Positions 1 through 44,983 of a stretch of DNA of 44,983 bases are shown piece by piece. How positions within the stretch are numbered: position 1 is the stretch's first letter; the number at the start of each line of letters is the position of its first letter. Position numbers and translations under genes: made by a program. Source of the stretch: Escherichia phage KS_S9. The stretch lies in sequence record PP920551.1; one strand, given 5' to 3'. Below the pieces are notes generated by a model that had not been told where the DNA came from, did not search any database, and saw nothing but the letters and a program-made list of their open reading frames with translations.

Positions 1-43
1 ATGTTGCCGATGGTCGGCGCATATGCACAAAAGGGCTTATATC

Positions 44-595
44 ATGGCAGAAATTAAAGTTAAAGGCCGTCGAGCTAAACTGGACGGACGAGTAGCAGTT
101 ACCCCGCGCCGTAAACCAGGCGAGCAAACCGAGCATACCAATCTCGGACCTGAGATCGAGTACGGAAAGCGCCGTAAAGGCGGCAAATGTGGACGCCCTA
201 CTGACTACCGATCCGTTTACTGCGACCAGCTTCGCCGCTATTTTGCCGACGCCGACGCATGGCAGGTCAACTACTCCGATAAAGGCGCTGCGCAAGTAAT
301 CCCCCGCAACAAAATGCCAACCTTCGGTCGATTTGCCGCGGAAATCGGCGTGGGCGTAGCTTGCCTGTATCGCTGGGCGCGTGCGCATGAGGAGTTCGCT
401 GAGGCGATGGCGGACGCAATGGAGTTACAAAAAACCTTCCTGATGGAAGCTGGCGGCGTGACCATCGCGGCGGGCTTCGCTACCTTCCTGCTTAAAGCTA
501 ACCACGGCGTCCGGGACGATGTACCGCTGGATGACGACGAAGATGATAACGGCGACGTCGTTGTGGAACCTACCGGCAAAGGCCAGGGTGATTAA
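44..595 (+). CDS. Putative terminase small subunit
   Basis: ORF directly upstream of large terminase with TAATG stop/start overlap; basic N-terminus, acidic C-terminus; AAGGG RBS 8 nt before ATG 44 (ORF track start 23 is an alternative). Confidence 0.6.
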   Translation: MAEIKVKGRRAKLDGRVAVTPRRKPGEQTEHTNLGPEIEYGKRRKGGKCGRPTDYRSVYCDQLRRYFADADAWQVNYSDKGAAQVIPRNKMPTFGRFAAEIGVGVACLYRWARAHEEFAEAMADAMELQKTFLMEAGGVTIAAGFATFLLKANHGVRDDVPLDDDEDDNGDVVVEPTGKGQGD

Positions 596-1980
596 TGCGT
601 AACTATGCGGCAGAACATCGTGCCCTTGAACGAGCGATCGCAAAGCGAAACCGACCGCCGCGCCCGACACGCGTTGCGCAGGCCGTCCGCCTTTACCAGC
701 CTGATTGCTTGCCGCACCAGGTTGAACTACTGCGTGACACGAAGACTAAAATCCTCGGCCTGTGTTCCGGCTTCGGCGGCGGTAAGTCATGGGTCGCGGC
801 GAGAAAGGTCATCCAGCTTTTAACACTAAACCCCGGTCATGATGGCATCGTAACAGAACCGACGATTCCCCTCCTGGTTAAAATCATGTATCCGGAATTG
901 GAAAAGGCATTCGACGAGGCGGGCTTCCGGTGGAAGTTCAATAAGCAGGACAAGATCTATAACGTGCTTGTGAAAGGCAAATGGACCCGCGTTATCTGTG
1001 AGTCAATGGAGAACTATACCCGCCTGATCGGGGTCAACGCCGCGTGGATTGTTGCCGATGAGTTCGACACCACTAAGCAGGACGTTGCAATTGCGGCGTA
1101 TCACAAATTGCTCGGTCGTCTGCGTGCAGGCTTTGTACGCCAGTTCGTCATCGTGTCCACCCCGGAAGGCTACCGGGCGATGTACCAGATTTTCGAAGTG
1201 GAGAAGGATAGCCAAAAACGTTTGATCCGGGCGAAGACTACCGACAACCACCATTTGCCCGCAGACTTTATAGACACGCTGCGCAGTCAGTACCCGGCTA
1301 ACCTGATCGATGCGTACCTGAACGGCCTGTTTGTCAACCTTACGTCTGGCGCGGTGTACAAGATGTTCAACCGGGAGGAGAACGCCAGCACCGAAGAAGT
1401 GCAGCCCGACGACACGCTGATTATCGGTATGGACTTTAACGTCACGAAAATGGCGGCGGTCGTGTACGTCAGACGGCAGCGCATCACCGAAAACAAGGAG
1501 TTCCGCGACGAGATACACGCAGTGGATGAATTTGTGGACCTGTTTGACACCCCAGCTATGATTGAGGCGATCGAGGAGCGCTACCCGGAACATTGTGCCG
1601 CCGGTAGGGTCGTCGTTTACCCGGATAGCAGCGGCAAATCCCGCAAGACGGTCAACGCGTCGTCGTCCGATATCGCACAACTGGAAGACGCGGGCTTCGA
1701 GGTGGAGTATGACAGCGTTAACCCGCCTGTGAAAGACCGACTGATCGCGATGAATACGATGATGTGCAACTCGAAGGGCGTGCGCCAGTATTTTGTCAAC
1801 CTGGATAAATGCCCTACACTAGCGAAATGTCTGGAACAGCAGGTTTACGACCTGAAGAAAGGCGAGCCGGATAAAACCGCCGGTGTGGACCACATGAACG
1901 ATGCCGCGGGCTATCCAATTGCGCACCTGTTCCCAGTGATTCGCCCAATCGCCGTTGTTCCAACTGTAGACTTCTACTAA
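595..1980 (+). CDS. Terminase large subunit
   Basis: 461 aa; Walker A-like LGLCSGFGGGKS and Walker B-like WIVADEFD in N-terminal ATPase part; position before portal. Confidence 0.9.
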   Translation: MRNYAAEHRALERAIAKRNRPPRPTRVAQAVRLYQPDCLPHQVELLRDTKTKILGLCSGFGGGKSWVAARKVIQLLTLNPGHDGIVTEPTIPLLVKIMYPELEKAFDEAGFRWKFNKQDKIYNVLVKGKWTRVICESMENYTRLIGVNAAWIVADEFDTTKQDVAIAAYHKLLGRLRAGFVRQFVIVSTPEGYRAMYQIFEVEKDSQKRLIRAKTTDNHHLPADFIDTLRSQYPANLIDAYLNGLFVNLTSGAVYKMFNREENASTEEVQPDDTLIIGMDFNVTKMAAVVYVRRQRITENKEFRDEIHAVDEFVDLFDTPAMIEAIEERYPEHCAAGRVVVYPDSSGKSRKTVNASSSDIAQLEDAGFEVEYDSVNPPVKDRLIAMNTMMCNSKGVRQYFVNLDKCPTLAKCLEQQVYDLKKGEPDKTAGVDHMNDAAGYPIAHLFPVIRPIAVVPTVDFY

Positions 1981-1990
1981 GGAAACGACC

Positions 1991-3511
1991 ATGACCGTTA
2001 ACGTTGACAACCAGCACCCACTTTATGCGCGCATCGCGCCAGAGTGGAAGATGATCCGCGATTGTGTGGCAGGGGAGCGCGCCGTGAAGGCGTGCGGCCC
2101 TTTGTACCTGCCTCATCCCGCCAGTGGAGACAATACTGACCCGAAATCGCGGGCGCGGTATAAGGCGTACAAGCAACGCGCTGTATTCCTGAACGCCACC
2201 GCCCGCACACTTAACGCGCTGTTAGGCGTTGCCTTTGCTAAACCGGTAAGTCTGGACCTTTCCGGGGCGATGGCTGACCTGATTGACGACGTAGACGGCA
2301 GCGGTATGCCTCTGCCGCAACTACTGCGCGGTGCTATGTCGGAAGTGCTGCAATCAGGCCGTGCGGGCTTTATGGTGGACTACGATCGCCAGGCGCATTT
2401 TGATGAACTGGGTAACGTAGTTCCGCAGACAGCCGCCGAGATGGCGTCACACCGCCCGCTTATCCGCCTGTACACGGCAGAACAGATCATCAACTGGCGG
2501 CAGACCCACGGCGTCGATACGCTAATTGTGCTGAAGGAAACGGACGAAATCAGCACCGAAGACCCGGACGACTTCGCAAACCACGAAGTAACAATCTGGA
2601 CCGAGCTTCGCATGATTAACGGTGCAGCACACGCCCGCCGCTGGTACTACAACGCGGACACGTCCGAGGTGCAAATGGATTTGCCGCGTGGATTCACCCG
2701 CACCGACCTGGTGCCGCTGGTGGATGCCTCCGGTAATGCGCTTACACAACTTCCGTTTTGCTGGTGTGGTGCGGTGGACAACAACGCAACGCCTGACGCC
2801 GCTCCGCTGGCGGATATCGCGTCCATCAACATTAAGCACTACAACGCCGAAGCGGACGTCGCCGAGATTGCGCACATCGTGGGCCAACCTACCCTCGTTG
2901 CGACGGGCTTGACTCAATCATGGGCGGACAAAAACCTGAAGGGCGGCATTGCCCTCGGTGCGACTAAGGGCGTTATCCTGGGCCAGAACATGGACGCTAA
3001 ACTGATCCAGGCGGAGGAGCGCAACTTGTCGGTTGCACTGTGTGAGCGTCGCGAATTGCAAATGGCTAAACTAGGCGCAGCCCTGGTCGAGAAGGGGACC
3101 GCACCTAAGACGGCAACCGAGGCGGCCTACGATGCGCAGACTGATAACAGTATCCTGTCGCTTATTGCCGGTAACGTTGAGAAGGCTTTCAACCGTGCGC
3201 TGCAAATCGTCCAGCTATTCACGGGCGACACCGCCGACCAGCGCGTAACGCTGAACAAGTTCTACACCGAAATCACGGTTGATGCGCAGCTTATGACCGC
3301 GATGATGTCGGGGGTGCAGACTGGCACGGTCCGCCTGGCTGACTTCATCAAGTGGATGATGGCGCAGGGCGTCATCGACGACTCGCAAACTGTCGAGCAG
3401 GTGGAAGACGAATTGCGAAATCAGAATCCATTGCCTCAAATGTCCCCTGATGCGGTAGAATCTACCGAAGAAGACCCGGACAAGGTAGCGGACAATGGCG
3501 AAGACAATTAA
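1991..3511 (+). CDS. Portal protein
   Basis: 506 aa ORF immediately after large terminase, acidic C-terminus, AGGAAA RBS; gene order terminase-portal-head morphogenesis. Confidence 0.8.
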   Translation: MTVNVDNQHPLYARIAPEWKMIRDCVAGERAVKACGPLYLPHPASGDNTDPKSRARYKAYKQRAVFLNATARTLNALLGVAFAKPVSLDLSGAMADLIDDVDGSGMPLPQLLRGAMSEVLQSGRAGFMVDYDRQAHFDELGNVVPQTAAEMASHRPLIRLYTAEQIINWRQTHGVDTLIVLKETDEISTEDPDDFANHEVTIWTELRMINGAAHARRWYYNADTSEVQMDLPRGFTRTDLVPLVDASGNALTQLPFCWCGAVDNNATPDAAPLADIASINIKHYNAEADVAEIAHIVGQPTLVATGLTQSWADKNLKGGIALGATKGVILGQNMDAKLIQAEERNLSVALCERRELQMAKLGAALVEKGTAPKTATEAAYDAQTDNSILSLIAGNVEKAFNRALQIVQLFTGDTADQRVTLNKFYTEITVDAQLMTAMMSGVQTGTVRLADFIKWMMAQGVIDDSQTVEQVEDELRNQNPLPQMSPDAVESTEEDPDKVADNGEDN

Positions 3512-4598
3512 TCAATATTTGGCGGATCGAATGATTCGCCGTCACATCTTCACCCAGCGCCTGAGCAATGATCAGGCGCGGAGGGTGCTGGCTATGTGGG
3601 AGAAGTTCCGGCCCGCTTTACTGGGTAAGCTGACCGAGTTACTTGATGGCAAATCGTCAATGAATAACAAGGCACTTTCCACTCTGTTAACGCAACTCGA
3701 CAAGACCGTCAAAGCGGAACTGCGCACCGAGTTTAAGGCGCTGGCTGAAAGCCTTCAGGAGTTCGCCGACACCGAGGCTGATTATCTTGCCGACACATTA
3801 ACGGCAGCGATCCAGCCCGCGGTCGCAGTGCCTGCGGTTGAGGTGGTGGGTGTAGTGACCGGGGCACAGATCGCAGCGACGGCGATGAAAAACCCGTTCC
3901 AGGGTAATACGATGATGCAATGGCCTGACTCACTTTCTGAGTGGACCAGGACGCAGATCGGGAATCAGGTGCGCGCCGGATTCATCCAGGGCAAGCCGAC
4001 GATGGAAATTATCGCGGATGTGAGGCGCGCGCTAGGCGGTCGTAGTGCGCAAGCAATCTCAAGCGTTGTTAAATCCGCAGTCAACCACTATGCGGCTACA
4101 GCCCGCGAACTAATGGTAAAAGCAAATGACGATATTCTCGAAGGTCGCCAATGGTTATCTACATTGGACACGCATACTTCTCCCATGTGCCAGCTACGCG
4201 ATCGCCTGTTTTATCCGGTTGATGCTACTCCCGACACCAAAGGAAAGCGCGGCGGGAAAATGGTGGCTGGGTCACAATATGGCGCTGGTCCGGGCAAGTT
4301 GCATTATTGTTGCCGGTCGACGGAGACGTGGAAGGTTAAAGGCATGGAAGATTGGCCCAGTGGTAAGCGTCCGGCACTGAAGGCTGACGCGGGTCGATTG
4401 CTGAGTGAGCAGGTCGACGCGCAGACTGATTTCTTCTCATGGGTGCAGCGCCAGCCGCGCCATATCCTGGAAGAATTATACGGAGTGCAACGCGCCGACC
4501 AGATTATGCGCGGAGTGAAAGTGCCGAAGATGTTCACCGATTCCGGCGAACTAATGACTATCGCACAGCTTAAAAACCGGGGGTTATGGCGTGATTAA
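3495..4598 (+). CDS. Head morphogenesis protein (Mu F / SPP1 gp7-like minor head protein)
   Basis: 367 aa following portal; contains HYCCRS, resembling the HxNCRC signature of F-like minor head proteins. Confidence 0.7.
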   Translation: MAKTINQYLADRMIRRHIFTQRLSNDQARRVLAMWEKFRPALLGKLTELLDGKSSMNNKALSTLLTQLDKTVKAELRTEFKALAESLQEFADTEADYLADTLTAAIQPAVAVPAVEVVGVVTGAQIAATAMKNPFQGNTMMQWPDSLSEWTRTQIGNQVRAGFIQGKPTMEIIADVRRALGGRSAQAISSVVKSAVNHYAATARELMVKANDDILEGRQWLSTLDTHTSPMCQLRDRLFYPVDATPDTKGKRGGKMVAGSQYGAGPGKLHYCCRSTETWKVKGMEDWPSGKRPALKADAGRLLSEQVDAQTDFFSWVQRQPRHILEELYGVQRADQIMRGVKVPKMFTDSGELMTIAQLKNRGLWRD

Positions 4599-4920
4599 AT
4601 ATGCAGCGATTGGACTGGTTATCGGTCTGGCGGTAGGATTCTGGCTAGGCGACTCCTATCGTACTGGCGTAGTGGCGGAGGCGGCGCAAGAAGCGCAAGC
4701 CAAAGCCCAACGGCAGCAAACTAAAGTTGTTGAGCGCTCCGTGCAGGCCGAACAGGCCCGCGACGTAGAATACCGGACTATAACGAAAGAGGTTGTTAAA
4801 TATGTTACGCGCCCTAACCGCCCTGATTGTAGTTTTGATGCTGAGCGCGTGCGGATCAAGCAACGTGCCGTTGATGCCGCTAACGGAGTCGGCACTGCGA
4901 CCGCCGTGCAAGTTCGATAG
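4591..4920 (+). CDS. Rz-like inner-membrane spanin (i-spanin)
   Basis: GTG start with GGGGG RBS; N-terminal TM segment (AAIGLVIGLAVGFWLG) then Q/A/E/R-rich helical region; a lipoprotein ORF is embedded in its +1 frame. Confidence 0.6.
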   Translation: MIKYAAIGLVIGLAVGFWLGDSYRTGVVAEAAQEAQAKAQRQQTKVVERSVQAEQARDVEYRTITKEVVKYVTRPNRPDCSFDAERVRIKQRAVDAANGVGTATAVQVR

Positions 4921-5032
4921 CCCGTCCTCAGACCCCGACGAGGATTTGATGATTGACGTGAAAAATATGGAATGCGGGGCGAAGCTAAGGGCGCAGGTGT
5001 TGGAGTTGCAGCAAATAATTAAGGGGCCGTGA
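4802..5032 (+). CDS. Rz1-like outer-membrane lipoprotein spanin (o-spanin)
   Basis: Signal peptide MLRALTALIVVLMLSAC with lipobox LSAC; short Pro-rich mature part; starts inside the Rz-like ORF in another frame and extends past its stop; AAGAGG RBS. Confidence 0.65.
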   Translation: MLRALTALIVVLMLSACGSSNVPLMPLTESALRPPCKFDSPSSDPDEDLMIDVKNMECGAKLRAQVLELQQIIKGP

Positions 5033-5044
5033 TGGCCCCCTTTT
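5023..5044. terminator. Bidirectional intrinsic terminator between convergent genes
   Basis: GGGGCC-gtgat-GGCCCC hairpin followed by TTTT on plus strand and T-rich run on minus strand; lies between Rz1 stop and stop of minus gene 5047..5811. Confidence 0.6.
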
Positions 5045-5046
5045 CG

Positions 5047-5811
5047 TTAGCGCGGAATACCGCAAATCTCGTTTAACGTCTTCACGTCCAGCGCCACCGC
5101 CGTGGACTTCGGCTTGTCCGGGTAAGGAATGAACTGTTCCACTTCAGGCCACGCCTTGATCAGCTTCTTATCTGTATTGTGCATATCCAGCACGCCGGTA
5201 ACAGTTAGTTTGAACGCGTCATACTTAGCACGTAACTCACGGCGGGCCTTGTCGTTACGGTCCAGGCGCTTACAGAAATCATGGTCCGCCGGGTAGTCTA
5301 TACGACCGCGTGGCATGTATATCGGCAGCGCTTTCCCGTCGTCGTCGACTTCGCACACTGACGCTAACAAAATTTCCTCATACCCTGGCACAATATCGCC
5401 GAGATCGGGAGACAGTTTATTCATGTATTTATACTCCCAGTATCCGCGATGTACTCGGAATCGGTGTCCGTCTCCGCTCAATGACACGGTACGGACGTTT
5501 CCGCCGGCGTTGATTTCGAAAGTGGCGTCATAAACGCGGCCGATACCATACGGGCGGTCAGCGTTATAACTATACGTCGCCTTGTTGGTGTATACACTTA
5601 CTCCGTACATCTGCGACGGGTCATCGCCGATTGCTTTAATGCGCGCGAGTAGCTCGGCGAAAGTGCGAATGCCTTCCGGCATACAGTCCAGCGTAATGGC
5701 GTACGCAAGGTCGCGAGAGTCCATCATGATGGATTTTGCTTCGGTCGCGATTTCATGGTCGCGCAGGATGTTAGCCAGAATCTGGTTTTTAATGTCTTTT
5801 GTCAGTCTCAT
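5047..5811 (-). CDS. Hypothetical protein, minus-strand orphan gene inside head module
   Basis: 255 aa from ATG 5811 with GAGGA RBS; the longer ORF-track version (to 6258) is a low-complexity extension overlapping the scaffold gene. No family recognised. Confidence 0.55.
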   Translation of the reverse strand: MRLTKDIKNQILANILRDHEIATEAKSIMMDSRDLAYAITLDCMPEGIRTFAELLARIKAIGDDPSQMYGVSVYTNKATYSYNADRPYGIGRVYDATFEINAGGNVRTVSLSGDGHRFRVHRGYWEYKYMNKLSPDLGDIVPGYEEILLASVCEVDDDGKALPIYMPRGRIDYPADHDFCKRLDRNDKARRELRAKYDAFKLTVTGVLDMHNTDKKLIKAWPEVEQFIPYPDKPKSTAVALDVKTLNEICGIPR

Positions 5812-5840
5812 TAGTGTGTCCTCGTTGTTGGTGTGCAACC

Positions 5841-5869
5841 AATATATGCAACCAATACGAGGATTGCAA
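5841..5869 (-). promoter_or_regulatory. Sigma70-like promoter for gene 5047..5811
   Basis: On minus strand TTGCAA-N17-TATATT, with ATTGGTTGCA motif copies forming the -35 and spacer; about 25 nt upstream of ATG. Confidence 0.45.
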
Positions 5870-5959
5870 GCGAATTTTGCGATTATTTTTATCGCTGATA
5901 ATATTAGAAGCGTGAAGTCGAGCGGGTGGCCTGCTCTGCCACAATCCCAGGGGGATAGC

Positions 5960-6661
5960 ATGAAACTTACTAAAGCAGAATATGACGCGTTGCCGGAAGG
6001 TATGAAGGCGCTTTTTGTTGCCGATGGCGACGGGTATAAATCAACTTTCATGACCGCAGAAGAAGTACAGGCGGAAATCAAGGGTCTGAAAGACAACAAC
6101 GCGAAGCTGGTGAGCGAGAAGAAAGCAGAAGCTGAACGCCGCGCCGAAGCCGAGCGACTTGCGAAAGAGAAAGAGGAAGCCGCTGCGCGCAAAAATGGCG
6201 ACCTCGAAGCGATCGACAAGTCCTGGAAAGATAAGTTTGCTAAACACGAAGCAGACACAGCGGGAAAAATCGAAGCCTACCGCAAGCAGATCCACGATCT
6301 AACCATCGGCAGCGCTGCCAAAGACCTGGCATCGAAGCTATTCGGTAAGAATGCCGGCATCATGCAACGCCACGTAATGGACCGTCTGACGCTGGAAGAC
6401 GGCGAAGACGGCAGCTTGAAAGTGCGTGTCTTGCAGGATGGCAAACCGTCCGCGCTGACTATGGAAGAGTTAGAAAAAGAGTTCCGTAATAACGCCGATT
6501 TTGCATCCGTCCTGGCTGGCACGCCAGCCGGTGGCGCGCCTAGCAAACCGACGCAGGTTGTCGAAGATGTGAAGTCTAAAATTACGATGGGCCATAGCTT
6601 CGGTATCACCGATCTCACCAAACAGGCCGGTGAAATCATCGCTAAAATGGGTGACGAGTAA
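5960..6661 (+). CDS. Putative head scaffolding protein
   Basis: 233 aa from ATG 5960 (AGGGGGA RBS); A/E/K/R-rich predicted coiled coil (AEAERRAEAERLAKEKEEAAARK); directly upstream of major capsid gene. Confidence 0.6.
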   Translation: MKLTKAEYDALPEGMKALFVADGDGYKSTFMTAEEVQAEIKGLKDNNAKLVSEKKAEAERRAEAERLAKEKEEAAARKNGDLEAIDKSWKDKFAKHEADTAGKIEAYRKQIHDLTIGSAAKDLASKLFGKNAGIMQRHVMDRLTLEDGEDGSLKVRVLQDGKPSALTMEELEKEFRNNADFASVLAGTPAGGAPSKPTQVVEDVKSKITMGHSFGITDLTKQAGEIIAKMGDE

Positions 6662-6666
6662 GCAGA

Positions 6667-6690
6667 TTGCCCGCGAAAGCGGGCAATTTT
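6667..6690 (+). terminator. Hairpin/attenuator between scaffold and capsid genes
   Basis: TTGCCCGC-gaaa-GCGGGCAA followed by TTTT. Confidence 0.5.
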
Positions 6691-6758
6691 GCGAGCGCGT
6701 AAAACTAAGGTAACATTAATGCCACTGGGCGAATGCTCACAACTCAAAGGATTTCGAT

Positions 6759-7859
6759 ATGTCTTTAACAGTGTTCCAGCGTAAACTCGTTACCGCGGTT
6801 ACGCAAATGATCCCCGACAACCTGAACGTATTCAACGCTGCCGCCAATGGCGCTGTTGTTCTCGGTACTGGTGAAGTGCTGAAGGATGTTATTGAGAAAA
6901 TGTCCGTAGGCTTGATCGCCAACCTCGTTACCGACCGTAACGCCTACGCCCCTGTCGGCACTCCGGCAACCGCGAAAGTGCTGGCGCGTATGCTGACCAA
7001 CTCGGTTAACCTTTCCGCAAAAGTGGGTCCGGTAGCAATTACGAAGGCCATGATGGCTAAAATCGAAACCAACGTTAACAGCGTTGCGGCTGAGATTGCG
7101 GCGCAGGCTACTCAAGCGATTATGCTGCACTACCTGAAAGCGGGTATCGGCGCAAGTAAAGCGGCGATCGAAAGCAACGCAGCGGCAAAATACACCCAAC
7201 CGGCGCGCGTTGACGGCGTTGGCGGTCGTACCTTCCCGACCCTGGCAGACTTCCCGCTGGCGGCTTCTAAGTTCGGCGATCAGGCGTCTTTGATTAAGTC
7301 CTGGTTTATGGACGGCGTTACCTGGGCAAACTTCATTGCGTACCAGGCACTCCCTTCCGCTGAACAGGTATTCGCAATTGGCGATCTCCAGGTAATGGGC
7401 GACGGCCTGGGCCGTCGCTTCATTATCTCCGATGCCGCTGCCGATGCTATGGGTGCGGGCAACATGCTGGGTCTGGTCCCTGGCGCGGTTGCAGTTACCA
7501 CCAACGGCCTCGACATGCTGGCGCAGGAAAAAGGCGGCAACGAGAACATTGAGCGCTGGTGGCAGGGTGAGTTCGACTTCAACGTGGCTGTTAAAGGCTA
7601 CCGTCTGAAGGCGTCCGCTCGTACACCGATCGAAGGCGTCCGCTCGTTCAAGCTGTCGGATATCACCACTTCCGATAACTGGGAACTGGACCAGGGCCAG
7701 GTAGACAACGCACCGGCAACCGTGCAGGACGTTGGCGCTGTGGGTGATGGCGATACTAAAGGCCGTCGTAAGACCCAGGCAGCACAGGCAGTGCCGACCC
7801 GTCACATCAAGGAAACCGCTGGCGTACTGGTTACGCTGACGGCGACTACCGCGTCTTAA
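6759..7859 (+). CDS. Major capsid protein
   Basis: 366 aa after scaffold gene, AAGGA RBS, followed by strong terminator; position and size typical of an HK97-fold major capsid protein. Confidence 0.75.
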   Translation: MSLTVFQRKLVTAVTQMIPDNLNVFNAAANGAVVLGTGEVLKDVIEKMSVGLIANLVTDRNAYAPVGTPATAKVLARMLTNSVNLSAKVGPVAITKAMMAKIETNVNSVAAEIAAQATQAIMLHYLKAGIGASKAAIESNAAAKYTQPARVDGVGGRTFPTLADFPLAASKFGDQASLIKSWFMDGVTWANFIAYQALPSAEQVFAIGDLQVMGDGLGRRFIISDAAADAMGAGNMLGLVPGAVAVTTNGLDMLAQEKGGNENIERWWQGEFDFNVAVKGYRLKASARTPIEGVRSFKLSDITTSDNWELDQGQVDNAPATVQDVGAVGDGDTKGRRKTQAAQAVPTRHIKETAGVLVTLTATTAS

Positions 7860-7877
7860 CGGGCGCACATCCCAAAT

Positions 7878-7902
7878 GGGCGGGCTTATGCCCGCCTTTT
7901 TT
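7878..7902 (+). terminator. Intrinsic terminator after capsid gene
   Basis: GGGCGGGC-ttat-GCCCGCC followed by TTTTTT. Confidence 0.6.
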
Positions 7903-7917
7903 ATAGGAGTGAATCTA

Positions 7918-8418
7918 ATGTATGGCGACCCGCAAACCTTTGTCGATTATGCCGCTGCGCGAGGCGTTGAAGTCACGTTGGGCGATGCAACGCGACACCT
8001 TACCATCGTTAATGACTTCCTTAACGGCATCACCTGGATCGGCGAACAGGCGGACCAGACAGGAATAGACGCATGGCCCCGCATCAATTACCCATCGGAC
8101 GGGAAGCCGGTGCGCGACACGCTAACCGAAGTCGTGGCGGTAGTGCCTGTCGGGCAGATCGTAGATTTTGCATCAATCCCCATTGCCGTCGAGCAAGCCG
8201 CTTACAGGTTGGCGATGTTGGTGGCGGACGAGGTCGATATTTCTCCTGTTGGCAGTGGTAAGGAGACTATCCGCGAAACTGTCGGCCCGATCACGATGGA
8301 ATATGACCCTGCGACGATTGGTAGCGGTGTCTCGTTCCCGTGGTGGGATGGCTTGCTGGGCCACTGGATTGACTCAGACGGCAACGCAGCGGGTAATTTT
8401 GATGTATTCCGGGGGTAA
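7918..8418 (+). CDS. Hypothetical protein, probable head-tail connector/adaptor
   Basis: 166 aa from ATG 7918 with AGGAG RBS (ORF-track start 7876 lies inside the terminator); position between capsid and tail genes. Confidence 0.45.
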   Translation: MYGDPQTFVDYAAARGVEVTLGDATRHLTIVNDFLNGITWIGEQADQTGIDAWPRINYPSDGKPVRDTLTEVVAVVPVGQIVDFASIPIAVEQAAYRLAMLVADEVDISPVGSGKETIRETVGPITMEYDPATIGSGVSFPWWDGLLGHWIDSDGNAAGNFDVFRG

Positions 8419-8419
8419 T

Positions 8420-8536
8420 ATGAATCCTGCATTACTGGCGGCTATTATCGCCGCAAATACTAAACGCCAACCAGAACCGGAACCAGCGCCAGAACCGGAA
8501 CCACCGGTACAGGAGGATGATAATGGCGGGCTTTAA
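8420..8536 (+). CDS. Small hypothetical protein (38 aa, Pro/Glu-rich)
   Basis: ATG 8420 preceded by GGGGG; MNPALLAAIIAANTKRQPEPEPAPEPEPPVQEDDNGGL; short, uncertain. Confidence 0.25.
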   Translation: MNPALLAAIIAANTKRQPEPEPAPEPEPPVQEDDNGGL

Positions 8537-8876
8537 TTACGCGGGGTTAAAGCGGAAAGTCAATCCGCTGATTAAAAAGTTCGGCATGATGGCTACGGTG
8601 ACGCGTCCGGGGTCGGTTGACCGCGTAGACGGCGACGAAGTGATAATCCCGCCAACGTCGTTCGACGTCATCGGTCTTCGAGAGGAGTACAAGCCGAGCG
8701 AGATCGACGGGACGCGTATCGTTGCCGGTGATGTGAAGTTTTTGTGTCAGGCCGTCAAGCAGGTAAAGGTCGGGGATTTGGTTAGCCTGAACAATACAGA
8801 CTACCGGGTTATCAATCCCAACCCCCTGCAACCGGCGGGCCAGACCATGCTGTTTCAACTACAGCTAAGGGGCTAA
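8523..8876 (+). CDS. Hypothetical protein, probable head-tail joining protein
   Basis: 117 aa from ATG 8523 with AGGAGG RBS 6 nt upstream; position in head-tail joining block. Confidence 0.45.
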   Translation: MAGFNYAGLKRKVNPLIKKFGMMATVTRPGSVDRVDGDEVIIPPTSFDVIGLREEYKPSEIDGTRIVAGDVKFLCQAVKQVKVGDLVSLNNTDYRVINPNPLQPAGQTMLFQLQLRG

Positions 8877-8877
8877 C

Positions 8878-9471
8878 GTGGCTGAAGTCTACTCGTTCGC
8901 CGCCACTATTGCTACGTGGGTGGATAAGACGAAGGAGAACAACGACAAGGCGGTGCGGGCGTACGGTATGCAAATACTCGGACGCCTGATCGAGATCTCC
9001 CCAGTGGGCGACCCCCGCCGGTGGAAAATTAACAGGGCTTACGCGCTCGCCCGCCAGCACGCAAACAAGGTGAACGCCGCACAGCGTCGCAAGAATGGCG
9101 GCAAACTGAAGCGTGGACAGAAGAAGCACGCAAGTGTGCTGGTATCGTTCAAGACTAAAAACGGCAATGTAACATTTCGCCAGCGTGGCTGGGCCGCGAA
9201 GAATTACACCGGCGGGCGCTTCCGGGGGAACTGGCAGGTGACATTTGATCGCCCGGCTGTCGGTGCTATTGACCGCGTTGACAAGGCCGGAACGGCAACA
9301 TTAGCCGCGGGGCGTGAAGTGCTGGCGCATTACGATTCGAGTGAATACGGGTCGATCTGGTTTACTAACAACGTGCCATACGCGCAGCGACTTGAGTATG
9401 GCTGGAGTAAACAAGCGCCCGCGGGGATTGTTCGCGTCGTAGCGGCAGAAATTAATTCGAAGGTGAAATAA
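8878..9471 (+). CDS. Hypothetical structural protein (head-tail joining / tail completion)
   Basis: 197 aa, GTG start after AAGGGG; stop overlaps next ATG (TAATG); basic, located before tail terminator-like gene. Confidence 0.45.
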   Translation: MAEVYSFAATIATWVDKTKENNDKAVRAYGMQILGRLIEISPVGDPRRWKINRAYALARQHANKVNAAQRRKNGGKLKRGQKKHASVLVSFKTKNGNVTFRQRGWAAKNYTGGRFRGNWQVTFDRPAVGAIDRVDKAGTATLAAGREVLAHYDSSEYGSIWFTNNVPYAQRLEYGWSKQAPAGIVRVVAAEINSKVK

Positions 9472-9893
9472 TGAGCAATACCGCAATCCGCAAAGCGCTT
9501 AACAGCGTGGTAGAAGAGTTATCGGTAAGCCTGAGCACTAGCCAGCGCCCGATCCAGGTTAACTGGGAGAACGTGAGCGGCGACCACGCAAACGGCAGCG
9601 GTGTCTACCTGGAGCCGTACCTGCTACCGGCCCCGACCCAGTTTGTGGGCTTCCAGCAGAAGGGCCGGATCTATGCTGGCGTATATCAGGTTGCCGTAGT
9701 GTTTCCCGCGGGCACTGGTACACAGTATGCGAGCGAACTGGCGGACGCCATCGCGACGTCGGATAAATGGCAGGCCGTAAGGATTTCCGGAGCGGCCTTC
9801 CAGCTTCAGGACTCGCCTTATACCAGTTCGGTGGTCGAGGACGTTGATCGCGCCCGCATCGTGGTTACAGTACCCTACACCTGTTGCGCCTGA
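9471..9893 (+). CDS. Putative tail terminator / tail completion protein (DUF4128-like)
   Basis: 140 aa immediately upstream of major tail gene; pattern YLLPAPT..., VVFPAGTG and C-terminal VTVPY resembles tail-terminator family proteins. Confidence 0.5.
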   Translation: MSNTAIRKALNSVVEELSVSLSTSQRPIQVNWENVSGDHANGSGVYLEPYLLPAPTQFVGFQQKGRIYAGVYQVAVVFPAGTGTQYASELADAIATSDKWQAVRISGAAFQLQDSPYTSSVVEDVDRARIVVTVPYTCCA

Positions 9894-9953
9894 TTTGGCG
9901 CAATTCTGAGCGTGCTGTATCATTAAACCGTATATCTAAACAGGAGCTTTATT

Positions 9954-10679
9954 ATGGGTTATCAACTTCCCAACGGGTCCAGCGTCCAGATCGGGTCCGT
10001 ATTAGGCAGCGGCATCGCGGTTACGGCAGCTACCAACGCCGCCGCGTCGATCTCCGACCTTACGCAAGGTTGCGTAATTACCTGCGCGGCTTCGCATGGT
10101 CTGGTTGTTGGCGACGTTGTTATGTTCACTAAAACCCCGTGGGTCCGAGCGCTTAACCGCGCGTTCATCGTGGGTAAAGTGGATACTAACGACGTGACGC
10201 TGGCGCGCTTCGATACTCAAGACGTCACAAAATACCCTACCGGCGCTTTCGGCGTAGGCACGCCGGGCGAAGTGGTGAAGGTGTCGAGCTTTATCGACTT
10301 CCCGTTTATCACTAACGTTGCCGTGTCTGGTGGCGACCAGCAGACCACCACCTTCCAGCCGTTGCAGGTGAATACCGCGATCAGTCTGAACACCACGAAA
10401 AACCCGTTGGTACAGACTTACACCTTCACCCACGACGAAGAAGACCCGATCCGCCCAATCCTGGAAGACCTGGACGACACACAGAAAACCACGGTGATTA
10501 AGTTCACTAACCCAGCGGCAGCAAGCGGCAAAGGTGAGATTCGTATTTACCCAGCTAAGGTATCTTTCCAGAAGATTCCGTCCGCTGAAGTAAACAACGT
10601 GGAAACGGTACAATCCACTCTGACCATGCAGTCTGATATGGTTATCTACCGTAAGGATCTGGTCGAGGCATTGTCTTGA
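9954..10679 (+). CDS. Major tail protein
   Basis: 241 aa, CAGGAG RBS, followed by terminator then G/GT chaperone and tape measure; canonical position. Confidence 0.7.
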   Translation: MGYQLPNGSSVQIGSVLGSGIAVTAATNAAASISDLTQGCVITCAASHGLVVGDVVMFTKTPWVRALNRAFIVGKVDTNDVTLARFDTQDVTKYPTGAFGVGTPGEVVKVSSFIDFPFITNVAVSGGDQQTTTFQPLQVNTAISLNTTKNPLVQTYTFTHDEEDPIRPILEDLDDTQKTTVIKFTNPAAASGKGEIRIYPAKVSFQKIPSAEVNNVETVQSTLTMQSDMVIYRKDLVEALS

Positions 10680-10709
10680 TTTGGTCGCTTAAATAGCGAG
10701 TGATAATAT

Positions 10710-10732
10710 GGGGCCAGCACGGCCCCTTTTTT
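10710..10732 (+). terminator. Intrinsic terminator after major tail gene
   Basis: GGGGCC-agcac-GGCCCC followed by TTTTTT. Confidence 0.6.
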
Positions 10733-10748
10733 ATTGGAGAATACTACA

Positions 10749-11111
10749 ATGGCTAAAGCACCACTCTTCACACTTGACCCTAAGCCAACCTTTAAGCTGC
10801 CGATTGAGATCCCGCGCCCAGGTGAGAACGAACCAGGCAAGATGACGTTTACCGTACGCCACCGCCCGATCGACGAGTTTTCGCAGACCATGCAGGACAC
10901 CGAACGCAAGCTGTCGGAATATGACGACAATGACCCGGACGGCTTTAACGTTATGGTCGAGGCCATCATGCACGTCGCAGAAGGCTGGAATCTGCCGGAC
11001 GAATTTAACGCGGAGAACGTCCGCCGCCTGGTGGTCAACTATCCACGCGCGTTCGGTGTGTTCCACACGTCGTACTATCTCGAACTGATGGGATTGCGTG
11101 AAAAAAACTAA
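10749..11111 (+). CDS. Tail assembly chaperone (lambda gpG-like)
   Basis: 120 aa from ATG 10749 (GGAGA RBS); ends ...REKN at slippery A_AAA_AAC; position between major tail and tape measure. Confidence 0.7.
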   Translation: MAKAPLFTLDPKPTFKLPIEIPRPGENEPGKMTFTVRHRPIDEFSQTMQDTERKLSEYDDNDPDGFNVMVEAIMHVAEGWNLPDEFNAENVRRLVVNYPRAFGVFHTSYYLELMGLREKN

Positions 11112-11425
11112 TTGAGGCGGCGCGACGCTTTTATGGCCCGCCGCCACCCTCCGAAGATTTAGCCGCAAGTTTATGGGGTGCGACCCCCGAAGATGTTTGT
11201 CCACCTGTTGCGCTGTGGCCTGACAACGCGAAGATAGTCGCAGTCTTCACAGATTGCGCCACGCAATGGCGCACCGGATTTGGTGGCGCATACGGCATCG
11301 ACTACGGCGTGCTGGAGTGGTTATTTAAGATGCACGGTATCGAAAACGAGCAGCGCGCGTTTAAAGATATCAAGCTAATGGAACGAATCGCGCTTGATGA
11401 GATGGTGCAGCAGAACCCCGCATAA
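10749..11425 (+). CDS. Tail assembly chaperone frameshift product (gpGT-like)
   Basis: -1 frame is open for 107 codons from the slippery heptamer A_AAA_AAC (11102-11108) to TAA 11423-11425 with no start codon of its own; read directly from sequence. Confidence 0.6.
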
Positions 11426-11427
11426 TG

Positions 11428-11741
11428 AAGCGGGACAGGCGGGACGTCCCGTTTTGTCCCGCCTCTGTAAAACCGCATATCTAATCACTTTCATTGCATA
11501 AACTCAAAGCGGGACAGGCGGGACGTCCCGTTTTGTCACGCCCTGTAAATGTGCATACCTATGCGGATTTCGTGCATAAACCAAACGGGACAGAAAGCGG
11601 GACAAACAAGAGGCGGGACAAAGCGGGACAGCACCCCGTCCCCGCCAGTGCTGCCGCGGGTTTTAGCCGATCGGGACAGCGGGACAGCACCCCAGTCTTT
11701 CAGACTAGACGGGGGTCAATGGCCCCCCTCGTCTGAGACTG
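11428..11741. repeat. Iteron-like repeat region: 2x nested 35-bp palindrome, GCGGGACA direct repeats, long GC hairpin
   Basis: AGCGGGACAGGCGGGACGTCCCGTTTTGTC(C/A)CGCC at 11428 and 11508; GCGGGACA x6 at 11586-11692; hairpin 11693-11741; 11572-11741 duplicated at 39895-40065. Confidence 0.8.
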
Positions 11742-11809
11742 AATAAGGTTTGTTTTAAATTCGCTGATACAATGACCGACGGCAACTGCATAAAAAGGGG
11801 GACTGCATA

Positions 11810-14452
11810 ATGGCAGATCAGGCAGCGGGCATCACGCTCAAGGCGGACGCCGCGCAAATTAAAACGGCTAATACTGTGCTGGACACATTTGCGCAGAAAT
11901 CCGAGAACACAGAACAGAAAGTAAAGAAATTAAACGACACACTCGGCAAGTCGAAAAAGGTTACTGGCGACGCCGCGGGCGGAATGGAAAAGTTAGCGAC
12001 TGAATCGCAGCGCGCCGCCGACGGCATGACGAAACAGGAGCGACTCGCCAGCCGATTAGGCATGTCGACCAAAAACCTGGGATTCGCATCGCGGAACGCC
12101 GCATTCCAGTTACAGGATATCGCGGTTACGCTAGAGATGGGTATGCCGGTGCACCGCGTTATGCTTCAGCAGCTACCTCAGCTTACTGGGGCGTTTGGCG
12201 GACTGGGTAACACGCTGCGCTATGTTGCGGGCTTTCTCGGCCCAGTGGGGATCGGACTTGCTGCCGTAACGGCGACGTTAGGCGTAGGGGTGGCAATTAC
12301 GACCCGCGCAGAGAACCAAGTGGCGGCGCTTAATAAGACGCTGGCGCTGTCCGGTAATATTTCGGGCCTCACAGCTAACCAGATCCTTGTGCTGTCCGAG
12401 AACGCTGAGCGCATGGGCGGGTCATTTCGCAAGACGCGCGACACAATCCAGGCGCTGGCGGCGGCGGGTGTGAAAGCGGGTGGTGACTTCGGCGCATTGG
12501 CTAAGGTAGTTAATGACTTTGCGAAGGTGTCCAGCCAGCCGATCGAGGATGTGGTAGCGGCGGTGGCGAAGCTGTCAACCGACCCCGTTGGCGGACTGCG
12601 TGCGCTGGCGGATAAGTATCACGTCGTAAACGAAGCGCAGATCCAGCAGGTACAGTCGCTCGTTGATGCGGGTCGTGAGACAGACGCAGTTGCGTTGGCT
12701 AACAAAACAGCCGCTGCGTCGTTCACCAGCATGACCAATGAGATCAAGGCGAACATGGGTACGCTTGAGCGGTCGATGAACGTCGTCACATCGGCAGCCA
12801 AATCGATGTGGGACGCTATCCTGGATGTGGGTCGCGCGCAGTCCTCCAATGAATCCGAGATGAAAGCGCGCGAATCACTGCAGCGGCTGACCACGGCTTA
12901 CTATGCCGAGATGAAAGCGGTAAACGCTGCCGGTGGGGTAATGACTGAAGCGCAGAAAGCACGTATTAACATGCTTTACAGCGAACTGGTCGCCCAGGAA
13001 AAAGTGGTGGCGTCGCTAACCCTGCGTAACCGTGCTGAGCGAGACAACGCCCGCGCCGCAGACGAATCCGCAAAGGCGAACGAGGAGGCCAACCGCACTG
13101 CCCGTGACCGCGCCGCGTTCGAGAAGGAATACGCCACCAACGCTAAGAAGCGCGCCGACGAGATCGCCCGCCTCAATTTGCTGAATAAGCGCGGCGTTAT
13201 TGATGAGAAAGAACTAGCCGAGGCGGTGAAGCAGGTAAACGAGCGGTACAAAGACCCAGCCCCGAAAAAGGCCGCGGCTGTTCGCGTGGATGCCGGTATG
13301 AAAATGCTGGAAGTCGCACGGAGCGAACTGGCCCAGCTTCGAGAATCCGGCAAGCAGATCGAAGCCAACGCGTCTACGCAGACCCGCACGCAACGCGCTC
13401 AAGCGGCCTTAAACAAGCTGATCGCCGACAATGAGCAGTTAATCGCTGCGAGCAAAGAAAGAGCACTAACGGCAGCAGAAAAGCAGCAATTAGTCGAGTT
13501 CGGGCGCGTGAAGGAAGTCCGCGAGCAGATCGTCGAAGAAGCCAAATTGCTGGATGCGAAAGAGCAGCAGGTTAAGGCGCACGCGCAGATCGATGCCTTC
13601 GTTAAGAACCAGAACGCCGAACTAAAAGCCACCGCCGCGGGGTATGCGCTTTCCACTCGCGAAGCGGCAAACCTGCGTGAAGAATTGCAGCTAATTGACC
13701 GCCTGAAGCGGGTTGGCGCTAACGATACCGATATTGACAAGGCGGTGTCTAAGCTGCGAGAAGTGCAGGAAGCACAGACCGGCGCTAACGCCACGTTATG
13801 GGATGGATTCAGTCGCGGGCTTAAGGATAGCGTGGATGAAATGGGTAACGGATATACGCAGATGGCGTCGCTCACGAAATTTACATTCAGCGCTATGCAG
13901 GACACGATGAACGAGTTTTTCGAGACTGGTAAGCTGAACGCAAAGGATATGGTTAAGTCCATCCTGAGCGAATTAATCAAGCTGGCTACCTCGCAGGCGT
14001 TCAAGTCCATCGTTAGCGCTTTCGGTGGCGACGGCGGCAAAAACGGATTGTTCGGCGCTATCTTCTCTGGCCTTACTAAGAATGCGGACGGCGGAGCGTA
14101 CGCAGGCGGCAATCTCGCGGCCTATTCGGGGAAAGTGGTAAGCCAGCCTACCTTTTTCAGTTATGGCGTCCAGGCGTTCGCTAAGGGCGCTGGGTTGATG
14201 GGTGAGGCTGGACCCGAGGCCATCATGCCACTGAAGCGCGGGCCTGACGGGAAACTGGGCGTTGCCGCGTCTGGCGCAGGCGGTGGTATGGTCGTGACGA
14301 CTAACGTTTACACGGGGACCGGTAAAACGGATACCAGTGTCAGCGGGCCGGACCCACGTACCGCGCAGGCGTTCGGCAAGCAAATCACCGAGGCGGTGAA
14401 GGCCGAGATCGTGAAGGCGACGAAACCGGGTGGTGTACTTTACAAACGATGA
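11810..14452 (+). CDS. Tail tape measure protein
   Basis: 880 aa, Ala/Gln/Glu-rich helical protein with hydrophobic segment and Gly-rich C-terminus; follows G/GT chaperone. Confidence 0.9.
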   Translation: MADQAAGITLKADAAQIKTANTVLDTFAQKSENTEQKVKKLNDTLGKSKKVTGDAAGGMEKLATESQRAADGMTKQERLASRLGMSTKNLGFASRNAAFQLQDIAVTLEMGMPVHRVMLQQLPQLTGAFGGLGNTLRYVAGFLGPVGIGLAAVTATLGVGVAITTRAENQVAALNKTLALSGNISGLTANQILVLSENAERMGGSFRKTRDTIQALAAAGVKAGGDFGALAKVVNDFAKVSSQPIEDVVAAVAKLSTDPVGGLRALADKYHVVNEAQIQQVQSLVDAGRETDAVALANKTAAASFTSMTNEIKANMGTLERSMNVVTSAAKSMWDAILDVGRAQSSNESEMKARESLQRLTTAYYAEMKAVNAAGGVMTEAQKARINMLYSELVAQEKVVASLTLRNRAERDNARAADESAKANEEANRTARDRAAFEKEYATNAKKRADEIARLNLLNKRGVIDEKELAEAVKQVNERYKDPAPKKAAAVRVDAGMKMLEVARSELAQLRESGKQIEANASTQTRTQRAQAALNKLIADNEQLIAASKERALTAAEKQQLVEFGRVKEVREQIVEEAKLLDAKEQQVKAHAQIDAFVKNQNAELKATAAGYALSTREAANLREELQLIDRLKRVGANDTDIDKAVSKLREVQEAQTGANATLWDGFSRGLKDSVDEMGNGYTQMASLTKFTFSAMQDTMNEFFETGKLNAKDMVKSILSELIKLATSQAFKSIVSAFGGDGGKNGLFGAIFSGLTKNADGGAYAGGNLAAYSGKVVSQPTFFSYGVQAFAKGAGLMGEAGPEAIMPLKRGPDGKLGVAASGAGGGMVVTTNVYTGTGKTDTSVSGPDPRTAQAFGKQITEAVKAEIVKATKPGGVLYKR

Positions 14453-14486
14453 TAAAATGGCCCTCACTACAACGTGGGGGCTTTTT

Positions 14487-15086
14487 ATGTCACAAGGTAC
14501 AATCACACTAACGAAAGGAAGTAAGACCGTCACGGGCGCGGGAACGGCGTTCCTTAGCGAGATCGGGAAGGTACTCGTATTCGCCCGCATCGACGGCAAC
14601 GACTACACCGGAAAAATTGCGGCATTCAACTCGAACACGGTCATTACTCTGAAAGATAACTGGGCCGGTCCGACGAAATCCGGTGCGGCATATGAGCTAA
14701 TCGAAGCACACGACCCGCGATCAAACGAATGGCCCTATTACTGGCACATGCAATTGCAAGGCGGCGGAGACGTGCAGTTGTCTTTCCGGTCCGAGGAATT
14801 GCAATTTGGTAACGGTTACGGTCAGAACATCGCAGACGGCCCGAACGCCGAGACGAAACAGTTTCCCATGCAGTTCATCGGACTGACTACTGACAAGTGG
14901 TGCGACCCCAAACTGGTTTACAACTTCCTTCGCGGGCACTTCGTCAAGCCGTTTGTCGTCACCGCGCCGGATGGCGAAACAGGTTTATTCGTGGTCGAGC
15001 GTTCGAGCTTGTCGTACACGGACAACGGGCACAACACGGCAACGGTATCCGCCACCCTTAAGACTGCTATTGGATTCGTAAGATGA
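14487..15086 (+). CDS. Minor tail protein (lambda gpM-position)
   Basis: 199 aa from ATG 14487 (GGGGG upstream); directly after tape measure; N-terminal ~70 aa resemble the N-terminus of the tail fibre at 21970. Confidence 0.55.
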   Translation: MSQGTITLTKGSKTVTGAGTAFLSEIGKVLVFARIDGNDYTGKIAAFNSNTVITLKDNWAGPTKSGAAYELIEAHDPRSNEWPYYWHMQLQGGGDVQLSFRSEELQFGNGYGQNIADGPNAETKQFPMQFIGLTTDKWCDPKLVYNFLRGHFVKPFVVTAPDGETGLFVVERSSLSYTDNGHNTATVSATLKTAIGFVR

Positions 15087-15871
15087 ATAAACTCTATCGA
15101 GAAGCGACGCGCTTTGACCCATCAGGACGCGTTCGCCTGATTCACATTGACGCTCAGGACGTGGAACCAGGCGACGGCGCGATCGGAGCGGGGCATCACT
15201 ATTTTCACTACTGCTTTATTCCGCACACTGCCGAGGATATTGCTGCCGCCGGTGGTGACGAGGATAAGCTAAAACCTAAATCAATCTTCTTCGGCGGGCA
15301 GGAGTTCGAATTTTGGCCCTTCGATTTGTCCGGCCTTAACTTCTCCACATCGACGGCGGCAGAACCGCAACTAACAATCGTCGATATTGGCGGCATAATA
15401 ACCCGGCTGTCGCTGAACCACGACCAGCTACTTGGCGCGAAGGTTGAGATCATTGATACGTTCGCGAAGTTCCTGGATAACGGGACAGATCCAGACCCGA
15501 CGCAGAAACGAGTTCAGGAGTATTACATCGACTCGCAGGTCGGGCGCAATCCGGGCAAGCAAATTACCTTCGCACTATCCTCGCCTGCGGATATGGAAGG
15601 GCAGGTCGTTCCCCGTCGCCAAATCATGAATATGTGCGAGTGGGCGCTCAACGGGAAGTACGCCAGCGGGGACGGGTGCACCTGGAACCTTGCGAAGCCT
15701 GGGATCAAGTATTACGACGAGCGAGGTAATGAAGTCATCGCGATGAACATGGACCGATGCGGCGGCTGTTTGTCAGACTGTTATCTTCGATTTGGGCAAG
15801 GGCTTGCGGACCCGAAAGCGGCGGTGCTGGACTTCGGCGGCTTTCCTGGGTCCAGATTAATTAAGGGGTAG
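15083..15871 (+). CDS. Minor tail protein (lambda gpL-like)
   Basis: 262 aa; C-terminal Cys cluster (CEW...GDGC...DRCGGCLSDC) as in gpL-type proteins; position M-L-K-I-J. Confidence 0.75.
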   Translation: MNKLYREATRFDPSGRVRLIHIDAQDVEPGDGAIGAGHHYFHYCFIPHTAEDIAAAGGDEDKLKPKSIFFGGQEFEFWPFDLSGLNFSTSTAAEPQLTIVDIGGIITRLSLNHDQLLGAKVEIIDTFAKFLDNGTDPDPTQKRVQEYYIDSQVGRNPGKQITFALSSPADMEGQVVPRRQIMNMCEWALNGKYASGDGCTWNLAKPGIKYYDERGNEVIAMNMDRCGGCLSDCYLRFGQGLADPKAAVLDFGGFPGSRLIKG

Positions 15872-15873
15872 CC

Positions 15874-16614
15874 ATGTTAACGAAAAAGGTTAAAAGCGAT
15901 ATCGCCGCGCACGTTGCGGCATGTCTGCCGGAAGAAGCCTGTGGGTTGGTAGTCATGGTGGGTCGCAAGCAAGTATTCGTACCATGTCAGAACGTATTCG
16001 AAGACCCGACCGGCGTGCGCTCACGCAAAGACGCGTTTACTATTAGTGATATGGCCTGGATGGATGCCGAGGATATGGGCGACGTCGTGCGCGTAGTCCA
16101 CTCGCATCCTGGCCAGCGCGAGCTTACCCCATCACTGGGCGACGTTAACGGATGCAACGGCAGTGGCGTCGTCTGGACCATCACTAACGAATATGGCGAC
16201 TTTATCGAGATCGACCCGGAAGACCCGCCGCTGGTAGGCCGCCGATTTGTTCTCGGGGTTACTGACTGTTACGGCCTCGTCATGGCATGGCACAAAAAGC
16301 AGGGCGTAAACCTGCCAGACTTCCGCGTGCCGTATAACTGGTGGGAGACAGGCGAAAATCTGTATATGGATAACTGGTACGGCGCGGGCTTCAGGGAATG
16401 CGAGGCGAATACGCCGGGGGCGATGGTTATCATGCAGATCAGCGCGCCAGTGCCTAACCATGCTGGGATATTCCTTCCGGGCAACCAACTACTACACCAT
16501 ATCTACGGCAGCCTGTCGAGCGTGATACCCTTCCGATCAGGATTTTTCCGGGACAATGTGGTTAAATGGGTACGTCATAAAGACCTACCAGGGAATATAA
16601 CAGAATGGCAATGA
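15874..16614 (+). CDS. Tail assembly protein (lambda gpK-like, JAB/MPN + NlpC/P60-like)
   Basis: 246 aa; HSHP metal-binding motif (VVRVVHSHPGQ) typical of JAMM/MPN domains; gene order. Confidence 0.75.
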   Translation: MLTKKVKSDIAAHVAACLPEEACGLVVMVGRKQVFVPCQNVFEDPTGVRSRKDAFTISDMAWMDAEDMGDVVRVVHSHPGQRELTPSLGDVNGCNGSGVVWTITNEYGDFIEIDPEDPPLVGRRFVLGVTDCYGLVMAWHKKQGVNLPDFRVPYNWWETGENLYMDNWYGAGFRECEANTPGAMVIMQISAPVPNHAGIFLPGNQLLHHIYGSLSSVIPFRSGFFRDNVVKWVRHKDLPGNITEWQ

Positions 16615-17222
16615 CCACATTTAAATTATACGGCGTTTTAGGACGTCGATTCGGTAAAGTGCATAAGCTGGACTGCTTCACTCCGGGCGAGGGTATTACC
16701 GGCCTGTGCGTGAAGTTACCCGGCTTACAGGACTTTCTAATGTCGGCCCACCTTGACAATATGATGTTCAAGGTGCGCAAAGGCGACCACACGATGACCG
16801 GCTATGATGAGCTGGGTGAGTTCCACGGCAACCGCGTCGTCACCATCGCGCCGGTTATGACGGGTGCAAAAAGAGGTCTGGGCCAATTGCTGGCGGGTGT
16901 GGCAATAGTGGTGGCGTCGTTCTACACCGGCGGACTTGCTACTGCCGCTTTTGGGGCTTCGGCGGCGACCGCTGCCGCTATCGGGACGGCGACGTTTTCA
17001 TTCGGGATGTCGATGGCGCTGGGTGGCGTTATGCAATTGCTATCTCCGCAACCGAAAGGGTTGCAGACACGGCAGGATGTGGATAATAAGGCGTCGTATG
17101 CGTTCGGCGGGCCTGTAAACACGACCGCGCAAGGTACAGCACTTGGTGTATTATGGGGTGAGCGTGAGATCGGCGGCGCTATTATTTCCGCCGGAATCGT
17201 AACCGAGGACTTGAACGAATGA
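16605..17222 (+). CDS. Tail assembly protein (lambda gpI-like)
   Basis: 205 aa with Gly/Ala-rich hydrophobic C-terminal half; overlaps K and J genes (ATGA overlap with J). Confidence 0.65.
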   Translation: MAMTTFKLYGVLGRRFGKVHKLDCFTPGEGITGLCVKLPGLQDFLMSAHLDNMMFKVRKGDHTMTGYDELGEFHGNRVVTIAPVMTGAKRGLGQLLAGVAIVVASFYTGGLATAAFGASAATAAAIGTATFSFGMSMALGGVMQLLSPQPKGLQTRQDVDNKASYAFGGPVNTTAQGTALGVLWGEREIGGAIISAGIVTEDLNE

Positions 17223-20200
17223 CGATTATCTACGACGTCACAGGGCATAAAGGCGGCGGCGGCAAACAGCACACCCCACAGGAGACGCCAGACAGCCTGC
17301 ATTCGCTGGCTAAAATCCGCATCTTGCTTGCGCTGGGGGAAGGGGAATTCGAAAGTATTACCAGCGCCAGCGAATTGCGGCAGCGTGTTTACTTGGATGG
17401 AACGCCGATCCAGAACGCTGACCTGTCCGAAAACTTCCCTGGCGCGCGTGTGGAGTTCCGCCCCGGCACACAGCACCAGGATGTGATCCACGGATTTTCA
17501 GCGGTGGAAAGTGAGCAATCTGTCGGCGTAAAACTGGAAAACGGCACGCCGTGGGTGCGCCAGATTAACGATACCAGTCTGGACGCTGTTCGCATTCGCA
17601 TCGGCATTCCAGCCCTGTACACTAACGAAGATAATGGCGACCTGGTGGGCGGGCGCATCGACTATAAGATCGTTGTGTATACGGATAACGCCGACCCGCG
17701 TGAGTTCAGATTCGCCGCCGTTGGTAAAACAATGTCGCTATATGAGCGCGACCACCGCATCGAATTACCTCCGAACGTTAACACCGGCTGGCGCGTTGAG
17801 GTGCACCGCATAACGGCAGACTCCACATCGGCGAAAGTGGTTAATGATATCCGGGTGCAGTCCATCACTGAGATTATTGACGCCCGCCTGCGTTACCCGC
17901 TAACCGCGCTGTTGTTTGTGGAGTTCGACGCCAAAGCGTTCCAGAACATCCCGCGCGTGTCCATTAAGTGCAAAGGTCGCAAAGTTCTAATACCGAACAA
18001 CTACGACCCGATCAATCATACCTATTCCGGGGACTGGGACGGCACGTTTAAACGCGCATGGACGGATAACCCAGCGTGGCACTGGTACGATATTTGTATT
18101 ACTGAGCGCTTCGGCCTCGGTCGGCGTATCAAACCGCAAATGTTAAACCGGTACGCGCTCTACCAGATTGCGCAGCGCTGCGATCAGTTGGCCAGCGACG
18201 GCAACGGTGGTCGAGAAATCCGATTTAAGAATGATATGTACATTCAGTCACAGACGGATGCCTGGACAGTGCTTAAGGATTTAGCCGCCATCTTCGCCGG
18301 AATGACCTGGTGGGGCAACCAGATGTTGAATATCGTCAGTGACCAACCGGTCGCAGCAGTGTCGCACACTATCACCAACGCCTCGGTAATTGATGGTCGA
18401 TTCGACTACGCATCTGGCAGCCAGAAAACTCGCTATTCCACATTTGCGGTAGCATACGGCAACCCGAAGAACCACTATGAAGATGCCATCGCAACGGGGC
18501 AGCGCGTCGAACTTGTACGCCGCCATAAGATTAACCGTCTTGATATTACGGCGATCGGCTGTACGCGTGAATCTGAAGCGCAACGCCGCGGGCACTGGGC
18601 GCTAATTTCCAACCAGCTTGACCAGCAAGTTAGCTTTAAAGTTGGCATGGAAGGGTTATTCTTTATTCCCGGTAGCGTAGTCGCGATCGCGGATACAAAC
18701 ATTTCTGGCGGTTTTGAGACGCGCGGCGGTCGACTGTTGTCGGACCCCGGAACGCGTACCGTGCTGAACACGGACAGCGAAATCACATTCCGCCCTGGCG
18801 ATAAGTTCCTGGTGCGCACCGATAGCGGTAATGTGGAGACTCGCGAGATCGCCAGCGTCAACGGCAACAAGGTAACGCTAAAAACCGCACTGGACGCCAA
18901 CCCTATTCCAGACCAACCGTTTTGCGTTGACGGGGATGATATCCAGTTGCAAAAATTCCGCATCACCGATCTGGAATATGACGACTCTACGAGCACTTTC
19001 TCGGTGCGCGGGATTGAATACAACGATAGCAAATATGATGCCGTTGATAATGGCGCGCGCCTAGACCCGGGCATCTTTACGCAAGTGCCTGACGGGGTAA
19101 TGAAGGGGCCGGAATCCGTGACCATCACCCCGTCGCAGATTTCATCGCAAGGACAGCTAATCACCAACGTGGATATTGTTTTCCCGCCGGTGAAGGACGC
19201 CGTGGTGTATGAAATCCAGTGGCGACGCACCAGCTTGCAGAATATGGAAATCCAGTGGGGTAACGACTGGGTGAATATCCCGCGCACGGCATCGAACGGT
19301 GCGCACATCCCTAACGTGTTCTCAGGTAACTACCAGGCACGCGTCCGCGCAATTGGCATGGGCGAAATCTCGTCACCGTGGGTGTCTTCCGCAATCACGC
19401 CAGTTGAAGGTCGCCTCGGCGGTCTTAACGCGCCTATCATCACCAACGCGATTTCGGGCCTCCACCAGATCTTGTGGAAGTGGAACCACAACAACGCCGC
19501 TACGGATATTTCGTACACCGAGCTTGAAGTGCGCAAGACCGGTGAGACTGAATGGAAATTCCTTACCAACGTCCCATATCCGGGGGCGGAGTATGCGCAA
19601 ACATCGCTGGAGTTCGGAATTTACCAGCAGTTGCGCGCCCGTGTAGCGGATAAAATCGGCAACCTGTCGGACTGGTCGGCCCCGTTTGAAGGGCAGGTGA
19701 GTGACAAAGTTGACGAGTACATGAAGGGGCTTGATGACGAGTTCTTGACTTCCGAGGATGGTAAACGCTTCCAGGAAGCAATCAACACGATCCCGCAGGG
19801 TATTTACGAGGCGATGCTCACCGATGCGCAGCAATTGTTCAACGCCCGCGCTGAGTACAAGGGTATTTATGCGGAAATCTCGGTCGCGTATAACGTGGCG
19901 GCGGACGCCCACAAGGCGGTAGCGCAACTGGAAACGTTGATCGGCACTCGTCTTGACGATGCTGAAGCGGCAATCCACACGTTGCAGACGGCGCAGAGTA
20001 CGCAGGAACAGGCGTTCGCACAGTACCAGCAAACTGTTGCCGCTAAGTTTTCTGAACAGGAAGCCGCCATCCAGCAGGTACAAACGGCAACTGCGGACGT
20101 AGCGGGCGCGCTGGCTGAGTACAAGACCCATGTTGCGGCGCAGTTCGGTCAGCAGTCCGCCGCGATCGAGCAGAAGATGACGTCCTCGTTTAACCACTCT

Positions 20201-20638
20201 GGTGGTAGCGCAACTTACAGCCTTAAGGCTGGCGTGACGTATAACGGGACTTACTATGACGCTGGTATGCAGCTTTCAGTTGTGACGTCTGGCAGCGCGG
20301 TTAAATCTAGTATCGCGTTCAAAGCCGACCAGTTCTATATCATGCACCCGTCAAATGGGTCGCTTTCGTCCGCGTTTATCGTTGACGGCGGGCAGGTGTA
20401 TATTGACACGGCACGCATCAAGGACGCGTCAATCAACTTTGCACAGATCACGGACACGCTGCAATCGAATAACTACGACGGCAGTACGCGTGGTTGGCGC
20501 TTAGGGAAAGACGGAACGTTTATCAACCTGGGGACTGGAAGCGGCGGCGGGATGAAACAGACGAACACAAGAATCAGCGTGAAGGACGGAAACGGCGTTC
20601 TCCGCGTGCAGATTGGTGAGCTTACTGGTAGCTGGTAG
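17219..20638 (+). CDS. Tail tip attachment / host specificity protein (lambda gpJ-like central fibre)
   Basis: 1139 aa; largest tail ORF after the K/I genes, followed by terminator. Confidence 0.85.
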   Translation: MTIIYDVTGHKGGGGKQHTPQETPDSLHSLAKIRILLALGEGEFESITSASELRQRVYLDGTPIQNADLSENFPGARVEFRPGTQHQDVIHGFSAVESEQSVGVKLENGTPWVRQINDTSLDAVRIRIGIPALYTNEDNGDLVGGRIDYKIVVYTDNADPREFRFAAVGKTMSLYERDHRIELPPNVNTGWRVEVHRITADSTSAKVVNDIRVQSITEIIDARLRYPLTALLFVEFDAKAFQNIPRVSIKCKGRKVLIPNNYDPINHTYSGDWDGTFKRAWTDNPAWHWYDICITERFGLGRRIKPQMLNRYALYQIAQRCDQLASDGNGGREIRFKNDMYIQSQTDAWTVLKDLAAIFAGMTWWGNQMLNIVSDQPVAAVSHTITNASVIDGRFDYASGSQKTRYSTFAVAYGNPKNHYEDAIATGQRVELVRRHKINRLDITAIGCTRESEAQRRGHWALISNQLDQQVSFKVGMEGLFFIPGSVVAIADTNISGGFETRGGRLLSDPGTRTVLNTDSEITFRPGDKFLVRTDSGNVETREIASVNGNKVTLKTALDANPIPDQPFCVDGDDIQLQKFRITDLEYDDSTSTFSVRGIEYNDSKYDAVDNGARLDPGIFTQVPDGVMKGPESVTITPSQISSQGQLITNVDIVFPPVKDAVVYEIQWRRTSLQNMEIQWGNDWVNIPRTASNGAHIPNVFSGNYQARVRAIGMGEISSPWVSSAITPVEGRLGGLNAPIITNAISGLHQILWKWNHNNAATDISYTELEVRKTGETEWKFLTNVPYPGAEYAQTSLEFGIYQQLRARVADKIGNLSDWSAPFEGQVSDKVDEYMKGLDDEFLTSEDGKRFQEAINTIPQGIYEAMLTDAQQLFNARAEYKGIYAEISVAYNVAADAHKAVAQLETLIGTRLDDAEAAIHTLQTAQSTQEQAFAQYQQTVAAKFSEQEAAIQQVQTATADVAGALAEYKTHVAAQFGQQSAAIEQKMTSSFNHSGGSATYSLKAGVTYNGTYYDAGMQLSVVTSGSAVKSSIAFKADQFYIMHPSNGSLSSAFIVDGGQVYIDTARIKDASINFAQITDTLQSNNYDGSTRGWRLGKDGTFINLGTGSGGGMKQTNTRISVKDGNGVLRVQIGELTGSW

Positions 20639-20641
20639 TAT

Positions 20642-20661
20642 GGGGGCTTCGGCCCCTTTTT
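20642..20661 (+). terminator. Intrinsic terminator after J-like gene
   Basis: GGGGC-ttcg-GCCCC followed by TTTTT. Confidence 0.55.
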
Positions 20662-20674
20662 AACGAGGTTATTT

Positions 20675-20977
20675 ATGGCATTCGGTATCGCAACGTGGGA
20701 CGCGCAAGGACGCCCAAACAACTACGGCATTAAACCGGTAAGCGTGATCGGAAGGATTCATCTTGCGGAAGGACAAAAATCAGGCGCATGGTCATTCCCT
20801 GTACCGGCGGGGATGAAGGTCGGATACGTGGTCGCACTGGATAAAGGCGCGGTCGGGCCAGGACGCAGAATCACCGCCAGCGGGAACACTATCACGGTTT
20901 CCGCAGCAAGTGAGGTTGGTGGCGGGGTTTACTCCGCATCTGAATGTGACGTTATTGTTTTTGTGGAGCGAGCATAA
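20675..20977 (+). CDS. Hypothetical protein
   Basis: 100 aa, GAGG RBS, ATG 20675; downstream of J-like gene; no signal peptide seen. Confidence 0.45.
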   Translation: MAFGIATWDAQGRPNNYGIKPVSVIGRIHLAEGQKSGAWSFPVPAGMKVGYVVALDKGAVGPGRRITASGNTITVSAASEVGGGVYSASECDVIVFVERA

Positions 20978-21651
20978 TGGCTAATTACGGCGCGTTGATT
21001 GACTTACCAAACGGCAACCCGTTTATCACGCCAGAATCGACGCCGTTTTGTCTATTCCGCCGTGTGGTTGTTGGGTCTTCGGCTAACGGCACTGCGCAGT
21101 CGGCGGCTGCCGATATTAATTTGGGAGGTGACTACCCTGCAATAGCGTTTGTGAAAACTACGCACACCGCCCAGCCGACCGTCGTAGGGTCTTCTCGCGT
21201 TGGTAATGTGGTGAAGGTGAGCGCCAGCAATCCATTCAGGCAGGGCTTCACGATGACGGCTTACATCTTTGCTATATTCCCACAGACCCTTCCGCGGTGG
21301 GGCTTCGCTATCTGGGATAAGACGGGGAAGCTAGTGCTTACTAATGAGAGTCGCGTACTAAGTGATTTAGTTACCGTCGGATCGCCAGGCGCTAACGGGG
21401 GGATTAACATTGACCAGACGCTAAACGGCAGCTACGCCGTCGCTCCGGGCATATTGGGGTCTACGCTGATCCGGTTTTTTGTGCAGGGCCAGCCGCAAGT
21501 AATATCAGTAACGGCGTACACGGGGGCCAGATTTGATGGGTCGCGAACGCGTATATCGGCAGCGTCGTCGGGGAACGCCACGGGGGGTGTGGTGGGGTAT
21601 ACTAACAACGGCAACGCGATTATGGCGATTAACACCGCCAATTATGATTGA
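20977..21651 (+). CDS. Hypothetical protein (possible tail-associated)
   Basis: 224 aa, TAATG overlap with preceding gene; Gly/Ser/Thr-rich; no family recognised. Confidence 0.45.
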   Translation: MANYGALIDLPNGNPFITPESTPFCLFRRVVVGSSANGTAQSAAADINLGGDYPAIAFVKTTHTAQPTVVGSSRVGNVVKVSASNPFRQGFTMTAYIFAIFPQTLPRWGFAIWDKTGKLVLTNESRVLSDLVTVGSPGANGGINIDQTLNGSYAVAPGILGSTLIRFFVQGQPQVISVTAYTGARFDGSRTRISAASSGNATGGVVGYTNNGNAIMAINTANYD

Positions 21652-21653
21652 AG

Positions 21654-21676
21654 AAAGCCCCGAAAGGGGCTTATTT
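21654..21676. terminator. Bidirectional terminator between 20977..21651 (+) and lipoprotein gene (-)
   Basis: AAGCCCC-gaaa-GGGGCTT hairpin, T-rich on both sides. Confidence 0.5.
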
Positions 21677-21889
21677 GCAGGTTGTGCTTTTGAAGTGGTC
21701 GACCGACACATACTGGAAGTTGAACGGATACCCAGCCTTGAGCATTTTGTGTCCACTAAAGTCGGCAACCCCAAACACCGGGACCGAGTATTCCATGCCG
21801 CTATTAACATATGTCGCGTCGCAGACTTTAGTCGGCATGTTGGCACAACCAGACAAAAGAACCGCACAAATCATAATTAAAGTTTTCAT
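21671..21889 (-). CDS. Small outer-membrane lipoprotein, Cor-like superinfection exclusion candidate
   Basis: 72 aa from ATG 21889 (GGGGA RBS): signal peptide MKTLIMICAVLLSGC with lipobox LSGC; opposite strand, between tail-tip genes and tail fibre. Confidence 0.55.
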   Translation of the reverse strand: MKTLIMICAVLLSGCANMPTKVCDATYVNSGMEYSVPVFGVADFSGHKMLKAGYPFNFQYVSVDHFKSTTCK

Positions 21890-21969
21890 GGTATCATCCC
21901 CTATATTTGGTTGAGTTTTAGTATTACACCGCTCAACCAGGATTGCAACCAATTTAAGAGGATTTAGCT

Positions 21970-24135
21970 ATGGCAGCGGGTACGCTATCCGTAACGAACA
22001 ACAGCAAGGCGGTAGTAGGAGTCGGCACAACGTTTACCGCGTTCAAGGCTGGCGACTTCTTATCGCTGGTGGTGGGGCAAGTGCCTTACACCGTGGCGAT
22101 CGCATCAATTGAAAGTAACACGGCGCTTACGCTGGTGCTGCCGTTCGACGGCCCAACGGCAACCGGCCTCGCGTGGGATGGCGTTAAGCGCGATACCATG
22201 TCGCTGGCGACGATGGGCGTTACCGTACAGGCCCAAAAAGCATTGCGCTTGATGATTGCAGACGAAAACAACTGGCGTGCAATCTTCGGTGACGCTGAAG
22301 AAATCACAGTGACGTTACCTAACGGGCAAGTCATGCAGGGGATGTCATGGGGCTACCTGTCGGAATTGCTTAAGAACGTAGACCCCGTTGAGATGCGCGA
22401 CCTCGCAGCGCAAGCCGAAGCATCGAAATCCGCAGCGCAAGGATTTCGGGATGAGGCCGAGGAGTGGGCGCAAAGCGTTAACGCGGATAACCTGCTAACC
22501 AAATCCGGCAACCTGGCAGGACTCACCGACAAACCGCAAGCCTGGCTTAACGTTCGACCAGACGGGGCAACGCCATTGGCGGGCGACCCTGTAGGTGACT
22601 ACGACGCCGCGACAAAGCGCTGGGTGCAGAACCTTATCAACGGGGGCACGGTTGGCCCTACAATGAACGGCGTCATGAACTATGGCGTAGGCGACTTCCA
22701 TTTACGGGACAGCCGCGCGTATATTCAACCTTACGAAGTCGTATCCGACGGGCAACTTCTTAACCGCGCGGATTGGCCTGAGTTGTGGGCGTATGCGCAA
22801 ATGCTGTCGCCAATTAGTGACGCTACCTGGCTGGCTAACCCAAATCAGCGCGGCAAGTATTCTACGGGTGACGGCACAACGACCTTCCGAGTGCCCGACC
22901 GTAACGGCGTTCAGCCTGGGTCCATATTCGGCTTGTTCGGCAGGGGTGACGGCGGGCAAAGTGGCAACGATGGGTATATCTACGAATCAGGAGCACCTAA
23001 CATCACCGGCCGCATCGAGATACACGGCGGCGGGGCCGCGAGTATTATCAACCTTGAAAGTGGCGCGTTCCAGGGGGCCGGCGGTGCGGCTTCGCAATAT
23101 CGATCGCCAGGCGGGCTAACTGTTAGTAACGGCGCTGTCTCCTACGGCGTCATTAACATGGACGCCTCGAAGGTCAGCGCGATCTATGGCCGGACCGTAT
23201 CGGAGTTGCGCCCGAATAACTTCATGGGCGTGTGGGTGATCCGCGCATCTGGTGGATTTGTTGCCGCGAATACGTCGTGGTCAGTAATCAACGGCGACGC
23301 CACTAAACCACCAGCGGGCACTACGGTAGACGGCGGAAGCATTGTGTCTGAATACCGTGTTGGTACTTCTTTACACGCGGAAGCAAAGCTGCGCGTACGT
23401 GCGAATATCGACGGTGAGACTTACGCCCGCCTGGCGATCACTAACCTGGAGACGGCGCAGAGTTCTGGCATCGACTTTAACACCAAAGGCGAGATGACCT
23501 TGCCGGGCAAGTTTACGGTGAACAGTTCAGGGTCAGATGTCGTCGGCAGTCTGACAGTCAGCCGGGGGGCATACATACAAATAGGGATGCGACCATATTA
23601 CACCGTAGGCGACCCTGTGCCGGATGACGTTGTGGGCGGCCAGACGTTCTTCGAACCGGCACTAGATAAGTCTGGCACTCGATATTTTCGCCTGTTTATG
23701 CGACGTAAGGATGGGAACCGTACCGGCGAAATTATGCTTAACTTCCCGACTACCGCATCGGGGACTATCGCGCTGCAAGGCACATCAGGCCGCGAGTATA
23801 AGAAAGATATTGCCGATGCGGACGCAAGCGAGGCTATGGACCGCATTAACGGCCAGCGCCTTGTTAACTTCGTGTATAAGGATGATGAGCAGGCCCGCCA
23901 GCGCTTCGGTATTATCGCCGAGGAAGCGGAGTTAATTGCGCCGCAGTACGTTAAACACCACGAGTTCCCGATCGAGGATATTCTCGACGAAGACGGCAAC
24001 AAGATCGGGGAGAAGATGACGGACCGCCCATCCATCGACGTTAACCCGATCGTAATGGACTTGATGGGGTGTGTTCAATATCTCAATAAGCAGGTGGAGG
24101 ATTTGAAGGCCGAGATCGCGGCGTTGAAGAAATAA
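21970..24135 (+). CDS. Tail fibre protein with C-terminal intramolecular chaperone (peptidase S74-like) domain
   Basis: 721 aa; Gly-rich middle; C-terminal ~115 aa start near SGREYKKDI, resembling the autocleavage motif of fibre chaperone domains; AAGAGG RBS. Confidence 0.75.
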   Translation: MAAGTLSVTNNSKAVVGVGTTFTAFKAGDFLSLVVGQVPYTVAIASIESNTALTLVLPFDGPTATGLAWDGVKRDTMSLATMGVTVQAQKALRLMIADENNWRAIFGDAEEITVTLPNGQVMQGMSWGYLSELLKNVDPVEMRDLAAQAEASKSAAQGFRDEAEEWAQSVNADNLLTKSGNLAGLTDKPQAWLNVRPDGATPLAGDPVGDYDAATKRWVQNLINGGTVGPTMNGVMNYGVGDFHLRDSRAYIQPYEVVSDGQLLNRADWPELWAYAQMLSPISDATWLANPNQRGKYSTGDGTTTFRVPDRNGVQPGSIFGLFGRGDGGQSGNDGYIYESGAPNITGRIEIHGGGAASIINLESGAFQGAGGAASQYRSPGGLTVSNGAVSYGVINMDASKVSAIYGRTVSELRPNNFMGVWVIRASGGFVAANTSWSVINGDATKPPAGTTVDGGSIVSEYRVGTSLHAEAKLRVRANIDGETYARLAITNLETAQSSGIDFNTKGEMTLPGKFTVNSSGSDVVGSLTVSRGAYIQIGMRPYYTVGDPVPDDVVGGQTFFEPALDKSGTRYFRLFMRRKDGNRTGEIMLNFPTTASGTIALQGTSGREYKKDIADADASEAMDRINGQRLVNFVYKDDEQARQRFGIIAEEAELIAPQYVKHHEFPIEDILDEDGNKIGEKMTDRPSIDVNPIVMDLMGCVQYLNKQVEDLKAEIAALKK

Positions 24136-24141
24136 ATAGAA

Positions 24142-24162
24142 GGGGCCATGCGGCCCCTTTTT
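24142..24162. terminator. Bidirectional terminator after tail fibre / end of minus-strand unit
   Basis: GGGGCC-atgc-GGCCCC followed by TTTTT; on the minus strand the hairpin is followed by a T-rich run after stop of gene 24163..24738. Confidence 0.55.
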
Positions 24163-24738
24163 CTAGTTTGAGTTTTCCCAGTCCATTTTGCGCCGCACCA
24201 ACGGGCTTTCGTAATACTCCTTTCCCTCCACTTCCACTAAGGGCCAGTCATTAACAATGACGTATGGTTCCGCGATATCTTCAATAACTCCGTGCGCGCT
24301 TTGTGGCCCGAACGATACGCCCACCAGGATAACACCGGCAACTCTACGGGTGAGATATTCGCGAGCGCAACGTGCTTCCACCAATCCGCGACGGATGCCG
24401 CTGGTGGCCTTAACCTCGTAGGTCCAGACGGCATCGATCACATGCTCGCGGAAGTCGGGGCCGGATTTAACCTTGCGCTTACCGACCATGATAATATCGC
24501 CGCGGTCAATGGTATTGGCGCTAAACAGGCCGGTACGCATAAGCAAACCTTGCGGGATGCAACTACGCCCACCCGCCTGCCCTTCAAGGTACATGCCTGC
24601 AAACATTTCGCCCAGCACACCGACCAGTCGGCTTTGCTTGCACGCGTCAGACTTTAAGCGCCACTGATAAAACTCGATGCTTGCTATCATTGCCGCCAGG
24701 TGGAATTGTTTACCGGTTATTTCATATTCGCCGTACAT
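24163..24738 (-). CDS. Hypothetical protein, possible PD-(D/E)xK-type nuclease
   Basis: 191 aa, GAGGA RBS; segment SGPDF...(14 aa)...YEVK matches a PD-x(n)-E-x-K spacing; weak motif-only call. Confidence 0.4.
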   Translation of the reverse strand: MYGEYEITGKQFHLAAMIASIEFYQWRLKSDACKQSRLVGVLGEMFAGMYLEGQAGGRSCIPQGLLMRTGLFSANTIDRGDIIMVGKRKVKSGPDFREHVIDAVWTYEVKATSGIRRGLVEARCAREYLTRRVAGVILVGVSFGPQSAHGVIEDIAEPYVIVNDWPLVEVEGKEYYESPLVRRKMDWENSN

Positions 24739-24780
24739 TGTGAAGTCCTCATTGCTGCGGGCCGAAGCCCGCTATTTGAA

Positions 24781-25374
24781 TTATTTAAGTGCGCTAGTCA
24801 CCAGTGTTTTTTCCATGTTGCGGAAGTCTTCCGGCGTCATGAGAATTTTGGACCCGTCTTCGCCAGTGAGCACGACCATAGGCTGGACTTCTTGATCTGC
24901 CACACCGAAATTGGCAGCTTTAACCGTCTTCCCGAACGAGGCTACCGTATCCTCGGCAACGCGCATTGCGCTGTTATATGCATTAATCTCGCCATCCAGG
25001 AGCACGGACATGTCCGAAGGCTTCCACGTGCCGTCGGTGGCGAGGGGCCAACCCTTGAGGCTGTCGAATTGTGCTGCCGTTGTATCGATCTGAATCTCGT
25101 CATGCACGGTCGTGTAGGATTCGCCCAGCAGTGCGGCATATGCTACCAGGTCAACGATGTTATCGTCCTGGTGCTTTCGGTGCTGGCGTACCAGCTTCAG
25201 GCAGATCAGGAAGGTCCAGGCTTCTTGCTCGGTAAGGTCGCGACCGGTAAGCGCGTTAAACACGGCAGCGATCTGCTTAGCACTGCGTTCTTCTTTCGCG
25301 TTGTCATAGCCATTCTCTTTCCCGCGCTGTTCCATAGTGGCGGCGGCGTTTTTGCAGTATTCGTATGCTTTCAT
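24781..25374 (-). CDS. Hypothetical protein (DUF6378-like N-terminal domain)
   Basis: 197 aa; N-terminal region (SAKQIAAVFNALTGRDLTEQEAWTFLICLKLVRQ) resembles a phage domain of unknown function; own promoter upstream. Confidence 0.5.
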   Translation of the reverse strand: MKAYEYCKNAAATMEQRGKENGYDNAKEERSAKQIAAVFNALTGRDLTEQEAWTFLICLKLVRQHRKHQDDNIVDLVAYAALLGESYTTVHDEIQIDTTAAQFDSLKGWPLATDGTWKPSDMSVLLDGEINAYNSAMRVAEDTVASFGKTVKAANFGVADQEVQPMVVLTGEDGSKILMTPEDFRNMEKTLVTSALK

Positions 25375-25416
25375 GATGTTTTTCCTTTAGCGGGGCCGTA
25401 TTGCCCCGACGAGTTA

Positions 25417-25446
25417 AATATAATGCAACCAACCTATTGGTTGCAA
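25417..25446 (-). promoter_or_regulatory. Sigma70-like promoter overlapping perfect palindrome TGCAACCAA-ccta-TTGGTTGCA
   Basis: On minus strand TTGCAA-N18-TATATT; palindrome 25424-25445 straddles the stop of the HAD-like gene; leader hairpin CGGGGC-N6-GCCCCG at 25391-25408. Confidence 0.45.
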
Positions 25447-25904
25447 GTGAATTTTGCAACGTTAATTGCGTAAATTTTCGGGACCAGATCGCTGCACGCC
25501 CGACGAATTGCCGCGATGTTCTTCGGGCAGTCCTCAATGATGACCAGTTCAGACACGTCCGCGTAGCAGACCATTTTGAACACGGCGCACGCCTTAAACT
25601 CAGGCGGTGGGGTGTCGTCCAACATGTGGCGCATAAACAACCGACCTACAGGGAAGACCTTCAGTTGCTCGGCGGTGGTGTCCCAACATTCGCGCTGCCG
25701 GTTTGTCAGATACGCTATCTCGAAGCCTTGCTCTTTGTACATGCGCAGCAGCGGCAGCATATCCATGTTCAGGTCTTCGCGGACGTGCGCTTTGTGCCAC
25801 TTTGCCCAAAAGGTTGATTTCGTTTTTATCCCCGGCACCAGGTCGGCACGCGCGTCGCTTGAACCGTTAATAACGCCATCCAGATCACAAATCAGTAGTT
25901 TCAT
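25434..25904 (-). CDS. HAD-superfamily phosphatase-like protein
   Basis: 156 aa; N-terminal MKLLICDLDGVI matches HAD motif I (DxDG); GAGGAG RBS; ATGA-coupled to upstream gene. Confidence 0.55.
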   Translation of the reverse strand: MKLLICDLDGVINGSSDARADLVPGIKTKSTFWAKWHKAHVREDLNMDMLPLLRMYKEQGFEIAYLTNRQRECWDTTAEQLKVFPVGRLFMRHMLDDTPPPEFKACAVFKMVCYADVSELVIIEDCPKNIAAIRRACSDLVPKIYAINVAKFTCNQ

Positions 25905-26125
25905 TTCAACTCCTCGATAAGATTCGTACGAACAATACGGGCGGAAAACGTGTCACACACAAGATGACAGCGGGCCGTCATTACAAGCCAGCCGGTAAGG
26001 TCCAGGCCGAGCAATTGCTCCGGGCGGCTGACCCGCCGTACTTTGTTCTCCCTCGGGTTAATTTGGTAGCGTTTAACAATTTCGTCCACGACGCGCATAC
26101 TGCGGTCAACGATTAAGATATTCAT
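25901..26125 (-). CDS. Hypothetical protein
   Basis: 74 aa from ATG 26125 (ORF-track GTG at 26134 also possible); translationally coupled to downstream gene. Confidence 0.4.
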   Translation of the reverse strand: MNILIVDRSMRVVDEIVKRYQINPRENKVRRVSRPEQLLGLDLTGWLVMTARCHLVCDTFSARIVRTNLIEELK

Positions 26126-26591
26126 GTAACTCACTCTCGCTCATTATTTCAATTTGTGCGCTGCCGATTGGTGGCGCTTCGTCAAAGATTATCAATTGCT
26201 GGCACTTGTTATTGCTCGGCCCGACTTCACCGGTGACGGCGTGAATGAATCTAATCCGCCAGTCCAGAAGAATTATCAGGTTTGCAGTCTTCCGGGCCAG
26301 CCTCGCCCACTTCGTCGACGTGTCCTGATTCAGTAGCATGACAGTCCGGCGACCGTGCGCTGCGCATTCCACCCACGGCAGCGGGTCGGAATACGGCGGA
26401 TTGCACCACTTCCACCCTTTCAACTCGGACCAGTCCACATCAAGCGCGCTGTGTTCCGCCGTGAAGTAACGCGGTAGCAGGTGGTTTGCATCGCTTGCCG
26501 CCATATCGTAACGGAATCGGTACTTCCGACGAAGCGGTTTAAATAAAGCTGGCGGCGTGCGCCAGCTATCTTTTTGCTCACTCTTCTGCAT
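26106..26591 (-). CDS. DNA N6-adenine methyltransferase (phage Dam family)
   Basis: 161 aa; WRTPPALF near N-terminus, DMAASDAN and NPPYS (motif IV-like) match the small phage Dam family pattern. Confidence 0.8.
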   Translation of the reverse strand: MQKSEQKDSWRTPPALFKPLRRKYRFRYDMAASDANHLLPRYFTAEHSALDVDWSELKGWKWCNPPYSDPLPWVECAAHGRRTVMLLNQDTSTKWARLARKTANLIILLDWRIRFIHAVTGEVGPSNNKCQQLIIFDEAPPIGSAQIEIMSESELHEYLNR

Positions 26592-27036
26592 GATCTGGAT
26601 CTATCGCGTACAGGGCAATTTTCTTGTCGCTGGACAGAACGCGCCGGACTCGGGCCATATCCGCCGGACCCAGCGGTCGGCCATCGGAATAGTAGCTGCC
26701 GTTAGCACGCCACGCTATCAGCACCAGATCTTTCCGGTCGATCTTAGACTGGCGGCCCTTCGGGCGCACGTATTCCTCGGCCCGTTTGCAATGCTCGCGA
26801 AGACCTTCGGCAGTGATGCGGTTTAGTGCAACGCTGGTTGTGTATCCGGTGCGCTGCATAATCCCCATCAATTCGAAAAGCAGTTCGAAGCGCTCCTCTA
26901 GCTCCTGGCGCACTTTCTTCTCACCTTCATATAGCGCCTGTTTGGTGTCCGCCAGCGCGTTCGCACGTTCGGCCTGTTCGCGGGCTTCGAGGCATTGCGC
27001 GGCCCAGTAATTTTTCTCTTCTTGTAAAATTTTCAT
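26578..27036 (-). CDS. Hypothetical protein with N-terminal coiled coil
   Basis: 152 aa, GGAGA RBS; E/R/A-rich N-terminal helix; no family recognised. Confidence 0.45.
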   Translation of the reverse strand: MKILQEEKNYWAAQCLEAREQAERANALADTKQALYEGEKKVRQELEERFELLFELMGIMQRTGYTTSVALNRITAEGLREHCKRAEEYVRPKGRQSKIDRKDLVLIAWRANGSYYSDGRPLGPADMARVRRVLSSDKKIALYAIDPDHAEE

Positions 27037-27279
27037 TTATTTAATCTCCGTAGTGCGGATTTCCTTGCGCGGAATAAATTTGCCGTCTTTCTCGACCCAG
27101 CAAGTTCCGTAACGCCATTGGGTATTACGGCCTGTTTGCTCGGCATATACGGTCTTGCATTCGTAGCGTTCCGTGTAGTAAATAGCCGCGGTAGGTACGA
27201 AAATACAAACGGCAAACATGAGGGTGAGTATCACCCAAAATCGAAGGTCGCCGTCGTAGTCGAAAAATAATGATCTCAT
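27037..27279 (-). CDS. Small membrane protein (one TM segment)
   Basis: 80 aa, GGAGA RBS; hydrophobic segment FWVILTLMFAVCIFVPTAAIYY; first gene after promoter at 27327-27355. Confidence 0.45.
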   Translation of the reverse strand: MRSLFFDYDGDLRFWVILTLMFAVCIFVPTAAIYYTERYECKTVYAEQTGRNTQWRYGTCWVEKDGKFIPRKEIRTTEIK

Positions 27280-27326
27280 TGTGTCGTCTCCGGGTATTAA
27301 AAAGGGCGTCCAAACCGGACACCCTC

Positions 27327-27355
27327 AATATAATGCAACCAATCTAATTATGCAA
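27327..27355 (-). promoter_or_regulatory. Sigma70-like promoter with tandem ATTGGTTGCA motif
   Basis: On minus strand TTGCAT-N17-TATATT; two direct motif copies 17 bp apart. Confidence 0.45.
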
Positions 27356-27360
27356 CCAAT

Positions 27361-27684
27361 TTACGAATAAAAATTTGGGTCGCGTGCAACGTCTACCAGA
27401 TACAGATTGCTGATTCGGTTGCCGTAGTGGCCTGGTGTTCGCTGGCGGCACACAACGGCGTAGCCTGGAGGAATTGTATTGCCGGTCGCGATAATCCACG
27501 CCACGCGTGCGCCAGACAGCGTCTTTCCGTTGCATTCGATACGTGTTCCGCCGTCGGCAGTATTGATGTTGCCAATCTTGCAGCCGGTGGACTTCAGACG
27601 AATGACGCCGGTTTTGCTGTCGTAGGAGAATAACTGGTTAGTCATTGCGACCGAAAAGTCGATGGCTTCGAATGTCGTATTCAT
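27361..27684 (-). CDS. HNH-family endonuclease-like protein (possibly catalytically degenerate)
   Basis: 107 aa; LFSYDSKTGVIRLK...GYAVV...GNRISNLYLV matches the layout of phage HNH homing endonucleases, but the His of the HNH triad appears replaced (VVCRQ). Confidence 0.5.
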   Translation of the reverse strand: MNTTFEAIDFSVAMTNQLFSYDSKTGVIRLKSTGCKIGNINTADGGTRIECNGKTLSGARVAWIIATGNTIPPGYAVVCRQRTPGHYGNRISNLYLVDVARDPNFYS

Positions 27685-28391
27685 TTTAAATTTTCCTCGT
27701 TAACCGCTATCGCGAAGCCGCGCGGAGTGAGCGACCGGATTAATTTTGTGCGGGCTGATTTGCCTCCGAGGCGACTATACTGCTTCGAGTACCCTTTTTC
27801 AACGAAAACGGGTTTCTTCTCTGGCATACGGAAGCCGTTGCCGGTCCATAAGCAGGTCAGCTTCGGATATGAATCGCGGGCGTTGATGTATTCCGGGAAG
27901 AGCGGGTGTACGTCATCCTCCGGCAGATATCCCCCATACTCCCACGGGTCGAATGAGTGATCCGGCTTGCGCCACTGGGTGGAAAGCACACTGCGCGGAT
28001 TCTCAATCATATACGGCACTTCGAAGAAGTCCCCCAGGTAAGCGGCGATCTTCGCGGTGCGCACCGCCTTAAGCTGAAAAGCCGGGTCTTTTTCACGTTT
28101 GCGCGGGAAAGCTGGCGCGCCGCTCACTGCCAGATCCGTACACGGAGGGAACGCATAGATGATGTCCGGCGTACCGAAATCGCCATTCATCGCGCGGTCC
28201 ACGAAGTCCAGATCGATAAACTCATTGCGATACCGGATCCCGCGACCATAAATCCGGTAGTCAAGGTAAGACCCGTGATCGGCTTCGGAATAGTTGAAGC
28301 AATAACACTTATGCCCCATCTCGGCAGCACGCTCAATCATCAAGCCGCTGCCGTCAAACAATGACCAGATTGTCATCTTCGCAATAGTCAT
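27681..28391 (-). CDS. DNA cytosine-C5 methyltransferase-like protein
   Basis: 236 aa; motif I-like LFDGSG, motif IV-like FPPCTDLAVSGA (PC dipeptide), motif VI-like MIENP; shorter than canonical Dcm enzymes. Confidence 0.5.
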   Translation of the reverse strand: MTIAKMTIWSLFDGSGLMIERAAEMGHKCYCFNYSEADHGSYLDYRIYGRGIRYRNEFIDLDFVDRAMNGDFGTPDIIYAFPPCTDLAVSGAPAFPRKREKDPAFQLKAVRTAKIAAYLGDFFEVPYMIENPRSVLSTQWRKPDHSFDPWEYGGYLPEDDVHPLFPEYINARDSYPKLTCLWTGNGFRMPEKKPVFVEKGYSKQYSRLGGKSARTKLIRSLTPRGFAIAVNEENLK

Positions 28392-29812
28392 TTGCGCGCC
28401 TTTTTAGCTTTCATGTATTCCATCAAGTCGTCCTGAATATCCCGCTTACTGTCGCGACGCTCGGCGACCAGTTCGTCCAGTGTCCCGCGCGCCTGGATAA
28501 TGTAGACGAATACCGGTCGAGGGTGTCCGGCCTGCATCTGGCGAACCGGCCCGATACGTTCAACGATCTGCGAAAAGTGCTCAAAGTTCCAGGTATCGGA
28601 GAAGATTGCCAGGTGATGACCGCCGTCCTGCAAGTTAAGGCCGTGGCCCGCCGATGCCGGGTGCGCAAACATGATGGGGATCTCGCCTCTGTTCCACGCT
28701 TCCATATCCTTATTGCCCTGCTTACCGTTACCCAGCGCAACGCCGTGCGGAAATTTCTTCTTAAGACGTGCCAGGTCATGCTTGTACTGATACGCAACGA
28801 GCAACGGCGCACCGTTCAACTCCTCCACGATACTTTCCAGCGCGTCCAGCTTCGCGTCGTGAATCTTCACCCACTCGTCGGTCCGTTCGCCGTCTTCGTC
28901 CACCTTATACACGGCCCCGGATGCAAGCTGAAGGCACTTAATTGTCTTCGATGCCGCGTTCGCCGCTTCCACTGTTCCGCTTTCCAGTTCGGCAAATAGC
29001 TCGCTTTCAAACTGGTCGTAGATCTTGCGGGCTTTCTTCGGCAGGTCCACAACAACCGGCGTATAGATTGGCTTGTCGCATCCGAAGTATTCAGCCGCGT
29101 CAACGGTTAGTGATACGTCAGACAGGCGTTGTTGTATTTCTTTCTCGGAGTTCTTTAGCGGGGCGTGCTGCATCGTGAAGCTGCCAGGCTTAACAGGCTT
29201 GCTAATGAACCAGCGATCGGTGAATGCCTTATAGCTACTGCCGAGGCGTTCGCCACCGTCGACAAACCACGTCTGACCCCATAAGTCTTTTAGCCCGTTT
29301 GGCGCTGGTGTGCCGGTAAGGTTAATCCAGCGCTTGACGTGTTTATGTGCAATCGCTGCCAGTGCGCGGGCGCGCTTGCTCCCCTGCTTGCTACGATAGC
29401 CTTTCAGCTTAGTCGATTCATCGGCAACAACGACCGTAAAGGGCCACGCATCGCCGTAATAGCCGACCAGCCACTCAACCACATCGTAGTTAACACAAAC
29501 CACGTTAGCGTCGCTCTCAAGCGCCGCAATACGGTCCTTCTCCGGCCCGGTGCCGTCTACGACCAGCAGGGATGAGAATCGCCATTTCTCCTGTTCCGGG
29601 GGCCATGTACCCGACGCAACACGCAGCGGGGCCAGCACCAGTACGCGGTCCTCATGATGGGACAGGACGCCAGTCTGGAACATTTTATTCAGCGCCCACA
29701 TTGTCGCGCCGGTTTTACCGGATCCCATTGTCGCCCATATATTACATCGCTTATGCTTGAGGATGAACGCGGTTATCAACTTCTGATATTCGCGGCGTCG
29801 GAATCGTGCCAT
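28388..29812 (-). CDS. Superfamily-2 DNA helicase (SNF2/DEAD-like)
   Basis: 475 aa from ATG 29812 (ORF-track GTG 29902 would overlap the upstream gene); Walker A MGSGKTG, DEST box VVADESTKLK. Confidence 0.75.
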   Translation of the reverse strand: MARFRRREYQKLITAFILKHKRCNIWATMGSGKTGATMWALNKMFQTGVLSHHEDRVLVLAPLRVASGTWPPEQEKWRFSSLLVVDGTGPEKDRIAALESDANVVCVNYDVVEWLVGYYGDAWPFTVVVADESTKLKGYRSKQGSKRARALAAIAHKHVKRWINLTGTPAPNGLKDLWGQTWFVDGGERLGSSYKAFTDRWFISKPVKPGSFTMQHAPLKNSEKEIQQRLSDVSLTVDAAEYFGCDKPIYTPVVVDLPKKARKIYDQFESELFAELESGTVEAANAASKTIKCLQLASGAVYKVDEDGERTDEWVKIHDAKLDALESIVEELNGAPLLVAYQYKHDLARLKKKFPHGVALGNGKQGNKDMEAWNRGEIPIMFAHPASAGHGLNLQDGGHHLAIFSDTWNFEHFSQIVERIGPVRQMQAGHPRPVFVYIIQARGTLDELVAERRDSKRDIQDDLMEYMKAKKARK

Positions 29813-29816
29813 TTCT

Positions 29817-30035
29817 TTATTCCGCCTTTTTCCAGACTTCGGTTTCACTGTTCCAGTTCCTTTTTGTAGCGTCGTAGTTGGTGGCGTGTCCGATGTGCAC
29901 ACCGGTAGCCCGGAAGCTCTTAAATTTTTGCCAGCACACCGTCAACGGCAGCGGATCATTCATGCCCGCGATAAACCATACGCGATCGCCCGGTTTACAT
30001 TCGCCCAGCTTGGTGAGTCGGTAATGTTCTTTCAT
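29817..30035 (-). CDS. Hypothetical protein
   Basis: 72 aa from ATG 30035 with GGGAGA RBS 7 nt upstream; preceded by minus-strand terminator. Confidence 0.4.
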   Translation of the reverse strand: MKEHYRLTKLGECKPGDRVWFIAGMNDPLPLTVCWQKFKSFRATGVHIGHATNYDATKRNWNSETEVWKKAE

Positions 30036-30045
30036 CGTCATGTCT

Positions 30046-30071
30046 CCCAAAAATGGCGGGACAAGCCCGCC
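30046..30071 (-). terminator. Intrinsic terminator (minus strand)
   Basis: Minus strand reads GGCGGGC-ttgt-CCCGCC followed by ATTTTT. Confidence 0.5.
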
Positions 30072-30078
30072 GTATTAA

Positions 30079-30252
30079 TTATTTTTGTTCTGCACGGTAG
30101 CGGCGCTGCCGTTCGCGCTCTTTCTTATTGCGGCACGATTTGCACTCTGCCCGATACCCGTCTGGACTGCGCGCAGTCTTACCGGTGTATTTGTGGAACT
30201 GGGATAGCGGCTTTACACAGCCGCAATTACTACAACGTTTTTCTTCAATCAT
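30079..30252 (-). CDS. Small zinc-ribbon protein
   Basis: 58 aa from ATG 30252 (GAGGA RBS): CSNCGC...F...DGYRAECKSC four-Cys pattern. Confidence 0.45.
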   Translation of the reverse strand: MIEEKRCSNCGCVKPLSQFHKYTGKTARSPDGYRAECKSCRNKKERERQRRYRAEQK

Positions 30253-30283
30253 CTCTAAAATCCTCGATAGTGCCAACCTGCAC

Positions 30284-30312
30284 ACTATACCGCTATGCGA
30301 CCAATTCAGCAA
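30284..30312 (-). promoter_or_regulatory. Putative internal sigma70-like promoter
   Basis: Minus strand TTGCTG-N17-TATAGT with ATTGGTTGC / ATTGGTCGCA motif copies; ~25 nt upstream of ATG 30252. Confidence 0.35.
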
Positions 30313-30571
30313 CCAATAAATCGCAGTCGGCTATGTTGTCGATAACGCGAACGTCAGCACCGCGGCGGGCCATTCGCTCATGTTCACGTACCTGGTGCGG
30401 CTTCGGTTTTCCTCCGGGGCGCTTCACTTCGACGAACACTATTTTGCCGTTGATGATAATAATCAGGTCGGGCGCACCTGCGCGCCCCTCCCATGCCAGT
30501 TTTCGGCAGAATCCGCCAACATCTTTCACCCGTCTCATCAGGTGGCTTTGAATCTTGCCTTCTGGTGTCAT
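30293..30571 (-). CDS. VRR-NUC domain nuclease
   Basis: 92 aa from ATG 30571 (TAATG overlap with polymerase stop): GAPDLIII..GKIVFVEVKRPGG..Q matches the VRR-NUC PD-(D/E)xK pattern. Confidence 0.65.
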   Translation of the reverse strand: MTPEGKIQSHLMRRVKDVGGFCRKLAWEGRAGAPDLIIIINGKIVFVEVKRPGGKPKPHQVREHERMARRGADVRVIDNIADCDLLVAELVA

Positions 30572-32862
30572 TACTTCCTGTACCTGTACATAATGTCGCC
30601 TTCGGCGGCAAGTGGGAAGCCTTTCGCCCAAATAGGCAGGTCGCACATCAGCGCGCAAAGCTCCTCTGTCGTGTAGTCGTCGGTGTCCGGCACTTCTGTG
30701 ATCAATTCATCATGCACCGATAGAACGATTTCATAGCCTGCAGCTTCAACGCCAGGCATGGACCAGGCGAGAATATCACGGCACAACGCCTGTACTATGT
30801 TCTCCGTCAGTTTGCCGCCGTAGGTATACTGGAAGCCCCACTGGCGCGTCGTCTGATTCTCGCCCTGATATTTAATGCGTGTGCTGGTGCGCTTCTTGCC
30901 GGTGTCTTCGTCAATCTCGGTAGTGACAGACAGCGCTATGCCGGGGTAGCTCATGATGCGCCCCGACGGCAACTCAATTTTCAACCACCACCCCGCGGCG
31001 TTCGGGTCGTCGCGCTCCTCGTCAAAGGTTGGGTCGTGCTTCGCCTTCGTACGGACAATCTTGAGCGCTTTTCTACCGTCCGGGCGAACGTTCGCACCAG
31101 CCCAGTATGCTTTGCCCGGATTGCGGATTGCACACAACACCGCGTCCTCAAGCTCGGCCCAAAAGGCTACCGTCTTCGGGTGAGCCTCACGCCACATACG
31201 TTTGATCGCGTCACAAGTAAGCCATACGTTTTTCGGCAGTATGTAAGTCGGGCGCTCGTCCTTCTTGCCCGGCTTCGGTGGGCGTTTCGCTTCGTTAATG
31301 CGGGCGTACTCATAACCGCGCTTCGCCGCCGCCCAAATGTGATCCGGGAACGTGCCTTTCATCACGTCCGCCATAGTGTAAAGGTCGAGTCCCAGGTTTT
31401 TAGCGAACTGCAAGAACGCCGCGACGCCGCCACCATAGCCCAGCCCCAATTCGCACGCCTTACCGATCTGGCGCAAGTCTTTGCGGTTGGCTTTAATGTA
31501 GTCCGGGTCCAGGCCGAACATCTTACCGGCAGTCTCACAATAGATATCGCGACCGGCCTTAAACACCATGAGCGCGGTTTTCTCGCCCGCGATCCAGGCA
31601 AGCCCACGCCCTTCCACGTTGGAGTAGTCCGCTACGACAAACTTCTTGCCCTTAGCCGGGATAATGCACCCGCGAACGGTCGAGGCTGTTAGCTTAGATA
31701 TGTCATACGCCCAGTGCGCGGTCCCGCGTAACAGGGAATTGATGCCGTTGGTGAGCATGTGCGTCCGGACCCAAAAAGCAACGTCGCTCTCGCCTTCGCG
31801 GCGCTTAATCTTCCCTTCGTGATCGTCGCTATACTCGCCGCGTGCCAGGTTTTGAGGCTGGAAGCCTTTACCAGCCCAGCGCAGCGTGCGCTTTGCGCCA
31901 CCATACTGAAGACACCCACGGCGGCGACCATCTGCGGATAAGCCGTTAACTAGCGGATTGTACTTAGTCGATGCCGTTGATGACGCACCGAGGCGCATTT
32001 CGATAAGCGCTTTGCCTTCGTCGGGGAAGTCCGGGTCTTCAAGCAGGTCGTTAAGTGTGGATTTCTGCGCGTTGTGGATCGTGAACGCCGGGGCGATATC
32101 ACGCAGGATTGGCAGGAAGTCATTGCCGGTCAGCTTACCGCCAAATCGCTCCCAGGCTTCCTCCTTCAATTCTTCCTTATGCGCCTGCACCGCTTTGATC
32201 GCGGCGTTCGCCAGGTCAACGTCCACATAGAAGCCGCGGTCGTTGATCAACTGGTCAATAAGCAGTATCTCGTCTTCCTTCGGAGTATTACCCCAGTCCG
32301 GTATGCGCCAGTAGACCTCACGCATCGCGATAATATCCAGCGCGGCATATCGCAAGAATTTGGCCCATTCTTCGGGGTGCGTCTCGCGTGTGTAGCGGCG
32401 GATTTTGTAGGTCTTAGGGGTGGGCTTACAGAATCGTTTAATCAGCGCCTTGCCTGCCTTATCCTTCGCGTGCTCTGCGTCAACGCCCAGCACCTGGCAC
32501 TGCATATCGAGGCTACCGGGCAGCGCGTGGCGAAATGCCATAATCATTGTGTCTTCGATCTGGCTTACCGGCAGGTCAATACCCCACTTCTCGCGGATAA
32601 CCAAGCGGTCAAACAGGAGGCCGTTAGCCATCACGATTTTTGCTTTCTTGCGGGATACCTGACGGAGCGCCTTGCGCAGTTCACGCGGCATTGTTGGGGA
32701 TTCAGTGGCATCCCATGTCTGCACGCGGCCCTCGTCGATGGCGTATGTGCAAATCATAATCTCGGTGGTTGGGTGCTCTGCGTAGGCGTACGCCCCTACT
32801 TTCTTCAGGTCCACCCCGCTAAATGTCTCGGTGTCGAGAAACAGACGTTCGAAGTCTTTCAT
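30571..32862 (-). CDS. DNA polymerase, family A (Pol I-like) with 3'-5' exonuclease domain
   Basis: 763 aa; exo motif LFLDTETFSG; pol motif A-like DYSNVEGR, motif B-like RQIGKACELGLGYGGG, motif C VHDE. Confidence 0.9.
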   Translation of the reverse strand: MKDFERLFLDTETFSGVDLKKVGAYAYAEHPTTEIMICTYAIDEGRVQTWDATESPTMPRELRKALRQVSRKKAKIVMANGLLFDRLVIREKWGIDLPVSQIEDTMIMAFRHALPGSLDMQCQVLGVDAEHAKDKAGKALIKRFCKPTPKTYKIRRYTRETHPEEWAKFLRYAALDIIAMREVYWRIPDWGNTPKEDEILLIDQLINDRGFYVDVDLANAAIKAVQAHKEELKEEAWERFGGKLTGNDFLPILRDIAPAFTIHNAQKSTLNDLLEDPDFPDEGKALIEMRLGASSTASTKYNPLVNGLSADGRRRGCLQYGGAKRTLRWAGKGFQPQNLARGEYSDDHEGKIKRREGESDVAFWVRTHMLTNGINSLLRGTAHWAYDISKLTASTVRGCIIPAKGKKFVVADYSNVEGRGLAWIAGEKTALMVFKAGRDIYCETAGKMFGLDPDYIKANRKDLRQIGKACELGLGYGGGVAAFLQFAKNLGLDLYTMADVMKGTFPDHIWAAAKRGYEYARINEAKRPPKPGKKDERPTYILPKNVWLTCDAIKRMWREAHPKTVAFWAELEDAVLCAIRNPGKAYWAGANVRPDGRKALKIVRTKAKHDPTFDEERDDPNAAGWWLKIELPSGRIMSYPGIALSVTTEIDEDTGKKRTSTRIKYQGENQTTRQWGFQYTYGGKLTENIVQALCRDILAWSMPGVEAAGYEIVLSVHDELITEVPDTDDYTTEELCALMCDLPIWAKGFPLAAEGDIMYRYRK

Positions 32863-33029
32863 TGCTTTATCCTCACTACGGCGTCAGCGCTGCCGATCAT
32901 GGAGAAGATGCCGTCGGACAGGGCGATTTCTTCGCCGTTGTTGCGAATCTCGGCAACTGTGAAATACTCGCCCAGCAATTTGGACCATACCTGCATTCCG
33001 ACTTTTACTTCGCTGGCTTTAATACGCAT
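32859..33029 (-). CDS. Small hypothetical protein (56 aa)
   Basis: ATG 33029 after terminator; MRIKASEVKVGMQVWSK...; stop TGA overlaps polymerase ATG (ATGA); not in ORF track (<60 aa). Confidence 0.3.
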   Translation of the reverse strand: MRIKASEVKVGMQVWSKLLGEYFTVAEIRNNGEEIALSDGIFSMIGSADAVVRIKQ

Positions 33030-33045
33030 TTTTCATTGTCCTATT

Positions 33046-33069
33046 AAAAAGCCCGCATTAAGCGGGCTT
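33046..33069 (-). terminator. Intrinsic terminator after SSB gene (minus strand)
   Basis: GCCCGC-attaa-GCGGGC hairpin followed on minus strand by TTTTTAAT. Confidence 0.5.
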
Positions 33070-33087
33070 GAATAGTGGGCTTTGCCC

Positions 33088-33867
33088 TTAACGGCGGCGT
33101 TTACGTGGCGCTTCGTCTTCGTCGTCGTCCTCATCTTCGTCATCGCGTGGCTTACGACGTTTGCGAGGTTTCTCATCTTCGTCTTCGTCGTCGTCATCGC
33201 GGCGCTTGGATTTTTTGGACTTGCGCGGCTTGTCGTCTTCGTCATCGTCATCACGACGTTTTGACTTTTTGGACTTACGCGGGCTTTCGTCTTCGTCATC
33301 GTTGTCCAGGTCTTCGTCGGAACATGAAGACCCGCCACCTCCGAAGGCTTCGCCGTCTTCACGGAATCGCAGACCCAGCAAGCCAGCCCCGAGACCCTTG
33401 CCGTTGGTGTTGTTCCACGCCCAAATATCCAGCGACACGTTGCAATAACAACCGGAGTAGATCTCCTGGCCTTCGATCTCGTCGCCTTCTACGGTCAGAC
33501 CTTGTTCAGTCTGCTTCTCGCCGAGTGACGTCTGAATGATCGGCTGTTTGAACGATTTGGCGTTGATGTACAACATGCCTTCAAATTCTTCGGTTACTTC
33601 GTCGCGCTCGTCACCGTCGCGAACTGCGCATTCCTTAGAATCCTGGGCGTAGTGACGGTCCATCCACTTATCGGCATTCTTCTCGGATTTCAGCTTATCG
33701 GTGAGCACTGCGCGCGCTGCCGCTTCCACTTTGTCCACCTGCGGATCTTCTTTATCCAGAAGAATAACGGCACGGTATGCCGGTTTTTGACCATCCTGTT
33801 TAGGGGTATCACGTTCCCAAATTTTAAGGAAGCATACGCGCACATTTTTCAGGTTGACTTTAGCCAT
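33088..33867 (-). CDS. Single-stranded DNA-binding protein (DUF2815-like) with repetitive basic/acidic C-terminal tail
   Basis: 259 aa from ATG 33867 (GAGGAA RBS): MAKVNLKNVRV...YINAKS...YSGCY matches the DUF2815 phage SSB pattern; C-terminus has repeats of KPRKSKKSKRRDDDDED. Confidence 0.6.
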   Translation of the reverse strand: MAKVNLKNVRVCFLKIWERDTPKQDGQKPAYRAVILLDKEDPQVDKVEAAARAVLTDKLKSEKNADKWMDRHYAQDSKECAVRDGDERDEVTEEFEGMLYINAKSFKQPIIQTSLGEKQTEQGLTVEGDEIEGQEIYSGCYCNVSLDIWAWNNTNGKGLGAGLLGLRFREDGEAFGGGGSSCSDEDLDNDDEDESPRKSKKSKRRDDDDEDDKPRKSKKSKRRDDDDEDEDEKPRKRRKPRDDEDEDDDEDEAPRKRRR

Positions 33868-33957
33868 TTTCCAATTCCTCATTTTCACATGTATCGGGGT
33901 TATTGGAGGCCACCCCGTTCGGCTTGGTTGCCAATTTACTTGGTTGCGCTTAAGCGG

Positions 33958-34200
33958 TCAAGCATTTTCATTAAAAAGATTTCTGGTCACGTAGTTGGTA
34001 GCGTTCTCGGTCCAGCTTAACGGCGGGCGGTCGATGTTCTTCTCCACCCAATCGACGGCAACTTCGCTATAGCCGTCATCCAGCCAGCGGGTCGGATGGC
34101 GAATCATCCACGCCACCATTAACACGCCTTGCACGCAATGCAGGATAAAGCCCAGCGCTCCGAGCAAAAACATCAATAAGATTGCGAATACTTTATTCAT
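33958..34200 (-). CDS. Small membrane protein
   Basis: 80 aa, GAGGA RBS; N-terminal TM segment FAILLMFLLGALGFILH. Confidence 0.5.
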   Translation of the reverse strand: MNKVFAILLMFLLGALGFILHCVQGVLMVAWMIRHPTRWLDDGYSEVAVDWVEKNIDRPPLSWTENATNYVTRNLFNENA

Positions 34201-35623
34201 TGCTTAAGTCCTCGTCAGTAGCTTCCGACCACGCAGGGCGCGGGTCGTCGATTGGTGCTAACACCGGTTTGGCTGGTGCGCGCGTGATTTTATCACACAG
34301 CTTCGCCCACACTTTCGGTTTTTCGTCCTTCAGTACCTTCTCGGCATCCGTAGGGCTGAGCAATGTTTCTTTGTACATCACATCGCGCTTGATCCGGGCC
34401 TTCGTGAAGATTTCAATAACTTCGCTCTCGTCCGCCCACTTACGGATCCCTTCCTTACCGGCAACCATCTTGAGGCCCAGCGATTCGCCATCGCCCGCCA
34501 TTACCGCTTTGAATACCGCGGACTCGATAGCTTTGATGTGCTGGCGCATTGCGTCCAGGCCTTCATAAGCCTTGCGCAGTTCCGCAGCGCTCATAGCGCC
34601 TGGGGCCGCTTCTTTCTTGCCACGCTTCGCACGTCGTGCCGCTTTGCGGGCTTCGCGGGCCATATTGCGGTCGTGATTGGCGCATTCTTCCTCTGTCGCA
34701 ATACTTACGTCGTCGCCCAGGTCTTCGTCTGTTGCCGTTGGTGGGGTCATCGTGTCGATTGCAGCCTTAGCGCGGGCGCTACACTGATCCGCAAATCTGC
34801 ACCACTGACACGCATCAACGCTCGGTCGGAAGTCGGCACGGGTGAGTCCCTTTTTGCCGCGGGCGTACGCTTCCAGGGCGGCGATAGCACGCTTTGACGC
34901 AAACTTAGCGAATATCTCCAGGGCTTCTACCGAAATATCCCACTCCGACGCCCCGCCGCAATACGGCTGGAAGATAACCAGGCGCACGGTCGTGATGTCG
35001 TACATGGATTGCAGCTTGCGCAGCAGGCCCAGCGCATACAACATAAGCTGTTTGTTTTCTTTCGCCTCGACCTTATGCCGCCCCGTCTTCAGGTCGCCAA
35101 CAATCAGCATGTACGTGCCGTCGGTCTTCTTCATGACCATGACCATATCCGCAGTGCCGAACGTCTTAACCCGGTTGCCGTCGATCTCGAAGCCAGAGTG
35201 TAGGACGCGGGTGAGATCGGCGCGCATCTCAAGCTGAACAAACTCCGCCACTTCGAGGAGCGGTCGCCAGTGGTCGATGTACGCGTCGCACTGTTTCACC
35301 ATGTCGTCGTTGACCAGTACGCCGCCTTTCGGTGCTTTCGGGTGCGCCTTTACCGGCCCCTTACCTTCGTTCTCGACGTAGCACCCTTTGTACGTTTTCG
35401 CGGTTATAAGCTTCTCACCGGCGATAATGCGGTTGAGCACGACTTCCGATACTGTGTGCATACTCGTACCGTTAATAGCCGCTTGCCCGGATTCGTTCGG
35501 GATACCCTGTTCTACCACCAGGGCCGCGGGACACCCCATCCATTTTTTAGCACCGGATGGCCCGAGTAATGAATGTTCCGTATTACTACCGGATTGTGTT
35601 TTGCGCTTCGGTTTAATCGCCAT
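34193..35623 (-). CDS. PD-(D/E)xK exonuclease (DUF2800 / Cas4-RecB-like) with C-terminal Cys cluster
   Basis: 476 aa; N-terminal HSLLGPSGAKKWMGCPAA, and CQWCRFADQC near residue 280 consistent with an Fe-S cluster nuclease of the DUF2800 type. Confidence 0.65.
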   Translation of the reverse strand: MAIKPKRKTQSGSNTEHSLLGPSGAKKWMGCPAALVVEQGIPNESGQAAINGTSMHTVSEVVLNRIIAGEKLITAKTYKGCYVENEGKGPVKAHPKAPKGGVLVNDDMVKQCDAYIDHWRPLLEVAEFVQLEMRADLTRVLHSGFEIDGNRVKTFGTADMVMVMKKTDGTYMLIVGDLKTGRHKVEAKENKQLMLYALGLLRKLQSMYDITTVRLVIFQPYCGGASEWDISVEALEIFAKFASKRAIAALEAYARGKKGLTRADFRPSVDACQWCRFADQCSARAKAAIDTMTPPTATDEDLGDDVSIATEEECANHDRNMAREARKAARRAKRGKKEAAPGAMSAAELRKAYEGLDAMRQHIKAIESAVFKAVMAGDGESLGLKMVAGKEGIRKWADESEVIEIFTKARIKRDVMYKETLLSPTDAEKVLKDEKPKVWAKLCDKITRAPAKPVLAPIDDPRPAWSEATDEDLSNE

Positions 35624-35811
35624 TATTCCACCCTTGAAAATTGAGCAATGTAATAATCGTGTTCAACATTGGCCCGCTTCGCGGCATTGTTCATGGTAGC
35701 CGCCAGTCCTCGAGCTTGCATCCAGCAGCAATTCCAGTTTTGATTCATAACGATTTCTGGTTGCTCGTCGCCGGTGATACGGCAACGAAATAAAACAAAG
35801 AATATAGCCAT
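35623..35811 (-). CDS. Hypothetical protein
   Basis: 62 aa ORF, ATG 35811 adjacent to stop of upstream gene; weak evidence. Confidence 0.3.
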   Translation of the reverse strand: MAIFFVLFRCRITGDEQPEIVMNQNWNCCWMQARGLAATMNNAAKRANVEHDYYIAQFSRVE

Positions 35812-36063
35812 TTATTTTGTCTCCCAGCGGTCAATTGTTTTTGCTTCGGATGCAACTGCGAAGCGAACATATTCAAGATTGGAATCCGCCCAAATATAAA
35901 AGTCGGGGTTAGTAAAGGTGGTGCGCTTAATTTGCGCGGGGGTATTGCGGCGTTTGTCTATTACGGCAACGCGTGACTGAAAGCTGCCGATGCGTTCGAA
36001 TAGCCAATAATAAGGGCGTTGGTCGCGGGAGTCCACCGCCTCGATTAGCGTGAAGCGTGCCAT
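35812..36063 (-). CDS. Hypothetical protein
   Basis: 83 aa, GAGGA RBS, first gene after terminator 36076-36103. Confidence 0.45.
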   Translation of the reverse strand: MARFTLIEAVDSRDQRPYYWLFERIGSFQSRVAVIDKRRNTPAQIKRTTFTNPDFYIWADSNLEYVRFAVASEAKTIDRWETK

Positions 36064-36075
36064 TGTCTCGTCCTC

Positions 36076-36103
36076 TAAAAAGAGGCCCGCAGATTAGCGG
36101 GCC
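36076..36103 (-). terminator. Intrinsic terminator after acidic repeat protein gene (minus strand)
   Basis: Minus strand GGCCCGC-taatct-GCGGGCC followed by TCTTTTT. Confidence 0.5.
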
Positions 36104-36111
36104 GGAATATA

Positions 36112-36741
36112 TTAATCTTCCAGTTCGAAATAGGTTTCGACGATTTCTTTTAAATCTTTGTGGAAGTCTTCAACGTCGTCATCTTCCAGCTTGGCGATTG
36201 ATTTGATTTCGAACGCGTCCAGCAGATCATCAAATTCGTCGTTCGCGTCGTCGTCATCACCGCCTGCGATAATCGCGGCATACTGTTTGATCTCGTCGCG
36301 CATCTCCGCCAGCGGATCGGCATCTTTGTCCAGCAGATCATCAAATTCGTCGTTCGCGTCGTCGTCATCACCGCCTGCGATAATCGCGGCATACTGTTTG
36401 ATCTCGTCGCGCATCTCCGCCAGCGGATCGGCATCTTTCTTGCCTTTGCCTTTTGCCGGTGCTTTTTTAGACTTAGCCGGTTTTTCGGCTTCGGCGTCTT
36501 CGTCGTCGTCATCTTCTACGACTTCTTTTTTGGCCTTACCTTTCGCCGGTGCTTTTTTAGATTTAGCCGGTTTTTCGTCTTCGACTTCATCGTCGTCATC
36601 TTCGACAACTTCTTTTTTGGCCTTAGACGGCTTCTTATCTTCCTGTTTACCAACGGCCGCGCCAACGGTTTCATAATGCTTTGCAATGGTTTCCAGTGCT
36701 ACTACGCCGCGAGTGATCAGGTTTACGATTTGCTCAAACAT
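36112..36741 (-). CDS. Early acidic repeat protein (Lys-rich and poly-Asp/Glu blocks); function unknown
   Basis: 209 aa from ATG 36741 (GGAGA RBS); contains a perfect 37-aa tandem duplication (DADPLAEMRDEIKQYAAIIAGGDDDDANDEFDDLLD) and KPAKSKKAPAKGK repeats; monocistronic. Confidence 0.6.
   Translation of the reverse strand: MFEQIVNLITRGVVALETIAKHYETVGAAVGKQEDKKPSKAKKEVVEDDDDEVEDEKPAKSKKAPAKGKAKKEVVEDDDDEDAEAEKPAKSKKAPAKGKGKKDADPLAEMRDEIKQYAAIIAGGDDDDANDEFDDLLDKDADPLAEMRDEIKQYAAIIAGGDDDDANDEFDDLLDAFEIKSIAKLEDDDVEDFHKDLKEIVETYFELED
36220..36441. repeat. Near-perfect 111-bp tandem duplication inside gene 36112..36741
   Basis: Unit starting CAGCAGATCATCAAATTCGTCG at 36220 repeats at 36331; identical through ...GGCATCTTT. 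Confidence 0.85.
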
Positions 36742-36937
36742 GGTATATCTCCGATTGGTTAAGTTTAGGTGTCGGCAGTTAACTTCGTCGGTGGCCTTAA
36801 CATATTGCCAGGTTACGCGTTCTCCCGTTCGGGTAGTGGACCTGGTTATATAATCACGGTTGGGAATCCTGACACTTCGATCCGGCCCCTGCGTTGCCCC
36901 TCTCCAGTTTGCGTCCTGCATCCTGTCGACGGAGTGA

Positions 36938-36967
36938 ATGATAGATTGGTTGCAGGATGGGTGTCAA
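36938..36967 (-). promoter_or_regulatory. Strong sigma70-like early promoter (leftward)
   Basis: Minus strand TTGACA-N18-TATCAT with GCAACCAAT motif in the spacer; ~190 nt leader to ATG 36741. Confidence 0.5.
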
Positions 36968-36978
36968 CAACTAATTTC

Positions 36979-37012
36979 AAAAAAAAAGCGCCGAGGCAAA
37001 ATGCGACGGCGC
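36979..37012 (-). terminator. Putative orphan terminator-like hairpin (minus strand) in divergent control region
   Basis: GCGCCG...CGGCGC stem with 13-nt loop, followed on the minus strand by nine T; no obvious upstream minus-strand gene. Confidence 0.35.
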
Positions 37013-37143
37013 TAACCAATAAGAGACAATGAGACGGGAATTATTATTACACGCGTGCGCACCCGTTTCAATATCCAAAGGATTTGACACCGTGCAGTTT
37101 TGGGTGTAGTTTCGTTGGTCATTAACCAACTGAGGGCAGAGCA

Positions 37144-37473
37144 ATGAATGTAAACGACGCAATCGAAATGTTAACGAAGACTGTTTGCAGTGAGACAAGC
37201 CGGTCATGGGCATACACCGATGCCGTGGGGGCTGTGTTATTTGAAATCGAACGACTGCGGCTTACCGAAAAAGAATTGCGCGCCCGGCTGGAATTACTCA
37301 ACGGTACGGCGGCCAGCAAGCTGCAAAAGCACAATGAAGAAATGGAAGAATACAAAAAGCAGGTTATCCGTTTGCGCGACGAAGGGAAATCATGGGCGAT
37401 GATTGCAGAGCTAACCGGAATTAATCAGAGCACCGTGCGATCCTGGGTACGCAATAATAAAACCTCTAAGTAA
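37144..37473 (+). CDS. HTH DNA-binding protein (putative transcriptional regulator)
   Basis: 109 aa, GAGGG RBS; C-terminal helix-turn-helix-like segment SWAMIAELTGINQSTVRSWVRN; first gene of rightward unit. Confidence 0.55.
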   Translation: MNVNDAIEMLTKTVCSETSRSWAYTDAVGAVLFEIERLRLTEKELRARLELLNGTAASKLQKHNEEMEEYKKQVIRLRDEGKSWAMIAELTGINQSTVRSWVRNNKTSK

Positions 37474-37483
37474 GGCAACGGCA

Positions 37484-39748
37484 ATGAGCTTAATTAAATT
37501 CGCAGTAACACGACCCGCTAAAAAAGGCGAAAAAGCCAGGGCGGAAAACTACCAGATGACAACCGATGAGTTTTTCGAATTTATCAATGACGCGAAAGAA
37601 ATTTCCTCGGTGCATATCAACAAGACGGAAGATAAAGCCGAGTATGCGCGCCGCAAGCGTAAGGCCGATGGCATCGTGGCTTATACCAGTGATGGGCTGC
37701 GCCGCAAGACCAGTGCCGTGGACCGCTCGATCCTGTTCTTCGATATTGACCGCACCGACACCCGCACCCTGCGCCGCTGCCGTAAGGCGTTCATCGACGC
37801 GGGTCTGGAACACGTATTTCACACCACCACCGGCGACCGCCACCCGCTGAAGGGCGGCACGCGTTGCGCCCGTTTCCTGGTGCTCACTGACAAGCCTGTA
37901 CCGGCTGAAGACCTGGGCCGCGTCCAGTATGCACTATTACACCAACTGGGCCTGTCAGATGTGGACTTCGACGACTGTACAAAAGACACAAACCGCCTTA
38001 TGTACCTGCCACACCAACAGTCTGTTATCAAATGCCATTACGGAAAGCGCGCCCGTGTCCGTCGTCTGCTTCGCCTGGCCGATAAGCTGGGAATGGAAAA
38101 AGAGGAAGTACGCCGCGAACTAACCCAGGGCGATGACGGCGTGGCGGACGGTATTCTGGATTGGTGCTTCCAGGCGGGATTCGAACCGCTGTCGTCCGGT
38201 CGTGGTTATGAAGTGCCGTGCCCAAACGAACACCTGCATAGCGGCGAAGGGTCCACCGCTATCATGGTTAAGGATGGCGAGATCCGTTTCAAGTGTATGC
38301 ACACCGGCAACGAGTGTTGCTCGGAACTGAACAGACACCAGCACCTGGCGCTACGTCTTATCGGGATCCCGGACCACCTGAACGTCGAACCGCACAACAT
38401 GTCACGTAAGCAAATCGCCGCCATCCTCCCAGGACTGGACGACGAGGAAGTGGAATCGTGCTATGCGCATATCGTTGATGCGGTCGGAGACGGCGACGAG
38501 TACGGCGGATGTACGGACGCAGACCTGGACAACGAGCCGGTTGCACTGTTCAGCAAGCACGACCCGATCATCGAGGGGTTGATTAACTTTAAATCGACCT
38601 GGTATCTTGCCGGTGAGTCGAACATCGGTAAGTCGTTCTATGTGCTGGGCCAGATGGCGTCCGTATCTGCCGGTATCCCGTTTGGCGGTGCGAAGGTCGT
38701 CCAGTGCCATAACTTCTATTTCGACGCGGAAGGTGGTGAAGCCTCCAACCAGCGTAAGGAAGCATTGCAGATCAAATATGAGCACGACCTGGACAAGCTG
38801 CACATTATAGACCTGCAATCTCGCGGCTGGGATATCACCAGCAAATCAGGACTGCGTGAAGTTATCAGCTTTATCAATCGCACCGCTAACGGCGAACCGG
38901 TTGGCCTGGTGGCGTTCGACTCACTCAACCAGACTGTTGCGTTGCGGTCCGCCGATGCCAAACCGTTCGACGAGAACAACGCCAGCGATATGGGCGAAGT
39001 TGTCAAGGCGCTGAAGGCCATTGCGGAAAATACAGGCGGCAGTGCGGGCATCATCCACCACCCGGCGAAGGGTGCAAACGGCAGCAGAACGCCACGCGGA
39101 TCTGGCGCGCTTCATGGTGCTGTCGATTCTGCGTTCTTCCTGGAACAGCCGGACGACAACCAGCCAGGCCAATTGAACTTGTATCACGAAAAGGCACGTA
39201 ACGGCATCAAGCAAGCGCCACGAGGCTTCGTCCTGCTCAAGTGCAAGGTTAAGGTGGATCTCCGCAAGTCCGAAGCGTTCGAAGCCCACCAGTCCACCAG
39301 CACCGGGCCTGACTTCGGCGACGTGGTTGCCGGTTGGGACGTCAAGCCGATCGCATCCACGCCACGCGACGAGACTCTCTACCTCGTACCGGTCGCCCTG
39401 GCACCATTCGCCATCGAACAGGCAAAGGCCACTGGCAAAGCAGCAGTTAAGGAAGAGAACGCCGCAGGACCGCGCAACGAAAAAGAGAAAGTGCTTTATG
39501 CGGCACTGGAAAAACTGATGGAAGATAACCCGGACCATACCGGATTCAGTAAATCGGCAATTGTCCGCCAGGCTGGACTTGCGAAAGGTGGCACATCGAC
39601 GAAGGCAATAGACGATATGGTGGAGCGCGGCGTGCTCGGTTTTTATACAGATCCGCACACCGGGGCCATCTATGGGTCGTCGAATATCGTCATCAAAACG
39701 AATATACCCATCACGCTTTCGGCGACCGACGATGACCTGAAAGATTAA
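37484..39748 (+). CDS. Primase-helicase-like replication protein (P-loop NTPase C-terminal domain)
   Basis: 754 aa; Walker A GESNIGKS and Walker B-like GLVAFDSLNQ in C-terminal half; N-terminal half has acidic DxD-containing segments (FFDIDRTD) as in primase domains. Confidence 0.6.
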   Translation: MSLIKFAVTRPAKKGEKARAENYQMTTDEFFEFINDAKEISSVHINKTEDKAEYARRKRKADGIVAYTSDGLRRKTSAVDRSILFFDIDRTDTRTLRRCRKAFIDAGLEHVFHTTTGDRHPLKGGTRCARFLVLTDKPVPAEDLGRVQYALLHQLGLSDVDFDDCTKDTNRLMYLPHQQSVIKCHYGKRARVRRLLRLADKLGMEKEEVRRELTQGDDGVADGILDWCFQAGFEPLSSGRGYEVPCPNEHLHSGEGSTAIMVKDGEIRFKCMHTGNECCSELNRHQHLALRLIGIPDHLNVEPHNMSRKQIAAILPGLDDEEVESCYAHIVDAVGDGDEYGGCTDADLDNEPVALFSKHDPIIEGLINFKSTWYLAGESNIGKSFYVLGQMASVSAGIPFGGAKVVQCHNFYFDAEGGEASNQRKEALQIKYEHDLDKLHIIDLQSRGWDITSKSGLREVISFINRTANGEPVGLVAFDSLNQTVALRSADAKPFDENNASDMGEVVKALKAIAENTGGSAGIIHHPAKGANGSRTPRGSGALHGAVDSAFFLEQPDDNQPGQLNLYHEKARNGIKQAPRGFVLLKCKVKVDLRKSEAFEAHQSTSTGPDFGDVVAGWDVKPIASTPRDETLYLVPVALAPFAIEQAKATGKAAVKEENAAGPRNEKEKVLYAALEKLMEDNPDHTGFSKSAIVRQAGLAKGGTSTKAIDDMVERGVLGFYTDPHTGAIYGSSNIVIKTNIPITLSATDDDLKD

Positions 39749-39861
39749 ATCCTGCGCGCATTGGTTGCCGATATGGGGATTACCATATCGCTAAAAGGTT
39801 AAATTTTGCGCGCATTGGTTGCCATTTTGAGTGTTTTTATCAGGTAGTATTGGTTGCCGTG
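39745..39861. repeat. Three direct repeats carrying TTGGTTGCC immediately downstream of primase-helicase gene
   Basis: TTAAATCCTGCGCGCATTGGTTGCCGAT at 39745, TTAAATTTTGCGCGCATTGGTTGCCATT at 39799, GTATTGGTTGCCGTG at 39847. Confidence 0.75.
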
Positions 39862-39894
39862 TATTGTGAATATAGTGAATAGTTATGCAGTTTT

Positions 39895-40065
39895 GGTGCA
39901 TAAAGTAAGCGGGACAGAAAGCGGGACAAACAAGGGGCGGGACAAAGCGGGACAGCACCCCCGTCCCGCCCCGGATGGCGCGGCCTGGAGAGGAGCGGGA
40001 CAGGCGGGACAACCCCCAGTCTTTCAGACTAGACGGGGGTCAGCGGCCCCCCTCGTCTGAGACTG
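39895..40065. repeat. Second copy of GGGACA-iteron plus hairpin element
   Basis: GCGGGACA x6 followed by hairpin CAGTCTTTCAGACTAGACGGGGGTCAGCGGCCCCCCTCGTCTGAGACTG; near-identical to 11572-11741 (loop differs TCAATGG vs TCAGCGG). Confidence 0.8.
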
Positions 40066-40282
40066 AATAAAATCCGGGGATTGCAAAATACACGGCAGCA
40101 CGATGCGAAGTGCTGGCGAGGATGAACTAGGCAACCAATACGAGTTGCATTATGCTGAGTGAAAAATGCAGTTTGCAGTCACAGCAGATAGCGATCAACT
40201 TTTTCATGCGCGTGATTAATATTGGTTGCATTCGGCCTGGCACCCGGCTATATTGGTCGCACACCAACATGAGGACTGATCG

Positions 40283-40588
40283 ATGAGAGCACTAATCTGG
40301 AATTACTCACTGGCCCTGGCAAAGCTGAACGAAGCGAAAGCGCTAAACGGCAACGTAGACCGTGCGCGCCAGTTTGCGACACTGGCATACCAGTCAATCA
40401 TGTGTGCGCTAGACGATATGGACGCCGGCATGGATGACCTGGGTCCGCTGCGTAAGGCAATCCATGAATACGCGCTGGCATTCTCCCGTGAGCGCCTGGC
40501 TTATCGCTTCGGTATTGGCGAGAAGGCAGTGACAAACGTCGCCAGGATTAAAGCCCAGCGTGAGCTATTCGCCCAGCTTGCGAAATAA
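40283..40588 (+). CDS. Hypothetical protein
   Basis: 101 aa, GAGGAC RBS, first ORF after the repeat-rich region. Confidence 0.5.
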   Translation: MRALIWNYSLALAKLNEAKALNGNVDRARQFATLAYQSIMCALDDMDAGMDDLGPLRKAIHEYALAFSRERLAYRFGIGEKAVTNVARIKAQRELFAQLAK

Positions 40589-40597
40589 GGGGCCAAA

Positions 40598-40873
40598 ATG
40601 GGACGTAGACGAGCAAAACAGCTTTCGTGGCATATTCCCCTGCATTGCATACGAATATGGGCGGAGAATGCAGTTGAGGGAGAATCGGTATTCTGGTGCT
40701 ATCGCGACGACGTAAAGCCGTTGACGCAGACTCGCTACTTGCACCAGTTCGCAGCACAACATGATTTCAGGGTGCGGACTTCCTTGCAACCAATGGGGAT
40801 TCGTATTACATTACGCCGGAAGCCAGCCGTTGAGCGGGTAGGCAAACACTGGAGACTGCGCAAATGTTCTTAG
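40598..40873 (+). CDS. Hypothetical protein
   Basis: 91 aa, AAGGGG RBS. Confidence 0.45.
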   Translation: MGRRRAKQLSWHIPLHCIRIWAENAVEGESVFWCYRDDVKPLTQTRYLHQFAAQHDFRVRTSLQPMGIRITLRRKPAVERVGKHWRLRKCS

Positions 40874-40994
40874 ACGGAATATCGCAGGCGTTTATCGACC
40901 TGCATATGTGCGTACTTGACTACGAACAAAACGGCATCGCTACGGTATGCGATGGTGACACAAAATCAATTGACGAGATTGAGGAGACTGAGCA

Positions 40995-41567
40995 ATGAAA
41001 TTACTATTCCGCCGTAAGCGCGATGGCTACATCATGAAGCCGATCCAGACCATGGCTAAATACGTGCGATTGCGCCACGTTCACAGCGGCATTGAGTGTA
41101 TGACGACTAAGGCAAATCTGCCGGAGGGGTACGACGTACTCACACATGATATTGAGCGCGGCGATGTTCTGCGTGACATTCGCGACGGGCAGCTATGGAT
41201 CGTGGAACGCACCTACCGGAACGGCCTGCGTATGCAGACCCGCAAGGGCGGCGTAGTGGGTAACGTTCAGAGGGGTATGACTTACTTCGGGCTGGTCAAC
41301 TACGAGCGCGTGGGGCGCAAGTATAGCCTCCGCAAACGCCAGCCACATGAGCGCGTGGAGTTCCGCAAGTCGCAGCCAGCCTATGCCACCTACGACGTGA
41401 GCAAAGTTATGGACCCGATCCGCCAGGCGACGCATGAGATTATTAATCGCTTCGATGCCGTGACGAACGCACAGCGCCATGCGCAGGAATACGGTGTGGG
41501 ATTCATCCGGGTCGAACCCAACGGCAGCATGAAGGCCATCGACCCGCGCTCGGTGATTCTGAAATGA
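40995..41567 (+). CDS. Hypothetical protein
   Basis: 190 aa, GAGGAG RBS. Confidence 0.5.
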   Translation: MKLLFRRKRDGYIMKPIQTMAKYVRLRHVHSGIECMTTKANLPEGYDVLTHDIERGDVLRDIRDGQLWIVERTYRNGLRMQTRKGGVVGNVQRGMTYFGLVNYERVGRKYSLRKRQPHERVEFRKSQPAYATYDVSKVMDPIRQATHEIINRFDAVTNAQRHAQEYGVGFIRVEPNGSMKAIDPRSVILK

Positions 41568-41786
41568 GTGCGTCTATCCGTGATATGCTCATGCACAACC
41601 GCTTTGAGATAGGCGGTCGGGTGTTTCGCAATTACTTCGTGGCGCGTGCATGGGCGCGCCATATTGGCAAACCGGAAGGGGCAATTCGATGCTATACGTC
41701 TTCGCGGTAGTATGTGGCGGTAGTCTGGCGGCCCTGGTGCTGTTGGCGTCGGTTATTAGTCTGGTTAAATACCTATGGAGCAGATT

Positions 41787-42074
41787 ATGATTCATGATGT
41801 GATTTATTGGTTTGGTATGGCCAGCATGTTATGCCTGGTTACGGGAGTGCTGGGCGCAATATGGGTATTCTTGGTATGGCCCGCCGTGGAAGCTGCCAGC
41901 ATTACCCGGATGACGTTCCAGATATACAAGCGCCGTGGAATCACGGAGCACCCGACCAGGTTGCGCATGTGGTGGCTGTGGTATCGCGATATGATCGGCG
42001 GGCGAATGTTCGAGGCCGTCCGATCGGAAGGGTGGGAGTGGAAAGGCGTCGGCAAGTGGTCCATTTTCGATTAA
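41787..42074 (+). CDS. Membrane protein (hypothetical)
   Basis: 95 aa from ATG 41787; TM segment WFGMASMLCLVTGVLGAIWVFLVW; followed by terminator hairpin. Confidence 0.4.
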   Translation: MIHDVIYWFGMASMLCLVTGVLGAIWVFLVWPAVEAASITRMTFQIYKRRGITEHPTRLRMWWLWYRDMIGGRMFEAVRSEGWEWKGVGKWSIFD

Positions 42075-42092
42075 TTATGCAAGCGTGATATA

Positions 42093-42126
42093 GTCCCAGT
42101 GAGCTAAAACTTACTGGGACTTTTTT
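42093..42126 (+). terminator. Hairpin with T-run before the holin gene
   Basis: GTCCCAGT-N12-ACTGGGAC followed by TTTTTT, ending at the holin ATG. Confidence 0.4.
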
Positions 42127-42417
42127 ATGGATAAGCTAAACGAGTGGTTATTTGCCCTCGCATGTCTGGCAGGCGGCTTCGTAGGCGCACGCATTCACGG
42201 CGAGGCTACGAAAGGGCCGCTAAACTTCGTGTTATATATCGTAGTTGGCTTCCTGTGTGCCATCTTTGGTGCGCCAGCTATCGCCGAGTGGGCTGGCTTA
42301 TCTGGCGAGCGCACTGTCGCCGGTTTGGGCTTCGTAACTGCAATCTTCTGGATGACAATAGCAGCCCGGATCAGGGAGACTATTGAGTCGTTCCGACTTC
42401 CGGGGGGCGCAAAATGA
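42127..42417 (+). CDS. Putative holin
   Basis: 96 aa with 2-3 predicted TM segments, charged C-terminus; directly upstream of endolysin. Confidence 0.5.
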   Translation: MDKLNEWLFALACLAGGFVGARIHGEATKGPLNFVLYIVVGFLCAIFGAPAIAEWAGLSGERTVAGLGFVTAIFWMTIAARIRETIESFRLPGGAK

Positions 42418-42659
42418 TTATCTCCGTCCTGTTGTTTGTTATCATAGGGGCTTCGTCCCTGTTTAATGTGTATGCGCCGTCCGTCCAGGATGGCATTTTA
42501 GGCCGGGTGTTATATCTGCTAACGGCGATGATCTGCGTTATCGGATTGTTGCAAACGGGAGACGTATCAGACACCACCTGGACCGCGTTAATCTGGCTGT
42601 TTGCATTGCGCACACTGCGTAATGCTGTTTTGAATGGGGTAAAACATGCGATTCAGTGA
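42414..42659 (+). CDS. Putative holin or antiholin (second membrane protein)
   Basis: 81 aa, GGGGGG RBS, 2 hydrophobic segments; ATGA overlap with preceding gene, overlaps endolysin start. Confidence 0.5.
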   Translation: MIISVLLFVIIGASSLFNVYAPSVQDGILGRVLYLLTAMICVIGLLQTGDVSDTTWTALIWLFALRTLRNAVLNGVKHAIQ

Positions 42660-43137
42660 CAACGGTCTAAGATTTACGGCAGCATGGGAGGCTTTCAGCC
42701 CGGTGCCGTATTTCGCGACCAAGAAAGAGCAGGCCCGCGGCCTGTACACTTGGGGTTATGGTCATACCGGCACTAATCCGCCTCGAAGCATTACCCGCGA
42801 GGAAGCGCTGGCACTGCTCAAGCGCGATGTGGCGTATGCTGAGGACTGGGTGAACAAATACGCACATCCGAGCATTAACCAGGCGCAATTCGACGCGCTG
42901 GTGGACCTGGTAATCAACGCCGGTCCGGGTCCGATCGTACCGGATGACGTCGCGAATGATTTCGATGATGCGGTCCGCCTGGGCGACTGGGCGAAGGTAC
43001 GTGCTACTCTGCCGCAGTTCCGCAAGCAAGGTGGCGAAGTGCTTAAGGGTCTGGTGCGCCGTGCAATCGGCAGACAGGCGTTGTTTGATGGTAAGCAGTG
43101 GGACGTTGCCGAGAAAATCGGTCGTAACGCTGCATAA
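42646..43137 (+). CDS. Endolysin (T4-lysozyme-like muramidase, GH24-like)
   Basis: 163 aa; pattern LYTWGYGHTG...QFDALVDLVINAGPG resembles phage lysozyme family. Confidence 0.8.
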   Translation: MRFSDNGLRFTAAWEAFSPVPYFATKKEQARGLYTWGYGHTGTNPPRSITREEALALLKRDVAYAEDWVNKYAHPSINQAQFDALVDLVINAGPGPIVPDDVANDFDDAVRLGDWAKVRATLPQFRKQGGEVLKGLVRRAIGRQALFDGKQWDVAEKIGRNAA

Positions 43138-43153
43138 TACGAGGTGACACGAT

Positions 43154-43321
43154 ATGTTAAAAAGTATTCTTGATCATAATGCGGACGCGCTTGCCGCACT
43201 GGCTAAAACCGAAGACCCAGGCGCACGCGCTATCATCGCGGACTCTATCAACCACGCCGGGGTCTTCGATGCGAAGCTGCCAAGCCCACCACCGCAGGAG
43301 GAATCTGGCCCCGCAGCGTAA
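43154..43321 (+). CDS. Small hypothetical protein (55 aa)
   Basis: GAGGTGA RBS, ATG 43154; followed by terminator; not in ORF track (<60 aa). Confidence 0.35.
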   Translation: MLKSILDHNADALAALAKTEDPGARAIIADSINHAGVFDAKLPSPPPQEESGPAA

Positions 43322-43327
43322 ACAATT

Positions 43328-43352
43328 AAGCCCGGAATTAACCGGGCTTTTT
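43328..43352 (+). terminator. Intrinsic terminator
   Basis: AGCCCGG-aattaa-CCGGGCT followed by TTTT. Confidence 0.55.
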
Positions 43353-43416
43353 ATTGCTTGACTCGCAACCAACACAGGGGCCATACTGCAACCAATCAAC
43401 TGGAGGAGTAATCAAG

Positions 43417-43497
43417 ATGGCACGTAAAGATATTTGGGTATTAGCGATCTGGACCACCGCGGCTTTTATCGGCATGGTTATTTGCGAATTGATATAG
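43417..43497 (+). CDS. Putative 26-aa hydrophobic peptide
   Basis: MARKDIWVLAIWTTAAFIGMVICELI with GGAGGAG RBS 7 nt upstream; promoter-like TTGACT and GCAACCAAT motifs upstream. Confidence 0.3.
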   Translation: MARKDIWVLAIWTTAAFIGMVICELI

Positions 43498-43558
43498 CCC
43501 GCCGCCATACGGACCGTGGTATATTGTTTTCGGTCCCATAATCAGGAAGTGGATTAAT

Positions 43559-44701
43559 ATGCACCCGCAAACTAAAATCACCGACGAGCAATTGATTGCC
43601 GAGTTGCAATCCGGCACTACCGCGAAAGAGATTGCGAAGAAGTACGGCCTTTCCCTACGAAATGTCTACATGCGCAAAGCCCGCCTGTCGAAGAAAGGTA
43701 TTGGTCACGGTAACGATGCCGTAATCCGTAAGCGCGTTGCCGATGGCTTCGGCGTTAAGCGCGTATCCGCCCTGGTGCGCGGCAATGGCGAAGAGGTCAT
43801 GTCGTGGGTTATCACAGAGCAGGACAAGGAGCGCCAGCTTGAAGCAATGCGAGCCGTTGTCGAGGGTATGAACAGCGAAATCACACCGGCAGCACCAGTA
43901 AGCGCCCCACCAGTCCCGATCCAGGCACTTGACCTACTCAACCTGTACACCGTGTCAGACTTCCACCTGGGCATGTTGGCATGGGGCGAGGAGACTGGCG
44001 AAGACTGGGATATGGCGATCGCCGAAGACCTGTTCTACCGCTGGTTTGTCGAAGCCTTCGCACGCGCACCGGACGCAGGCACTGCCGTAATTAATATTCT
44101 CGGTGATATGGCGCACTTTGATAGCCTCGATGCCGTCACCCCAGCCAGCGGGCACGTACTGGACGCGGATACTCGCTACCAGAAGCTGGTCCGCTACATG
44201 ATTCGCATGGTGCGCAACGTGGTGGAACTGGCGCTGCAAAAACACCACAAAGTCAAACTGCTAATCGTCCAGGGGAATCATGACGAGTCTGGTATGATTT
44301 GGCTGGCTGAAATGTTCAATACGCTGTACGAGAACGAGCCACGCGTCGATGTGGATACGTCCCCGGACGTGTACAAAATGGTGCAACACGGTAAAACCAC
44401 GCTGTTCTTCCACCACGGGCACAAAGCACGTTTTGACGCTATTGAAACCGTCATGATTTCCAAATTCAGACAGGCTTTCGGGTCCAGCGAGTACAGCTAC
44501 GCACACGTAGGCCACTTGCACCACCAGAAGATTGTAGAATCCCGCAACATGATTGTTGAACAGCACAGGACCCTAGCCGCGAAGGACGCATATGCCAGTC
44601 GTGGCGGTTGGATGTCCGGTCGCAGTGCCAACGTAATCACCTACAGCGCCAACTACGGCGAAGTAGCGCGCTTAACCATTAGCCCGGAAATGTTGAAATG
44701 A
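43559..44701 (+). CDS. Calcineurin-like metallophosphoesterase (Mre11/SbcD-like or Ser/Thr phosphatase-like) with N-terminal HTH
   Basis: 380 aa; motifs SDFHLG, GDMAH, VQGNHDE, HHGHK, GHLHH typical of metallophosphoesterase fold; N-terminal TAKEIAKKYGLSLRNVYMR HTH-like. Confidence 0.65.
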   Translation: MHPQTKITDEQLIAELQSGTTAKEIAKKYGLSLRNVYMRKARLSKKGIGHGNDAVIRKRVADGFGVKRVSALVRGNGEEVMSWVITEQDKERQLEAMRAVVEGMNSEITPAAPVSAPPVPIQALDLLNLYTVSDFHLGMLAWGEETGEDWDMAIAEDLFYRWFVEAFARAPDAGTAVINILGDMAHFDSLDAVTPASGHVLDADTRYQKLVRYMIRMVRNVVELALQKHHKVKLLIVQGNHDESGMIWLAEMFNTLYENEPRVDVDTSPDVYKMVQHGKTTLFFHHGHKARFDAIETVMISKFRQAFGSSEYSYAHVGHLHHQKIVESRNMIVEQHRTLAAKDAYASRGGWMSGRSANVITYSANYGEVARLTISPEMLK

Positions 44702-44910
44702 TCAGACAAGTATTCATGAGCACGCAGGCGGACCGCCTGAAGGAACTACGCAAGCAACTCGAAGGCTTACGCCGATTCGAGCGAACGTCAGCGGCAATCG
44801 GCATGTCTATCAGTGAGCGGATCGAGATACTATCGCAAATACGCTACACAGAAGGCGCTATAAGCGAAGTAGAAAGCATGTTAACCCGATACTACGGTCG
44901 CGCCGTTTAA
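44698..44910 (+). CDS. Hypothetical protein
   Basis: 70 aa, ATGA-coupled to upstream gene; followed by terminator. Confidence 0.45.
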   Translation: MIRQVFMSTQADRLKELRKQLEGLRRFERTSAAIGMSISERIEILSQIRYTEGAISEVESMLTRYYGRAV

Positions 44911-44917
44911 CCCTCCT

Positions 44918-44944
44918 AGCCCGCCGATTTGGTGGGCTTTTTTG
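44918..44944 (+). terminator. Intrinsic terminator
   Basis: AGCCCGCC-gattt-GGTGGGCT followed by TTTTTT. Confidence 0.55.
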
Positions 44945-44948
44945 TGCC

Positions 44949-44957
44949 TGTTATAAT
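44949..44957 (+). promoter_or_regulatory. Possible extended -10 promoter element upstream of terminase genes
   Basis: TGTTATAAT (TGnTATAAT) right after the terminator and ~70 bp upstream (across the window junction) of the TerS start. Confidence 0.25.
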
Positions 44958-44983
44958 CCCCTTAGATGGCAGGGCCGTCTCCT

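Follow-up and report, generated by a model that had tools for sequence, protein, structure and literature searches.

Two DNA methyltransferase genes and a probably domesticated, HNH-derived core gene in the leftward replication block of the Dhillonvirus KS_S9

The DNA analysed here, a 44,983 nt stretch of Escherichia phage KS_S9 (PP920551.1) and referred to as the window, belongs to a Dhillonvirus (HK578-like) coliphage with about 93% identity to phage Oekolampad/Bas18. An initial annotation reported two different DNA methyltransferase genes and an HNH-like gene on its minus strand. All three ORFs (161, 107 and 236 aa) are real, with coordinates exactly as first reported, and they lie downstream of a helicase gene in the following arrangement.

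26106–26591, minus strand: phage Dam-family (PF05869) N6-adenine DNA methyltransferase, 161 aa (PF05869, phrog_111 and an NPPY motif)
26578–27036, minus strand: ORF of 152 aa (phrog_10530, E=7e-93)
27037–27279, minus strand: ORF of 80 aa; visual inspection suggests one hydrophobic stretch (phrog_18961, E=5e-51)
27297–27360, minus strand: conserved intergenic region, putatively regulatory (sequence, fold and conservation)
27302–27326, minus strand: 10 bp hairpin, followed by a T-tract at 27297–27301 (sequence and fold)
27355–27327, minus strand: promoter-like site, TTGCAT-17-TATATT (sequence)
27351–27360 and 27334–27343, minus strand: two ATTGGTTGCA repeats (sequence)
27361–27684, minus strand: truncated, HNH_3-derived protein, apparently nuclease-dead, 107 aa (phrog_99, hhalign and alignment)
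27681–28391, minus strand: minimal phage C5-cytosine DNA methyltransferase ('Dcm-like') with a reduced TRD, 236 aa (motifs, relatives and fold)
28388–29902, minus strand: SNF2-family DNA helicase (PF00176, E=8.4e-10; phrog_62, E=5e-156)

Conservation and synteny were assessed in eight Dhillonvirus genomes, including HK578, PNS1, PaulFeyerabend, Ioannina, Envy and WFI. The stop of the SNF2 helicase gene overlaps the start of the Dcm-like gene by 4 bp, and the stop of the latter overlaps the start of the HNH-like gene by the same length, an overlap that is kept in all eight. The HNH-like gene had been described as flanked by the two methyltransferase genes; it does overlap the Dcm-like gene, but is not adjacent to the Dam gene, as the 80-aa ORF, the 152-aa ORF and the conserved intergenic region lie between them. 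Similarly, the genes share one strand and one gene block, but their assignment to the same operon is uncertain because the intergenic region holds a promoter-like site and a hairpin with T-tract. This region hardly varies among the eight Dhillonviruses, the stem changes seen in Ioannina and Envy being compensatory, and the WFI record has a terminator annotated at the equivalent place. Its predicted fold has an energy of −19.9 kcal/mol with a z-score of only −1.38, computed on the whole 78-nt segment. The ATTGGTTGCA motif, which lies just downstream of the HNH-like gene, is over-represented (18 occurrences vs 3.07 expected); a role as operator for the HNH-like protein is unsupported, the motif being absent from the loci of related proteins in Edwardsiella phage eiAU-183 and in L010 and L011. 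The 80-aa ORF is accessory, and is missing from HK578, PNS1, PaulFeyerabend and Ioannina. HK578 also lacks the 152-aa ORF, which has no match in Pfam or NCBIfam and is labelled 'DNA ligase' in PHROGs and in some records, while the Envy record reads 'Possible DNA ligase but no evidence'.

The three genes are near-universal in Dhillonvirus (about 154–161 records each), and dN/dS is no higher than 0.13 for any of them. The Oekolampad/Bas18 record already labels the same trio as Dam-like methyltransferase, putative homing endonuclease and Dcm-like C5 methyltransferase, labels that the trio also bears in over 140 deposited genomes of Dhillonvirus, so that the finding is real and largely ordinary.

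The presence of two different methyltransferase genes, PF05869 Dam and a minimal C5 enzyme, is confirmed, and both are conserved (dN/dS 0.02–0.13). Residues 3–143 of the Dam protein match PF05869 (E=1.8e-35; 122.5 bits, cut-off 28.1), and the protein also matches phrog_111 (E=5e-55). The NPPY sequence at residues 64–67 represents catalytic motif IV, (D/N)PPY, and is identical in all eight Dhillonvirus sequences. The protein is 100% identical to the Dam of phage welsh, and shares 37% identity with Stx-phage Dam homologues and 31% with the 'Dam methylase' of phage T1. It resembles the PF05869 phage Dams (T1, Stx-phage, HP1) in its NPPY motif and its size of about 160 aa, but differs in scoring below the equivalog threshold of NCBIfam TIGR01712 (86.1 bits vs 97.05), which makes it a family member rather than a protein of equivalog level. 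Its product is most likely N6-methyladenine, and its target is presumably GATC, as assumed from characterised members of the family (T1/HP1 literature).

The 236-aa Dcm-like protein displays the core motifs of a C5 methyltransferase: motif I, for SAM binding, as FDGSG (residues 12–16), motif IV, which holds the catalytic nucleophile, as PPC with Cys84 (82–84), and motif VI, whose Glu protonates N3, as ENP with Glu130 (130–132). All three are invariant across 33 relatives (57–84% identity). Direct sequence searches failed: the protein itself matches nothing in Pfam (including PF00145) or NCBIfam, and when it and a profile of the 33-member family were searched against all PDB chains, no solved C5 methyltransferase was retrieved and the only match was a spurious one to a kinase. 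Its kinship to the C5 methyltransferases is consequently based on the motifs, transitive Pfam matches and the predicted fold. Eighteen of the 33 relatives match PF00145, and three exceed its gathering score, through motifs I–IV only (P0020, P0022 and P0061, 61–63% identical to the window protein, at 28.5, 24.7 and 25.4 bits vs 22). The predicted fold agrees with those of C5 methyltransferases, the nearest structures being DNMT3 enzymes, which have small TRDs. A large variable TRD between motifs VIII and IX is absent, and the region after motif VI (residues ~140–190) is short and nearly invariant across the family. Although Pfam does not recognise the protein, calling it 'Dcm-like' is justified. 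It has no Vsr partner, and E. coli Dcm is not its orthologue; bacterial C5 methyltransferases such as E. coli Dcm, M.HhaI and M.HaeIII (PF00145) are also longer (~330–470 aa), and their canonical motifs IV and VI read PCQ and ENV, where the phage protein has PPCT and ENP. The family is represented in about 1500 phage records. In Ioannina, an apparent N-terminal truncation of the protein is an annotation artefact, the ORF being intact with a GTG start.

Activity has been reported for a short enzyme of this kind, the Dcm of phage K42 (KarlJaspers, Drexlerviridae), a trigger of retron Eco1/Ec86. The K42 protein raised 5mC on msDNA, as measured by LC-MS, and its triggering of Ec86 required a CCTGG motif (bioRxiv 10.1101/2023.08.16.553469, restated in PMC12916289). 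It is encoded by a 711 bp gene, was active when expressed alone, and was mutated at residues C82, E128, K175 and K176; its specificity was deduced by mutating the motif in msDNA, and in strain MG1655 the host's own Dcm did not have the same effect, so that the specificity or activity of the phage enzyme may differ from that of E. coli Dcm (bioRxiv 10.1101/2023.08.16.553469). The window protein shares 54% identity over its full length with a 236-aa protein of Hanrivervirus aaroes, which carries C82, E128, K175 and K176 with the same numbering and gene length as K42 Dcm. Given these two agreements, and the genus of KarlJaspers, which we take to be Hanrivervirus, we infer that K42 Dcm is the orthologue of the aaroes protein. 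Linked in this way, Cys84 and Glu130 of the window protein occupy positions equivalent to the catalytic Cys and Glu of K42 Dcm, the genes are of equal length (711 bp, 236 aa), and the fold predicted for each protein resembles DNMT3A. They differ in that the DNA-contact residue K176 corresponds to L178 in the window protein, and in gene context, the Dhillonvirus gene being wedged between the SNF2 helicase and HNH-like genes with overlapping stops and starts. By analogy with K42 Dcm, the protein would act as a minimal C5 methyltransferase on a CCWGG-type target, and it may carry a known cost, in that a Dcm of this kind can trip retron Eco1/Ec86.

Both methyltransferases are orphans, that is, without a cognate restriction enzyme, and had been taken to provide broad anti-restriction protection, a view that published phenotypes do not support. 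When the BASEL phages were tested against type I and type II R-M systems, the restriction-resistant Queuovirinae contrasted with the Dhillonvirus and Drexlerviridae groups; Dhillonviruses remained sensitive to restriction rather than notably resistant, and the methyltransferase genes of related Drexlerviridae showed no simple link to restriction resistance (PMC8594841). A search of the literature for methylomes or restriction digests of Dhillonviruses returned none. In the window, neither GATC (178 observed, 213 expected; ratio 0.84) nor CCWGG (149 observed, 165 expected) is avoided; sites that are avoided include GAATTC (1 vs 4.8 expected) and CTGCAG (2 vs 10.8 expected). In Escherichia coli K-12, GATC and CCWGG are methylated by the host itself, and the benefit of phage copies of these enzymes is therefore not obvious. 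Presumably, both would modify phage DNA during its replication more quickly or more fully than host Dam and Dcm, which could give some protection, including in hosts that lack the two marks. Any such protection can extend only to enzymes that are unable to cut once the two target motifs are methylated, and is probably narrow.

An alternative is that the methyltransferases serve mainly non-defensive ends, marking DNA for replication, packaging or regulation, or allowing escape from MutH mismatch repair. The usual hosts already possess Dam and Dcm, Dam methylation has a role in phage P1 packaging, and both genes are situated within the replication module under strong purifying selection. The unremarkable restriction resistance of Dhillonviruses, and the failure of methyltransferase content to predict phenotype in Drexlerviridae, point the same way (PMC8594841). 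Against this, the present analysis identified no element for regulation or packaging that depends on GATC or CCWGG, and orphan phage methyltransferases of these families are generally read as anti-restriction. Among natural E. coli and other Enterobacteriaceae, many either lack Dcm or carry R-M systems specific for GATC or CCWGG, and on balance we regard a mainly non-defensive role as rather unlikely.

The third gene of the trio specifies a 107-aa protein that matches PHROG 99 (phrog_99, E=1.5e-16) and, over residues 9–99, aligns by hhalign with intact HNH_3+AP2 proteins (99.1% probability, E=1.9e-18). Against the HNH_3 model itself (PF13392) it reaches 13.1 bits, below the gathering score of 24.8, and covers profile positions 5–21 only. 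It shares an N-terminal F-Y-D-x-x-T-G hairpin, an A-W helix and an NR..NL segment with the HNH_3+AP2 homing endonucleases (PF13392 and PF00847). The catalytic His had been thought to be replaced, and both alignment and hhalign bear this out, as the Asp-His dyad of the endonucleases, which supplies the metal ligand and the general base of the ββα-metal site, aligns to Val78-Cys79. In the wider clade of dead relatives these two positions vary (V-C, T-L, R-C, T-C and R-P). Other differences from the endonucleases are an Ala in place of the His of 'HR(l)AW', and an insertion of two residues (PG, in 'PGHY'). An AP2/NUMOD-type DNA-binding module is absent, since the protein ends about 10 residues past the NL motif, where intact relatives continue into AP2. 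On these alignments, the small gene is a derivative of an HNH_3+AP2 homing endonuclease that lacks the Asp-His dyad and the AP2 tail. AlphaFold, working from a shallow alignment, returned a model with a pLDDT of 57, and a Foldseek search with this low-confidence model had no match better than E=1, with just a few HNH-domain fragments, none of them significant; the case for a non-nuclease role is accordingly made from the missing residues.

GenBank records label the protein as 'putative homing endonuclease' or 'HNH endonuclease', and one reading is that it has kept homing or nicking endonuclease activity by way of a non-canonical site. Residues H86, N89, N93 and N104 are invariant within the HNH-like clade, the Asn residues of the ββα region are retained, and H86 and N104 could in principle form an unorthodox active site. 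Set against this are the loss of both residues of the dyad, with replacements that are unconserved in the wider dead clade, the loss of the His that lies upstream, in the AHRLAW motif, the missing AP2 or NUMOD DNA-binding tail, and the low HNH_3 score. The gene also occupies one fixed locus in every genome examined, the opposite of what is seen with homing endonucleases, and a retained nuclease activity appears very unlikely.

The distribution of the gene bears equally on its proposed decay. It occurs in 161 phage records, with coverage of at least 80% in each, compared with 160 Dhillonvirus-type DNA matches; it is at one locus in 8/8 genomes, and dN/dS values of 0.05–0.10 indicate purifying selection. 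These 161 records do not show the patchiness typical of a mobile endonuclease. The suggestion that it is a decayed homing endonuclease is not borne out by a gene that is intact and always syntenic, and the same selection values and intact ORFs rule out a pseudogene or decaying element. Of the two possibilities raised in the initial annotation, a repurposed DNA-binding protein is the better one. Near-universal presence in Dhillonvirus, together with purifying selection, instead suggests a domesticated, nuclease-dead protein that is neither decaying nor mobile and that, as a fixed core gene, works in a non-nuclease capacity.

Relatives in other phages help to place this function. A homologue, gp17 of Edwardsiella phage eiAU-183 (40% identity), also lacks the Asp-His dyad, differs in having a NUMOD-like N-terminal extension, and is encoded downstream of an SNF2 helicase and next to genes for a C5 methyltransferase and a PF05869 Dam. 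The order there is helicase, dead HNH, C5 methyltransferase, Dam, unlike the window, where the Dcm-like gene lies between helicase and HNH-like genes. The eiAU C5 methyltransferase (330 aa, canonical-length PF00145) has no detectable similarity to the short Dcm-like family, which indicates that the two genera carry different C5 enzymes. Dead-HNH relatives also follow the SNF2 helicase in L010 and L011, with no methyltransferase at the locus shown in either, and the L011 protein has an HTH-like C-terminal tail. The conserved neighbor across genera is the SNF2 helicase and not the methyltransferases.

That the dead-HNH protein is instead the DNA-targeting or regulatory partner of a TRD-poor methyltransferase, the translationally coupled genes forming one functional unit, is suggested by the 4 bp overlap kept in all eight Dhillonviruses, the unusually small size of the Dcm-like enzyme (236 aa) and the position of the eiAU-183 homologue directly upstream of PF00145 and PF05869 methyltransferase genes, but is highly improbable given that about 1500 phage records contain the methyltransferase family and only 161 the HNH-like gene, that none of the neighbors of the aaroes Dcm gene is an HNH gene (judged by annotation labels alone), that K42 Dcm is active by itself, that the eiAU enzyme shows no kinship to the short family, and that the relatives in L010 and L011 follow a helicase without any methyltransferase. 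These last relatives weaken any accessory role for the dead HNH protein in methylation, and a link between it and the methyltransferases is not supported.

Most probably, then, the HNH-like protein is a factor that binds DNA or another protein and belongs to the replication module of the SNF2 helicase, not to a methylation system. A narrower proposal, that it is a sequence- or structure-specific DNA-binding core factor of a module common to Dhillonvirus and Eiauvirus, acting with the SNF2 helicase or, less likely, as a targeting or regulatory subunit of the Dcm-like enzyme, is speculative, and we consider it unlikely to hold in that exact form. With good confidence, the locus as a whole can be read as a leftward replication/DNA-metabolism block in which two orphan methyltransferases accompany a domesticated, nuclease-dead, HNH-derived core protein of the helicase module.

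For the Dhillonviruses, these results correct the common annotation of a 'homing' or 'HNH endonuclease' at this locus, since its product is without the catalytic dyad and its distribution is that of a fixed core gene. They temper the notion that two methylases confer broad resistance to restriction, and confirm the soundness of the 'Dcm-like' label for a short enzyme family whose activity and place in retron Eco1 sensing have already been reported. Dhillonviruses are in use in studies of defence systems (BASEL phages Bas14–18 and SECphi18), and this region of their genomes holds known or likely immune triggers, namely the Dcm-type enzyme and an ORF at the Ksap1 position.

A 6-kb stretch around the three genes was matched by 160 phage records (megablast), nearly all of them from Escherichia or Shigella phages of the genus Dhillonvirus, the HK578-like siphoviruses with genomes of 43–46 kb, and the top match was phage Oekolampad (BASEL Bas18; 93.7% identity). 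Its genes are labelled 'Dam-like N6-adenine methyltransferase', 'putative homing endonuclease' and 'Dcm-like C5 cytosine methyltransferase', with equivalent labels in further phage records; the three-gene content is already annotated across many genomes, the gene calls are correct and the observation is real. The ORF map agrees exactly with the coordinates in the initial annotation, and places the genes in a minus-strand block together with DNA polymerase I, a VRR-NUC-like ORF, an SNF2 helicase and a HAD phosphatase. The GC skew of the window changes direction near 24 kb and again near 37 kb. The features of the region are:

26106-26591, minus strand, Dam gene (161 aa)
26578-27036, minus strand, 152-aa accessory ORF, labelled 'DNA ligase' without evidence in PHROGs and some GenBank records
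27037-27279, minus strand, 80-aa accessory ORF with one hydrophobic stretch
27297-27360, minus strand, 64-bp intergenic region, lying between HNH-like stop and next ORF
27297-27326, minus strand, 10-bp GC-rich hairpin and T-tract, directly after a promoter-like site and ahead of the RBS of the 80-aa ORF
27361-27684, minus strand, HNH-like gene (107 aa)
27681-27684, minus strand, 4-bp overlap of Dcm-like stop and HNH-like start
27681-28391, minus strand, Dcm-like gene (236 aa)
28388-28391, minus strand, 4-bp overlap of SNF2 helicase stop and Dcm-like start
28388-29902, minus strand, SNF2 helicase gene

The first gene was correctly assigned to the Dam-family N6-adenine methyltransferases, as its product matches PF05869 (122.5 bits, cut-off 28.1) and carries an NPPY motif at residues 64–67. 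It also matches phrog_111 (E=5e-55), is 100% identical to a protein of phage welsh, 37% to Stx-phage homologues and 31% to a phage T1 gene annotated 'Dam methylase', and falls short of the TIGR01712 equivalog cut-off (86.1 vs 97.05). Characterised PF05869 Dam members (T1, HP1) are specific for GATC. A 74–77-aa ORF (25901-26134, minus strand; phrog_10685) separates the Dam gene from that of the HAD phosphatase and corresponds in position and size to Ksap1, by which Dhillonvirus phages directly activate the Klebsiella immune sensor Avs2 (PMC11564622). The same study reported defence against the window's closest relative, Bas18/Oekolampad (PMC11564622).

Searches of Pfam and NCBIfam with the Dcm-like protein gave no match, and no solved C5 methyltransferase was found by sequence, even with a profile of its 33-sequence family. 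Its proposed identity as a C5-cytosine methyltransferase was borne out by other means. Across relatives of 57–84% identity, F12/G14/S15/G16 (motif I), P82/P83/C84 (motif IV) and E130/N131/P132 (motif VI) are invariant, and residues 140–225 form a conserved block. PF00145 is weakly matched by 18 of the 33 relatives, three of which pass its gathering score over motifs I–IV. AlphaFold predicted the structure with confidence (pLDDT 89.5, pTM 0.88), and all 50 matches listed by Foldseek in the PDB were DNMT3A/B catalytic domains. The family of short Dcm proteins is represented by 2877 clusters in a metagenome-scale database, all of about 230 aa, and by 1509 phage records (Drexlerviridae, Vequintavirinae-like, Krischvirus, and Klebsiella and Salmonella phages). 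In phage Ioannina (OQ589852.1), the deposited cytosine methyltransferase begins at an internal Met and so loses the FDGSG SAM-binding motif; the ORF itself (1488-2204 of the extracted locus) is intact, with 238 aa and a GTG start overlapping the helicase stop codon. Ioannina also has a second annotated N6-adenine methyltransferase gene, downstream of the phosphatase.

The Dcm-like protein shares 54% identity over its full length with a 236-aa protein of Hanrivervirus aaroes. From gene length, residue numbering and the genus of phage KarlJaspers, which we take to be a Hanrivervirus, we infer that the aaroes protein is the equivalent of the Dcm of phage K42. K42 is a KarlJaspers-like Drexlerviridae phage whose 711 bp dcm gene encodes a product that was modelled on DNMT3A and inactivated by mutation of C82, E128, K175 and K176 (bioRxiv 10.1101/2023.08.16.553469). 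The aaroes protein has exactly these residues, which correspond to C84, E130, K177 and L178 in the window. Wild-type K42 Dcm raised 5mC on the msDNA of retron Ec86 (LC-MS), and defence required the CCTGG motif; triggering of retron Eco1 is a documented liability of the short Dcm type (bioRxiv 10.1101/2023.08.16.553469; PMC12916289). Of the families here, only the short Dcm looked odd, and an activity has already been reported for it. Because of the motifs, the PF00145-matching relatives, the predicted fold and the K42 literature, we accept the protein as a minimal, TRD-poor phage-type C5-cytosine methyltransferase; 'Dcm-like' labels its probable function and does not imply orthology to E. coli Dcm.

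The two methyltransferases were said to flank the HNH-like gene within one operon. The Dcm-like gene does adjoin it, but Dam is separated from it by the 80-aa and 152-aa ORFs. Both are accessory genes, variably present in Dhillonvirus: HK578 lacks the two of them, and the 80-aa ORF is also missing from PNS1, PaulFeyerabend and Ioannina. The 152-aa ORF had no match in Pfam or NCBIfam. All lie in one minus-strand block, but operon status is uncertain, since the intervening 27297-27360 region is conserved and a terminator is annotated at its equivalent in the WFI record. The region holds two copies of the repeat ATTGGTTGCA, a promoter-like site (TTGCAT-17-TATATT) and the 10-bp hairpin followed by TTTTT; it is near-invariant among the eight Dhillonviruses compared, with compensatory changes in the hairpin stem in Ioannina and Envy. 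A hairpin that follows a promoter suggests attenuation, or a 5' stem that stabilises the mRNA, more than it does a mere boundary between operons. A modest new point is that the two methylases do not adjoin: accessory genes and a conserved regulatory stretch lie between them.

The 10-mer ATTGGTTGCA occurs 18 times in the window with up to 1 mismatch (3.07 expected; 0 of 100 shuffles reached 18), mostly in direct or inverted pairs (5834-5856, 21944-21953, 25424-25445, 27334-27360, 30296-30317, 36945-36954, 39760-40261, 40785-40794 and 43387-43396). It overlaps promoter-like hexamers in at least two places (TTGCAT-17-TATATT and TTGCAA-18-TATATT) and was present in 7/7 Dhillonvirus loci fetched, while none was found in the loci of Edwardsiella phage eiAU-183, aaroes and the metagenomic contigs L010 and L011. 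Its probable role is that of a promoter or operator element specific to the phage.

Under a maximal-order Markov model of the whole window, neither GATC (178 observed, 213 expected) nor CCWGG (149 vs 165) is avoided, which fits self-protection at both methylated motifs but would fit growth on Dam+ Dcm+ hosts just as well. Depleted palindromes are GAATTC (1 vs 4.8), CTGCAG (2 vs 10.8), CTAG (22 vs 50), TATA (78 vs 116) and GGCC (185 vs 255). The suggested broad anti-restriction protection is unsupported, because the BASEL study contrasted restriction-resistant Queuovirinae with Dhillonvirus and Drexlerviridae for type I and II R-M systems and, within Drexlerviridae, saw no straightforward relationship of MTase genes to restriction phenotype (PMC8594841). 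A reasonable reading is that the methylases give narrow protection against enzymes blocked by their two marks. A literature search for methylome data found none for any Dhillonvirus member.

The HNH-like protein matches PHROG 99 ('HNH endonuclease', E=1.5e-16), and PF13392 at just 13.1 bits over the first half of the profile. Only 24 relatives were retrieved when 1.84 billion representatives were searched exhaustively with a profile; the more distant ones are intact HNH_3+AP2 proteins (hhalign 99.1%, E=1.9e-18) and the nearest form a small clade with the same defects. In the multiple alignment and hhalign, the canonical '...aHRlAW...IDHiN..(D)NRieNLR...N..N + AP2' aligns to '...GARVAW...VVCRQRTPGHYGNRISNLY...' and then a stop codon. 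The catalytic His is indeed replaced, with V78-C79 at the Asp-His dyad (T-L, R-C, T-C or R-P in other members of the clade); alanine takes the place of the upstream His, and the protein lacks the AP2 DNA-binding domain.

Could this dead-HNH protein be a dedicated partner of the methylases? The Dcm-like gene of Dhillonvirus apparently lies between those for the SNF2 helicase and the dead-HNH protein, and in eiAU-183 the order is helicase, dead-HNH (gp17), a 330-aa PF00145 MTase with no detectable relationship to the short Dcm family, and a PF05869 Dam. In L010 the dead-HNH homologue starts at the helicase stop, and L011 runs helicase, DUF7167, dead-HNH with a C-terminal HTH-like tail, two small ORFs and HAD phosphatase, with neither a Dam nor a Dcm gene in the replication module of the locus shown. 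The constant neighbour across these three is therefore the helicase, not a methylase, and roughly 1500 phages have a short Dcm without a dead-HNH gene, both of which argue against a methylase partner. A small Cys-rich ORF (…CSNCGCVKPLSQFHKY…SPDGYRAECKSCRN…), which probably encodes a zinc-finger protein, lies upstream of the helicase region and is conserved in both the window (30079-30312, minus strand) and the distant L011 (1023-1271).

The gene neither decays nor behaves as a mobile homing endonuclease: tblastn detected it without truncation in 161 phage records (157 Dhillonvirus-type and 4 Edwardsiella eiAU), and it lies at one same locus in every genome examined, and has a dN/dS of 0.05–0.10 with dS up to about 1.9 (Nei-Gojobori; Dcm-like 0.02–0.06, Dam 0.02–0.13), a fixed, selected gene being the opposite of what a homing endonuclease does. 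A further modest new point is that GenBank is very probably wrong in calling it a 'homing endonuclease': judged from its sequence, the 107-aa protein is truncated and nuclease-dead, and its gene is a fixed core gene under purifying selection. In L011 (SRR30726810_2046, 3112-3594), the dead-HNH domain continues into a C-terminal segment of helix-turn-helix-like sequence (…LTAKTIAKKVGVSYSYLKQV…). Its relatives thus differ in their DNA-binding add-ons (NUMOD-like at the N-terminus of eiAU gp17, the HTH-like tail in L011), which would fit a putative non-catalytic DNA-binding role. The third modest new point is that, by synteny, the SNF2 helicase is its conserved partner.

Follow-up and report, generated by a model that had tools for sequence, protein, structure and literature searches.

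Lambda Gam and T7 gp5.9 are small, helical, acidic proteins that are made early in infection and inhibit RecBCD, from which linear DNA with cohesive ends needs protection. Both are products of anti-host genes that lie within replication and recombination operons; in lambda, gam is upstream of bet and exo. T7 Ocr (gp0.3) is very acidic and is encoded first behind a strong early host-type promoter; it is rigid and folded throughout, with carboxylates arranged like bent B-DNA. Other acidic or disordered segments, the C-terminal tails and linkers of SSBs such as T7 gp2.5 and E. coli SSB, mediate replisome contacts. Among RNAs, put of phage HK022 is a cis-acting, promoter-proximal antiterminator of about 70 nt with two stem-loops (PMC9378689).

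Here, we describe a locus that resembles each of these systems in part. It lies in a window of 44,983 nucleotides (the whole stretch of DNA that was analysed) from Escherichia phage KS_S9 (PP920551.1), a Dhillonvirus that infects E. coli. A sequence-only reading had drawn attention to a gene for a highly acidic repeat protein and had compared it to Ocr. The gene belongs to phrog_3127, an uncharacterised family that is restricted to phages and occurs in Dhillonvirus and Guernseyvirinae; because the family has no known function, membership leaves the mechanism of the protein unexplained.

The transcription unit

The gene is present as first described, on the minus strand with its start ATG at 36741 and its stop at 36112-36114, and its product of 209 aa is very acidic (D+E 66, K+R 33, pI 4.28, net charge about -33). 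The features of the unit, in the direction of transcription, are these:

36938..36967, minus strand: leftward early sigma-70-type promoter, TTGACA-N18-TATCAT, 11 of 12 consensus positions
36763..36933, minus strand: structured leader RNA, about 165 nt, from promoter to ribosome-binding site (covariance-model hit 36772..36930)
36747..36752, minus strand: Shine-Dalgarno GGAGAT, read in the sequence 5 nt before the ATG and kept in relatives
36112..36741, minus strand: acidic-protein CDS (209 aa, phrog_3127 family), from the ORF list and the phrog_3127 match
36084..36103, minus strand: intrinsic terminator hairpin, GGCCCGC-N6-GCGGGCC plus T-run, found by scan, with seven G-C pairs

The promoter, previously called the strongest-looking leftward one, has no equal in the 45-kb window, where no other sigma-70 match on the two strands reaches 11/12; its -35 and -10 hexamers are kept across 20 relatives. 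The hairpin at 36103..36084 ranks first among the terminators of a 16-kb scan; in relatives its stem is kept and its loop is inverted. The gene had been taken as monocistronic with its own terminator. The terminator, a GC-rich hairpin with a T-run, stands, whereas monocistronic transcription is not established: from the terminator to the downstream genes 35812..36063, 35623..35811, and 34193..35623, no promoter match exceeded 9/12 (the chance level), so these genes probably need read-through of the terminator. An in-frame upstream ATG at 36921, which gives a 269-aa ORF annotated in some records, was rejected as the start because the 150 nt that hold it are missing in some relatives, and a recurrent annotation error is thereby corrected.

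The acidic gene is the promoter-proximal gene of the leftward early operon of this Dhillonvirus, and from the position of the promoter we infer that it is expressed early. Proteomics of cells infected with EE09 detected four phage proteins, including the acidic-protein orthologue CDS56 and CDS61 (PMC10673088), which by position is the SSB orthologue. In EE09-infected cells, few phage products are as abundant as the orthologue of the acidic protein. The gene is promoter-proximal, strongly expressed, and non-structural, which agrees with the earlier reading.

Architecture and family of the acidic protein

The protein consists of three parts, a conserved amphipathic N-terminal helix, a disordered linker, and a very acidic three-helix C-terminal domain, and in the window isolate the first two helices of that domain are present twice:

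36673..36741, minus strand: conserved amphipathic N-terminal helix, residues 1-23 (AlphaFold2 helix 2-23)
36439..36672, minus strand: disordered charge-block linker, residues 24-101 (pLDDT <50)
36328..36438, minus strand: duplication copy 1, residues 102-138, extra helices 1-2 of the C-terminal domain, 100% identical to copy 2
36217..36327, minus strand: duplication copy 2, residues 139-175, the first 37 residues of the canonical C-terminal domain
36115..36327, minus strand: canonical acidic three-helix C-terminal domain, residues 139-209 (AlphaFold2 pLDDT 85-95)

In an alignment of 24 diverse family members, L8, R11, A15, E17, and A20 of the N-terminal helix are invariant, and the acidic motif GGDDDDxxDEFDDLL of the C-terminal domain is conserved. 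AlphaFold2 models the N-terminal helix with moderate confidence (pLDDT 55-75, in the window protein and in a 115-aa homologue) and places the helices of the C-terminal domain at residues 143-160, 164-176, and 187-205; the same domain is predicted for the minimal homologue, P0098. Both end modules are under strong purifying selection, with pN/pS of 0.09 for the N-terminal and 0.06 for the C-terminal segment. Disorder is predicted for about half of the protein (87/209 residues with pLDDT <50).

The alternation of Lys-rich with poly-Asp/Glu blocks noted earlier is confirmed, and it is produced by an imperfect 90-bp repeat in the linker (36434..36625; period 90, 2.2 copies, 86% matches in Tandem Repeats Finder). 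The linker also carries KPAKSKKAPAKGKAKK tracts. It spans 43-81 aa in other Dhillonvirus orthologues and about 10-85 aa across the wider family, and among 96 Dhillonvirus-type cluster representatives, with proteins of 115-179 aa, it holds 0, 1, or 2 acidic blocks. Repeat blocks, each pairing an acidic with a basic stretch, are gained and lost, and the length of the linker changes with them. These blocks are dispensable, P0098 (115 aa) being nearly devoid of them.

The phrog_3127 HMM matched the protein over its full length (E = 4.2e-62, 210.8 bits), in two stretches because of the duplication. Homologues of the gene fall into 114 clusters, and the three-part architecture (helix, variable charged linker, and C-terminal domain of about 68 aa) is common to the 24 members aligned; EE09 CDS56, TheodorHerzl gp48, and Opt212 gp20 are examples of the family. 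A tblastn search found it in 487 phage records, mostly of Salmonella and Escherichia phages and including Kagunavirus (Guernseyvirinae). Some Jerseyvirus and Kagunavirus records label the member “13.88 kDa late protein,” a name for which we found no functional basis in the literature.

The window protein also shares with the family its place at the head of a replication operon, a context that was read in the window, Dhillonvirus records, and three distant relatives. In Dhillonvirus, the acidic gene is followed by small ORFs and a DUF2800/PD-(D/E)XK exonuclease gene, with HTH and primase-helicase genes divergent. In the window, the exonuclease gene is at 34193..35623 and the primase-helicase gene at 37484..39748; further downstream are genes for SSB (33088..33888) and a family A polymerase (30571..32862). 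At all the loci read, including three distant contigs, the gene heads this DUF2800, gp2.5-like SSB, and PolA operon. In two of the relatives, at 37-60% protein identity, the exonuclease gene is followed by that for SSB, and one of these two also shows the polymerase gene; the third has the divergent HTH and primase-helicase genes. The label “nuclease inhibitor Gamma” that some records give to the neighbouring HTH gene is unsupported, there being no Pfam Gam match; “Gam,” “transposase,” and “resolvase” on this gene are recurrent annotation errors.

A structured leader RNA and a candidate small RNA

Between the promoter and the ribosome-binding site lies an RNA element with a fold of seven helices. 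In the model-guided alignment, the proportion of cells that pair is 86.7%, compared with 69.7% after shuffling. Both partners have changed in 20 of the 34 pairs, and covariation scores 0.428; shuffles give 0.165, with 0/500 reaching the real value, and slid controls stay at or below 0.078. The structure emerged only by manual helix tracing and covariance-model realignment: folding of the single sequence gave no signal (z = +0.92), and RNAalifold, given a MAFFT alignment, missed most of the helices.

The element was found in 171 phage records, in 74 of which it is at least 99% identical, and it is common to Dhillonvirus, several Drexlerviridae genera, Sortsnevirus, and BUCT618-like phages. In the other genera, it lies between co-directional genes at every locus examined, with a -10-like hexamer upstream in the sequences read by eye; a promoter scan upstream of the element confirmed a promoter in BUCT618 and found none in sortkaff. 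In Rfam 15, the only match to overlap the leader was to the other strand (DUF2693-FD, 20.3 bits, gathering threshold 44.5, E = 0.27). Five loci of other genera had none at E <= 0.1, and the core sequence was not found in the literature. Judged by its comparative sequence support, the leader is a well-supported, covarying structured RNA that matches no described (Rfam 15) family.

Like HK022 put, the leader begins a few nt past an early promoter of the sigma-70 type, and in Dhillonvirus it stands upstream of a strong terminator followed by genes without an evident promoter. Compared by size and fold, it differs from put in its length of about 165 nt and its seven helices. Some Dhillonviruses, moreover, lack the element entirely, with about 12 nt in its place at four loci. 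Antitermination by the leader stays speculative because BUCT618 and sortkaff have no internal terminator after the element. The leader may represent an undescribed class of cis-acting phage RNA that stands before unrelated first genes, at several loci behind a sigma-70-type promoter, and that would act on RNA polymerase, the ribosome, or a ligand.

Directly upstream of the acidic-gene promoter, there is a second, candidate RNA:

36978..37071, minus strand: candidate small-RNA unit
37071..37043, minus strand: its promoter-like sequence, TTGAAA-N17-(TG)AATAAT, a 10/12 match with an upstream TG (promoter scan)
37013..36987, minus strand: its terminator hairpin, after about 20 unpaired nt and followed by T9

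In 20 relatives, the unit is conserved throughout. Its hairpin is kept where the sequence differs: the locus L019 has two changes that compensate each other, and L022 forms the hairpin from a stem of wholly different sequence. The stretch around the ribosome-binding site and start codon of the acidic gene is complementary to the 5' part of the candidate RNA. The predicted pairing energy is -14.1 kcal/mol in the window, a value reached by 39/1000 shuffles, and -21.1 kcal/mol in L022, reached by 1/1000. A small RNA of 55-60 nt may pair with the ribosome-binding site of the acidic gene and, with the leader, set the dose of the protein.

Proposed function and alternatives

The best explanation, to which we give a probability of about 40%, is that the protein would be abundant and would serve as an adaptor or accessory to the T7-like machinery for replication and recombination, whose genes lie just downstream. 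That machinery would comprise the DUF2800 PD-(D/E)XK exonuclease, the gp2.5-like SSB/annealase, and the family A DNA polymerase, with the primase-helicase encoded divergently. Each conserved end of the acidic protein would bind one partner, and the blocky charged linker would serve as a flexible tether that might allow electrostatic co-assembly with SSB-coated DNA. Expression may be shaped by the structured leader, the partial terminator, and possibly the small RNA complementary to the ribosome-binding site.

The SSB of the window is itself gp2.5-like (phrog_112), with a tail of about 75 aa made of alternating acidic and basic blocks, and the disordered segment of the acidic protein resembles this tail. 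A local alignment of the two scored 120, against 68.8 +/- 8.1 in 500 shuffles, none of which reached 120; the likeness therefore exceeds what composition gives. The two proteins have motifs in common that are particular to each lineage, for example EKPxKSKK for the window and DEPKKKKR for L020. Such a likeness could also stem from the mutational behaviour of GA-rich codon repeats rather than from common function.

The DEFDDLL of the acidic protein, an acidic motif with aromatic and hydrophobic residues, recalls the SSB tails of T7 gp2.5 and E. coli. In contrast to SSBs, the acidic protein has no OB fold, and whereas their tails are free C-termini, its motif is inside a folded three-helix domain in the AlphaFold2 model. 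Gene context is circumstantial as evidence for an adaptor, lambda gam and T7 5.9 being anti-host genes in operons of the same kind.

A composite reading joins the adaptor to the RNAs: a leader RNA of a new class and a small RNA directed at the ribosome-binding site would together fix how much of the abundant charge-block protein is made, and at phage replication sites that protein would assemble with the gp2.5-like SSB, whose tail is of a similar kind. As a whole, this is conceivable, though we would sooner doubt it than rely on it.

The alternative that survives best is that the acidic domain would mimic nucleic acid or an acidic tail and block a host DNA-binding enzyme early in infection, an idea that we hold tentatively. 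On the precedent of lambda Gam and T7 gp5.9, RecBCD would be the likeliest target, and a restriction or defence nuclease, as with Ocr, a less plausible one; the extra acidic hairpin of the window isolate would add to the mimicry. Because it comes first behind the strongest promoter and has a terminator of its own, the gene should yield an early protein in large amounts, and the orthologue is abundant in infected cells. The net charge and the conserved acidic motif also fit. Like Gam and gp5.9, this is a small, helical, acidic early protein encoded beside exonuclease and annealase/SSB genes, and the gene precedes these as gam precedes bet and exo. Such a decoy would give the cohesive ends of linear Dhillonvirus DNA the protection from RecBCD that they need. 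Dhillonviruses inject their DNA in this linear form, with cohesive ends (PMC10673088).

Against a decoy, the protein has no sequence or fold likeness to Ocr, ArdA, Gam, or any solved inhibitor. Pfam returned no family at threshold (best DUF6669, E = 0.024) and does not place the protein in the Ocr family, NCBIfam returned no match, and a profile search of PDB sequences had 0 matches at E <= 10. Foldseek against the PDB gave nothing below E = 0.5, and generic three-helix bundles were the only folds found. With Gam and gp5.9, there is likewise no Pfam, PDB sequence, or fold match beyond generic helical bundles, and both the acidic protein and its neighbour fall outside Pfam Gam. The gene occurs throughout Dhillonvirus and in many Guernseyvirinae records, unlike many anti-defence genes, which are patchy and fast evolving; its pN/pS of 0.06-0.09 indicates a stable partner; and simple DNA mimicry leaves the conserved hydrophobic N-terminal helix unexplained.

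The specific analogy to Ocr made by the sequence-only reading fares worse. The two proteins share their acidity and a place first behind a strong early host-type promoter. The acidic protein differs from Ocr in sequence and fold, in carrying basic blocks, in being half disordered by prediction, and in being encoded inside a replication module. Furthermore, the BASEL study reported that Dhillonviruses are comparatively sensitive to type I and II restriction-modification, in comparison with Queuovirinae (PMC8594841). On these grounds, an Ocr-like anti-restriction role is not upheld.

An improbable reading takes the protein as a histone-like or nucleoid-associated protein that binds DNA or RNA through Lys/Ala/Pro-rich tracts moderated by the acidic blocks. 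The KPAKSKKAPAKGKAKK tracts of the linker would suit it, as would the RGRGRP-, GRRSRTR-, or KRTR-type tracts (AT-hook-like, of RGR/KRTR kind) at the same position in distant homologues and the weak Pfam match of one member to the HC2 histone-like nucleoprotein family (E = 0.01). The basic tracts, however, are in the least conserved part of a strongly negative protein and are almost absent in P0098 (115 aa) and P0068 (122 aa), and the conserved modules are a hydrophobic helix and an acidic bundle.

The protein was also compared with published Dhillonvirus factors and is none of them. Anti-Tmn is ORF35 and contains beta-sheet; Ksap1 has 74 aa and is encoded between methyltransferase and phosphatase genes; the trigger of RAZR is the portal protein; and mutations that escape Retron-Eco8 or Borvo lie in the SSB and the polymerase. 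The published retron work holds no information on RecBCD inhibition by Dhillonviruses.

The 111-bp tandem duplication

The perfect tandem duplication that the sequence-only reading reported is present (36217..36438; period 111, 2.0 copies, 100% matches, score 444 in Tandem Repeats Finder): residues 102-138 recur exactly as residues 139-175, KDADPLAEMRDEIKQYAAIIAGGDDDDANDEFDDLLD. Comparison of copy number among relatives found the two-copy state in the window allele alone. The duplication is absent from 19 related loci and from all 96 Dhillonvirus-type cluster representatives (0/96), a query spanning the junction found no contiguous junction among the best matches listed from 50,697 phage records, and the exact 209-aa protein was not found in a collection of about 15 billion proteins. 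Being found in no relative, the duplication is recent or private, in agreement with the earlier proposal of a recent event. The locus had also been suggested to vary in length. This is so for the linker, with its 0, 1, or 2 acidic blocks, whereas the 111-bp unit does not vary.

Among Dhillonvirus-type family members, the window allele, at 209 aa against 115-179 aa, is the longest seen and the only one with the 37-residue module duplicated. The duplication is probably near-neutral and would add one more acidic, DEFDDLL-containing hairpin; full-domain tandem copies that may offer a natural parallel occur in the distant members P0115, P0117, and P0127, each with two C-terminal domains. Copy 1 is modelled as two helices at low to moderate confidence (pLDDT 51-68). 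It forms an orphan hairpin without a third helix and could be mildly deleterious rather than neutral.

It is very unlikely that the duplication is an assembly or consensus artefact or a damaged allele from laboratory passage that impairs the protein. In favour of such a reading, it is a singleton among all relatives examined, its perfectly identical copies make it very young, and it splits a conserved domain and leaves a low-confidence hairpin without its third helix. Against it, assembly programs tend to collapse short tandem repeats, not to generate them, the insertion is exactly in frame (111 = 37 x 3) with every conserved residue retained, and natural two-domain versions of the family exist.

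Implications

The family is widespread, in phages of the BASEL collection and in phage-therapy candidates among others, yet it has no assigned function. Its placement in the replication module, rather than the label “Ocr-like,” steers experiments the right way, and the private duplication provides a natural allele for asking whether it matters how many copies of the acidic module are present. As the leader RNA turns up again at early or intergenic sites in several genera of phages, it may reveal a general control of early transcripts.

Acidic gene locus

By its ORF map, the window is a complete genome of ~45 kb, and the region around the acidic gene is matched by 175 phage records, nearly all from Escherichia Dhillonvirus siphophages and the closest at 96.4% identity. 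The gene, sigma-70 promoter, terminator and acidity described in the sequence-only reading are all present.

36112..36741 (-): acidic gene ORF, ATG start with GGAGAT ahead
36967..36938 (-): early promoter, TTGACA-N18-TATCAT, the only site anywhere in the window that fits the sigma-70 consensus at 11/12 or better
36103..36084 (-): terminator hairpin, seven G-C pairs and a T-run, top-ranked over the 16 kb scanned

The 209-aa protein contains 66 Asp+Glu and 33 Lys+Arg residues (pI 4.28, net charge ~-33). The description of its gene as monocistronic exceeds the evidence: a promoter scan found no above-chance match for the minus-strand genes that follow (an 83-aa ORF, a 62-aa ORF and a 476-aa DUF2800 PD-(D/E)XK nuclease), which therefore probably rely on terminator read-through.

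The terminator stem (GGCCCGC/GCGGGCC, 36084..36103) is identical in the window and the related loci L001 and L003, and the 6-nt loops are reverse complements of each other (TAATCT versus AGATTA), a pattern that suggests inversion of the entire palindromic hairpin. In phage PTXU06 (locus L002), an extra 37-codon ORF, MDYEMRIMLDFIAENWAAFTAFCEERGDDPDEVYRQLGGED (1813..1926), flanked by the direct repeat GAAGATTAATAT, separates the acidic gene's stop codon from the terminator. Judging from match lengths, TH11 and TH13 probably carry the same type of ORF.

Protein family and architecture

The acidic protein belongs to phrog_3127 (E = 4e-62), a family annotated "unknown function," and has no match among Pfam, NCBIfam or PDB sequences. 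A search of 5.8 billion clustered proteins returned 114 clusters of homologues, and when 1.84 billion representatives were searched exhaustively with a profile, only 68 clusters at 50% identity emerged, with lengths of 31 to 212 aa. With a distant member as the tblastn query, the family turned up in a further 487 phage records, mostly of Salmonella and Escherichia phages (Kagunavirus among them), where it is labeled "hypothetical" or, uninformatively, "13.88 kDa late protein." Within this catalogued, uncharacterized family, the acidic gene represents a new allele.

Alignment of diverse members resolves a ~23-residue N-terminal helix with invariant L8, R11, A15, E17 and A20; an unalignable middle that is always rich in Lys/Arg/Ala/Pro and Asp/Glu; and a conserved ~68-residue C-terminal domain with the motif GGDDDDxxDEFDDLL. 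AlphaFold2 models of the window protein and of the shortest natural member (115 aa) have the same three parts, namely, the N-terminal helix, a disordered stretch (pLDDT of <50) and a confident three-helix bundle (pLDDT of 82 to 95), and fold searches returned generic helical bundles and nothing beyond. Among Dhillonvirus orthologues, pN/pS is 0.09 for the N-terminal and 0.06 for the C-terminal module, values that indicate strong purifying selection on both. The linker spans 43 to 81 residues in other Dhillonvirus orthologues and carries zero, one or two acidic blocks across 96 cluster representatives (proteins of 115 to 179 aa). Given the conserved ends and variable linker, the alternating repeat blocks are the dispensable, expandable part of the protein.

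A probably private tandem duplication

Tandem Repeats Finder recovered the 111-bp unit noted earlier, present exactly twice (36217..36438, 100% identity), which duplicates residues 102-138 as 139-175 (37 residues), as well as an imperfect 90-bp repeat (2.2 copies, 36434..36625), which is the source of the alternating Lys-rich and acidic blocks. The duplicated segment covers the first two helices of the C-terminal domain; in the AlphaFold2 model, copy 2 and the original helix 3 form a confident bundle, and copy 1 forms a lower-confidence two-helix hairpin.

The duplication is missing from all 19 related loci compared, and a second copy of the 37-residue module occurs in none of 96 Dhillonvirus-type representatives. 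When a junction-spanning query was run against 50,697 phage records, no contiguous junction was found among the matches listed, each of which consisted of two pieces mapping to both ends of one single unit. The exact 209-aa protein was not found in ~15 billion sequences, and there is no microhomology at the junction. We read the duplication as a very recent, private event, although it could, less probably, be an assembly artefact. The proposed recent duplication agrees with its absence from every relative compared; the proposed length variability is real but lies in the linker, the 111-bp unit being single in relatives. Tandem copies of the C-terminal domain have arisen and persisted before, since three distant family members (P0115, P0117 and P0127; 208 to 212 aa) each carry two complete, diverged C-terminal domains.

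Role of the acidic protein

In Dhillonvirus, small ORFs and then the DUF2800/PD-(D/E)XK nuclease gene follow the acidic gene, and an HTH gene and a primase-helicase gene are transcribed divergently from it.

33088..33888: gp2.5-like SSB/annealase (phrog_112), further downstream of the acidic gene
33088..33320 (-): SSB C-terminal tail, ~75 residues in which acidic and basic blocks alternate (DDDDEDDKPRKSKKSKRR and similar)
30571..32862: 763-aa ORF in the position of a family A polymerase, further downstream of the acidic gene
37144..37473 (+): neighboring HTH gene, 109 aa, matching only HTH_23 and sigma-70 region 4 type helix-turn-helix models

Records variously label the HTH gene "DNA recombination nuclease inhibitor Gamma," "transposase" or "resolvase"; because only helix-turn-helix models match, the Gam label has the look of an error copied from record to record. 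Three relatives with only 37 to 60% protein identity keep the same arrangement as far as their contigs reach: in two, the SSB gene follows the nuclease (with the polymerase too in one of these), and the third has the divergent HTH and primase-helicase genes.

The SSB tail aligns to the linker of the acidic protein with a score of 120, compared with 68.8 ± 8.1 for shuffled tails (0 of 500 reach 120), a resemblance that goes beyond composition; lineage-specific motifs are common to the two proteins, in distant relatives too. The acidic-protein orthologue of phage EE09 (EE09_56, annotated from a wrong upstream ATG) is CDS56 of a proteomics study that, at 25 min, detected just four phage proteins in infected cells, this one included (PMC10673088). 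CDS61, another of the four, is the SSB orthologue by position. A promoter-scan site lies upstream of the SSB gene (33961..33933), and published mutants of related phages that escape Retron-Eco8 map to the SSB "promoter or coding sequence"; the SSB may have its own promoter.

Based on the SSB-tail resemblance, gene context and shared abundance, we suggest that the acidic protein would act as an adaptor associated with the replisome or the SSB, in which a flexible charged tether connects two conserved ends that bind partners. A role in or around the phage replisome is the most likely reading, at a probability of roughly 0.4. A serious rival is a decoy that would act against a host enzyme other than a restriction enzyme; the lambda gene order, gam-bet-exo, makes RecBCD the best candidate by analogy. 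The analogy to Ocr offered in the sequence-only reading is not supported: the acidic protein has no sequence or fold similarity to Ocr, about half of it is predicted to be disordered (AlphaFold2) and it includes basic blocks, and its gene is conserved and heads a replication operon, in phages described as comparatively restriction sensitive (the BASEL study sets resistant Queuovirinae against sensitive Dhillonvirus and Drexlerviridae [PMC8594841]). Nor is it one of the published Dhillonvirus anti-defence or trigger factors, as anti-Tmn, Ksap1 and the RAZR trigger are other genes.

A structured leader RNA

The 190 nt from the promoter to the start codon of the acidic gene are not an ordinary spacer.

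36763..36933 (-): leader RNA, ~165 nt, recognized by conservation and covariation between the promoter and ribosome-binding site
36742..36921 (-): upstream extension of the acidic ORF, in which ATG 36921 would give a 269-aa ORF

Where present, the leader block outdoes the adjacent coding sequence in conservation and reaches 99% identity or more in 74 of the 171 records; in four Dhillonvirus loci, ~150 nt of it is swapped for ~12 nt. The in-frame ATG 36921 was rejected as the start because it falls within this block, missing from those relatives. The long form annotated in EE09, Opt212, PEC9 and Teewinot (207 to 232 aa in those phages; 2813..3511 in the related locus L023) is, by the same comparison, probably wrong.

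Traced manually, the element has a closing helix plus internal ones, which vary in sequence among lineages with complementarity kept. After covariance-model realignment, 86.7% of cells pair, compared with 69.7% in shuffles, and both partners vary in 20 of the 34 pairs. Covariation scores 0.428 versus 0.165 in shuffles (0 of 500 reach 0.428), and the value falls to ≤0.078 when partners are slid by 1 to 3 columns. The transcribed strand is rich in G-U pairs, consistent with an RNA transcribed in the same direction as the acidic gene. No Rfam 15 family matches the leader, and a literature search with its core sequence found nothing.

The element is common to several Drexlerviridae, occurring also in Changchunvirus PHB17, Warwickvirus JK16, Klebsiella phage KMI8, Sortsnevirus sortkaff and phage BUCT618, with one copy per genome or locus examined. 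In these five phages, it lies between co-directional genes and ends 10 to 40 nt ahead of the next start codon, and the genes that follow are mutually unrelated. By eye, a -10-like hexamer stands a few nucleotides upstream; a promoter scan gave an 11/12 promoter in BUCT618 and none in sortkaff. Pattern scans added 14 metagenome stretches, most on contigs of 39 to 52 kb, and one 42.8-kb contig from a genome collection. Antitermination of the put type would be attractive in Dhillonvirus, because a terminator follows the acidic gene; the contexts in BUCT618 and sortkaff do not support it.

A candidate small RNA and possible operators

37071..36978 (-): candidate small RNA unit, conserved, directly upstream of the early promoter
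36755, 37013 and 37123: TTGGTTA sites, with a variant at 36946

The unit has a promoter-like TTGAAA-N17-AATAAT with TG ahead, ~20 unpaired nt, a terminator hairpin and T9, for a candidate RNA of 55 to 60 nt. Compensatory changes preserve its hairpin in the related locus L019, and the divergent L022 keeps a hairpin built from a different stem. In each of the three lineages tested, the unpaired 5' stretch shows complementarity to the segment of the acidic gene that spans the Shine-Dalgarno sequence and the start (36748..36761 plus the first codons), at -14.1, -13.8 and -21.1 kcal/mol, energies reached by 39, 54 and 1 of 1,000 shuffles, respectively. An alternative to pairing arises because three of the six genome-wide TTGGTTA occurrences cluster within the 400-bp divergent control region: the sites and palindromes may be DNA operators for the neighboring HTH protein. 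One site is part of a palindrome, GTTGGTtaatgACCAAC, that closely precedes the HTH gene, and a related perfect palindrome, TGCAACCAAcctaTTGGTTGCA (25424..25445), overlaps a promoter-like site.

The structured leader RNA is the most novel material in this interval, as, more tentatively, is the candidate small RNA.

Follow-up and report, generated by a model that had tools for sequence, protein, structure and literature searches.

Positions 39787-40100 of the analysed DNA are best explained as an iteron-type replication origin that serves the phage's own primase-helicase, a reading to which we assign a probability of about 0.65. The window, i.e. the whole stretch of 44,983 nucleotides, is the near-complete genome of a Dhillonvirus (E. 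coli phage). The first-pass annotation had regarded the complete non-coding hub between the primase-helicase gene and gene 40283 as a candidate origin or control region, and its non-coding nature is borne out, but only part of this region (39749-40282) belongs to the proposed origin. The primase-helicase probably docks in this stretch to initiate replication; such an origin would be of an ordinary kind not previously reported for these phages, and the literature searched contained nothing relevant on origins, repeats or transcript maps of Dhillonvirus or Guernseyvirinae.

The six direct CGGGACA repeats and one inverted copy would be the recognition sites of a C-terminal winged helix of the primase-helicase, thereby bringing the hexameric enzyme to the DNA beside its own gene, and the duplex would open in the AT-rich tract alongside (39787-39886). 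Candidate loading or priming signals are the hairpin, which is invariant, and the ACGGCARC sites that flank the module in opposite orientations; these roles are conjectural. The result is a bounded candidate origin together with a named protein domain that is expected to read it, in a group of phages (Dhillonviruses and their Salmonella relatives) that are common in therapy and as models, e.g. in the BASEL collection. An origin map aids phage engineering, from the construction of minimal replicons to the sparing of essential cis sites during payload insertion, and it corrects GenBank records that place spurious small ORFs or "terminators" over the repeats.

Anatomy of the region downstream of the primase-helicase gene

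The features of the region and of its second genomic copy are listed in Table 1. The small ORFs within 39749-40282 show 1-nt indels or loss of the ATG in relatives, and these frame-breaking changes rule out a coding potential. An additional small gene of Bas84 and CS16 is inserted past the promoter and outside the repeats. Searches for tRNA/tmRNA genes and Rfam families gave no match.

Table 1. Features of the candidate origin, its surroundings and the second locus (window positions).
Feature	Position	Strand	Remarks
Second copy of the system	11426-11809	+	after the tail-chaperone ORF, which ends at 11425; before the tape-measure gene (11810)
Small HTH protein, 109 aa	37144-37473	+	directly upstream of primase-helicase; Pfam, NCBIfam
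Primase-helicase gene	37484-39748	+	754 aa; AEP/PrimPol with Zn motif, AAA_25 helicase, predicted C-terminal winged helix
Tandem duplication, 54-bp period	39737-39858	+	two 33-nt CTGAAAGATTAAATCCTGCGCGCATTGGTTGCC copies and a short third TTGGTTGCC
AT-rich tract	39787-39886		65% A+T, genome mean 45%; candidate DNA-unwinding element
Left arm of 14-nt flanking inverted repeat (39855-39868)	39853-39868	-	contains ACGGCAAC (39853-39860)
Conserved box GTGAATAGTTATGCA, then TTATGCA-N7-TGCATAA (39883-39903)	39875-39903	+	alignments of relatives
Four direct GCGGGACA repeats	39909-39954	+	starts 39909, 39921, 39937, 39947; spacing 12, 16, 10 nt
Inverted repeat copy GTCCCGCC	39963-39970	-	degenerate at second genomic site
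Two more direct GCGGGACA repeats (six in all)	39995-40011	+	starts 39995, 40004
Imperfect 49-nt hairpin/palindrome, CAGTCTTTCAGACTAGACGGGGG-loop-CCCCCCTCGTCTGAGACTG	40017-40065		fold prediction; no T-tract after
Right arm of flanking inverted repeat (40084-40097)	40084-40099	+	contains ACGGCAGC (40092-40099)
Inverted TTGGTTGCC copy	40130-40138	-	motif search
Putative promoter and 5'UTR of gene 40283	40222-40282	+	read from sequence; conserved in relatives

All features of the first-pass annotation, among them the GGGACA array and the hairpin placed at 39895-40065, were recovered at the given positions or no more than a few bases away, and each of them is far above chance. The window contains 16 copies of GCGGGACA compared with 2.0 expected and a largest shuffle value of 5; three copies only are located outside both modules, and the isolated one at 30056 belongs to a minus-strand terminator of the ordinary type. 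The six direct CGGGACA repeats, which lie 160-263 nt past the stop codon of the primase-helicase gene within a block whose own GC-richness counts against an origin, are kept in all relatives. A set of 34 sequences covering both genomic sites has invariant 7-mer cores at an invariant spacing, whereas the spacers and the hairpin loop are variable, and the spacing is retained in relatives down to 65% identity, a pattern that fits protein-binding sites. The pairing of GTCCCGCC with the direct copies is not conserved, because it is degenerate at the second site.

The adjoining AT-rich tract ranks second among the most AT-rich 100-nt windows of the 45-kb genome. GCATAAA shows no variation at either genomic copy of the module, and the box GTGAATAGTTAT is also found in Salmonella phage SE1 and the lineages L257 and L258. 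The 7-nt spacer of TTATGCA-N7-TGCATAA occurs in both orientations among the phages (GTTTTAT, ATAAAAC). The arms of the flanking inverted repeat are 93% complementary, and CGGCARC on the minus strand upstream with one or two plus-strand copies past the hairpin recurs in nine of the 11 lineages compared; L104 and L257 are without the minus-strand copy in the gap.

The predicted hairpin has a folding energy of -28.4 kcal/mol (z = -4.1), and none of 200 shuffled sequences was as stable; its stems are invariant and its loop is variable in the 34 sequences. Folding of six lineages predicted a long hairpin of unrelated sequence at this place in every one of them. It beats the shuffles in four of them (z of -4.1 in the window, -4.1 in L101, -4.4 in L104 and -2.2 in L102) and is not better than shuffles in SE1 (-1.05) and L103 (+0.58); similar hairpins of L257 and L258 were seen by eye. 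A function as intrinsic terminators is ruled out by the absent T-tract: the scan called no plus-strand terminator in 39749-40282, where the hairpin is followed by AATAAAATCC, and it called genuine terminators at 42092, 43328 and 44918 of the genome. The annotated "terminator" of CS16 is just the GGGGCGGGAC...GTCCCGCCCC pair.

A DnaA-dependent origin was rejected, since the region has no cluster of DnaA boxes (TTATCCACA): all matches have two mismatches, and the best of them, TTATGCACC, is unconserved in relatives. A scan of bacterial genomes with GCGGGACAAAGCGGGAC retrieved only scattered single matches in taxa that are unrelated and mostly GC-rich, and is uninformative because a 17-mer should match 596 Gb of sequence about 70 times by chance.

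The outer parts of the region have a different identity. What had been described as three repeats of about 30 bp carrying TTGGTTGCC are in fact two 33-nt copies (39737-39769 and 39791-39823; 88% identical), the first of which overlaps the stop codon, and a third one at 39845-39858 that shares 12-13 nt only; a palindrome, ATATGGGGATTACCATAT, is located at 39771-39788. Exact TTGGTTGCC occurs six times in the window (0.53 expected), four times within the region (39761, 39815 and 39850 on the plus strand, 40130 on the minus strand), with copies located in the AT-rich tract. The units bearing it vary from one to three among relatives, and the difference between two and three copies is explained by presence or absence of a 54-bp unit; one relative, L009, is also without the first unit. 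The further motif copies reported at 40128 and 40217 were recovered at 40130-40138 (-), 40222-40229 (+) and 40253-40260 (+, TTGGTCGC). TTGGT[TC]GC has 25 copies genome-wide compared with 4.0 expected, 19 of them in the intergenic DNA that makes up about 10% of the genome, and TTGGTTGC is a genome-wide promoter-associated motif and not an origin iteron. The TTGGTTGCC repeats and the copies at 40222 and 40253 belong to this motif.

The 3' third of the region is a putative promoter and leader of the next gene, and its last 60 nt (40222-40282) lie outside the proposed origin. TTGGTTGCA provides a -35 element TTGCAT (40226-40231), which is separated by a 17-nt spacer from the -10 element TATATT (40249-40254); TTGGTCGC overlaps the latter and is followed by CACACCAACA and the ribosome-binding site GAGGA (40271-40275). 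Judged by eye, the genome contains other promoter cassettes that are paralogues of TTGCAT-17-TATATT, and the same cassette, TATATTGGTTGCACACCAACA...GAGGA, precedes the minus-strand gene at about 5811. A sigma-70 promoter scan of 39400-40600 made no call and missed this promoter because its -35 element matches at only three of six positions.

Co-variation of the repeats with the primase-helicase

The primase-helicase contains a RepA-like AAA_25 helicase domain at residues 357-531 (Pfam, E = 1.5e-19), and the AlphaFold model of its N-terminal part (pLDDT 86) matches the PrimPol of cyanophage S-2L (6zp9, E = 1e-5). For the C-terminal part (about residues 666-737, nt 39479-39694) a winged-helix fold is predicted, based on a model of moderate quality (pLDDT 71 overall, 78-89 in this segment) whose top Foldseek matches are all winged-helix proteins (MarR, ArsR, H1, ORC), every one with E > 1e-3. 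Sequence searches of the PDB returned no useful match beyond a weak profile match of the helicase to RepA (1g8y, E = 0.08), and none to P4 alpha structures. The small protein encoded upstream has an HTH resembling sigma-70 region 4 or HTH_23, and an XRE-type HTH occupies its place in other lineages.

Our comparison comprised 11 lineages of the same primase-helicase with 43-100% identity, all of which have a non-coding gap of 360-650 bp directly 3' of the gene. Each lineage combines a common scaffold after the gene with its own 7-8-mer repeat (CGGGACA, GGGGAGA, GGGATAA, TCCGACA, GGGGATC, TGCGGAA or TTGCGAG). The most telling pair is SE1 and L258: the primase and helicase part is 94% identical and the C-terminal domain 53%, and every repeat position has been replaced in place (GGGGAGA to TCCGACA) within an otherwise conserved scaffold. 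The small HTH proteins of the two are 98.6% identical, yet the repeats differ, thus indicating that the repeats track the C-terminal domain of the initiator; the small HTH protein is probably not the repeat-binding protein. Repeat-sharing pairs have retained similar C-terminal domains, which are 86% (L103/L254), 58% (window/L101) and 56% (L102/L104) identical. At the level of sequence comparison, the repeats co-vary with the putative winged-helix part of the primase-helicase across lineages. This identifies the reader of the repeats and not their purpose, and autoregulation or a transcriptional roadblock are equally compatible with it. The natural swaps of specificity among the lineages make the claim of an origin directly testable.

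The second module and known replication systems

The array is not unique to 39.9 kb, as the same module is located within the tail-gene cluster. The second site has seven GCGGGACA copies (11430-11686) and contains two short palindromic units GCGGGACAGGCGGGAC/GTCCCGTTTTGTCCCGCC (11430-11463 and 11509-11542), followed by a full module with GCATAAA at 11574, six CGGGAC at 11586-11685, a hairpin at 11693-11741 and ACGGCAAC at 11779. The repeat spacing is identical between 39898-40065 and 11574-11741. All 15 Dhillonvirus contigs examined contain the second module at an unchanged spacing, and all contigs checkable for both sites have two copies per genome; the fetched loci of the 65-68% lineage stop short of the tail genes and do not enter this count. 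In SE1 the second module is absent, so the arrangement at the initiator gene is ancestral. Module copies are 88% similar inside a genome and orthologues 89% between genomes, and the within-genome similarity slightly exceeds that between genomes (86%; permutation p = 0.009). Against the origin reading, the second module is situated within the late operon and has a weaker AT-rich flank (54% A+T per 100 nt). It would be a second docking site of the enzyme, possibly a second origin or a fork barrier. An inspection of the GC skew, suggested as a check, left the site unmarked: the skew tracks gene orientation, with a cumulative minimum near 37 kb and no change at 39.9 or 11.6 kb.

The alpha protein of satellite phage P4 joins primase and helicase to a winged-helix DNA-binding domain at the C-terminus of one polypeptide and binds an octamer with about six repeats at ori, which recurs at the distant crr; both sites are required in cis. 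The Dhillonvirus system likewise unites primase, helicase and a predicted C-terminal winged helix with six repeats and a second distant site, but its primase is of the AEP type and its helicase belongs to AAA_25, whereas P4 alpha has a DnaG/Toprim-type primase and an SF3 helicase. The oriV of the IncQ plasmid RSF1010 consists of iterons, an AT-rich region and ssi hairpins and is served by RepA, RepB' and RepC. It resembles the present system in the helicase family, as far as the weak 1g8y match indicates, and in the presence of iterons, an AT-rich tract and a hairpin or candidate priming signals on opposite strands; it differs in that the three functions are separate proteins, and the likeness of the hairpin to ssiA/ssiB is one of layout. 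The design of an initiator helicase with a C-terminal reader and iterons downstream of its gene, as known for SaPIs, SCCmec and P4, would, if our reading is true, extend to virulent enterobacterial siphophages with an AEP-RepA fusion.

A closely matching layout is that of the staphylococcal SaPI replication module (Rep helicase or Pri-Rep with its ori) and of the putative SCCmec Cch2 origin, in which the C-terminal domain of Rep or Cch2 binds iterons directly downstream of its own gene, with a specificity that differs between related elements (PMC7581432). The position is the same here, with short repeats (7-8 bp), an AT-rich flank and a C-terminal domain co-varying with the repeats, and this correspondence speaks for the origin. 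The differences are a RepA/AAA_25 (RecA-type) helicase instead of a DUF927 or D5-type SF3 one, a virulent 45-kb E. coli siphophage instead of a staphylococcal island, and the additional invariant hairpin and second genomic copy; the binding that is established there is what we infer for the Dhillonvirus enzyme. A precedent for the two loci is SPP1, a 44-kb siphophage with oriL at the initiator gene and oriR interrupting late morphogenesis genes, both of similar organisation, which comprises direct repeats as well as an AT-rich unwinding element (PMC6316719). The initiator at oriR has been proposed to stall forks and to trigger the switch to concatemer synthesis (PMC6316719), and the module at 11574-11741 may act in a comparable way. 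Here, too, the same repeats occupy two distant loci, one at the initiator gene and one among late genes. SPP1 differs by its separate origin-binding gp38, loader and DnaB-type helicase and by the location of oriL inside the initiator gene, whereas the present array follows the gene, and there is no sequence relationship.

Alternative explanations

The comparison with related phages made an origin at the initiator gene the best-supported explanation, and three others have to be weighed against it. The arrays might be operators or roadblocks that are bound by the C-terminal domain or another phage protein and have no role in initiation, separating the early replication operon from the late genes at 39.9 kb and tuning at 11.6 kb the expression between the tail-chaperone and tape-measure genes. 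Both modules indeed lie inside co-oriented transcription units with a putative promoter after each (TTGCAT-17-TATATT at 40226-40254, and an extended -10, TGATACAAT, before the tape-measure gene), the promoter-associated TTGGTTGC motif is also present in the region, a small HTH gene stands at the head of the operon, and without an intrinsic terminator before gene 40283 another boundary could be useful. We nevertheless consider purely transcriptional control unlikely, since the repeats follow the C-terminal domain of a replication enzyme and not the small HTH protein, which is 98.6% identical between SE1 and L258, the divergent promoter region upstream of the operon has no repeat copy, and the arrangement at the initiator gene predates the second copy that SE1 lacks.

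A hairpin for RNA processing or stabilisation such as an RNase III site, a put-like antitermination RNA or a GGGACA protein-sponge RNA, made twice in the rightward transcript, would account for the co-orientation of both copies with the surrounding genes, for the imperfect hairpin of about 20 bp (z = -4.1) and for hairpins of unrelated sequence in six of six lineages folded (four beating shuffles; L257 and L258 by eye), one lineage even having a C(UACG)G loop. Such a structured plus-strand RNA is nonetheless improbable. There is no Rfam match at the gathering score or at E <= 1, and the scans found neither a sigma-70 promoter nor a terminator delimiting an RNA. Within the genus, 14 of the 20 hairpin pairs never vary, and the 34 sequences are uninformative as to covariation, with an invariant helix 3 and a helix 2 (GGGGCGGGAC/GTCCCGCCCC) that is only 75% paired and degenerate at the second site. 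In other lineages the repeats are found in either orientation and also form gapless palindromes (CGGGACGTCCCG), as fits recognition of duplex DNA, and the joint replacement of all repeats and a protein domain speaks for protein-DNA recognition. A DNA site of another kind, be it a signal for packaging (pac), a hotspot of recombination or a small selfish repeat element that copied itself into the tail-gene cluster, is very improbable. The resemblance of the module copies within a genome (88% versus 89% for orthologues; p = 0.009 for within above between, 86%) and the flipping spacer of the flanking inverted repeat would suit it, but the terminase genes (23-1980) are not near either copy, there are just two copies per genome and in Dhillonvirus only, and lineages without any repeat sequence in common have conserved the site at the initiator gene.

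Within the origin reading, a more specific proposal concerns ACGGCARC, which outnumbers every other 8-mer of the genome (50 copies, about 7x the order-3 Markov expectation) and is found in two reading frames, predominantly on the sense strand. It is conceivable, albeit doubtful, that ACGGCARC is the site of the AEP primase, in which case the one copy per strand bracketing the module would make it a bidirectional priming origin, and that the second module is a programmed fork barrier or second origin that would switch replication to concatemer synthesis. The enrichment would let a primase with such a long site still prime every kilobase or so. In Salmonella phage SE1 the 8-mers of highest frequency are built on the related heptamer CGGCARC, which the short loci of the other lineages also contain frequently.

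Organisation of the gap behind the primase-helicase gene

The 801 bases around the region match 158 phage records in BLAST (identity 88-94%), with at least 80% of the query covered in 142 of them. With few exceptions the matching records are Escherichia phages classed in the genus Dhillonvirus, and the window is therefore regarded as a near-complete Dhillonvirus genome. The matches in two pieces result from an extra gene of ~60 codons that some relatives (phages CS16 and Bas84) have at 40282/40283, downstream of the promoter/RBS and ahead of the first gene after the gap. The gene map draws on lists of ORFs and on Bas84, an annotated relative. Small ORFs within 39749-40282 are disrupted in relatives by indels or a lost ATG, and the sequence comparison indicates that this gap is non-coding.

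Features of the gap, of the second module copy and of dispersed motifs in the window
Feature	Position	Strand	Remarks
Terminase, head and tail genes	1-24 kb	+	
Gap with second module copy	11426-11809		385 bp, non-coding; between tail-chaperone ORF and tape-measure gene
Second module copy	11574-11741		GCATAAA to hairpin end, ~170 nt
DNA-metabolism gene block	24-37 kb	-	
Small HTH gene	37144-37473	+	heads rightward block; 109 aa
Primase-helicase gene	37484-39748	+	
Gap under study	39749-40282		between primase-helicase gene and 101-codon ORF
AT-rich tract	39787-39886		65% A+T, only one 100-nt window of the genome is richer in A+T; holds TTGGTTGCC copies
GTGAATAGTTATGCA box, then TTATGCA-N7-TGCATAA			conserved box, then inverted repeat; right of AT-rich tract
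GCGGGACA	39909-40011		six direct copies; inverted copy at 39963-39970
CGGGACA repeats			four direct (spacing 12, 16, 10 nt), one inverted, 25-nt spacer, two further direct
Hairpin	40017-40065		right of repeats
ACACGGCAGC			right of hairpin; 14-nt inverted repeat with GTTGCCGTGTATTGTG on left of module
Inverted TTGGTTGCC			right of ACACGGCAGC
Putative promoter TTGCAT-17-TATATT, then 5'UTR	40226-40254 (promoter)	+	5'UTR paralogous to another cassette of the genome
Small genes, then lysis genes	after primase-helicase gene to window end	+	
TTGGT[TC]GC(A) sites	5835-5855, 21945, 25425, 27335-27359, 30297-30316, 43365-43395	-	
TTGGT[TC]GC(A) sites	25437, 33924-33947, 36946, 40222-40260	+	
ACGGCARC, examples	1473, 2295, 3801, 9592, 13469, 16505, 21425, 39078, 40092	+	
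ACGGCARC, example	39853	-	

The features described in the first-pass annotation are present and non-random: the window contains 16 copies of GCGGGACA against 2.0 expected and six exact copies of TTGGTTGCC against 0.53, four of which lie in the gap, and the hairpin (-28.4 kcal/mol) has a z of -4.1. The “three ~30-bp repeats” of that annotation are instead a duplication with a period of 54 bp. Two of its copies measure 33 nt, and the stop codon falls within the first of these; a third has only 12-13 nt in common. The number of TTGGTTGCC-bearing units ranges from one to three per relative.

Among the phages, the spacer of TTATGCA-N7-TGCATAA (39890-39896 and equivalents) exists in two forms, GTTTTAT and the reverse complement of this, ATAAAAC; in the course of evolution the palindrome has thus had its loop flipped. 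The box GTGAATAGTT that opens the module (39866-39889) is also found in the Kagunavirus fEg-Eco19 (4360-4420 and 4780-4840), between the two hexamers of a strong sigma-70-like promoter (TTGACA-17-TATAGT). This promoter is duplicated, with one copy on either side of an XRE repressor-like gene that follows the primase-helicase gene. The hairpin was rejected as an intrinsic terminator: it has no T-tract, and a simple scan calls none here, yet calls terminators at 42092, 43328 and 44918.

Repeats and the C-terminal domain of the primase-helicase

Homologues of the primase-helicase form lineages at 97%, 80-87%, 66-69% and 43-49% identity. We compared the DNA 3' of the gene across eleven lineages, as the first-pass annotation had proposed, and this comparison proved instructive: a non-coding gap of 360-650 bp follows the gene in every lineage (n=11), and the repeats change together with the C-terminal domain of the protein. 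One recognisable scaffold is common to the window, Salmonella phage SE1 and three further primase-helicase lineages (L101, L257, L258), and in the remaining lineages the same position is taken by lineage-specific repeat arrays, together with a long hairpin and copies of CGGCARC. The short repeat is lineage-specific, namely CGGGACA in the window and L101, GGGGAGA in SE1, GGGATAA in L257, TCCGACA in L258, GGGGATC in L103 and L254, TGCGGAA in L256, and TTGCGAG in L102 and L104. No part of the protein evolves faster than the C-terminal domain (21-57% identity across lineages vs 46-94% for the rest), with the exception of L103/L254, which have the same repeat and are 86% identical; among the other repeat-sharing pairs, its identity is 58% (window/L101) and 56% (L102/L104).

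The pair SE1/L258 serves as a natural experiment. Its primase plus helicase part is 94% and its small upstream HTH protein 98.6% identical and the non-coding scaffold is conserved, but the C-terminal domain is only 53% identical and all repeat positions are changed in place from GGGGAGA to TCCGACA. Because of this swap and the similar C-terminal domains in repeat-sharing pairs, the repeats are best read as putative recognition sites of the C-terminal domain.

Pfam recognises in the primase-helicase only a RepA-like AAA_25 helicase (residues 357-531). The N-terminal 345 residues (model pLDDT 86) match the AEP domain of the cyanophage S-2L PrimPol (E = 1e-5), with conservation of the catalytic DxD (87-89), of H120 and of a Cys/His cluster. 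In the model of the C-terminus, residues 666-737 (pLDDT 78-89) form a helix-helix-helix-strand-strand core, for which the top-ranking structural hits are without exception winged-helix DNA binders (MarR, ArsR, histone H1, ORC), none of them with E < 1e-3.

The small HTH protein was discarded as the reader of the repeats on account of its near-identity in SE1 and L258, while every repeat differs. It heads the primase-helicase operon, is annotated as “transposase” in relatives and has a C-terminal HTH with weak likeness to sigma-70 region 4 and IS630-type HTHs; other lineages harbor a non-homologous XRE-type HTH in its place.

Candidate origin, second copy and competing explanations

The initiator helicases SaPI Rep and SCCmec Cch2 read short repeats directly downstream of their own genes via the C-terminal domain (PMC7581432). 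The window resembles these systems in having repeats directly after the initiator gene, and the C-terminal domain of its primase-helicase would be the reader. The alpha protein of P4, with its ori and crr sites, follows the same design as SaPI Rep and Cch2, with a C-terminal reader of short repeats. For SPP1 a pair of origin-like loci is documented, of which the first is located at the initiator gene and the second interrupts late genes; initiator sitting on oriR has been proposed to stall forks there and to set off a switch towards concatemer synthesis (PMC6316719). Here, too, one locus adjoins the initiator gene and the other lies among late (tail) genes. On the precedents of SaPI Rep/SCCmec Cch2 and SPP1, 39787-40100 would be an iteron-type origin, at whose module binding, melting and priming are proposed to occur, and the copy in the tail genes would serve as a second docking site. 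We found no description of an origin, repeats or a second copy for Dhillonvirus or its relatives in the literature searched.

The origin proposed in the first-pass annotation is the best explanation and is partly supported, with a probability of roughly two in three: the co-variation of the repeats with the C-terminal domain argues for it, but the last 60 nt fall outside. Since these are read as promoter and leader, the accompanying term “control region” is appropriate for them. The GC skew, suggested as a check, was uninformative because it follows gene orientation. A purely transcriptional role of the bound arrays would suit this neighbouring putative promoter; given the repeat swap that accompanies the C-terminal domain of a primase-helicase, we consider it rather unlikely.

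The conspicuous hairpin could point to an RNA element, but this reading is not supported and seems improbable. Searches with Rfam and ARAGORN gave no match, a pair count over the alignment of 34 sequences revealed no informative covariation, 14 of the 20 hairpin pairs never vary in it, and in the GGGGCGGGAC/GTCCCGCCCC helix, which is degenerate at the second site, pairing reaches only 75%. In the same alignment the 7-mer cores and hairpin stems are invariant and the spacers and the hairpin loop variable.

The recurrence of the module among the tail genes might suggest a packaging signal, a recombination site or a selfish repeat, which we hold to be very unlikely beside an origin with a second docking site. 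All Dhillonvirus contigs examined retain both copies, with repeat spacing unchanged, and the identity of the copies is 88% within a genome, 89% between orthologous and 86% between non-orthologous copies of different genomes (permutation p = 0.009). Two short palindromic units of the module's repeat stand in front of the second copy, and behind it, before the tape-measure gene, comes an extended -10 element, TGATACAAT, which is conserved. SE1 has a single copy, adjoining the initiator gene, thereby indicating that this position is ancestral; the tail-gene copy, found here only in Dhillonvirus genomes (the 65-68% lineage left out), is probably a later addition. GenBank relatives have small hypothetical ORFs annotated over the gap that holds it.

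Dispersed motifs

Of all 8-mers in the genome, ACGGCARC (ACGGCA[AG]C) is the commonest, with 50 copies (~7x the order-3 Markov expectation), 37 of them on the + strand. The copies are sense in 34 cases, antisense in 10 and intergenic in six, and the occurrence of sense copies in two reading frames suggests a signal read at the DNA level and not a peptide motif. The 8-mers that rank highest in SE1 likewise derive from the CGGCARC heptamer. The module is bracketed by one copy per strand, a layout present in nine of the 11 lineages (L104 and L257 are without the minus-strand copy in the gap). A candidate primase recognition site is an attractive guess; the octamer may be such a site or a Chi-like one.

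TTGGT[TC]GC occurs 25 times against 4.0 expected, with 19 copies in intergenic DNA (~10% of the genome), and usually overlaps promoter-like TTGCAx-N17-TATATT sites. It is often paired and, as TTGGT[TC]GC(A), in most cases provides the -35 (TTGCAx) or the -10/+1 region of promoter-like sites, or overlaps one of them; the copies at 25425 and 25437 form a palindrome. The motif could serve as an extended promoter element or as a phage regulator's operator. Variants in relatives are TTGGCCGC, TTGGCAGC and TTGGCTG. The promoter/leader cassettes at 40249-40282 (+) and about 5811-5843 (-) have in common TATATTGGT(T/C)GCACACCAACA...GAGGA...ATGAGA, and the ACACCAACAGAGGAG leader also precedes the equivalent gene in SE1.
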